Shown: positions 1 to 46,667 of the stretch, one piece after another
Layout: each line of letters opens with the position of its first letter
How positions within the stretch are numbered: the stretch's first letter is position 1
Assembly (NCBI GenBank): GCA_003614675.1
Contig: ML002293.1
Span: 1 to 46,667, forward strand
Reading direction: 5' to 3'
DNA from: Dimargaris cristalligena
Lineage: Eukaryota
Length of the DNA: 46,667 nucleotides
The notes under the pieces: generated by a model
What the model saw: only the letters and a program-made list of their open reading frames with translations
What the model was told of the DNA's origin: nothing
Database searches by the model: none
Position numbers and translations under genes: made by a program

Positions 1-172
1 AATCGTCGGCGTCGGTGATGAGGGCCGTGGTGAGAGCGGAAAAGGACGATGGGTCATCGGTCAGGTCGAAACTGTCCGCGCCGCTGTCCGGGGCCCGGCG
101 CGCGTAATCGTGGAGGGGGATATCCTCGTCATGGGAATGGGAGCTGACCTCACGGTGAGTCAGGGTGTTCAT
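1..172 (-). CDS. 5' end of an unidentified protein-coding gene running off the left edge (MNTLTHREVSSHSHDEDIPLHDYARRAPDSGADSFDLTDDPSSFSALTTALITDADD...)
   Basis: ACC-ATG at 172-170, then 57 open codons to the window edge with strong C/G third-position bias like the other genes here. No recognisable domain in the visible part. Confidence 0.55.
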   Translation of the reverse strand, partial: MNTLTHREVSSHSHDEDIPLHDYARRAPDSGADSFDLTDDPSSFSALTTALITDADD

Positions 173-1775
173 GGTCAAAAAACAAAAAAAAACGGGAGCT
201 AACCGAGCTTCCAGTGTATTCAGTCCGAGGCCGAGGCTGAGATTGAGGTTGAGGTTGAGGTTGTGGGGTTGATGAGAGAAGGGGTGGGGTGGGGTGGGAT
301 AGAGCGGAGTTATCGAGCCGTCGTTGGGTTTAAATATTTTTTACGGAGTATAATATAATAATTGGCCGGGAAGTAAAAGATATGATATATATATATATGC
401 ACAAGTGGGGGATAGAGTGTGTGGCGATATGCAATAATTGCAAGTGGGCCAGCCGATAGAAGAGCAGCACAAGCAACGTCAAGGTTACTTTTGCTCAAAC
501 AACCATCGTGGAAACCTCGATGCGCTTGGAATAGATGCCAAAAACCTGTGGAACAGCAATGCAATGCGGTTATGGAGCGAGAAGGTAGGAAAGAGAGATG
601 GAATAAAAGGCAGAGGCAGATGAGCGGACTACCGATAAGTGACCCTCGGGTAGTGTCAACAACAGCAGACACTAAAATGAGGTAAATAGAAGCGTAGAGA
701 ACTAGAAGGAAGAGAGGAAAGGAAAGGACTGAGCAGGAAGGAATACCTCGCTTGAATTTTTCAAGGCCTTTATACCGACGTTTCAAGGAAAAGGCCAACG
801 GGGGAGAAGAGGGAGCGGACTCCCTTTACCTTTACTATACCCTATAACTAATAGTCCTATACTACTTACTCCCTTTAATTCCCTCCAATGGCACGCACTA
901 TTTTAAATAAATAGCAATATTTCCAACCAAGATAAACTATTAAATTCATCTCATCCCAATTGGTGTCATGTAAAGCGGTGACTGGTTTTCCATTGGTCCC
1001 ACTCTACCCCCCCGTCACCATGGTTGATCGACGTCACTCATTCGGCGGGACATTGGCCTCTTTTACCGTTTGCTTCGTCACCCCCTCCTGCCGAACGATA
1101 TACAGCGCCTCTCCTAAAGACAAACAGATAAATGAATCTGGCTAATCATGGAACGGACACTACTCCCTCCTCGCCCAGCAATTCCGCATATTATACGATC
1201 TACAAGATACAACGCCCTAAGTGTCTGTATATATTATATCCAGAGCAGAAAAATGTGCGCAAGGGCCTCGTACTATATTTCGGGTCTACCTCCCATGTGA
1301 ACCAGTGCCATGTTCAACACCATTAACAACCACAAAATGTAGTGTATTTAAATGTATGTAAGGTGAGAGAGAGTGTGTGTAAGAGAGAAATGACAAATGG
1401 TTAGGCCAAGTGAGTTAGAATGACAGAATATTGGGTGATACCGATAATTGTAGTAAATAGCAGTAACCACAATTGGGAGAAACAGCGAAGATAACTTGGG
1501 GGAATGGAGCTAGATTAAAAATAAATGGAACGGGGCGAATTAGATGGATATCATCGGGGAGTAAGCAAAGCGCCGCCTTGAAATGGGTGTATAAATACCC
1601 CCCCCCTTCCCTTTACGACTCAAAGGGATGCCATAAAGGGTAAAAAGGCGGCTGGCTATGTGGGTGAGAGCACACGAAAGGGAAAGGCGAGCGATACATA
1701 TATATATATAATGAGGCCCGAGGGCCCCCCTATTTAGATATGAGCTGCTACCCCCCACCGCATTAACACCACCCG

Positions 1776-4700
1776 TTAATTAAAGATCTTGATGGACCGT
1801 TCACTGCCGCGGTAGGTTCGGTACGACTTCGAGACGCATTCCACTCTCAGGGCCACCTGCGAATAGTACTTTTGGCCAGTGGAAGAATGGGCCGCTGCGC
1901 CACTCGTGCTAACGATCATATGGTGGTAGTCCAGTACATAGTCGCTGAATTCGGGCCGGTCCACCATGGCATCACCCTCCCCCGCTTCGCCCTTTTCTTC
2001 CGCCGGATCATCCACCCACGTTGGGCTGTAGTGCGATTCCAGCAGACCAGCCGTCGCCGCGGCCATGCTCCGGAACTGCACCGGTAGCATGGCCACCAGT
2101 TTCATCTTGTGGAACTCCTTGTCGCCCGCCCCCAGTCGGCGTTGCAGTCGGGCCTTGGTCTTATCGGTGCTCTCGCCCGCTCGGACCAGAAGGAAGAAGG
2201 GTGTACCGTGGCATCGGTTTAGTTCGCGGTCGAATAAGGACACGGGAACCAAGACAAAGGGTACCTGGCTGACTGCACTGTCCACTACCTCCTCCATCTC
2301 CTCCCCTGCTTCCTCGTCGACATCTTCTTCAATACTGCCCGTAGCCCCATCCTCGTCACCACTCACCCCGCTAGCGCTGGCGCTATCCAGCTGCTCCGAT
2401 ACGCCCGCCGATTCCTGGGCCCGGATAGCCAGTTCCTCGTCCTCGGTCATAAATTCGGCGTACAACATGTTTTCCTCGACCAGGTTACTGACCGGATCGT
2501 GCGAACTGAAGACTTTGTTTACCATATGCGCTACTGAATCGTACACGCGGATATGGCCGAACGATTGAGTTGGGGGTGGCACTACCGCTGGGGAACCCGC
2601 AGCGGGGACGGAAGTCGGGGACTGGATGTGGAAATGCTCAATATATTTAGTCAGTATTTTAGCCTCCAATTCCCCCACCGTGGCGGTCTGCGCTACTACC
2701 ACATCGAAAGTCACCAAGTTGCGAATATTGCCTCCTTGAATCCAGTTGACACTATAGGCACGCTGGGATTCTAGCTCCTCTAGGGTGACGGGGAGCACTT
2801 CGTACAACAGCGACACCCCCTGCGTGGGGGTGGGGACGTAGTCCCAAGTCCGGGTCATTTCGGACAACGTCATATTAGGTGTCCGCTTGACCACGTTAAG
2901 CATACCCTGGGGTCCCCGAACCAGGCCACGCACGTCCGAGGCAGCGTTGGGGGTAATTAGGCGAATTTTACGGGGATCACACCCGATGCGCTCGGCTAGG
3001 CTCTCCGCGACCGAATCGTAGGGTAACCGCTTTTGCAAACGCAAGACCACCGTCGGCCACTGGGCTTTGGAGTCGGCTTCTCCATTGGGCAAATGAGTCG
3101 TCGATCCTAGATGTACGTCGACGGCCGCTGATGAAGGCGGCGGCGACGTGCGAATACTGTCGTAGTCGGATACATCACTTTCCGCCGGATCATAAGGTTC
3201 GAACTTCACGCGCACATTATTGGCGTAATTTTCGAAATACCCAATCACGGTGCCCATGGGACCACTCACCCCCACCGACGCCGGGGTCTTTTGGAAGCAG
3301 ATGATGTCCCCGTTCTGCATTTCCGAGCTCACAAAAGTCCGGTTAAAGTCCATGCGGTCGATAAGCCCGGGTTTGATTTCCTCGTAGAGGGCCAGTGGAG
3401 TCCCTTCGGCTAAACCGGCGCGGGCGATCAGGTCGGGGACAATGTCGCTAATGAGGCCATTTTGCGGGACGTAGATGGGGCCCAGTCCCGTCAGTTTAGC
3501 GGTGGTGGGGTCGTAGTACTTCAGGTGCAGCAAAAAGTGGTCGTGATCCAGCGCCCCAAAGGGTTCCTCGGGACCTAAGCCCGAGGACTCGCGCTGCTCA
3601 ATATAGAAGCGGAGATTCGCTCCTTTGGGCGATTTGTGGTCCTTGACGTACTGGAGGTCGACGTTGGGCGCCTCTTGAATCATAAAGTCGGGCCGAATCG
3701 TTTTATTTTGGCGCGAAATCATGAGCCACATTCGGAAACTGTCAATATCCAGGTTGAGTCGCTCGGCAATCATGGCCTTGTAGCTCGTGGTGGAAGTGGT
3801 CCGGGGAACCCGCATACTGATGGGGCACAGGGGAGCCTCGGCGTCTTTGGTATCCCAGTTGTCCAGAAAGCTGACCAGATCGAACCCGTCGTGGGCCTTG
3901 ACAATAGCATCGGTCACCAGTTTAGTATCAATGGACATTTGGAGTTCCAGTTGCTCCCGCTTTTGGATCTCCTGGGCGCGGTTCTCGTGCTCGATGCGCC
4001 GCTTGAGATGTTTCGGGATGTCTTCGGCAGTCACGGGGGCCAGAATCTTGTCGATGGCACTATCCTGGATGTAGACCAACATGTAGGCGTTGGTGTAGCG
4101 GGACGGCGCCCGGGCGACATTACGGGCGGCCGGCGGGGCGGGGGCCGGTGGGTTACGCCCACTCAGTCCGGAAATGGGCCGTACGGGGATAATGGCCTCC
4201 CCGCCGTAATTATCTTCCATCACTTCACGGTCGGTGACGGGCACCACGCGATCGTCGTCGAACTTGAACCAGCGGCCATCTTTCTCGGGTTTAATGAGGG
4301 CAAAGTAATGGCCCCCGGACAGATCCCCGCTGTGCACCAACACCCCGTGTAAATGGTACAGGGTGGAACCGACATGGTCGGCTTCGGGCGATAGAAAATC
4401 GACCAGATCAATTTGGTAAGGGAACTCGTGGCGGTCGTTGATCTTAACCATGGAGTCGCGCATCATATCGTACTCGAACCGTTTGAGTTGCAGGTGGAGG
4501 ACGGGCGGGAATTTCTCAAAGATCACACCCTTTTTGGCGTCCTGCAAACCGAATCCCTCGGCCATGTACTTGTTGTCGCCCTCCAGCATTTCTTCGGCGA
4601 TGTAATCCTTGAAAGAATCGTAGAGGGTCCGGCAACCCTTGACATTGAGTTGGATATCGTAGTAGTTTTCGGTCCGGGACGATTCGTAGTCGACGTTGAC

Positions 4701-6195
4701 GCACTTAATATAGCTCTTCATGCGGCCCACAAAGAGGTTGGAGATGGCCCCTTCGGCTGCCGTGTTCTTCATTTTATTCTCGAGATTGTCCTGGAGCACC
4801 CGGTTGAACTCCTGCACGTCGTGCTGCATGAACGAATCCAGCGAATCCCATCCGAAGGACCGGGTCAGCTCGGTGGTCTCCACGGTGGTTTTGGAGAATT
4901 GCAGGTTATAGAAGACCCGTTGCATGGCCAAGGCCACACTCTTGGTGGGGTTTTCGTCTTCAGTGGGGATCTGGTAGGTGGCCTTGCGAAAGTAGTTGGT
5001 GAAATACAGGGACTGCAGCAGCGAGTTCATGTAGCAGGTTGCCCCCTGATTGTGCAGACCAACATGGCCCGTCTCCTTCTTGGAGTCGTAGTTGTTGAAG
5101 TTATGCCAAAGGACACCGGTGGGGTCCCGTACGATTTCAATGAACACGGTAAGCACACACGAGTCGTTCTCGAGAACGGGGCGCCGGGAAGGACCGGAAG
5201 GCTCAATGGCGAGGCGGTAGTCCATGAAACGGGTGAACCCCCAATCGGTCTCCTGCGGGTTGAAGCGGTGGTAGGCGTTATTGGTGTAGAAATGGGAGGG
5301 GTCCTCCGAGTTGGACATTGCCACGACAAACTGGGCGCAGACGACCCATTCCGGCTCGTCCTTTTCGTGGACGCACTCTAGATACATGGATATACACTCG
5401 GGCGCCCCATTCCCTTCGGGGAAGACGAGCATGCGCCACTGTTGGCCGCCCAGTTCGAATATGGGGCTATGGGCCCGTCTGGCCAGCTGGCTAAACTTAG
5501 GGATGGGCCAGTGGTACGCTCCGGAACTGATCACATCGTATTCCAATACGGGTAGTGCCTGCTTTAGCACTTCGAGGTCTAGGGGTTAACGAGGCGGGGC
5601 ACAGTGGGTTAATAGGAAAAAGAAGGGGGGTTAGATACGGGGAGGTGGAAAGTAGAGAGACCTTCACGGGCTAAGCAGGATATGGAAGTTACGGGAGGCA
5701 ATAATGGTGGAAGGAAGTACTGGGGAGTAGGTTACAGAAGCCGCTTTAGGAAGTCGGCGCAACAAAAAATGGAAGGCAGTGGACGCTTACTATGAATGCC
5801 CTGGGGCGGATGGGACTCGGGGTTCTCCGCCGGTTCGGGAGCGGGGACTGAACTCTGGTCCATATCGTCGCCAGCAGGTACGTCGAGTGGGGGCGGCTGT
5901 GGGGTCTATGAGAGGGGAATACAAGCGGGTGCGGAAGGATGAACAGAATATTAGAGGGCTGTGAGAAGAGGTAATCCGGATGACGAGAGGCAGGTGTTGC
6001 TTAGCCTACATGGAGGGCCGTTTGCGGGTAGTTTCCCCTTTCTCTCGCCTCTTTCCCACCCAGGTGACTTTGGCAGCTGCTGTTGGCTTGGACAATTGCC
6101 AAGCCTGCCTTTCGGAGTGGAGAATGGTATAGGGGGCTTCGTAGGTGGATAAACAGTACAGGCTGACTTCCCCGAACCCTAGATAGACTTACCAT
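1776..6195 (-). CDS. UBP15: Ubiquitin carboxyl-terminal hydrolase, USP7/Ubp15 family (MATH + USP catalytic + UBL repeats), about 1306 aa, 3 coding exons
   Basis: MATH domain (WRMLVFPEGN...DWGFTRF), Cys box GLHNQGATCYMNSLLQ, QHDVQEF, His box VLVHSGDLSGGHY, and USP7-like C-terminal tail RSIKIFN. Inferred exons are 6193-6195 (ATG|GTAAGT), 5791-5905 and 1776-5578, joined in frame by GT-AG introns. The two upstream exons are less certain than the main exon. Confidence 0.95.
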
Positions 6196-6608
6196 TGCCA
6201 AGGAATTATAGGGAAACGGCAGGGGGTGGATCGGGTCGATATATATATATATATAACGAGGGAATGGAAAGGTTAACGTAGGGAAGAGGTGACCCAACGA
6301 GTGCAAACAAGCGCTAGCGGTCGGAAAAGTCAGGAAAAAAGAGGGATGGTCAAACGAGAAAAAAGAAATAGCAAAGACTAGCGGGAAAGAGAGTGAGAAC
6401 AGTTGAGGGCATGTGTTGGAGGGCGTGAGTATGACTATGAGTTTAGGAGGGTCCAGCGGAAAGGGCCGCAGGCGGAGTATGCGGGGAAAGGGACCACCGG
6501 GGTGGGCAAAGCAACTGGAGTCCTGAATAACAAAGGCCGGTAAGGAACCTAAACTGGCGTTGTTGTTGGCCTATTTGGCTCAACTACACTGAGAATTGTT
6601 GCTCGCAA

Positions 6609-6687
6609 GGTTTGGGCTCCACAGCTATACTATCATGGTTTGGGCTCCACAGCTATACTATCATGGTTTGGGCTCCACAGCTATACT
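6609..6687. repeat. Tandem repeat, 28-bp unit GGTTTGGGCTCCACAGCTATACTATCAT, about 2.8 copies
   Basis: Identical copies at 6609-6636 and 6637-6664, and a 23-bp partial copy at 6665-6687. Confidence 0.95.
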
Positions 6688-7961
6688 GTAATGTATATCG
6701 GCGGGGGTGATTAAGCCAGCCCCATGGCTATAATGATTGCCAATGGCGGTGGCATGTCAAAGGGAATATCAAAAGGCCCATCAAGTGGGAAAAGAGACTT
6801 GCTGATCAAGTCCTGAAACGACCGCCAAAGACACCAACGGTCTCGGAAATCCAGGGGGCATTTTCATGCTATGACCACGACTATTTAGCGTGTGCCTGCA
6901 ATGTGTCCCCACTTCGACTGTACGGCCGCCATTCTGCTAAGCAACCCAGGACCACCTCAACGAACATGTACTGTTTTTCCTCGACTATTTATGGGGATCT
7001 CAAAGCGTCGAAAGATACATTGTAGCAACAATACGGCAATCCAGTCTAAATTATGATTGAAATCTACACCGAGGTTTCTTAACCGACAAACTAAAAAGAG
7101 CCCCCTCTCCCAATAAATTAGGATGCGCCTTTAGTGGCTGTTGTCCACAAATATTAATAGTAGGCTAGATTAGCTAGTTAGGTTGTCGACCTTTGGTCAA
7201 TCCAGTCCCCCATATAGCGGAAACGACCCGACCATGGAAGGGGTGTATACGTCAGGTAAAAGGAAGTTCCATGAAACAATGGCAGAGAATCTTGAGGTTT
7301 AGTACTGGGTAAATTAATACTCCACCAACCGAGAGTGCCCCTCCCCCGTGAGGCATTGATGCGGAACTGCAGACAAGGTGACTATTTCCTGGTGATAAAA
7401 GTACACTCGACACCCCGCGTAGAATTCGAATGATTCTTAAGTAATATTATGGTACGGTGTCCAGGTGGAATACAATGGCATTCTCATAGACCCCAATACC
7501 CGCTTGTTCGCCAGCCGTTTGCATTCGAAACAACCCCCCCCCCTCCACGTGTACGGGAAGGTGCCTCCAAGGGGCGGACCAGCGGAGGGCCGGGTTATTT
7601 TTATTACCAGCCGGAGTATTATTTTGCCCTTATCTTTTCGATTCCCTACTACTTTCCAAGTGAGTCGATTTTATAGGCAAGAGAATAAGAAGATAACGCC
7701 CACACACTAATAACTAATACAAACTCCTCTTATTATCGATTAAGCAAGTCACCTGATTTCTGATTCGCCCATCTTATTAATTACAACTGCCCCGACATTT
7801 GCGGATGAGATGCTCGCAAATGAATGGGCTGGGCAAGCGACGGGGTGTGCCATTAAAGTCTAATTACTCAGCCGTCGCTAAGCCAACGTTTCAGTTGCTG
7901 ATGCATACATACTATTAATACGCCGCTTCTGCTCTTCCCCTTTACCTATTCCTTTTGCTCC

Positions 7962-8001
7962 CTACTCTACTCTACTCTACTCTACTCTACTCTACTCTAC
8001 T
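7962..8001. repeat. (CTACT)8 pentanucleotide microsatellite upstream of GLO1
   Basis: Direct reading of the sequence. Confidence 0.9.
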
Positions 8002-8068
8002 CCATTCTATTCCATTCTATAGTATCTTATCAACTTATCAGCCCTTCCCAACTATCTAGCTCTCCACC

Positions 8069-8989
8069 ATGGCCAGCCAGACTACCAATCCCTCGTCCTA
8101 CCGCTTTGTAAGTGTGCCGAAGGGCCCCACCCAGTGGAGGGGTTTGGCCTTGCAATGCCAGCGCCCTTCTCTGTGCATTCTGAATGTGCAGTCCCGTCAC
8201 TTGCCTCTTGTATCCCGGTGTCGGGCTGGGCAACTGCCCCTAAAGCCTTCCGACTAATAGTATGCTTCTATTATTGCTGTACTCGCCTATACCACCCACC
8301 CTCTCCCCATTCACCGATAGAACCACACCATGTACCGGGTCAAGGACCCTCAGGTGTCCATTAAGTTCTACACCGAGGTACTTGGCATGAGGTGAGTTGA
8401 CGACTTATATGGTATATGGACCTCGGCCGTGGCTGTGGCATTGGGCCCTATAGATATCGCGGTATTATGTCAGCTGCTGGTGTATAGATTAACCAAGCAT
8501 ACTCTACCCCTGTCCTCACACACACACACACACACACACTCTCTCTCTCTCTCTCTCTCTCTCTAATGGCTCCCCTCCTCCCAATGCCTGTTGCTACTAA
8601 GTCTGCTGAGGAAGATGGACCACCCTGATGCCAAATTCACCCTCTACTTCCTGGCCTACTCGGACGATAAGAAGTCCTCCGCCGAGTATGATGATTCCGT
8701 CACGATCGAGTCCAAGCTGTTCGGTCGCCAGGGTGTACTCGAACTTACCCATAACTGGGGCACCGAAAATGACAGCTCCTTCGAAGGCTACCAAACCGGC
8801 AACGGCTCGTCACAGGGTTACGGTCACATTGCCATTGCGGTCGACGATGTCCACTCCGCCTGTGAGCGTCTCGAAAAACTGGGCGTACCCTTCAAGAAGC
8901 GCCTCCAGGATGGTCGCATGAACAATATTGCGTTCATCACTGACCCCGATGGCTACTGGGTTGAAATTATACCCTGCCCCGGCCAGTAA
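8069..8989 (+). CDS. GLO1: Lactoylglutathione lyase (glyoxalase I), single-domain form, about 165 aa, 3 exons
   Basis: Exons 8069-8107 (MASQTTNPSSYRF|GTAAGT), 8321-8391 (NHTMYRVKDPQVSIKFYTEVLGM) and 8602-8989 join in frame. Signature motifs: FTLYFL, LELTHNWGTE, GYGHIAIAVDDV and AFITDPDGYWVEI. Confidence 0.95.
8517..8564. repeat. Compound (CA)n(CT)n microsatellite in GLO1 intron 2
   Basis: Direct reading of the sequence. Confidence 0.9.
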
Positions 8990-9421
8990 TTTCCCGTGTT
9001 TGTAAAGGGAGCATTGGCCCACTGATCCAAGACGATGAGCGGGGGGTTTGATCAGAACTTCGTTGTTCGATGGCTGTGTATACCCCCTTATGATTCAACC
9101 GGACTACTGGGCTGCTAAACCCGCTTTAATAAATTACCGAGTGGTATAGTAAATATTTTACGATTGGAAAACGCAACATTTATTGATGGGGTGATATGGG
9201 GTAGAACGCAATGGAGGGAGGAACTATGTATGCAACGACTAAATAATGGGTATATGATTGGAGGCGATTGACTAATCATCCTATAAATGATTTGTGCGGA
9301 GGGAGGAATATCACCAATAAGCCCAAATAGGGTATAGATTTCTGACCATAATGTAAGAGAAATCAGCCGGCTAGTCCGAAACCGGCCTACTAAAAGCCCA
9401 ACCGCCATTCCACGGTGGTGG

Positions 9422-9787
9422 TTATTCCTCGGCAGTTTCCTCGGTAACCATATCCGACGAATCCTGGCGACAACCGTGGCAGCGGTTATTACTGAAGTGA
9501 CTGCGAATGCACGAATGGCAACGGTCGCCCCAGTGGTGGCGCCGCGGGCACGGGTGACAACGATTATTCCAATAGTAGCGGCGCTCGCAATGGTGGCAGC
9601 GGTTATCCCAGAAATATTTGCGTTCGCAGTTGTGACAGCGGTTGTCCCAGTAGTGGGAGGTGGTGCAGCGACTACAAACTAGGGCAGTGGTGGCGGCATC
9701 GGCGGAATTATCGGGACTGGTGGTATCGGCCAGGGCGGCAGTGACGGTGGTGAGAAACAGAATAAGGGTGGAATTGGCGACCTTCAT
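9422..9787 (-). CDS. Small secreted cysteine/histidine-rich repeat protein, 121 aa (signal peptide plus 13-aa CxxC repeats)
   Basis: ACC-ATG at 9787 and a signal-peptide-like N-terminus MKVANSTLILFLTTVTAALA. Five 13-aa repeats of type CHxCxRxYxWDNR plus a sixth CxxC. TATAAAAA about 100 bp upstream. The longer 171-aa ORF start in the track is unlikely. Confidence 0.85.
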   Translation of the reverse strand: MKVANSTLILFLTTVTAALADTTSPDNSADAATTALVCSRCTTSHYWDNRCHNCERKYFWDNRCHHCERRYYWNNRCHPCPRRHHWGDRCHSCIRSHFSNNRCHGCRQDSSDMVTEETAEE

Positions 9788-9887
9788 GGTGGGGGAGTAA
9801 TTCTGATAGGGGAGGGGTAGCTGGCAATGGACTGGGGGTCGGAGTCGAATAGGCGAATGTAGTTCTCCTGTGAGAGAGCGGAGGGAC

Positions 9888-9895
9888 TTTTTATA
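9888..9895 (-). promoter_or_regulatory. Putative TATA box of the secreted Cys-rich protein gene
   Basis: TATAAAAA on the minus strand about 100 bp upstream of the ATG at 9787. Confidence 0.5.
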
Positions 9896-10658
9896 CGCAA
9901 TGGGGCGAGACGGCCCTAGCTTACGACCGAAAGTCATCCGAGACTGCCTTTATTAGGATCGGATTGGGGAGGGAGGCGGAATATGATAATTCGCCGAGCT
10001 GTCTGAACAACGTGGCGCTTCATAGCGAATTGACAAGGCAGCTGTTACACGACATTGCTATGAGTCCGAAGGGACCAAGCCCCGAATTCGGCTCCGCTGG
10101 CTAGGGTTAGCTCCGATTAATCACACCCGTCCTCGTTTAGCAAGACGGGGCTGATCACAGTCCATTAAATATCGGCTGCGCCATTCGGACAATAGTAGGA
10201 ATAGTAGTTAGTCGACGACGAGGCCTTGGCTGGAATAAGACTCGCGGTCTATAAACGGGCTACATACATATAAGTGCCGGTCCCTTGTCTCACTTAGCCT
10301 GTCGCCTACTTAAAGGGTTGTGCCGCATGGAAAAACACCGCTATTCCAGGGTGCGGGGGAGGGACAGTCACCCTCCTCCTTCTCTCAACTTCGCCCAGGT
10401 GACCCTGGCGGGCAGAAGAGGTCCCTTGTTTCTTCCCCTCTATTGGCTTCTCCTTTCCCATTCCCCCTTCTTCTTCTCCTTTCTCTCGTTTATTTGACTG
10501 TTGGCAACTTTCTAAACTCCGGTCTTTCAAGTCCATTGCACCCCTTGTATTATCGTTTTAAAAAACCCCCCTCTTTCCCACCAACGAGCCCCCATTGGCG
10601 TACGTCCTGTGTTCTTCTAACCCAGGCTTCCTTTACTTGTTGTATTTACCCCGCGGGC

Positions 10659-12430
10659 ATGAATCTCACCCGTCCCGCTAAGACGAGCTTTGCCGGCCCG
10701 TCCGGCCGTCGCTCGAGTCACGCCGGTGCCTCCACCTCCGCCTCTCACGCCGCCGCCTCGTCCACCTCCACCTCGTCCTCCTCCGCCATCCATGCCCATC
10801 CGGGCTTCCTGTTTGCCAATTTCAACCAGGACTACGGCTGTTTCGCCGTGGGCCTGGACTCCGGCTTCCGCATTTTCAACACCGATCCCCTCAAGGAAAA
10901 GATGCGCCGGGACTTCGCCGAAGGTGGCATCGGCCAGGTCGAAATGCTCTTCCGGAGCAATTACCTGGCCCTCGTGGGCGGGGGTAAAAACCCCCAGTTC
11001 CCCCCCAATAAAGTGATCCTCTGGGATGACTCGAAACATGAAGTCAAGGCCCGCCTGGAATTCAAGAGTGAGGTGCGGGCCGTGAAGATGCGTCGGGACC
11101 GCATTGTGGTGGCCCTATTGAATAAGGTATCGGTGTATTCATTGAGTGTCGTGCCCCAGTTGCTGCATTCGTTCGAAACCGCCGAAAATGAGGCCGGGGT
11201 GCTGGCCTTGTCGTCCGATAATACGGCGTCCATCTTGGCTATTCCCGGGCGCCAGTTCGGTCATATTCAAACCGTGGACTTGAACTCGTATTTTACGCCG
11301 CCTCGCCCCACCGACCTATTAGACCACCGCTCCGGCCGAATGGCCAAACCCAGTGGTGGTAGCGGAGCTTCGGCGAACTCCGTCCCCGCGGGAAATGGTA
11401 GTAGTATTAGTAGTAGTGGCCTCCCCCCGACGACGGCCATGTCCGCCAATGTTAGCATCATCACCGCCCATACGACCCGACTCAGCTGCCTGGCCATCAA
11501 CGCCGAAGGCACCAAACTGGCCAGCGCCAGTGAAAAGGGTACGCTGATCCGGGTGTTCCACGCCGGGTCGGGGAAGCTGTTGAACGAGCTCCGGCGCGGG
11601 GTCGACCGGGCCGAAATTTACTCCATTGCCTTCAGTCATGACTCGACGCGGTTGTGCGTGGCGTCCGATAAAGGAACCATCCATATTTTTAACCTCGAGT
11701 TGGGAGCGTCGGACCTACCGGGGGGAGGGCCCCAGTACGGGGAGGTATCCCAGGGGTAAGTAAAAAAGATGCTTTAAATCCTCGCTGGCCTAGTATTCGC
11801 CTGTATCCATTTATTGAAAAATGATGGCTATATTGTCAATCACGTCACTCGACCTACGAGCACTAGTGACTGACCATGCCTTGCCAATTCGTATGTTTGC
11901 ATCTCTCCTATATCTCTCAATGACTACCACCCTCCATCTGTACTATCGGGTATTATAGTCCCCAGCAAGCCATCAGTGGCAACCGGCAGTCTAGGTAAGC
12001 CCCTACTTCCACCACGGTGTGCAAGCTAGTCAGTAACCCCCTTCATGACTGGGTTATACACTACCTAAAAACATGTGACCGTAGTCTTTTGAATAGACGG
12101 GTTTATTCGATAATGATAACACCCTTCCACTAACCATTCCTATAAATTACTACCACCACCTTATCCCCACATTTGTATCACATCGGACCCGTCCCCCCGG
12201 CTCTAACCCACAGCTTTTCATTTATGCGCGACCTACTACCCAAGTATTTTTCCTCCGAATGGAGCTTCGCCCATTTCCGGGTAAGCGGCGACGTACGCTG
12301 CCTCTGCGCCTTTGGTAACGAACGCAATAGCATCATTGTCCTTTGTTCAGATGGGAGCTGCTACAAGTATATTTTCGATCCGCTCAAGGGCAACTGTGTC
12401 CGGGAGTGGTACCGTAAATTTCTATCCTGA
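10659..12430 (+). CDS. HSV2: PROPPIN WD40 phosphoinositide-binding protein, Hsv2/WDR45(B) (WIPI3/4) type, about 449 aa, 3 exons
   Basis: FNQDYGCFAVG, EMLFRSNYLALVGGG, ASASEKGTLIRVF, the LRRG lipid-binding motif, and C-terminal NRQSSFSFMRDLLPKYFSSEWSFA typical of WIPI3/4. Exons 10659-11755, 11959-11994 and 12214-12430 join in frame through GTAAG...AG introns. Confidence 0.9.
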
Positions 12431-12463
12431 TCGGTCTCATTCTTTTATCAGCCAATGCCGATG

Positions 12464-12607
12464 ATATGGGTAAAATTCAAACCAGCTGTATAAGGTTTTA
12501 CAATATACGTGTATGGGCGAATATATGTGAGAATAGCTTTTAACCAGTAATATTGGCCGCATCCAATGGATTTTTCGTTATACAGCCTGAATGAACTTCT
12601 CCCATAT
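12464..12607 (+). mobile_element. MITE-like non-autonomous element, 144 bp, copy 1
   Basis: Imperfect ~30-bp terminal inverted repeats (ATATGGGTAAAATTCAAACCAGCTGTATAA ... TTATACAGCCTGAATGAACTTCTCCCATAT), AT-rich and non-coding. A near-identical inverted copy lies at 17107-17250. Confidence 0.75.
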
Positions 12608-13590
12608 TGAGCCCACTGTTTACCATTACCACTATACTATTTATACTATTCGGGGTTGGTGTGGTCGACTGGGGCCAATACACATAGACCCTTCAAAATA
12701 AGAGGGGGACTAGTTGGATTTTGTCGACCCGCATCAGCCCATTTACACCGTTATACCTGGAAGTGTCGAATATCCAGCCATGTAAGATTATTATACTATT
12801 CGCCTTTTTTTATTTTAATTGTGGACTTTTCGTTCCTCTACACCCTGCTTTTTGAAAACCATCCCAGTCTGGTTGAATAAATGAACGACCTAGACTTAGG
12901 CACCCGTTTTAAATAGAAGCGCTCTTAGTGAAGGTGGTTGAAAGAGCCGTTTAAGCTGCCCCTTTATATTCGTGCTGCAGTCAATATGGAGTAGTAGGTA
13001 AGCAACACAGCATTAAATGTCTATGGCTTTTAAATATATATTTATAATGTCAAGGAATACCTGAGTTTCATTACCAACCCCTTTTACCACTATGTGTATT
13101 GAAAATATGCTAATAAATCAGCCACGGTGACTTCATTTAAAGGGAATATATATATGATGTATTGACAAGGGGAAGTAGTGCTTCAGAATAGCCTTCCGCA
13201 CTGACATGGGTGGCTCTATACCAGAAGACCTACCACTTACTCACCAACACCGCCTCTTCCTACAAACGTGTATTCTTCGTGTCCGGTCCCTCCCCATGGA
13301 CTTCCAGTTCATCGTAAATTGACCCTTCTCCTTCAAGAGCAGGCAATCCTTTGGTGCTATTTAGCTCTCCCACTCTATTATATTGCCTTGTCGATCCATT
13401 ATATACTTTTCCGTCTGTTGGCAATCCTCACTGCCCTTTCTCTTTTCCGTTTTAGCATTCTTCACCAGTACTCGACTTGCTTCTCGCATCCTATTTGTTC
13501 GTCTATCTCTACTTTCGGGCTTCTCCCTAGCTAAAAGTATCCTACGATCCTTTAACATTGTAACTCCGCATTCCGACCAATTTAGTGACC

Positions 13591-16500
13591 ATGTGTAAGT
13601 TATGATCCAAGAGGACCACGTCCTCTCTTTCCACTGTTTCAGAGCGGTTGGATTGCTCCACGAGTCAAGAGTATCGCGGCTCCTGTTCCACCCGATGGTC
13701 GCTTCGAAACAGGCCCTGTTTGGTTTACCTGTTATCGAGGTGTAAAGACGGGTCTAGGCACATCGAGACAACGCAACCTAGTCCAAAACAGGTGTAGACA
13801 GCGTCCCATTCCTGGCCATGGCATTCGATTATCCCCCACCCTAGCGACTAAACCTACGCATATGCCCGCACTATTCGTATGTGTATCCATATCCTCTATA
13901 CCTGACCACCGGACTCTATAAACAATCACCAGCCTTCGGAGGCTACAACACAAACACCGGAGGAGCCAGTAAGTAATTACCCCTGTTTTAAGTGTAAACC
14001 CCGATCCCCATTGTGGGCCCACCATCCCTTCAATATGATATATTGCTGATACTAAATGCATCCAAATATATATCTATATCTATCTATCTTCCCATATATT
14101 GCCCAATGATCAGATACAGGTATCTTTGGTGCCCCCGCGTCGTCATCAGGGGGTGATGCGCCTAAACCTTCGCTAGGCTTCGGCACTTTTGGTGGCGGTG
14201 GAGCCGGTCCCACTGGATTTAGTTTCGGAGGAGCGGCCCCGGCCTCTGGAGCTAACCCTGCTCCCGTCGCTGCCAAACCCGCCTCTTTCGGATTCGCGAC
14301 CACCGCCACCAGCAGCGCCGCCGATTCAAGCGGCGCCCCTAAGCCCACCTTTGGCTTTGGCGCGACTCCCTCCTTCGGCGCGCCCGCCTCCAGCTCCAGC
14401 GCGGCTGCTCCTTCTTCCTTCGGTTCGTTCGGTAGCTTCTCCGGGAGTAGTACCTCCACGGCTCCCGCAGCGCTGGCGGAACCGGCCAAACCGGCCGCCT
14501 TCGGTGGCTTTAATTCGACCGGGGCCGCGCCGCTTAGCTTCGGTGGAGCCCCTGCTTCTTCTACCGCTAGTTCCACGGCTGGGGCTCCGCTTTCATTTGG
14601 CGGTGCCCCAGCCACCTCGATGGGCATGGGAGGGTCCGGACTTTTCGGCGGTTCCACCAAGCCCACGGCCGCCCCGGCATTCCCGACCTCCACCGGTGGC
14701 GGTGGAGGATTATTCGGAGATGCGACTGCCCAACCCGGCGGGTTTGGGATGCAGGCCAACAAAGGGGGCAGTCTCTTCGGCATGAATAAGGGCGGCTCTC
14801 TTTCGGCCTCAACGGGCGGTGAAGCCTCGGATAATAAGGAACCAGCGGGTAATGCTTCCGCCTCTATCGCCGGGTCTGCCGGTGGCTCTTCGTTCGGCGC
14901 TTTCTCCTCCATTCCCTCCACTTCGGCAACCGCGGCCCCTTCGTTTGGTGCCTTTTCCTCTATGGCAGGTGCATCGACTGGCTCCACCGCTACTTCCGCA
15001 TCCGCAGCGGCCCCGGCCTCAACTGGGGGCGGCTTTTCTATTGCCGGCAGTTCCAAAGGGAAACAACCCGAGTTCGGGGCTACTACGAACACCGAGGGCA
15101 GTCTACCCGCATCCACTTCCACCTCGATTGCGGGTGCCTCGACGAAGGCAGCCGCCCCACTCGGATTCGGTGCGACCGCCACCACTACTGCTACTACTTC
15201 GGCCCCGGCGGCACCCGGAGGCTTATTTGCCACGGTGACCCCCGCTCTGCCCTTCTCGCAGTCGACGGGTCTGGGTGACAAACCAGCGGGCGGCCCGTTC
15301 GGATTGGGGACGACCACTACTTCTACTGCTACCTCTACGGCCGCTGCCCCAGCGACGTCTGCCCCGTTATCCCTCGGCATTACTGGTACTACTGTGACCA
15401 CCCCGGCACCCCTATCGTTTGGTATCAGTGCTACCGCCCCCACCACTACCACCACCACCTCCTCCTCCATCGCTGCACCCGCAACCTGCGCAGCAGCGAG
15501 CACGCCCGCATCCAACCTCGTTCCGGCGTCTACGGTGAATGCCATCGTCAACAACCTCAAGACCAAAACGCTGGAGGATATTCTGAACAAATGGACCCTC
15601 GAGCTGAACGAGTGTTCGCGCGACTTCCATAAACAAGCCGTGGATGTGGCCAAATGGGACCAGGGCCTCCTGGATAACGGCAAACTGATTTCGCAGTTGT
15701 ACGCCGATACGGTCGAGGCCGAATTCACCCAGAAGGTCATTGACCAGAACTTGGAATACATCGAACTCCAACAAACCGACCTGGCCCGCACGTTGGCGGA
15801 ATACGAAAAAGTGATCCTACCGGTGTACCAGTCCGCCAAAGCCCAATCGTCCAACTCGCACGTGAAAAACGCGGATGATGAACGGGTGCGGGTTTACGAC
15901 CTGGCCGAGGATGTCGGACGGCGGTTGGATAAGGTCAACAATCAGCTCACCGCCATTGTGGACGAAATTAACGAAGTGTCGGGCGTCGGCAATAATGGTG
16001 GGGCCAACGGGGGATCAGGAGAGGGTGCGGGTTCCGCGTCCACGGCTACCCAGCAGCAACGCCCAGGAGCGGCAGGTGGTAACGGTACCGCCCAGGATGA
16101 TGATCCCTTCTCTCAGGTGGTGCAGATTCTGAACCACCACTTGACTTCGCTGGAATGGTTGGACCGGAGCACCCATACGCTGAAACAACGCATCAACGAC
16201 TTAAATCAAGTGCAAACCCAACAACAACAGCAACAGCAGGCCGGACGTAATAACCAGTGGACCGAAGTGGGCAGTCGGCCTTCGACCCAGACCGGTGGAA
16301 TGGCCATGGTAGGAGGGGGGAGTACCAACGGTGGTGGAGGAGCGGCCCGTTATCCGCAGATGCCCCCACCCGGCACGGTGGTTCCCTCGACCCCTTCCTA
16401 CCACCACCGCCCTGCGAGCCACGGTGGGGTGGTGACTTACCCGGGCACTGTCGCCCCATCCACCCAAGCCCGCACCACCTCCGCCCCCCCCGGCGGCGGG

Positions 16501-16599
16501 GGTACTGGGTACTCCGTCCCGGTCTTCCATGATCAATTTTACCCACTCTTTCCAACCGACGCCGTTGTCCCGGTACGCCAGCCAACATACCTGGAGTAG
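13591..16599 (+). CDS. NSP1: FG-repeat nucleoporin Nsp1/Nup62; true C-terminus may extend to 16789
   Basis: Inferred exons 13591-13594 (ATGT|GTAAGT), 13933-13968 and 14114 onward give MSFGGYNTNTGGANTGIFGAP... Many FG/FSFG/SLFG repeats are followed by the Nsp1_C coiled coil (LKTKTLEDILNKWTLEL...WDQGLLDNGKLI...VVQILNHHLTSLEWLD). Confidence 0.9.
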
Positions 16600-17106
16600 C
16601 AACGGAGTTCAGCAACAACAACAGCCCACCGCCCCAGTGACCAGTAGCAGTGGCGGGATGGGATCATTCGGTAGTTTCGCAACTCCGGCCGTCTCCAATC
16701 CGACTACTACGACTAATACCCTGACTAGCTCGCTCTTTGGAGCGGCTACCCCGACGCCTAATACTACCACCAGCCTGTTTGGCCGTTAAAGTAATGTCCA
16801 TCGGAGGTGCATTAAGCCACCTCCCCTACTTCCAGTACACTCCCCCAATTATATATAACTTTGACCGGTTGCTAAACTTTTTGATAGGGGGGGGTGCTTT
16901 ATATTTTACGTGCAAGTCCGCATAACATCCGTATTAGCATATGTCTGGGCCGAATGGATATCGTTTACTACACATCGGGCACGTACCCTTTCTTCGCCGC
17001 CAACCAAACTACCCCCCTTTTTTTAAATGCTTACATATGCCCGCTTTTAAGATCGCTTTGACCGTTTGATCCAAATAAATATATCTGATAGCCAGTTGAA
17101 GTATGC

Positions 17107-17250
17107 ATATGGGAGAAGTTCATTCAGGCTGTATAACGAAAAATCCATTGGATGAGGCCAATATTACTGGTTAAAAGCTTTTCTCACATATATTCGCCCA
17201 TACACGTATTATGTAAAACCTTATACAGCTGGTTTGAATTTCATCCATAT
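17107..17250 (-). mobile_element. MITE-like non-autonomous element, 144 bp, copy 2 (inverted relative to copy 1)
   Basis: Its reverse complement matches 12464-12607 with about 6 mismatches in 144 bp by manual alignment, with the same terminal inverted repeats. Confidence 0.75.
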
Positions 17251-18316
17251 GCTAACAATGGTTTAATCTCGGTGAGATTAGTGTTTCTGTGGCTAAGTGG
17301 TTTTTGACGGAGGAGGAGGAGAACGCTCTAGTCAGTAATATGTACGTATCTTTCAATTCCTATAATTACCACCCTGGGATTGATTTAAACGCAGGCAGTT
17401 CAAGGGACTCGGCAGGGTAGTGGTTAAGACGACTGCCGTACCTCATTGCTGATCTATGTTTAGAGAGCTGGAGCGGTGGTGATTTTAAGCTAGTCCCTTG
17501 AATTTGATAATACACCGCAACTATTGCTCCTCAAGGTGGCACACGAGTCCAGAGAGTAAAGTAGCCTGATCGGATTAGCAGAGGGAAAGGATTATGCAAT
17601 TAAGGTGGATTAGTATCAGCTGACATCACGTGGTTCAAATGGGAGGATATTTTTTTTCGACCAGACCTTTGAGGGAGAAAGGTGGGATAAAAAAAGAGCG
17701 ATGGGAAAATAAAAATTTAAAAGGCCCCTTTAAGCGGGGCGGGCGGGGCAGCCAAAGTAGGGTGCGCCTCCTACTTTTTGAGCGTACCACCCACATATAA
17801 TACACACACACACTATTCTCCTAAAAATCCCCCAGTGTGGGAGATGAATGCCCTGTTGCTACTCGACCTTGGGGCATACGGTCCACACCCGGGGCTATAG
17901 TGGTGTGGCATTGGCCCATACCCATCATATACATTTTCACATACCCATAGCGAAAGAGAGTGAGTGAGAGAGTAGGAGGGGGGGAGAAAGAGAGAGCGGG
18001 AGAGGCAGGAGAAGCAGCAGAGAGAAAGAGAGAGAGAGAGAGAGAGAGTAAAACCACGGCGGCGGGGATCTTTTGCAAAAGCTGGGGTGGGTTAGGGCAA
18101 GAATATACTACCACCACCACACTATCATATTGTGAGAAACGCATAGAGTATAGCATAGGAAGAAAAACGGCGGGGGCATAGTGGCATAAAACTTTCACCC
18201 TGGAGGCCGGCAGATCTGTTTCCTCCTCTTTCGTTTGGATAATCTTGCCAACCCATTCTTTCCTCCTCTCTCCCCTTAACACTTTTTTATTTCCTAGTAA
18301 ATAAAAGTACGGAAAG

Positions 18317-18846
18317 GTAAGCCTCCATCACATCCTCCTCGGTCTCATCTACTCTGCTCTACTCTACCCTACTCTACTTTCGATCCCACACACCACCACC
18401 GCCGGTGAGTAGAAGAAACTTCTCCTTCGGTCCCCCCTCCTACTCTGCTCATCCACAGCGGATCTACCACCTACTTCGGCCAGTTTGAGTGGAGGAGGGG
18501 TGGGGGACTCCACTCCACCAGTGGATTCCGTTGGATCTACTCAACTGCCCGGTTTCTTTTTTTAGATCGCGAGGTGACTTAGATCTACCGGTGGGATCTA
18601 CTTACTACCGGTTGATCGTGCTCCGGATCTACTCCTTCGTCCAGATCTAGATCTGTTTGCGGGCAACGATCTATCAAGTGTCTATACTGGGTTGATCGCG
18701 GGGCCCGGGCGAATATAGATCGGGCGATCTACTCCCTGGTTCCTCCCTTCTTGATTCAATCCCTTCCCTCCGATCTCAGTCATCTAATCTACCTCTACCA
18801 CCCTACCCTATCCTACCCACACCTCCTCCCCTTATTTCTTCGATAG
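18317..18846 (+). other. Probable 5'UTR intron of RPL21
   Basis: AG|GTAAGC donor at 18317. Pyrimidine-rich tract and TAG acceptor ending at 18846 (alternative at 18851), just before CCACC-ATG at 18858. Confidence 0.65.
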
Positions 18847-18857
18847 TTTAGCCCACC

Positions 18858-19340
18858 ATGCCTCACTCTTTCGGTTATCGCGCCCGCACCCGGCACATGT
18901 TTGCCCGCAACTTCCGGGACCATGGTACCGTGAAGCTGTCGACCTACCTCAAGATCTACAAGGTGGGCGATATTGTGGACATCAAGGCCAACGCCGCCGA
19001 ACAGCGTGGTATGCCCCACAAGTACTACCACGGTCGTACCGGTATCATCTTCAACGTGTCCAAGTCCGCCGTCGGTGTCATCATCAACAAGCGCGTGGGT
19101 GGCCGCTTCATTGAGAAGCGCGTGTACATCCGTATCGAGCACATCCGTCACTCCAAGTGCCGGGCTGACTTCAAGGACCGTGTCCGCGCCAACGACGCCA
19201 AGCGCGCCGAGGCTAAGCTGAACGGTGAAACCATCTCGATGAAGCGTATCCCCGGTCAGCCCCGTGCCGGTCACTTCGTTACCATCAAGAACAACTTCCC
19301 CACTACCATCCAGCCCATCCCTTACGATACCCTCATTTAA
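18858..19340 (+). CDS. RPL21: 60S ribosomal protein L21 (eL21), 160 aa
   Basis: MPHSFGYRARTRHMFAR, YKVGDIVDIK, GMPHKYYHGRTG, RIEHIRHSKCR and C-terminal PIPYDTLI. Highly biased codon usage. Confidence 0.98.
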   Translation: MPHSFGYRARTRHMFARNFRDHGTVKLSTYLKIYKVGDIVDIKANAAEQRGMPHKYYHGRTGIIFNVSKSAVGVIINKRVGGRFIEKRVYIRIEHIRHSKCRADFKDRVRANDAKRAEAKLNGETISMKRIPGQPRAGHFVTIKNNFPTTIQPIPYDTLI

Positions 19341-20209
19341 ACAACAACATCAACACTCTCTATCCTCCTCCCCCTCCCTCCCCTATCATTGGATCGGAGG
19401 GTGGGTGTGGTGTGGTGTGGTGTGGCGGCGGCGGTGTTCGTGGTTGGCTTCAGGCGGCTGTCGGCGTGACTTTTGCGCAGTATTTTATACATACACCCCC
19501 TTCATTCATTCATGTCACACTTTGTTGCACTGTCGCATACCGTGTGTGGGTGACGCCAGTTTTAATAAACGTGTTTTTCCGTGCCTAGGTTTTGTTCCTT
19601 TTTGTTATTTGGGGGATTTTAGTGAGGTTTATGGGTGAGGGGAGTAAGGGAGATTGAACAGATAGGCATAGTTGTTGCAGTAATTGCGAGCCCGGGAGGT
19701 GCGCTCTTTTCCATTGTATATCGATGCAAGACAAGGGAACGATCTCGAAAAGGATTAGGTGACTTTTTTTATTTTATTTTTTGCTGCTAGGATTAGTTTG
19801 TAGTGCTTTATTGGGGAAACTGACGAATTCACTCTGGGCCTCCTCCATTATTTCGAAATATTTTATGAACACCGGCGATAGTACTGCAAGCTATGGTGTA
19901 TCATTTTTCCAAGAAGACTGTAGTGTGATCATTGCTGAAGACTTCTTGCACCCAGTCGCTCTGATTCATTCTGGCTGTAACTGCAAAGTAGCCTTCGACT
20001 CGTCCCTTATTTCTCCTCAACAACCCCCACCAATACTGTATTATCTATGAAAACTAAGATTTAATTGAGAAAAACAAGAAAGACCATGGCCATATTATTA
20101 TAGAGCAATGTGTATAAAGAAGAGATACTTGATCAACAACTGCGATGCATACTACCAATTGCAAAGACCCTGGTACAACCACCCAGGTAGGCATTAAGCC
20201 AGGCCTTTT

Positions 20210-21064
20210 TTAGGGGGTATCAGTCAGCGACTTGGGCTCAATCACAATGGTAGTGGGTTTAGCATCGGCTGGGGCCAGATAACCGCGGTTTTCGACATCA
20301 GAATACCAGGCGAGTTCCTTGGGGTGGTTAGGTTTAGCGAATTTGGGCAACACGGCGAACTTGTGGGGGAGGAGCAGGGCGCGCATGGCCAAACGATTAT
20401 GGAACACATTAGTCACTTTACCCCCGGCGCGTTCGATGGAGGCCATGGCCCCCCGCGAGGCCTTGGACACTTCGATGGTGACCTTGGTATCGAAATGCTC
20501 GTGGCCTTGACTGAGGAGTTTGACACCGTCCTTGATGCAGGTCACACAACGGGAGTCCTTGAGGACCTTCATGGTAATCACCTGCGTAGGATCGATCCGG
20601 CCGGTACGGATCCAGTGCTGCAACCGATCCAGGTTAAGCACCTGGTAGTGTTTCTTGAAAATATTGGTAAACCCTCGTTTGGGGAACAGTTGGTGGAACG
20701 GGGTTTGGCCACCTTCAAACCCTCGCCGCGGTTTGCCATTGCCCGAACGGGCTTTTTGACCCTTGTGGCCCCGCCCCGACGTACCCCCGTGGCCGGAACT
20801 GCCGCCCCGACCGAGGCGTTTGACTTGTTTGACGGACCCCGGCACGTGGCTGATGTTGTGCAGACCGATCTTGACCGTCGGAGGAGCAACATGGGTCGTC
20901 GACAAGGAACGGGGGTGGGGGACAAGGCCTACCAGAGTCGCCGCAGCGGGGGTCGGCGTGATCTGGTGGAAGGAGGGACGTAGAAGAGTGGGGAGGGGTG
21001 TAAGAATGGAACGCCGGGACAGCTGAGCCTGGCCGGCAATGCGGATCGCCCTGGCCGGAAACAT
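20210..21064 (-). CDS. MRPL10: Mitochondrial large-subunit ribosomal protein uL15m (YmL10), 284 aa
   Basis: Arg-rich, acid-free N-terminal presequence. L15 motifs RLGRGGSSGHGGTSGRGHKGQKARSG, GFEGGQTP, PKRGF, NLDRLQHWI and YSDVENRGYL. Confidence 0.95.
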   Translation of the reverse strand: MFPARAIRIAGQAQLSRRSILTPLPTLLRPSFHQITPTPAAATLVGLVPHPRSLSTTHVAPPTVKIGLHNISHVPGSVKQVKRLGRGGSSGHGGTSGRGHKGQKARSGNGKPRRGFEGGQTPFHQLFPKRGFTNIFKKHYQVLNLDRLQHWIRTGRIDPTQVITMKVLKDSRCVTCIKDGVKLLSQGHEHFDTKVTIEVSKASRGAMASIERAGGKVTNVFHNRLAMRALLLPHKFAVLPKFAKPNHPKELAWYSDVENRGYLAPADAKPTTIVIEPKSLTDTP

Positions 21065-21942
21065 GCTGGTACAAAATTTGGAAATGATATAAAAGGGGGA
21101 CTAGGTGTGATGTATCAAGAAATAAAAGTAGGTTGATCACGAATCCGGGAGAGATGGGAGCAGAACGAAGCTTCAGGCTAAGGTGATAGAATCAAGGGAC
21201 ATTCAATCGCAGCGGATCGGGGTTGGTACCGCGAATCAGGCTGACGTTGCCGAGTGGATATAACTATGGGGTTTATGATCTCGCTCGCTGCTTGGAATCT
21301 GAATGTACTAGTTAAGGCGCCGCTGGTCTTCTTCATAGGGGGATGTCGTCCCTCCAATCCTCTGATCCAGCAGTATTAAGAACAGCAAGCAACCTATATG
21401 GAGGAGTGGGTAAATGTGGTGTATGTGCTAGGGCAGTTCGGTTGAACCCCAAAGTCCCGTGACTCGGGCTAGTTATACTCTGAGCCCCTCCATTAATTCA
21501 GTGTGGTCGCAATATACGACTCCACTTATGTGGCCGAGTGCCTTACCACATACTGTGTTAGCTGTACTTAATCTTTTAAGAAGCGATTAAATCGGCGTTG
21601 AGATTGGACCCAAGGGGAAAGGGGCGATATATAATGCCCATATTATGATAATAACTACTTATTAATTCAAACAGTTATTAAAAAGGTATAATAAACCGGG
21701 CGAGATATATTCAGGGGGAGATAGATTAGGCAGTTACCCAGCAGCCTACATAGCATGTTTGAAGAGGGTGTAAGTATGTCCTATTTTTGGTGATACCGGA
21801 CCACCTGTTCTTGTATTAAGCAGACTTCCATTTCCAGAACGTGGCTGGTTTACCACCAAGTTACCATCATGTTTCCTAAACAGAAAGACTAGACAATCAA
21901 ACGGCTAAGATAAGCAGGGTACCTAACCATACCATTAAGCCG

Positions 21943-22089
21943 CTTAAGGAAAATTTCAACACAACCATATAGGATATTATATGAAATATTAGCAAAACAA
22001 TGATACGGGTATGTGCACTCTCTTCCATTACAACCATATCTCCATAGTACATTTTTTCGTGATACAGCTGGGTTGAATTCACCACATTT
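21943..22089 (+). mobile_element. Degenerate relative of the 144-bp MITE-like element
   Basis: The right end TTTTTTCGTGATACAGCTGGGTTGAATTCACCACAT matches the element's TIR (17/18 over ATACAGCTGG-TTGAATT). A weaker left-TIR match (about 18/30) lies about 147 bp upstream. Confidence 0.4.
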
Positions 22090-23171
22090 GAAACATATAT
22101 CCCTACATGCATTGGTTGATCTACAATTTACATTTAGTAATATTATATCCATCGATTGCAAACCACATCTCAAACACTTGCACTACTACTTATGGCAGGG
22201 TAGTTGTTGTTGGTATAGCAGGCTTGCTTTTATTATTACCGGTGGTTGCCAGCAGAATAAGGCTCTAGTTTCGTAATTTTCTACATCCATAGACACGGGA
22301 TGTAGACTTAATAGGATGGGATGCGAAGTTGCGGGGTTTTGGAACTGGGATACTACTCCAGTGACCTACAGCGGTACCAAGTTCCCGGTTCCGTGTATAT
22401 GAGGGGCCAGAATACCCCAGTGGCCCCCCACCTTGTCATTGGAGTGTGGATACGCCGAATCTGTTGGGGAATTCTCCGTTGGGTTCTGTTCAGCGACTTT
22501 CCCCAACGCTTACCCAGGTGTAAGCTAGCTAACTGCAAAGTTTAGGCAAGACCGGCAATCCCAGTTTAACCATGGTTAAGGCAATCAGAACAGGGCAGAG
22601 GCAGCCGAGTACCCAACGCGGTGGGAATCGCATGAGGATATCCGTCCGCTATCCCTGACTGAAAATAGGCAATGCTGCTCTCCAGAAAACGCCATGTGGG
22701 TCGTTTAGCTGCTGACTCGGATTTCCGGAGAATGTATTGGTAAGGTTTGTCCTTTAGCCGGGGGTAGAGACCGCAGGTCCAATCCACGTGGGCGGGCCTC
22801 CCTGGATTCGGGGACTGGGAATTGCCCTTCTCTAGTACAGCCGGTTCATTCGGGTCGCCCTGTAGGAGGATGCCCGCCGCTAGGAGGGGTGTGGCATTCG
22901 AACCTAACAATGGGTGACGGCAATTGTACGGGGCACTGGCAGGTGATGTGATTGCAGTAGGGAAGGAAGGGGGAGAAAGTATCTTCTGTTCAAACCCCTC
23001 CTTCTAGACTTCCGACTTGCAGATTGTGCTTGGATCCCCTGGACAAGTGGCCACATCATTCTGCAGGCGTTACTTGTTTGCCGTGCTGACTGGTTGGTGA
23101 CAGAGTATTTCCCCGGTTTCGGAATCCTTTCTGGGCCGGCCGAAGGGGGAGAGGATATGGCAGAGTCTCGG

Positions 23172-23178
23172 TATAAAA
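23172..23178 (+). promoter_or_regulatory. Putative TATA box of the cytochrome P450 reductase gene
   Basis: TATAAAA followed by a pyrimidine-rich UTR-like region, about 330 bp upstream of the ATG. Confidence 0.4.
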
Positions 23179-23502
23179 GGGTTGGAGAGTTCCCCACTCT
23201 CCTTAACACGCCATTTCATTTTCAACCAATCGTTTCGATTTCTCCTTACTATTATTGTCCCTGGCCCTTGTGCGCTCCACCGATTGATTTGTTCGCCTGT
23301 TTGGGAGACAGATTTGACTGAGGCCAATACCGTATTTTTCTCCTCAAAGAAAATCATCCCACGGCATTATCTGGCTTACTCTTCTTACCCCTTATTAAAC
23401 CCTTCACTCCCCTCTGCCCGCCCCCGGCACTGCCTCTACCTTTCCTTTACTCTATTTATCTCTTTTGCCATCCGCCTCTTTCGTGTATGTAATTCCCCCA
23501 CC

Positions 23503-25866
23503 ATGGATACTACGCCATTGCCCTCCACTCAGCCCGACGGCGAGGCCCCCGTCTCGTTTGAATTCTCCGATTTTTTTATTATCGCCTTAGTCCTGGCCGC
23601 CGCCAGTCTCTACCTATTCCGCCGCTCCTCCCCAACTCCCCCCAAAAACAATCCCTTCGCCAAGTTCCAGGAGAACCTGAACCGAACCGGTGCCACCAGT
23701 ACCAACAGCAATGCCACCACCGGTTCGGGTCACTCGCCCGCCGCCGCCCAGGGCAAAAAACTGCAAAATTTCGTGCAGGAGATGCGGGCCGCTGGACAGC
23801 GAGTCATTTTCTTCTACGGTTCCCAAACCGGCACCGCCGAGGACTTGGCCCAGCGTCTGGCCAAGGAAGCCGCCCAACGGTTCGGCATTGCCAGTCGGGT
23901 GGCGGACATTGAGGAGTGCGACATGACAGTACTGAACCAGTTGCCTTCGGAGCACTTGGCCGTGTTTCTCATGGCCACCTACGGCGAAGGCGAACCCACC
24001 GACAGCGCTATTGAGTTTTGGGATTTCCTCATCGACCCCGCCTCGGGTAACGATGAGCACCTGCCCGACTTCAGCGACCCCGCCGACCGGGAGGACCTGC
24101 CGCCCATCGCCGACGATACCAAACCCCTGGAACACCTGCGTTTCGCGGCCTTTGGTCTAGGTAATAGCACCTACGAGATGTTTAACCAGGTCGGTCGGTT
24201 GTTGGACAAACAACTGCTTCGCTTGGGTGCCCAGCGGCTGCACATCTTAGGAGAGGGCGACGATGACCGCAGTCTGGAGGAGGACTTTATTGCTTGGAAG
24301 GACGACCTGTGGCCCCACGTCTGCCAGCATTTGGGAGTGGATATGGATGCGACCGGTTCGGCCGCCCAGGTGGCCACCTACACCGTGACGGAGTTGCCGG
24401 CTGATAGTAGTAGTTCGGCGGTGCCGTCCGACTCCGTATTCCGGGGCGCACTGGTCTCGAAACCCACTGAATCGGGTCTGATTCCCACCTACGATGCCAA
24501 GAACCCCTATATCGCTCCCCTCGCCACCGTGCGGGAACTGTTCCAACCCTCCGCCCAGCGCAGCTGCCTGCATTTGGAGCTCGACATTAGCGATGCCCAG
24601 GGCATGAACTACGTCACCGGAGACCACGTCGCTGTGTGGCCCGTCAATCCCGAGGTGGAAGTCAACCGTCTGTTACGCGTACTAGGCCTAGAAGGCCAGG
24701 CCGATGCCATTATCAACGTGGCCACTTCCACTACGGCTAGACCCGGCACCAAGCTGCCGTTTCCCACCCCCACCACCTACCGCACCGTCCTGCGCCACTG
24801 TCTCGATATTGTGTCCCCGCCCTCCCGGCAATTCTTCGAGACCCTGGTTTCGTTTGCCCAATCTGAGCCGGCCAGGCAGTTCCTCGGTGAGCTAGCCCAC
24901 GATAAGGAGGTCTATGCCCGGGCCGTACACGATACCCGCTATACCATGGGTGAAGTCATTGAAATCGTCCGGCAACGGGAAAGCGACGCCGGTGTGGGTC
25001 CCGAAAAATGCTACCGGATCCCATTTGCCAATCTACTGGACGAATTCACCCGTATCTTACCGCGTTACTACAGCATTAGTTCGTCGGCGGTCCTCGACCC
25101 GAAACACGTGCATGTGACCGCCGTGGTGCTCGACTACCAGCCCGAACCCACCCCACAGCGGACCGTCTACGGTGTCTGTACCAACTACTTCAAGGCGATC
25201 TACGACTATCTGAATACCAACCCGGGACGTACTCCTAACCCGACGGAAGGGATCGTCTACCGGGACCGCTACCCTTACCTCCTGCGCCCCGATGCGGCCA
25301 CCGGTGAGTTCGAAGTAGCCATGTTCATCCGCCGGTCTAATTTTAAACTGCCCCGGTCGATGAGTACACCCATCATTATGATCGGACCCGGTACGGGGGT
25401 GGCCCCTTTCCGTGGATTCGTGATGGAACGGAGTCACTACGCCCAGCAAAATGCCGCAGCTGCGGCCGGGACCAGTTCCTCCAACTCGCCCGTTGTCGGT
25501 ACCACGCTCCTGTTCTACGGCTGCCGGTCCCAAACCCAGGACTACCTCTACGAAACCGAATGGCCCGCTTATTTCCAACACTTACCCGCCCCTTCGGCCA
25601 TCCACTGCGCCTTCTCCCGGGACCAGCCCCAGAAAATCTACGTCCAGGATCTGCTCAAGCAACACCAAGAATTGCTCTGGGAGCTCTTGCACGAACAGAA
25701 CGCGTACGTCTACGTGTGTGGTGATGCCCGGCATATGGCCCGGGATGTCATTAAAACGTTTGTGGATATTGCGGCCTCGATTGGCGGCTTGCCCCAGAAA
25801 CAAGCAGTCAACTTCGTCAAGAATTTGCGTGGTCAGGGACGGTATCAGGAAGATGTGTGGTCGTAA
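23503..25866 (+). CDS. NCP1: NADPH-cytochrome P450 reductase, about 787 aa, intronless
   Basis: CCACC-ATG at 23503 and an N-terminal membrane anchor (FFIIALVLAAASLYLF). FMN motifs FYGSQTGTAED, ATYGEGEPTD and FGLGNSTYE, FAD motif PRYYSISSS, NADPH motifs MIGPGTGVAPFRGF and YVCGDA, and terminal QEDVWS. Confidence 0.97.
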   Translation: MDTTPLPSTQPDGEAPVSFEFSDFFIIALVLAAASLYLFRRSSPTPPKNNPFAKFQENLNRTGATSTNSNATTGSGHSPAAAQGKKLQNFVQEMRAAGQRVIFFYGSQTGTAEDLAQRLAKEAAQRFGIASRVADIEECDMTVLNQLPSEHLAVFLMATYGEGEPTDSAIEFWDFLIDPASGNDEHLPDFSDPADREDLPPIADDTKPLEHLRFAAFGLGNSTYEMFNQVGRLLDKQLLRLGAQRLHILGEGDDDRSLEEDFIAWKDDLWPHVCQHLGVDMDATGSAAQVATYTVTELPADSSSSAVPSDSVFRGALVSKPTESGLIPTYDAKNPYIAPLATVRELFQPSAQRSCLHLELDISDAQGMNYVTGDHVAVWPVNPEVEVNRLLRVLGLEGQADAIINVATSTTARPGTKLPFPTPTTYRTVLRHCLDIVSPPSRQFFETLVSFAQSEPARQFLGELAHDKEVYARAVHDTRYTMGEVIEIVRQRESDAGVGPEKCYRIPFANLLDEFTRILPRYYSISSSAVLDPKHVHVTAVVLDYQPEPTPQRTVYGVCTNYFKAIYDYLNTNPGRTPNPTEGIVYRDRYPYLLRPDAATGEFEVAMFIRRSNFKLPRSMSTPIIMIGPGTGVAPFRGFVMERSHYAQQNAAAAAGTSSSNSPVVGTTLLFYGCRSQTQDYLYETEWPAYFQHLPAPSAIHCAFSRDQPQKIYVQDLLKQHQELLWELLHEQNAYVYVCGDARHMARDVIKTFVDIAASIGGLPQKQAVNFVKNLRGQGRYQEDVWS

Positions 25867-26366
25867 TCAATCCGAGCCCTATCCCCCTCATCTTCTTTTT
25901 CTTTTCCTCCCCTAGTTGGGATTGTCTATTTATATATGAATACTATACTATATTTGACTCCCATTATTTTCGTAAAGGAACATTGCCAATAGTTACATTG
26001 TTATTATTATCATCACTTTGTGCTTCATTTACCTGTCCGGTCTTCAGACATTAACTTAATCCGACACCGTTATAAATATTATTAGACTACACATATAATT
26101 GTGGAGGCTGGATTATAGGTGGTTGATATTATTACCATGTCAATTTGATAATGGAAAGTATGCCCAAATATTTAATTATGTATCACTCAAGCGAATGTTT
26201 TTCGCATTATCCATCCCTCACGGGGCTTGAGCATGCCATATTGGGTACTTTGTGTGGTCCACCAGGCTTAATTGCCAAATAGCCGAAAATGCCAATGCGC
26301 TGGGTTCTATTAGCCAATTGTAATGCTACCGTATTTACCTTTTTTTTTTCATGTTTTAATAGGACG

Positions 26367-26408
26367 ATTACCCCTTCTATCATCGAATCCCATGATAGAA
26401 GGGGTAAT
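26367..26408. repeat. Perfect 17-bp inverted repeat with 8-nt loop
   Basis: ATTACCCCTTCTATCAT-cgaatccc-ATGATAGAAGGGGTAAT. Confidence 0.9.
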
Positions 26409-29400
26409 GACGATTAAACGAGCCTGCGACGTTTAATTGTAAATAACGGGCCAAACTACTATAAGGCTAAAGCCCAAAGCTCCTGTAAATAGTACCTTAT
26501 TGGACGTTTATTTTTATAAAGTACTCGGTTGTCCGTGGCATACTCAACTAATTCGTATTTCAGGTTGGTTGAACGGTAACAATATGAGTAGCAATCGATT
26601 ATTAGGCGTCTCTTCACCAGTCTATCCTTTGCAGATTGATGATTAGGTTCAGCACAGTCATTGAGACTAAATGGAACTGTAACTGCCCTTTTATCCTGGT
26701 GATGTTTTATATGGAATGTTCGCTGGTACGCATGGCGTACTTAATCGCTTAATCAAATATGGGTAGACACTAGTTAACTATCAGCCCATATTGGTTCTCA
26801 CTCTAATCGGTTTATACAAGAACGAAACCCTCGTTCGCGCTGTAGATTTTTATGCCTTATTTGCACAAAGGTAAACCATACCCCAATTATCAATGACAAA
26901 CCCTTGGCCACCATCGCCGACATTGCGATCTAGCAGTAGTTCTTACACTAATCGGTGACGTATATATACCGACAGATTATCCAGTCTATTAATAACGTTA
27001 CCAACTATAACCACCTTATTTGAGAGCCTTTTGTTGAGTTTCAGTTAGTTCGTATTATTTAATAACCCATCGTTACCCCCCTCCCTGGTTCCTAACATCA
27101 CCGGCGGTAGGAAACTTCTCTGCCCTCCGTACCCCTGTTCCCCCGAGTCCCCCTGCCTTTAACCACGTACCCTCACAGCCTAAAAAGCTATATACGTATC
27201 ACCCATATTACTCAGTGCTTGGTCTTTTTTTTGGGGGGGGGGGCTTGAGTCAATCCCCAAAACGACCGAAATACCTACAGATGAAAAGTGGGCAAACGCG
27301 ATCTACACAAAATATAGGTATAAGGAGGCCCAAGAAGCAGGTATCAATATATAAGGCTGGAATATCGCCTCACTACTTCCCGACCTGACTTTTCCTCCGC
27401 ATCTTTAATATAAAAACCCAGGCGCCGTAGATGGGTAAATAGAGAGAGAGAGAGTGCGTGTGCGTGAATGTTGGATAGTATAAATTCTGTTGGCTGACCT
27501 ATTTCTGTCGAGGCTAAGGGTTCTGGCCTGGTCCAATTTAGTGATAAGGGAGGTTGGAAAATGGTATCTCGAGTGGGCTAGATGCATTGGTCCGATCTGC
27601 TTAATGACCGTATTATTTTAAGGGGCCATTCAAAGAACAGCCTGGAACATGTTGGAAGTGAAGCAGCTTTACAGGTAATACGGGGGTGTAAGGGGCGGGG
27701 AAGGGGAGTCCTCCAAGAAGGCGGTAAATAACCACAGGTAAAAGGAAATAGTATGATTATGGGCCTTGGGGTCTGAATCGAAACCGGGGAGAAACGGCCT
27801 AGGGTAAATATCATATTGGGGGATATAGGAGCTAAGGAGTGGCGGGTCCTGACTGATTTACTAAAGCAGACTAAGAGCGGTACATGGCTTTCACGCAGGA
27901 ACAGGGCGAGGACGGACATCTACTGAGCCAGTGGAGTGCTATATGGATTTCTACTAGGAGAAGGCTAGCTATATCGTTGCTGGTAGACCAAGGGGACATT
28001 GGCCTTTATTAACTCTCCCTGAAAGTAATCCGCCGTATCCAGTGGTACGTTGACTCGATGATCGACTAGCGCGGACCATTTCAACCTTCATCGACCTATT
28101 ACTCAGTCACTTTGAAGCTCAATAACTGTCAAAATATTTTTATTAAAGACACCCGTTTGTATGTAGCCGGAGTTCATCTATAATTTACATACTCAAAACG
28201 TGGTGCAGCTATATACTTCTCCCTTCCCAATACCCCAATATGTCCGGCCTATGGTTTCCACGAGGTGGAACTATTGGGGGATTTGAAACAGTATATTTTA
28301 AAGTAGCCCAAGACAATCAAGCCTTACTACTACTACTACTACCCCCATTTTCTATTGATATAACAATTACACCACCTACTTCAATTCCACCAGCACCAGC
28401 CTGGTACTATTAACTTGCTTTTCTAAAATGGCCGCTAACTGTTCCCGGGTGTTAGCATTGCACCACTTAATATAACCCCAATCAATAATCCAGGATCCTC
28501 GTTTGATGATATTACTTTCGTAGCAAACGTTACCAACCATTTAAGATCGACTTAGGCCAGGATACCGGTGTACTCAGCTTCCCTGGGTTATCTATACTAT
28601 ACAATGGAGCGCAAAAAAAAAAACATAATGCTCTACATCCATTTTGACACATTCTTTACCCATTTGCCCTTTTTCAGTTTGCCAGCTTTAGGTTGGGTGG
28701 CACCTAAACCATTTCTGTCCAACCTCAGTTGTTTCTTTTCGACCACATCTGCAATCGCGGGACTCTTCTTCCATAAAGTGGGATGCTTCAAAGTAAAGGG
28801 TCGACATAGGGGAAACGCCATGGGTAGTCTGGCTGGAGGAGGGAATGCCCTATTAGAAAACCTGACCAAATCGGTGAAACCCTTTGTTTTTCTGATCTGA
28901 ACCATCTAAATTTAGGGCTTCGGTCCTTGATATTGTTTGATGTACTTTGATACCGTATGACTAGGTTTAAAATGTCTCGCCCAAACCGAATAATAACGGC
29001 TAATTGACGGCCAATCTTCAATAGTGCAAAAGGGTGGCCACCATGGGTACTCTACGGAACACAAGTAAACTCTTTTAATGGCAGCGTGTCATTTCGGATG
29101 GCAAGTCGCCAGTCGATGATAAGTATGTTTTGCGAGGCCATTGTTGTCCTTTGAACCCCCCCCCCCCGCCCCCATTATCTCTCACCCAAATGGTCACGAT
29201 TGCCTATAAACTGATGCAAAGGGAAATAGAGCAGTGATATAGAATAAAAAAAATGATACTGAAGGCTCTGAGAGCGCTGTTTGAGCGCACCTGTACGACG
29301 TTTGTGACCACAGTAGTGGCGGGTACCTAACTGCCACCGCTGTATTCCTAAAATGCAACCAGTTGGGGCCCTGAAGGGGTGTACAGTGCCCCACTCACTG

Positions 29401-29631
29401 CCAGCACGCCTATGGATCATCCCCGCCCATAATTAGTGACGCTCTGATGTGACGAGTCTTCCACACACTCGCACATACACTCACCGGCTTCCAATTAATA
29501 ACTATTGTTTTCGTTTTTGTTAAAAAAGAAAAATCTACTGGAGGTGCCGTTGGCCTTTGGATGTTTGATAGTAAGGAAAGGGGGATGTGGTGAGAGAGGT
29601 AGGTTTCAGGTCACAACAGTAGTTAATTAAA

Positions 29632-30216
29632 ATGAAGAGTAACCCTGGTCGTGATTTTTGGTAATATTCACATGCCCTTACTGTAAGAGTCCATCTACCT
29701 TTTCAAATCGATGTGACCTTGCTTACGAGGTAACTCTCCCTTTTCAGGCATAGTATTGCCCCAGAGCTAGCACTTGCTATCTACGCCTTATTCAACCCCA
29801 CTCACTGGATATAGGCCAACTACTATGCCATTTACGATGGCGACCGCTGTAATGGTGTCATGGTGCCAGCCAGGGGCACGGTATTTAAAGTCCCTGAATT
29901 AGGCTACGACGGCTCAGCGTATTCTCCCCTGGGAACTTACATGTATAAAGATGCCTTGTTTGCAATCAGGGGTATTCGGCATTTTGCAGTGAGACCCAGA
30001 GCCTTTCAAGGTGGGGCAGTGGTCCCTGGAACTTTTGAATACTGGAGGTAACTGTGGCTGGGGGATACCGAATACTCAATTAGCTCTACCTCCCTCAATG
30101 TATTCCATCTACCTAGACTCAGGTTACCCATTGCATATTGGAGTGCTAACAGCCATTCCCACCCCGCCTGTGCCATTTGGTTAGTTTATTATTTAGACCG
30201 ACTGATGTTGATATAA
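29632..30216 (+). pseudogene. Possible three-exon small-protein gene or pseudogene with a disrupted 5' end
   Basis: Two GTAACT...TAG introns (29730-29814, 30048-30116) join three open segments in frame up to TAA at 30214-30216. Exon 1 has no in-frame ATG. No recognisable homology. Confidence 0.3.
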
Positions 30217-33200
30217 TATACATAATTAAAGGGAAACAAGTACTAGGGAAGTGATAAATTAGGCCAATGGTGGAGTACGGCCGTAATAGCCGATGAATAC
30301 TTTTCAGCATAACACGGTTTATGAAGCGAACAAATGCGTACAGTAACTAGAGAATATGAGAATGGGGCGAGCATTTTAAAAGTCTGAGGAGTATCCTTAA
30401 ATTCGGCTAGGTAATTCGGATCTTAAGCTGGACTTCTATTTCAATCAGTGTATCTATCCCCAGCAACGTACACACTACCTGTTAGGGGGGTGGATCGTTG
30501 CCTTTGCGACCATTTCTAATCACCCTCCATCAGATAGACTATTGTAGTGGTATTCCAATACCTTCACCAAGAAGTAGGAATTAGATATGTAATCCATGTC
30601 CCCAGTTGTATTTTCTTCCCCAAGGCTCGCGACGCTCTCCTTCTTACCTCCATGTCCAGCGGGGGGCATCCGATTAATTGACGCCCCGCTTTTTTTGCCG
30701 AATTCCCCAACAATAAACGCCGAAGGGGTTGTCATAGAAAACTCCACAATGAAGGCCCTATTCCCTGTCCTACTCGACCAACCAGTTGACTGTGAGCACC
30801 TATACCCCTGGTCGCAGTTCCTATTATTTTCGATCAAGGACGAGTTTCAGCGGGTAGAGTATAGGCCTTTTCATATTTTTTTACTTCTTTTTATTCGTAT
30901 ACTGCCTATTAGGAAATGGTTATACCAGCTGTCAAGACAGTGTGGTTATGGTTACATGGTGGGATCAAGCTATGAATAGCTTGGGTACACCAATCTACTC
31001 TGCAGTCACCCATAAGTGCCATCTCAGTTGCGTTTTTTTTGTTTCGTTGGATTTTAAGCTACAATTTGGCGAACGAACTGATCAATTTGCCAATCCTAGG
31101 AGAGGTGGTTGTGGATAAAACGGGTCCACTCTCTAGCCATCTGGGGACCTTATGCATGCCCCAAAACTGGTTTCCGCCACCATTCCATAATAGAATTCTA
31201 GTCCAGAGGCGGGTAGGTGTCTGACCAGTTACTCACGTATCCCCTATAGATCCCCCACCATTACCAATTTCGCTGGGTCAGCCGGCGAGTACTGCGAACA
31301 CTTGCTTGTCAGTTGGCACATGTTGGGCCCATTCTAATATTGACCCCACCCCCTCCTCTCTCGCCGGTATTACCGATGTGTTGCTGTAAGACCCCTTCGT
31401 TAGAGAGTGGCTATGCTCAGCTCTATCTTTCCAGTCCCAACTGACGGCTTGGCCTCTAACAATGGAGTACTAGTTTGGGTCATACGGCCTGACGCTGTTT
31501 ACTGGCTGGGCATTACTGTTGGTCGGATCGTGTTACACCGGATAGCTTGGTCCCCCATGGCAGGCCCCTATTAATATTATACCTTCACAGACTGACAAGT
31601 GGACTTTTCGCCATGCGTTTGATCCCCTTGAACTGATTCAACGGCAGCCACGCATCGTTCGGTTAGATAGTAAAACAAAAAATATGGGAAATCGGAGACG
31701 GCCGGTCTAAGAACGCACTAGGTTCATCCCAAGGTTGAAAGTGAAGCACACGGTGACCGGAAGGATATTTCGGCAGACCAAAGGGGGATGTTATGCCCTA
31801 ATATGCACAGCTAATCTAAAACAATACATGCTTTATTGAATCCCATTCCTTTTTGGGAGTCGAGTGCAGCTGGTTAGTCTGCGTGCCGCTGCGTCTAAAA
31901 ACAGGCAATGCATTGGAGTTGTTTTCAAATGCCAGAGTGACGAAGGGAGCATTCCCCTCTGCTGTTGCCTAGATTGTTAGTTACGCCGGCCGTCACACAG
32001 TCTTACCTCCGTATTCACCCGCAACAACTTGGCCTTCGAGGTGAATATCTATTCATTCACCCCCCCCAAAAAAAAACAAAAAACTATTGTTATTATTATT
32101 GCAATGGCTGGATCCTGGGGTATAATCTGAGACATACTTTGTGGAAGCCGGGTTATTTAAAGAGTGAAAAAGAGGGGGGTGTATTATCACCAACTAGATC
32201 ACAATGAAGTGGTCCGGTATACTTGACCCAAAGAGGGCATACGGACGACAAAAGGGCTGACCTTAGAACTTCCATTGAACAGATTGGCTGGCCGCGAGTG
32301 TGTAACGATACCAGTGGTGTACTCACTGCGTGGACCATTCCAAGATCTCTTGAGGCCCAATTATAGAGTAAGCTGCACCTTGCCTTTTTTTTGCCGAATC
32401 AGAGCATGAGGGTGCTGTCGGCTCCCATAAGGACCATAGTCATATGTGTCCCTAGGTTCGCTGAAGTGAAATCCCACCCAGAATAATACGACCGTCACCA
32501 TTTCGCTCAAGGACCCCCTCCTCCACCCGCCCTTAATAACGGTATGAGCGTGCAATACATCGGATATAGAGTAGAAGGACTACAGCCCTGGACCCCTTAC
32601 CTACTAGGCTAGATTAACTTTGGGAGATTCTATCCACCCTATTGAAAATTCACAGCCCCTCCAGGGTATTTCGCTCACCAGCCCCTCATTTATTGTGGCA
32701 TACCAGAGTCTCATTTGAGGCTGCCTATCTTTTCTTATACTCACTCCCACCTACTACTCCTTTTTAACAAATATATAACCTAAACTTGGTTACTCTTTTG
32801 GTGCTTTCCCATTACTTCTCCATTACCCCCCTTCTCCTGAGGGAACGTGGGGCTAGGGGTAATCCAGTCTTCAGTAGTGGTAATTATAGGGCTAACTCTA
32901 CTTCCAAAGAACAGTGCCAAAGTGAGTATCCAGACATTAAGGCCCAGCCGAGCGTGCTATTGGGTGGGGTAAGGGTTAAGCGAATGATTTGGCCGTCCAC
33001 CGAAAGTCGGACTTACCATACCGACAATCCCACTGGTCAGGCCATATGAGACGAGTCGCTTTTAGAGCGACAGTTTGGTTAAAGTGGGTATATGATAACC
33101 CTTTTTGATATTGTAATTATACTGCTATACTTGGATATTGTCTCCTACAAATGGTGACGGTCCAATGGATACTAGGTTTGGTGAGCTTTTTACTTATTTT

Positions 33201-35858
33201 GGCGAAGTTCGCTCAGTCTAAAGATAACATTCCCGCGCCCCGCATCATCAGGCATAGTTCTTGGCGTTGCGCCATGCCTTATCAAGCCACTTTTCCCAAT
33301 AAAGCAATACTGCACTACGGTCACTAGTTTGTTATTTTAGTTTTTCACATATTAATTATAGGGGGGTTTCCCCGATCCGCTATAACATTCATTATTCCCG
33401 AATTCACTTTTTTCTGGAGGACGGATCATCAGGGTATACCGGTCAAGTTGGATCGGATTCATCCGGGTTCATCTTGAGAGCGTGAATGGGCCAGGATTAC
33501 GGGAGTCGGTTCAACCTCTTGCCATATTAAGAACCCTGGGTCCTTCGGATAGAGATGCAGAAGCTTTAATATCGACTTTTATGGTTCTCTAAGTGTAGGG
33601 TCGGCAGTTGAAAATGCACAATGCATGAGAGTCAACGCTAATAAACTGCGGTATCTATGGTCTCCTGAACCAAGTCGCGCACCGGGAAACCGCTGGACAA
33701 TAGACTACCCGTGGAATCATACCCACACCCAACCCGTCTACACATCCGATCCACAGCCATTATCGTCTGGACTCTCGCTGAACCGAACGACCCTAAGCCA
33801 ACCAATCCGCCTTCGATTCCAGCCAATGCACAGTGAAGGAGGGTAGGAGTTGAGATGTGGTGGTAAGAAGTAGTAGTAGGACCGGTCCACTAATAAAATG
33901 CCGGTCTCTATTTAGATTACCCCAATCTTAGGTAAGGTTTTGAGCTTTCACCTGCACTAGGCAGTAGGCGTGACTTCCCACGACGCCCCTGCCGTCGTCC
34001 TGGGCGTCGACCCAGCCCAACGACCCTATCCTGTACCTGGTTAGTCGTGATTTCCCTCTCTCTCTCTCTCCCACCGACTTTCTTAATGCGAATCCTCTAG
34101 CCCGACTTGGGAATTACCATAGATAACTTAGCTTAGAGGACCTAGCCACCATGGCATGTGTTCTACCCCCCCTTCTCCCAATACCACCACCACCATACAC
34201 ACACTCGAGTATGTACACTCCAACAGGCAAATCGGCCAGTCAGCCAGCTCATTATGATGGAAACTTTAATTTTTGTGGATTCACCCACTGTCAGTTCATT
34301 GAACACGTTGGCCGGACGTATTTTTGGTATTCAGACCAACTCTAACCCACCCCTTCATTCCGCCCAGACCGTGTACCCAATGAATACCCCCTTAACATTG
34401 AATATAGAAAGAAAGAAAAAAAACAGTTATGTATGTTTCTGGTCATCGGGCCTACTTACATTTCTTTGTTATAGTCACTCTGCACAGACAATAGTATACA
34501 GCAGGAGGTATGTATGTAGGTGCGGGGGGAGAGAGCTGGGGGGGAATAGAGAACCCATTCACTCCGATTCAGGATGGCTAAGGGTGAATAGCACGCTCTT
34601 GAAAATAGCGCCCAAGTGTTGAGTATTGTGATTGAGGCTAGTCAAGCTTCTTTTATTGGAAGGCGGGGAAAGGATCAGCTTTGGTCTAGATGGTCGATGA
34701 TTGGGAAGCCGAGGGATGAGCGATTATTATTATATGGTAAGCGAGGGAGTAGATGGGCACTAGAATTCTGGGAGAAGTTGCCACCAGAATTAGTTTACGC
34801 GGTGCCTGAAGTAGAAGGGGATATAGTTTAAAACCCGCCCACTCCATTACGGACCACTGCCATCGGCCAGTCTCGCTTGGAATTCATAGAGGTGAGGGGG
34901 CAGATGCCAAAGGGCGTGTCTGGGGCCCACTGGGTGGAGCGTTCATAGGGAAAGGAGCAGGGCGATAGCCCTAGAAGGCCGTAATGAAAGACAAGTGAAA
35001 CGTGCGAGTGACCCTAATAGTAACCGTAGGAATGCCAGACGGAGGCCTAAAATAATACCTCTAGGGGTGTCACAAAATGACTGGTACAAATCACCGGCCA
35101 CTAGACTAGTGTAGTAGTTGCAATAGTACCACAATGGCTGGCAAGACGAAGAGGCTGTGGTAGGAAGCGTATAAAAAAGAGGCATCGATTACTATCAACA
35201 TTTCTTAAGTGGATTTTGGTTAATTTTAAATTAAAAGTGGTGACGGGGAGGCTAAAATAGAGAACATTGCCCGAACGGCGCCATTAGTGCACCCGCAATA
35301 TTAGCTCCCCTCGAAAACCGTCAAATTGGGGAGGAGATCTTTCGCTGCTCCCTGCCGCTGGATTTGACGGTGTTGGAGTGAGTCCTAAATAGACCTCGAA
35401 ATTCGGGGACCTTTCTTACTTTTTATTTTTGGCTCCGATAACGGCCGTCCGCAGTGCCGTCACGGGCTACACGGAAGCAACTGCCCATCGTTGCGCCATA
35501 GGTCCACAAAGACAGTAGGTGGGGCACAGACTAAGGTCTGTCCTCGCAATGTGGTTGCCCTTGTTTAACCATCGGGCCAATGGTCTCTTTTTCTGAGGCG
35601 GGCCACAGAAAGGGAGGGAGAGGAAAGGAGGGGGAGGACTATGTAACCGTGCCTTAGGGCCCCTTTCTGCCTTACTCCAGCTTTTTCCACCCACCCCTTC
35701 CCCCACGCACCCTCCCATACCCATTGTTGCTCGCCCACGGTCGCTTGGCCCACCTTCTCCCCCAGTAGGTGGACCTGCCAACCACCTTCACCTCACGCGT
35801 GATCGTCCTCCCCCATTGATTCCTGGCCCAGGTGTGGGTGTTCACCAGGCTCTTGCCC

Positions 35859-35867
35859 TATATATAA
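35859..35867 (+). promoter_or_regulatory. Putative TATA box upstream of the DUF3020-like gene
   Basis: TATATATAA followed by a pyrimidine-rich leader, about 440 bp upstream of the ATG at 36308. Confidence 0.4.
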
Positions 35868-36307
35868 CAAGACATCCCCGCCCGTTTTAAGCCCCCTTTT
35901 TCCTACATTGAACTTCCCCACAGTCATTGGCTCTATCATGCATTGGCTTCTTATCCCTGACCTTTTTAGCTGATTGTGACCTTGGTTTTTCTACTCACTT
36001 TCTCCTCTCTTCTAGCCTCCTATCCCTTTGATCATTATCCATCCCCGACCTTATTGTACTAGCTATCCGGTCTTATATAGCCCCTGTTTTACTCGCCTAT
36101 ACATCAATCCATTACTACCATCAATATCCCGACTTTGTTTTCATTTACGAACCATTCCTGCGTATAATATAGGCCATTAATCAACCCCAACATTGGATTC
36201 ACGGTTAAATTGTTTATCTAAACACAGTGGTGTGGTTCTAAATCGAATCACCTGTCCCTCCATATCCTCTTCCACTACATCACATCGCATCGCTCTGCTC
36301 CACTACC

Positions 36308-37591
36308 ATGTCAACGGTGATGATGGCGGATATTTCGACCTCGGCCTCCAAGAAGAAGGCCAAGAATAACAGCACCGGCCCCAGTCGCACTAAATGCCGT
36401 ACGAAAGATGAGGTTTGTCAGCGCATGCGTAAATGGCGCTCCCAGAATGCCGATAAGAACCGCCAAAACGACATGCGGTGTCGGGTGTACCGGTTGGCCC
36501 GCCAGCGGTTCGCCAGCGACAAGAGTCCTGAGGCCCAGGCCTGGATCCAAGGTGAAATTGACCGCCGTATCGAAAAACGGCGACTCCGGGAAGCCACCAA
36601 AGGCACTTCGCCGACCTCCGAAACTGACATGCGTCTCTCTTCCACGGGTGAGGGCGCCCACGAGCCCCCTTCGTCCTCCCATGGACGCGACTCCATGGAA
36701 TCCCCATCGCCAGCCTCGTCCTCCTCCAGCTTCTACCGGTCCCAGTCGCCCCCCTCCCATCTGCTCTCGGCCAGTACGAGCCCGGCATGGTCGCCCACCG
36801 CCCTCAGCTTCACCCCCGCTATGCCCGTACCGTTTCGCCAGCCCTACCTGCACTACCAACCCTACCGAGTGGAGGGCCGCCGAGCCAACCCAGCTAGCCA
36901 TATACCCCGCATTGAGCCGCGGACCTCTTCCCCCCATAGTACGCGGACTACCCCTGCCTTGGTCTCCCTGCCGCGGCCGGCCCCTGCAGAACCCCGCATT
37001 GCAGCCCACGGCCTGTCCTGGGAGGTAAACCGCGAATGGCTAAAGGATCTGGCTATCCCCCTCACCAAGACACTGGCCCGGTTCGAATCGGCGTTCGAAA
37101 CGGTGGCGGTTTCCCGGGAACAGCAACCCCGCCACGCGCACATTATTCTACCGGCCCCTCGGCCCACCTCCTCCGCCGCCTACAAGGCGTTGTCCACTGG
37201 GTCCGTGTCACCACCACTGCCGCCATCACCCACTGCCTACCCCCAGCCCCACAATGCCGCCAGCCTGTGTGTCTCTCCCACTTCCATGCCCAGCTCCACC
37301 CAATCCAGCCCTTCCCCGTCTGACCTCTGCTTCTCGCGACCCTCGCCCAATCAAGCGACCACTTATACCATGGCCTATAGCCACCACCACCCTTCGGGTT
37401 ATCCCGCACCGTCCGAACCGTCGCGGGTATCCTTGGGCTCGACCATCGGGGCGCTCACCAGCAGTAGCCGCCCTTTGGTGAAGTGTTTCCCCCAGCCGCC
37501 TAAATTCGGCGGCAAGGCAAACGGGGGCCTTGCGGCCTCGGGCAAATCCGTCTCCGACTTTGTTCTGCCCCCAGTGATCACCCACTTGTAA
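36308..37591 (+). CDS. DUF3020-like domain protein with a long Ser/Pro-rich disordered tail, 427 aa (putative nuclear regulator)
   Basis: ACC-ATG, GC3-rich codons and an NLS-like KKKAK. The segment RMRKWRSQNADKNRQNDMRCRVYRLARQRF...WIQGEIDRRIEKRR resembles the fungal DUF3020 pattern (KWRxxNxxxNxxNDLRCRV...WIxxExxRR), recognised from memory. Confidence 0.8.
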   Translation: MSTVMMADISTSASKKKAKNNSTGPSRTKCRTKDEVCQRMRKWRSQNADKNRQNDMRCRVYRLARQRFASDKSPEAQAWIQGEIDRRIEKRRLREATKGTSPTSETDMRLSSTGEGAHEPPSSSHGRDSMESPSPASSSSSFYRSQSPPSHLLSASTSPAWSPTALSFTPAMPVPFRQPYLHYQPYRVEGRRANPASHIPRIEPRTSSPHSTRTTPALVSLPRPAPAEPRIAAHGLSWEVNREWLKDLAIPLTKTLARFESAFETVAVSREQQPRHAHIILPAPRPTSSAAYKALSTGSVSPPLPPSPTAYPQPHNAASLCVSPTSMPSSTQSSPSPSDLCFSRPSPNQATTYTMAYSHHHPSGYPAPSEPSRVSLGSTIGALTSSSRPLVKCFPQPPKFGGKANGGLAASGKSVSDFVLPPVITHL

Positions 37592-37640
37592 TTGGACCAC
37601 TTGGAGGACCTAGAGACGCACCCACCAACGGATGGTCCAC

Positions 37641-37684
37641 CACTACTATTACTACTACTACTACTACTACTACTACGACTACTA
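37641..37684. repeat. Imperfect (CTA)n trinucleotide microsatellite in the 3'UTR of the DUF3020-like gene
   Basis: Direct reading of the sequence. Confidence 0.85.
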
Positions 37685-39844
37685 ATCAGGACCTCCATAA
37701 TCCAATGTCGCATCGTCGCATCTTTTCCCTGGGTTTAAATCCCACCCGCTTGGCACTAACCAATCCGCAACTCCCCTGGGTTTGCATAATTTACTCACAC
37801 ACCACCCGGTGTCCTTATTATTTTTGTTGGAAAGGGGGGCCAGGTGGTTTTTTTACTGTGTTGACTGTATCCACTAATTAACCTTTTTGTGCACAGTGCC
37901 AGTCGCTGGTCCGTTTTTTTGGGCCTTTTTTCTTCTCATATCATTTTGGATGTATTTCTGTATTCAATTGCACGCGACGACCTGCGACACCGTCCTCCAA
38001 TATCCACCATTTCCAACCCATCATTACTTATTGCCTTTTCGTAATTCCTCACCCACTCACACTGTATACATACAACATACTTTTCATGACCTCTCAATTA
38101 TGTACGCCTATTTTAATTACACCACTATGCCTCCCTCAGCTACCCTTTTTAGTGCGCAGACCAGGTTTCTTGTGGGGGCCGCTTTATTAAATGAATACTG
38201 AGCTGATACGTCATTGACAACCTGGCACTCACTGCCCTTATTTTCTGCTTAAGCAGACTTCATAATCGCAGCCTTAATGTTGATTGTTATTGTTTCATCT
38301 TCCTGTTGTTTTCATCTTCTAAATTTATAAGCCCACGGCCCTGTTATTTAATATCGGCCCTACTTTGCGAATAAATCAATGCAACTAAATTACCCTTGAC
38401 CAATTGTCTGCATGGATTTGGCTGGGGTCACGCTATTTACCAAAGAGAAAAATATACCCCCATCCGCTTATTTGGCCAAGGTTCGGATACACCTTTTCCG
38501 AAATATAGAGTTGGCCAATCACCGTGGGTGACTGGGCTTGAATTATTATATATATGCACAGTAGTTTGACCAGTTGATACTGTTTAGAACAAATGACTAC
38601 GTGTGGTATTTTATCCACTGCCGGCCTGGTTAAGGAGAGTCGATCCCGGGTAGTGATTGAACTTGAACTTCCCCCCCTCCGACCACACGCATGGTCCAAT
38701 CCAACATGGTTGCAGAATAGAGTTCTAGTCCTACACAGATGATATTGGGCGCCGTAGGGGCAGTGTGCGTGCGGGAAAATATAGGGAAAGGAACCCAAGC
38801 GGCCAGCCAGTAGCATATCTCGTTTTTTTGCTAGTAATGATCGTTGGGAAACTTACCAAGGATTCGAGTGTGACCAGAGCTACTGGTTGGTTACAGAAAA
38901 GTATGACTTTCCTCCGTCCCTTCAGTGATTTACCGCATTAGGGGGGAGGGGAATAAACCTCGGTGAAGAAGCATGGCAAAATCGCCATGTCACCCATGCA
39001 CCTCAATTAAACATTAAAAAGCCATTGAAGGAGCCAAAAGGCATCACTTGGGTGCCGCGTTTAGTGCACTGACAGTATAGTTGCCACTGCCGCCGATCAT
39101 ACCAGGGGGTGTTCCTAAGTTGCTACAAGGTGGGCAGCTATTATGGACATTATTTGTTTTGGTGGTCCGACGACATGATAATGTGTCTTCTGCTTTAGGA
39201 AAGAGGCTATACTTGTGGTGGGCAATGTATTGGCCAAGTCGGGGTAAATTAACTGACCTGTGAATTAAAGTTTGGAATTCCACAGAAATAGAGGGTTAGT
39301 TGGTGATTTAGTACCGCTGACTAGTCGGACATAATGGCCATTAGCCTCACCGATCGGTAGAAGGGCCCCAATTATAAGACGTTCAATCTAGGCGACTGGG
39401 ACGGATACTGGTGTCCTCGCCTTTAGTAATATTCCTTAACAAACCCAGAAACCTGAAATCTCACTCGGTCTACACTGGAGTGGCATTATTTCCTTAACTC
39501 GGCTTGCCTTCCAAAATCCCATGACACCTACGGTGGTGGGCCCCACCCCTAGTGTTTTTTCTTTAATGTAATAATACTCGGGCATAGTACTACAGCATTC
39601 GGAGATGTAGGACCTAACGTGAACCACCAGCGTACCTATTTTGTCCTGCTTCCAAACAGAGTAACCGCTTCATAATATTATTCATTCGATTGCCCAATGG
39701 GTATTCTAAGGGTAATTAAGAGGGTTTCGGGAGCCGTATGGCTTAAGATTATGCAGGTAACCGTGTGGATTATTTCTTCCAGGTATAATTGTTGATTTGG
39801 AATTTCCCGAGTACTGGGTATTCGGAAGATTGGTTATTTCTGCA

Positions 39845-39865
39845 ATATATATATATATATATATA
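39845..39865. repeat. (AT)n dinucleotide microsatellite
   Basis: Direct reading of the sequence. Confidence 0.85.
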
Positions 39866-42800
39866 TCATTTTTATTACATGGATTTAGTTCGAGTGGTCT
39901 GTTTTTGTTTTGGGCCCCAATTACTTCAAGCCCACGCGTCTCGCATTCCAAGTTGAAATCCTGTCGACTCAGCTGTTACATTTACATTAACATATAATAC
40001 CCTAAATGGTAAGCGTTGGCAAAGAAAAATCCCATACCCCTTCATAGTATTCCCGTGCCCCTTCCAGTTAGAGTAAATACCGATTTCGAACAGCATATTT
40101 CTACATCATCTCTCCACCACCAAGTAAGCCATGTTGGATCTAAGGGGGGTTCAAATAATTCACACCACAATTGGCATTAAACACATCCGGCCATACCTTG
40201 CATCGGAGTGTACTGGTGGGTGAGATTATGTATAAACACATTCAGGATGCCATTTCCTGTGAGATGGCGGGTCGGCGGAATTTGCACCCATTTATTCAAA
40301 TAACCTGACGTAGCCATCCCTGTTTTTGCCGAAGTAAGTTCATTAATATAAGCTGATTTCAGGATATATTTGGGTGTTGGCATTAGTAGGTGGCTTAACC
40401 TTTCTAATTGTGATCATGGATTCCCCCAAACCATTTATTGGAGTAACAGCGAACCAGCCATTTAGCCACGACGACTACATACCTGGAGTTGCCTGAGTCA
40501 TCCCTCCCATTGCTGGATTACTACAGCAGGCTTCCTCCGCCCTCCCCCTATACACCCTTCAATGAGCATTACAAACCCTATTTTAGGGTCAAGTTTCAAC
40601 ACCTTTTAAGACGCGATGAGAATTACTGTATCACAACCGCACCGTGAGGTATAAGCCCTACTACGATGTCCAAACCATTGGACAGTTGATAAATGTGGTA
40701 AAATAAGCGAGGTCAGAACCCTAAACCTGTTGAGTTGAAAATCCCTGGTTAAATTGGGAAATGTCATACAGGAATTGGAAGCAATTGGAGGTGAATCTGA
40801 CCTCGCGGCCCACTGTTGCTGCACATAGAGTCACGCTAGCGGCCTCGACCAGGTTCACAAATAGATATAGTGGTAGTGTTTTTTTCTAACTGAACCTACT
40901 GAACGGACTGCAGAGGTTCAGTAATGCTCAGTCCTTCCCCCCCTCACTCTCGCCCTTTGCCCGAATGCCACGCCAAACGTGGCTTTTAACTGCCCCACTC
41001 CCCCCCTCACTCTCGTCCGCCCCCATTCACTCATTATCGGAAGCTAGCTCACATTGAACTTGGGACACTCTGGCCGATCAGCCAGACCGCTGGTCAACTG
41101 CGAATGACAAGTTGGCGGGGGAGAATCCAAAATAGTCTAACATTCCGACCAAGTGAACTAGGCTCATTAAGCCTAAAGCGGCGAATATTATCGGTCCATC
41201 ACTCCATTATTCATTGTTAGGAGCATGGCGCTCCTTTACATGCGGATTGGTTCGTCATTTCTTTTGGGCGAGGCCTTTCTCACCCGGCACCTGTTTCTTC
41301 TCCAAAAACCCTTCCACCCTTTCCCCTCCCCGCTAGTCGTTGACATTAGCGTATCATAAGGACAGACTGTTTCAAACCCCGATTAATTTAATTTGTGTTC
41401 AACCTTTTCAGTTTCCCATGTTTACCGATACTAAGTTGGGGAAAGACTTTAGCCGCTGTGGTAATGGGAGGGGGGGGGTGACTGGCTTCCCAGGTTGGTG
41501 TATGGGGGGATTGCCGGTTTGTCTCTGAATGTTTCACTAAGTTATACTGCATTTTTCTGGGAATAGGGGGGTGCATCATTGGATGACTCAATCAACCACT
41601 TTCCAAATCCTGATTCCGTTCTATTCTACTGCTTTGTTGGTCCGAGGTCAGGTGGCGGGTGCTAAATTATACTCACAGTCCGCTTTCCCATCCATGCCAC
41701 CATATGCGGCAATGTCCATACAGTGTTCACACTAGAATGATCAGTGTAATACATGTCTACCTCCACTTGACACAGGGTTCCCATCGTTGGGACACGTTAA
41801 TAGTCCATAGTTATAATAAACCGATCCGCCATTGCCGCCTCCCATTGTATTCGTGCCTAGGGTTATTATGGTCAAGTTCCACTTAATATCCGCATTGTTT
41901 TCCTATCCCTGGGCCCTCCAGCGTCAGCATAGCGTGTGGCATAACCCCATGCCTCATAGTCCGCCAACTCGGCGCTACTTTGCCCTAGTGCGGGATCAGT
42001 CCTTGTCCGACTTGGAAACTAGACGGATCAAATCAACCATGTTTCCATCCGTATATCCAGCAGTACAACCTTACCGCGAGGCATTGGTCTATCATACACC
42101 TAGTTCGTATCAAAGATTGTCTAATAAACTTTTATCTAGGATCCCAGTTTGAAATTCGACCATGTAAGTGGCTGATTGCCACAGAACAGTTGAACAATGT
42201 AAGGCCGGTTGCCAAGACCGACGGTATCGGATGCAACACTTTGGGACTAATTCGGCCGTTTCTAGGCAATAGTTGGGGAGGGATAAACTTTGATGACTAC
42301 CCGATCCCATTTTCTCTTTTCTTTTTCTCCTTTTTGATCTACCCATTGCAAGCGGCTAATCCCAACTTGGACGAGAAAGGTTCTAACTGGATGTACCGCG
42401 CCATCAACCATCAGCCTGCCTGCCAGCCATAGAAGGGTTTCAGTCGATCCATTCATTTTGGGGGGTGAGCATGGGGGTTAGATAAAAGAAGAAGAAAAAA
42501 ATCGCCTCGAACGAAGGAATGTGGAGATGGTAAATCCGGAAATTGGTGGTGCAGGTTGAGAGGTTCAAGTAAATTCCCTTAACAGTACTTCTTCGCGTGT
42601 CCTCAGCGTATCCCATTTTACTGCGACCGAGTGTGCAATGGGGGCACTCCCACTTTAATTAATGCTGTAAAGATATGGCACACGTGTGCTAATTGGTAAA
42701 ACAGGTGGGGTGGGGATCGAAAAAGGCAACTGAGGACCCAGAATAGCATAATGAGCGTGGTGTGAGCTCAATCCTTGCCCGAAGGAGAGAAGGGTGGGGG

Positions 42801-45800
42801 AGGAGGTCATGGCCCTTATCTGACTCCCTCATTACGGCTAAATATGATTCGACAGTAATGCCATGGGCAAGTAGCCCCATACAAGACAGAGGGGGGGGCG
42901 GTAGGTCTGGTCGGAAAATTGGATTAATGCTAGGGTACCATTCTCTTTCCATCAGGCGTTTGTTTTTACTTAATTTTCAAAACCAGAAAATGCCTAATTG
43001 ATTAGGCCATTGGGGGCTAACATTGAAGCCATTGCTTAGAATAGCTGATGGCTAATTGTAAATATACATCCCTATTTATTTACAATGACCCGTTTCGTTT
43101 GCTGCTTATAAATGAACGAAAGAAAATACCCGTGGAAGCAGGGTTTGACTAGCCGCCCCACTGAATGGGGGTTCCCGGCCCTGTGCGAGACAGGCGGCAA
43201 TAATGTTCCTTGTATTTATTTTGAACGACTCTTCCGTATCACAATGGGATAGTCCATGAAACCAGGAGGGAATCATCGAGTCGGGTGACACTAAACCCTT
43301 CGGGTAAAGCACCGCCGGCTGGGGTCCGCTCTCAAGTGGCGAAGAACAAGGGGGTCAACTAGACGCAGGATCTACAGTAAAACGGCGAGGCAATTCCCTT
43401 CCCCCGTGGAAAGTGGAAGCTTAGGTAACACGTTCGGTTCACAAAATCCGGAGACATTCAATGGTACCCCTCGCACCACGAGTTGGTATTGTCGTTTACA
43501 TTGTTTTCCTAGGTGTATATTTAGCGATGTACACATGATGGAGGTCGAATTTATGATTCCCAGCATATCATTTGGCTTTGGCGATTCGTCCATGAATATA
43601 TAAACAAGAGAAAAAGCACGATAGTTAGTATCACTTCAATGTGCTTTGAAGATTGACGAGTAAACTTGTTCATGTGAGTTCTAGGCAGTCCGGCGTTCAC
43701 ATAGATCCATATAAGTTACTTTCAGTCGTCGCAATCATCAGATTGCCTAATTTGGTTAAATTGCTCACCATCAGCCAGAGTCACAAGGATTCAGCGACTT
43801 GGTAAACATGATCCGGTGAAATTGTAGAATCGCTCATTTACACAATGGTTGGACCAAACCCCAGCTGGACATCCGCCGCCTCGTTCAGAGCTGAGTCCCC
43901 ATCACCTTGTTGAAGGGGTTTTGGTTCGGTAGGGGTAATTTGGCGGATTCTATCTTGACGGCAACGCTGGGGCCGACGAAACGCTGGCCTTACCAATATG
44001 CTATTTTGCGAGAAATTATCGACACCCGACGCCCTTATAGTCATGATAGCCCAGCGTCCGTCCGAGTAGAGCGCATTTTCACCACTCGTCCATGGGTATT
44101 CTGAGTGCAGGAAACCTTCGGCTATACTGGAATAAGCCGAAGGCGGTGTTACGTACACTCCTGGCAGCCAGCCGGTGGGGCGTGACATCCAGCATGACCA
44201 GGGCGGGTAGTTCTAGCTACCACTCCTCCCGCCGAGCACCGACTAATCCCCCCTTTACTATATTTGATTTCAGGCATAGCTAAGAAATGTACGCTATATT
44301 TGGGAATTGTCCAGGTTTAAGGTAGAGGAAAGACAGGGGGAATGCACTAGGGTATTGATTGTCTAATATTTTGATACCATCTTAAATTCGCGGCTAGGCC
44401 GGGTTACAAGAATAGAAGTGGTCCAAGGATTGCATAACTGGTCGGTTGTAGTATCCGCCCTAGCCGAGACAATGTTCAAGTGGGAATATAATCTCTAGAT
44501 TTGAATATATGGGTCGGAAATCAGTGCTCAGAAGATGAAACGAAATGAAATCTCAGTTTAATACCAGTTGTCCGTCCAGTGGTATGAGCAATTCAAAATA
44601 TACAGGATGTGCCTTTTTCTCCGGACGGCTGAGCCGATACATGAGCTGCTGAGAAACAAAAAAGTTACTATCACATTGTCTATTCCTAAAAGCGATAGGC
44701 CGGTAGAGAAAAGCCCGGCGAGGTGTTTCAGATAAGAACTGGCTACTTTGCTGCGTATCCCGAGTTATGGTAAAAGTTTCGATGTGTGTTGACAGGGGGT
44801 GAAACTTGTTTCCAATTGCCTTTTCACATTGGGTCCGCTGTGTCCCCATTGATAGGTCTTCTTAGTTGCTTGGTAAGGTTTATCGGCTGATTCTCCTCTA
44901 CTAGCAACCGGATTCCCACTCCGCAACTCCCTCATGGATTTGACCATGACTTGTGCGGCATCTCATTAAAGCAAGGGTACCGAGCCCAAATACACACCCT
45001 TTAGCAAAATCAAAAGTAGGTGACTGATAATTCCGCCCGTCGACCTGCAACTGCGTGTATTATGAACCAGCGACACGCGGGTCCAGTGTGTGTAGTGTTA
45101 TCAGCCAGTATAAGGTTATGTATGGCATAAGTCGTTCACTCTAGAAAGTCCGCCAATGTAGCTAGACTGTTTCGGCCAGTTATCGATGGATGATATCAGG
45201 TTGAAGGAGTCTACTGCATAAATTATCTGGCCTCTTCATTGGAGTTTTTTATTGGCTGTTTAGTAAAAATAGGAAAGTATCACCTTCGTCACTCATTTCA
45301 TACCAATGGGCAAAAATGGACTTTAAGTGAGAAACATTACGCCTACTATTGAAGAGGAATTTCGAGAAGCATGGAATAGGGCCCCATTCGTATGCCCCAG
45401 TTCCATCTAACGCTCTTTCCTCTGGTCTATTCGATTATGCCGGTACACCACATTTGACTGCAATTTCCCATGCCCAGCCCTCTCGTTGTCCTATCGAATA
45501 CTTAGTCATTCCCTAGTCATTAGCGCCCTGTGCGCTGTTCACTTTATCGAGCATGTGTAATACCTCATGACCCTTGTAACATCCTGTCCTCAGCGAAACG
45601 TGCATTATTTCGTTGCCGGACTTCCTACCGCCTTCCTTACCCAATATAGTTAATTCCCGAATATCTAAGTGTCTCATTTATGGTGAAGCTTACTACAGTC
45701 TTTGAGCCCCCTCTTTTCTCATCCGGCAACCGGAATTACCATAGGCTACCTTGCCTACTGAGCTAGTATCTTTGGCTATGCATGGTACCATGGGCTTACT

Positions 45801-46667
45801 GACTTTATCTTTTAAAGAGCGAATGTACACTATCCTACAAAATAAGTACTTGTAGTAACGGCCGCGTCATTTAACCTGACACAGGTTCGAGGGTATTGAG
45901 CGGCGAACTATAATTTTACTATCGGAGTGTAAAATAATGATCTCCAGTATAGAGAACTCCTGGCTATATTGAAGCAGTTGTTTAAATTTCGTCTCGTAAT
46001 CTTTAGATTTGTGTAAATAATTTTGCTTACCCGTATCTACCCCGTTTGCTTCCAGTTTTTTGTTGAAAATTTACTAATCAAAGGAGGTCATTTAATAGAT
46101 ACCGACAACCCGAAAATAGGATGAAGCATGATTTGGGGCGTTCTTTGAATACTCAATGTGCCACTTTCCCTGACACAATCATATCCACAGGGAAAGGGTG
46201 ATGATTTCAGCCGATGTATATCCATAACCCTCAATCTGTATCAGCCCATAGATGGGTGGGGGATGGTAAAGGCTAGCTCTTGTACACACCAGCCGTTTGC
46301 TTAAATGTAGTATAGATCCAAAACCTCTTTTCTGGAAGTGTAAATAATTTCCGGTTGGTATATTAAAGACTGACCATTGTCACCTGATTTCTAAGTTCAA
46401 GATACCGGGCAACAGTCCTAGATTGAATAGTCCTACAGTATTGGGCATTTTTAAAAGGCTAGGGTTATGTCACCCAAATTGACCACTCTTAGTCCATCAA
46501 GAGTCTCGGGGATAGGCTTCTAACAGGAGGCGGGTCATTGGGTATGGCCAAGTGGACTACTAGCATTAGGTAGGGCTGATACTAACTGTCGCCCCTCCTA
46601 ATCTGTCCTAATCCAACCGATATGACCGCCGTCATATCAGGCCGTATAGCACCATATTGTACCCCCC

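What the first reader, a model, noticed from the sequence alone, without database searches (positions are those of the whole stretch)
9422..9787. Orphan-looking secreted protein with six CxxC motifs at exact 13-aa period (candidate new peptide or metal-binding family)
Seen: signal peptide, then an acidic spacer (DTTSPDNSADAATTALV), then CSRCTTSHYWDNR / CHNCERKYFWDNR / CHHCERRYYWNNR / CHPCPRRHHWGDR / CHSCIRSHFSNNR / CHGC, then an acidic tail (QDSSDMVTEETAEE). The ~69-aa cationic core (nt 9470-9676) has 12 Cys, 10 His and 4 Trp, and three repeats carry dibasic RK/RR sites. The gene has its own TATA box and sits among housekeeping genes. Established: fungal Kex2-processed repeat proteins and RiPP precursors have a signal peptide plus dibasic-delimited repeats, and many antimicrobial or toxin precursors pair a cationic Cys-rich core with acidic pro-segments. 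Inference: an effector or antimicrobial precursor, a Zn/Cu-chelating secreted protein, or a disulfide-laddered spore-wall solenoid. I do not recognise the family, and no tailoring enzyme such as DUF3328 is in the window.
Basis: partly seen in the sequence, partly recalled or inferred. Interest (0 to 1): 0.75.

Follow-up and report, generated by a model that had tools for sequence, protein, structure and literature searches.

The report
Secreted CxxC-repeat protein of mycoparasitic fungi
This is a real small secreted protein built from 13-residue cysteine-stapled hairpin repeats; it belongs to a tiny, undescribed family found only in fungi that parasitise other fungi, so it is a candidate tool of that parasitism whose function is untested.

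Summary
Window 9422-9787 (minus strand) encodes a 121-aa protein with a signal-peptide-like N-terminus, an acidic spacer, six CxxC at an exact 13-residue period (12 Cys, 10 His, 4 Trp, net +8) and an acidic tail.

It is not an orphan. Exhaustive and word-based profile searches find relatives only in the mycoparasitic order Dimargaritales: 8 clusters, 12 sequences, four species, including a 147-aa paralogue in Dimargaris cristalligena, the probable source of the window. No Pfam family, solved structure or fold match explains it.

All ten members counted have an even Cys number. Some start and end with a lone Cys (C-x9-CxxC-x9-CxxC-x10-C), and the Dispira orthologues have five CxxC. This favours disulfide-closed C-x9-C hairpin loops, as in furin-like repeats, over Zn(Cys)4 sites. 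AlphaFold2 models each unit as a short turn plus a beta-hairpin (core pLDDT 76-95).

Every member pairs an anionic pro-region with a cationic core, as antimicrobial-peptide precursors do. The dibasic sites are not conserved, so the Kex2/RiPP analogy fails.

Best reading: a lineage-specific secreted cysteine-rich repeat protein, probably an antifungal or effector polypeptide. The function, the oxidation state of the Cys and expression are all untested.

The parts
9887..9895 (-). TATA-like box TATAAAAAG, 108 nt upstream of the start codon
   Evidence: Read directly from the minus-strand sequence; function as a promoter element is inferred, not tested.
9422..9787 (-). Complete single-exon CDS, 121 codons plus TAA stop (9422-9424)
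   Evidence: The same 121-aa sequence is held letter for letter in public protein collections. In-frame GC3 is 0.664 against 0.50-0.54 out of frame.
9728..9787 (-). Signal-peptide-like N-terminus, residues 1-20 (MKVANSTLILFLTTVTAALA), with predicted cleavage after AALA
   Evidence: Hydropathy peak of 2.2 over residues 8-19, small residues at -3 and -1. All family members start MK/MQ plus a hydrophobic stretch. SignalP was not run.
9677..9727 (-). Acidic N-terminal spacer or pro-segment, residues 21-37, net charge -3
   Evidence: The homologous region is 17-121 aa long and net -2 to -33 in the family. It is modelled as disordered in a relative (pLDDT below 50).
9470..9676 (-). Cationic core, residues 38-106: five 13-aa units C-H-x-C-x-R-x-[HY]-[FY]-W-[DN]-[GN]-R plus a closing CHGC
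   Evidence: AlphaFold2 pLDDT is 76-88 over residues 41-100, with the pattern turn-strand-turn-strand repeated in each unit.
9425..9469 (-). Acidic C-terminal tail, residues 107-121 (RQDSSDMVTEETAEE), net charge -5
   Evidence: The paralogue P0004 also has an acidic tail. pLDDT is below 50.

Best explanation
The gene encodes a small secreted cysteine-rich repeat protein of a family confined, as far as public data show, to the Dimargaritales. These are obligate haustorial parasites of other fungi, and the window is probably from Dimargaris cristalligena. After signal-peptide removal the protein has acidic, disordered N- and C-terminal segments flanking a rigid 69-residue core. Each 13-residue unit of the core forms a short turn and a two-residue beta-hairpin ([FY]-W-[DN]-[GN]-R-C). 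Inferred: the hairpin loops (C-x9-C) are closed by disulfides and joined through the CxxC linkers into a ladder, in the manner of furin-like repeats, with the conserved Trp, Arg and His packing between rungs. Inferred, less surely: the acidic segments neutralise or mask the Arg/His/aromatic-rich cationic core until it is released outside the cell. The core then binds an anionic surface (membrane or wall polymers) of the host mould or of competitors, acting as an antifungal/antimicrobial polypeptide or parasitism effector. Shown: the ORF, its repeat, family conservation and lineage restriction, charge segregation, absence of any known family, and confident hairpin models. Not shown: secretion, expression, disulfide state, processing, target.
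For: Real, conserved gene:
- A 46%-identical homologue exists in Dispira parvispora.
- An exhaustive profile search of 1.84 billion representatives gave 14 hits at E<=0.001, 9 of which carry the repeat.
- A core-focused search gave 8 clusters (12 sequences). The seven named ones come from four Dimargaritales species; the eighth is the window's own protein.
- Invariant columns are Cys, His, Trp and Arg. The unit consensus comes from 30 distinct units.

Secreted:
- Signal-peptide-like N-termini occur throughout the family.

Disulfide, not metal:
- All 10 members counted have an even number of Cys after the signal peptide: 12, 12, 10, 10, 8, 8, 8, 6, 6, 6. P0020 has 6, read.
- The Dispira orthologues have five CxxC, an odd number that cannot pair into Cys4 sites.
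- Tieghemiomyces members, and the unannotated P0006, P0012 and P0015, begin and end with a lone Cys around CxxC linkers, so the repeating entity is a C-x9-11-C loop.
- All loops keep the same motif, so they are equivalent.
- The His after Cys is replaced by Q, R or N in some units and relatives.
- The only recurring Pfam signal is sub-threshold TNFR_ELAPOR1_6th, a disulfide module, in 6 of 10 proteins scanned.

Structure:
- AlphaFold2 gives the same turn-hairpin pattern per unit in two members, with core pLDDT 76-88 and 89-95.

Precursor-like layout:
- Cores are +3 to +12 and pre-regions -2 to -33 in 10 of 10 members. In the Tieghemiomyces group the protein ends at the last Cys of a 38-aa core.
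- The repeat itself does not need to be cationic: the P0006 and P0012 cores are -7 and -4. The positive charge is therefore a feature of the fungal family.
Against: - No expression or secretion data were obtained.
- No model coordinates were available, so Cys-Cys distances and the disulfide map are untested.
- The loop-closure topology leaves the first and last Cys of the window's protein and its closest relatives (those with CxxC at both ends) without a partner. That is unexplained.
- The CH-x-C histidine is strongly conserved (19 of the 23 distinct units that start with Cys). The spacing C-x2-C-x9-C-x2-C also resembles short zinc knuckles or ribbons, and noise-level sequence matches include MYND and retroviral zinc knuckles.
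- No basic processing site is conserved at the spacer-core junction. The window's own protein has none, so removal of the acidic segments is conjecture.
- Cationic Arg/Trp could be purely structural (cation-pi stacking).
- No similarity to any known antimicrobial family reaches significance (Defensin-like E 0.19-0.45).
Confidence: 0.45

Rival explanations
1. A secreted metal-binding array. The CxxC pairs and adjacent His chelate Zn or Cu outside the cell, for metal scavenging from the host (zincophore-like) or metal buffering. The acidic segments add weak metal affinity.
For: 12 Cys and 10 His in 69 residues. The CH-x-C histidine is conserved in 19 of 23 Cys-initiated units. Tieghemiomyces members end in a His-rich ...RRHGHC. 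The C-x2-C-x9-C-x2-C spacing is close to short zinc ribbons (recalled). Noise-level hits include zinc-finger chains and families. Giardia VSPs, extracellular CXXC-rich proteins, are reported to coordinate Zn and Fe (10.1101/2022.03.07.483299, passages read).
Against: The secretory route is oxidising. Every member has an even Cys number. Five CxxC in the Dispira orthologues and lone terminal Cys in the short members do not give whole Cys4 sites. All loops are equivalent, whereas alternating intra-site and inter-site loops would be expected to differ. His is replaced by Q, R or N in some units. No zinc-finger family reaches its threshold.
Confidence: 0.2
2. A structural wall or spore-surface protein. 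The rigid disulfide ladder is cross-linked into the fungus's own wall or into polymers through the two 'spare' terminal Cys, giving a protease-resistant coat.
For: The loop-closure topology leaves the first and last Cys of the long members free for intermolecular bonds (inference). CXXC-rich coats such as Giardia VSPs are thought to give protease resistance (10.1101/2022.03.07.483299, passages).
Against: There is no GPI signal, no Ser/Thr-rich stalk, no membrane anchor and no sequon in the mature part (read). The short Tieghemiomyces and Dispira simplex members have no spare Cys. Copy number is small and the protein is small, and the charge-segregated precursor layout is not typical of wall proteins.
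Confidence: 0.1
3. A Kex2-processed repeat protein or RiPP precursor that is cut at its dibasic sites into 13-residue peptides.
For: A signal peptide plus RK/RR in three of five units.
Against: The dibasic site is not conserved: unit position 7 is R or K in 11 of 30 distinct units. The sites lie within the Cys framework, so cutting would not free peptides if they are disulfide-linked. There is no DUF3328 or other tailoring domain in the 45 long frames of the window scanned. Immediate neighbours are housekeeping genes.
Confidence: 0.03
4. An intracellular tandem zinc-knuckle protein whose hydrophobic N-terminus is not a signal peptide, or a non-functional ORF.
For: Weak resemblance to CCHC and MYND fingers. 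No transcript evidence was obtained.
Against: The hydrophobic N-terminus with an AxA-type site is conserved in all members. The His position needed for a CCHC knuckle is not conserved (unit positions 8 and 9 are H/Y/F). Conservation across four species and coding-type GC3 argue against a spurious ORF.
Confidence: 0.04

Closest known systems
[quoted passage not shown] 2018 and catalogued in ScrepYard (PMC9885460, passages read)
   Same: A signal peptide, tandem Cys-rich repeats with internal homology, and more than 4 Cys. Cys are 12 of 101 mature residues. The class is broad, and half of its entries have unknown domains.
   Different: SCREP domains are usually independently folded units of 30-60 aa joined by Cys-free linkers. 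Here the unit is only 13 aa and the linker is the CxxC itself, so this looks like one continuous ladder and not beads on a string.
Furin-like / TNFR-like cysteine-rich repeats (R-spondin, EGFR and ELAPOR1 modules; Pfam PF23091 TNFR_ELAPOR1_6th)
   Same: Extracellular ladders of small beta-hairpins held by disulfides, with C-x2-C between hairpins and aromatic residues in the hairpin. R-spondin furin repeats are described as a ladder of beta-hairpins, three hairpins and four disulfides per repeat (PMC4926470, passage read). Sub-threshold PF23091 hits occur in 6 of 10 proteins scanned.
   Different: No member reaches the curated cut-off: the best is P0004 at 25.4 against 33.2 bits, and the window's protein has no hit at E<=10. 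The period is strictly 13 residues, with conserved H, R, W and R that these families lack. There is no receptor or growth-factor context. That each hairpin loop in furin repeats is closed by its own disulfide is my recollection, not a tool result.
Giardia variant-specific surface proteins and related CXXC-rich proteins
   Same: Extracellular, many CXXC motifs, short beta structures, and a long-standing question of metal versus disulfide (10.1101/2022.03.07.483299, passages read).
   Different: No Pfam VSP hit. There is no transmembrane helix or conserved cytoplasmic tail. The protein is 121 aa and not hundreds. The kingdom is unrelated.
Precursors of cationic disulfide-rich antimicrobial peptides (defensins, plectasin, tachyplesin-type beta-hairpin peptides; recalled, not fetched)
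   Same: Signal peptide, then anionic pro-region, then a cationic Cys-rich part at or near the C-terminus. Arg- and aromatic-rich disulfide-closed hairpins (for the charges).
   Different: No sequence or Cys-pattern match. Defensin-like PF24552 scores only E 0.19-0.45. The hairpins are concatenated five times. No conserved dibasic cleavage site separates the pro-region from the core.

Membership tests
SCREP class (secreted cysteine-rich repeat proteins) | Signal peptide or secreted, no membrane span | tested here: inconclusive
   N-terminal hydropathy and an AALA|D site fit a signal peptide, and there is no other hydrophobic stretch. No dedicated predictor was run.
SCREP class (secreted cysteine-rich repeat proteins) | Tandem repeats with internal homology, more than 4 Cys and about 10% or more Cys | tested here: met
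   Five full 13-aa units share 5-9 of 13 residues. There are 12 Cys in 121 residues (9.9%), or in 101 mature residues (11.9%).
Furin-like / TNFR-like Cys-rich repeats (Pfam PF23091 and relatives) | Score at or above the curated Pfam cut-off | tested here: not met
   P0001 has no hit at E<=10. The best relative, P0004, scores 25.4 bits against a cut-off of 33.2.
Furin-like / TNFR-like Cys-rich repeats (Pfam PF23091 and relatives) | Disulfide-laddered beta-hairpin fold | tested here: inconclusive
   AlphaFold2 gives one hairpin per unit. Fold searches found nothing, or aligned only the signal-peptide helix and adjoining low-confidence N-terminal part. Coordinates and disulfides could not be inspected.
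Giardia VSP (Pfam PF03302) | Pfam match, plus a C-terminal transmembrane helix and a conserved short tail | tested here: not met
   No VSP hit. The protein ends in an acidic, non-hydrophobic tail.
Kex2-processed repeat proteins / dikaritin-type RiPP precursors | Conserved dibasic sites delimiting each repeat | tested here: not met
   Dibasic sites occur in 3 of 5 units here. Position 7 is R or K in 11 of 30 distinct family units, and the sites lie inside the Cys framework.
Kex2-processed repeat proteins / dikaritin-type RiPP precursors | A neighbouring DUF3328 (UstYa-type) or other tailoring enzyme | tested here: not met
   None was found in 12 + 33 long open frames of the window. Frames under 90 aa and spliced genes were not covered.
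CCHC zinc knuckle (C-x2-C-x4-H-x4-C; motif recalled) | Invariant His five residues after the second Cys, and a Pfam match | tested here: not met
   Unit positions 8 and 9 are H/Y/F/N mixtures. zf-CCHC_5 matches only P0002, at E 0.011 and 15.8 bits against a cut-off of 27.
Defensin-like peptides (Pfam PF24552) | Pfam match at the curated cut-off | tested here: not met
   E 0.19-0.45, 11-12 bits against a cut-off of 27, in 2 of 9 relatives. None for P0001.
Metal-binding protein (any) | Bound Zn or Cu in the native protein | not testable with these tools
   Needs ICP-MS or native mass spectrometry. Sequence arguments lean against it.

The most novel reading that the evidence does not exclude
The 13-residue C-H-x-C-x-R-x-[HY]-[FY]-W-[DN]-[GN]-R unit defines a previously undescribed mini-fold: a continuous ladder of single disulfide-stapled Arg/Trp hairpins. 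The Dimargaritales proteins built from it would be a new class of host-directed antifungal polypeptides or effectors, released from charge-masked precursors, which these obligate mycoparasites use against Mucorales hosts. Acidic-core versions of the same module in unannotated, apparently bacterial proteins would hint at an older, wider module.
Probability: 0.2. Interest if true: 0.7.

Novelty: new variant of a known kind. Interest (0 to 1): 0.45.

Why it matters
Dimargaritales are obligate haustorial parasites of other fungi, and in my literature searches I found no description of secreted effector or toxin proteins for them. The two genome papers I read in passages discuss proteases, CAZymes and NRPS, and in those passages do not mention this family.

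A small secreted family confined to this order is a concrete candidate for a parasitism factor that can be tested. It has a very regular repeat that AlphaFold2 models confidently (pLDDT up to 95), and its core was not matched to any solved structure.

If the ladder is real, it is also an unusually short and simple disulfide-stapled repeat, of possible use as a scaffold. If it binds metal instead, it would be a rare extracellular Cys/His metal array. Either way, the oxidation state could be settled by one mass-spectrometry experiment on the secreted protein.

Tried and rejected
- Whole-genome paralogue search: no genome is held for this window. A six-frame scan of the window found no second copy. 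The only other CxxC...CxxC match, at 431-475, is unrelated.
- RNA evidence: no RNA holder was listed for window 9300-10000. This says nothing about expression.
- ESM Atlas: no usable feature hit for the whole protein or for residues 36-108. Structural rows were all TM<=0.37 and unrelated.
- PDB by sequence: P0001 gave 5 rows, all E>=0.86. Profile A2 gave 3 rows at E>=3.2, all on the acidic spacer. P0015 gave none. P0004 gave 4 rows at E>=0.91.
- Fold searches, model of P0001: Foldseek gave 1 row at E 9.9. VIA-align gave 0 of 48,161 chains at Z>=2.
- Fold searches, model of P0005: Foldseek gave 0 rows. VIA-align gave 524 chains at Z>=2 and none at Z>=5. All listed rows align to the first 33-67 residues, which are the signal-peptide helix and low-confidence spacer, so the core was effectively not tested.
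- Word-based search with alignment A3 was swamped by low-complexity spacer words: 4 hits among 8,000 capped candidates. I replaced it with the core-only alignment A4.
- DNA-level scans found no relative: genome contigs with P0012 and with A1, and metagenome contigs with A1 and with P0006. Alignment A3 was too diverse for that tool.
- Earlier scan notes by place, by sequence (P0001, P0004) and by words gave nothing on this gene.
- Five of the 14 hits (P0008, P0009, P0011, P0013, P0014) are unrelated perfect tandem repeats without the CxxC period. I dropped them.
- Heme attachment (CxxCH): none of the six CxxC is followed by His.

Full report
**Observation**

The Cys residues lie at 38, 41, 51, 54, 64, 67, 77, 80, 90, 93, 103 and 106, which makes six CxxC at a strict 13-residue period. 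The 69-residue core has 12 Cys, 12 Arg, 10 His and 4 Trp, with net charge +8. An acidic spacer (-3) and an acidic tail (-5) flank it.

The N-terminus looks like a signal peptide. It has Lys2, a hydrophobic stretch whose Kyte-Doolittle mean reaches 2.2 over residues 8-19, and AALA followed by Asp. No dedicated predictor was available. A TATAAAAAG lies 108 nt upstream of the ATG. The longer 171-aa frame starts upstream of that box, and public collections hold the 121-aa form letter for letter.

The pattern is not chance. One given layout of 12 Cys in 69 positions has probability 1.1e-13. It is also not a recent tandem duplication. The five full units share only 20-26 of 39 nucleotides and use mixed synonymous codons at the conserved Cys, His and Arg. 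In-frame GC3 (0.664) resembles the neighbouring genes (0.652-0.783) and exceeds the other two frames (0.504 and 0.537).

The neighbours are housekeeping genes: a USP7-type protease, glyoxalase, PROPPIN, Nsp1, RPL21e, an L15-type ribosomal protein and a P450-reductase-like flavoprotein. Another 33 long open frames in the window have no Pfam domain.

**Relatives**

The protein is not an orphan.
- A first word-based search found one homologue, 46% identical, in Dispira parvispora.
- A two-sequence profile read against all 1.84 billion representative proteins gave 14 hits at E<=0.001. I dropped five as unrelated perfect tandem repeats. Nine carry the motif.
- A core-only profile (A4) against the 5.8-billion-protein collection gave 8 clusters at E<=0.01 among 265 candidates. 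They stand for 12 sequences. Apart from the window's own protein, whose names are withheld, every one is named as a hypothetical protein of Dimargaris cristalligena, Dispira parvispora, Dispira simplex or Tieghemiomyces parasiticus.

Some near-identical pairs may be alleles or assembly duplicates: P0005/P0016 are 93% identical, and P0010, P0017 and P0018 share one 90%-identity cluster. The paper that produced these genomes reports over 50% duplicated BUSCO markers for D. simplex and T. parasiticus (PMC9866270, passages read).

The window's own protein is held by NCBI, UniRef and EukProt on two contigs, like the D. cristalligena protein P0004. Earlier unchecked notes of this scan also name the genome as D. 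cristalligena. So P0004 (147 aa, 49% identical in the alignment) is probably a paralogue in the same genome.

Scans of prokaryote genomes and JGI metagenomes found no relative.

Three unannotated proteins from SRA/ENA assemblies carry a similar C-x2-C-x4-YYW-[DN]-G-x-C repeat but have acidic cores. They are P0006, P0012 (with a lipobox-like N-terminus) and P0015/P0019. Their origin is unknown.

**Known families**

No Pfam family reaches threshold.
- For P0001 the best hits are a RING finger at E 0.62 and Stc1 at E 9.9.
- Among nine relatives, the only recurring signal is sub-threshold TNFR_ELAPOR1_6th, a disulfide-bonded TNF-receptor-like module. It appears in 6 of the 10 proteins scanned, at best 25.4 bits against a cut-off of 33.2.
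- Zinc-knuckle, double-zinc-ribbon and defensin-like models appear only at noise level.
- PDB sequence searches gave nothing significant, and neither ESM Atlas look-up gave a usable hit.

**Anatomy of the family**

Thirty distinct units give the consensus C-H-x-C-x-R-[RSD]-[HYF]-[FY]-W-[DN]-[GN]-R. This count includes off-register units of the D. simplex group that the pattern also caught, which I did not remove. Cys at position 4 and the closing Cys are invariant by construction of the pattern. Trp is present in 24 of 30 units, the last Arg in 24 of 30, Arg6 in 20 of 30, and His2 in 19 of the 23 units that begin with Cys. Nine of thirteen positions are constrained, which suggests a tightly packed mini-module.

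Two subgroups exist.
- The window's protein, P0004 and the two Dispira orthologues have CxxC at both ends, with six, six, five and five CxxC.
- The D. simplex triplet and the Tieghemiomyces proteins start with a lone Cys. The Tieghemiomyces ones also end with a lone Cys (C-x9-CxxC-x9-CxxC-x10-C), exactly at the C-terminus of the protein.

**Disulfide or metal**

Four features favour disulfides.
- Every member counted has an even number of Cys after the signal peptide: 12, 12, 10, 10, 8, 8, 8, 6, 6, 6. P0020 has 6, by eye.
- An odd number of CxxC (Dispira) and lone terminal Cys (Tieghemiomyces, P0006, P0012, P0015) do not fit whole Zn(Cys)4 sites. They fit a repeating C-x9-11-C loop joined by two-residue linkers.
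- All loops carry the same motif, so they are equivalent.
- In the D. simplex group, an extra Cys inside the last loop appears together with an extra terminal Cys, as expected for a gained disulfide.

As I recall, furin-like repeats are built this way. A paper I read in passages describes them as a ladder of beta-hairpins connected by disulfides (PMC4926470).

Against this, the topology leaves the first and last Cys of the window's protein unpaired. They might pair with each other, stay free, or link molecules, and this is unexplained. The conserved His next to Cys and the zinc-ribbon-like spacing also keep a metal array alive as a rival. Substitution of that His by Q, R or N in some units and relatives argues for a structural role.

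**Models**

AlphaFold2 on a 10-sequence alignment gave pLDDT 76-88 for residues 41-100 of the window's protein. Each unit shows the same pattern: a three-residue turn, a strand at [FY]-W, a two-residue turn at [DN]-[GN], and a strand at R-C. The spacer and tail were below 50.

For the Tieghemiomyces member P0005, the 38-residue core reached pLDDT 89-95 with the same pattern, and the acidic region was below 50.

Fold searches found no counterpart. The one search that returned rows aligned only the first 33-67 residues, the signal-peptide helix and low-confidence spacer. The core's fold is therefore unmatched but not shown to be new. I could not inspect coordinates.

**Function**

In all ten members counted, the core is cationic (+3 to +12) and the region before it is anionic (-2 to -33, 17 to 121 residues). 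The window's protein splits its acidic charge between both ends. The apparently bacterial relatives have acidic cores, so the charge is not a requirement of the fold.

A signal peptide, an anionic and disordered pro-region, and a cationic disulfide-rich C-terminal part together form the classic layout of antimicrobial-peptide precursors (recalled). Arg- and aromatic-rich disulfide-closed hairpins recall tachyplesin-type peptides (recalled).

The family is confined to obligate haustorial mycoparasites. I therefore favour an extracellular antifungal, antimicrobial or effector role on anionic surfaces of the host or of competitors. This is inference. No conserved cleavage site separates spacer and core, and no expression data could be had (see Tried and rejected).

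The Kex2/RiPP idea is rejected. The dibasic site is present in 3 of 5 units here, and the second basic residue in only 11 of 30 distinct family units. The sites lie inside the Cys framework, and no tailoring enzyme is nearby.

**Literature**

I found no description of this family.
- 'dispira parvispora': 0 papers.
- 'dimargaritales' with 'small secreted': 1 paper.
- 'dimargaris' with 'cysteine-rich': 1 paper, where the phrase refers to hydrophobins of another species.
- 'haustorial mycoparasite' with 'effector': 0 papers.

The two genome papers (PMC6784888 and PMC9866270, passages only) discuss subtilases, fungalysins, chitin-related CAZymes and NRPS expansions. Their supplements were not opened and might list secreted families.

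The protein fits the broad, published class of secreted cysteine-rich repeat proteins (PMC9885460, passages).

**Verdict**

This is a real gene and a genuine, lineage-restricted, unannotated family. It is a new variant within the known kind of secreted disulfide-rich repeat proteins. A disulfide-stapled hairpin ladder is the more likely structure (about two to one over metal binding). A host- or competitor-directed polypeptide is the most likely, but untested, role.

Noticed in passing
proteins P0006, P0012, P0015/P0019: Three unannotated proteins from SRA/ENA assemblies carry the same kind of repeat (C-x2-C-x4-YYW-[DN]-G-x-C, often CH-x-C) behind signal-like N-termini, but with acidic cores. 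P0012 has a lipobox-like LLAGC, suggesting a bacterial lipoprotein. P0019 (387 aa) lies on a 2.1-Mb contig. The module may be older and wider than the fungal family. DNA scans found no further copies.
   Followed up: partly
window about 26000-46667: The right-hand 20 kb has lower G+C (0.43-0.50 in most 2-kb bins). None of the 20 long open frames scanned from 26 kb onward has a Pfam domain; the one exception, a DUF3020/SPP41-like gene at 36242-37591, was found. It looks gene-poor or repeat-derived, in line with earlier scan notes on CpG-depleted repeats in this genome.
   Followed up: no
window 14052-15761 (-) against 14620-16599 (+): A 569-aa open frame with no Pfam hit runs antisense to the Nsp1-like nucleoporin gene. 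It is most likely a by-product of the low-complexity FG-repeat coding sequence.
   Followed up: no
protein P0016 (Tieghemiomyces parasiticus): UniRef labels this family member 'C2H2-type domain-containing protein'. Pfam finds no C2H2 finger in its 93%-identical twin P0005, so the label looks like an automatic pattern hit on the CxxC/His-rich core.
   Followed up: partly
window 9115-9408 (-) and 9515-9682 (+): Two short open frames lie beside or opposite the gene (97 and 55 aa). One is the antisense reading of the repeat. Neither has any supporting feature.
   Followed up: no
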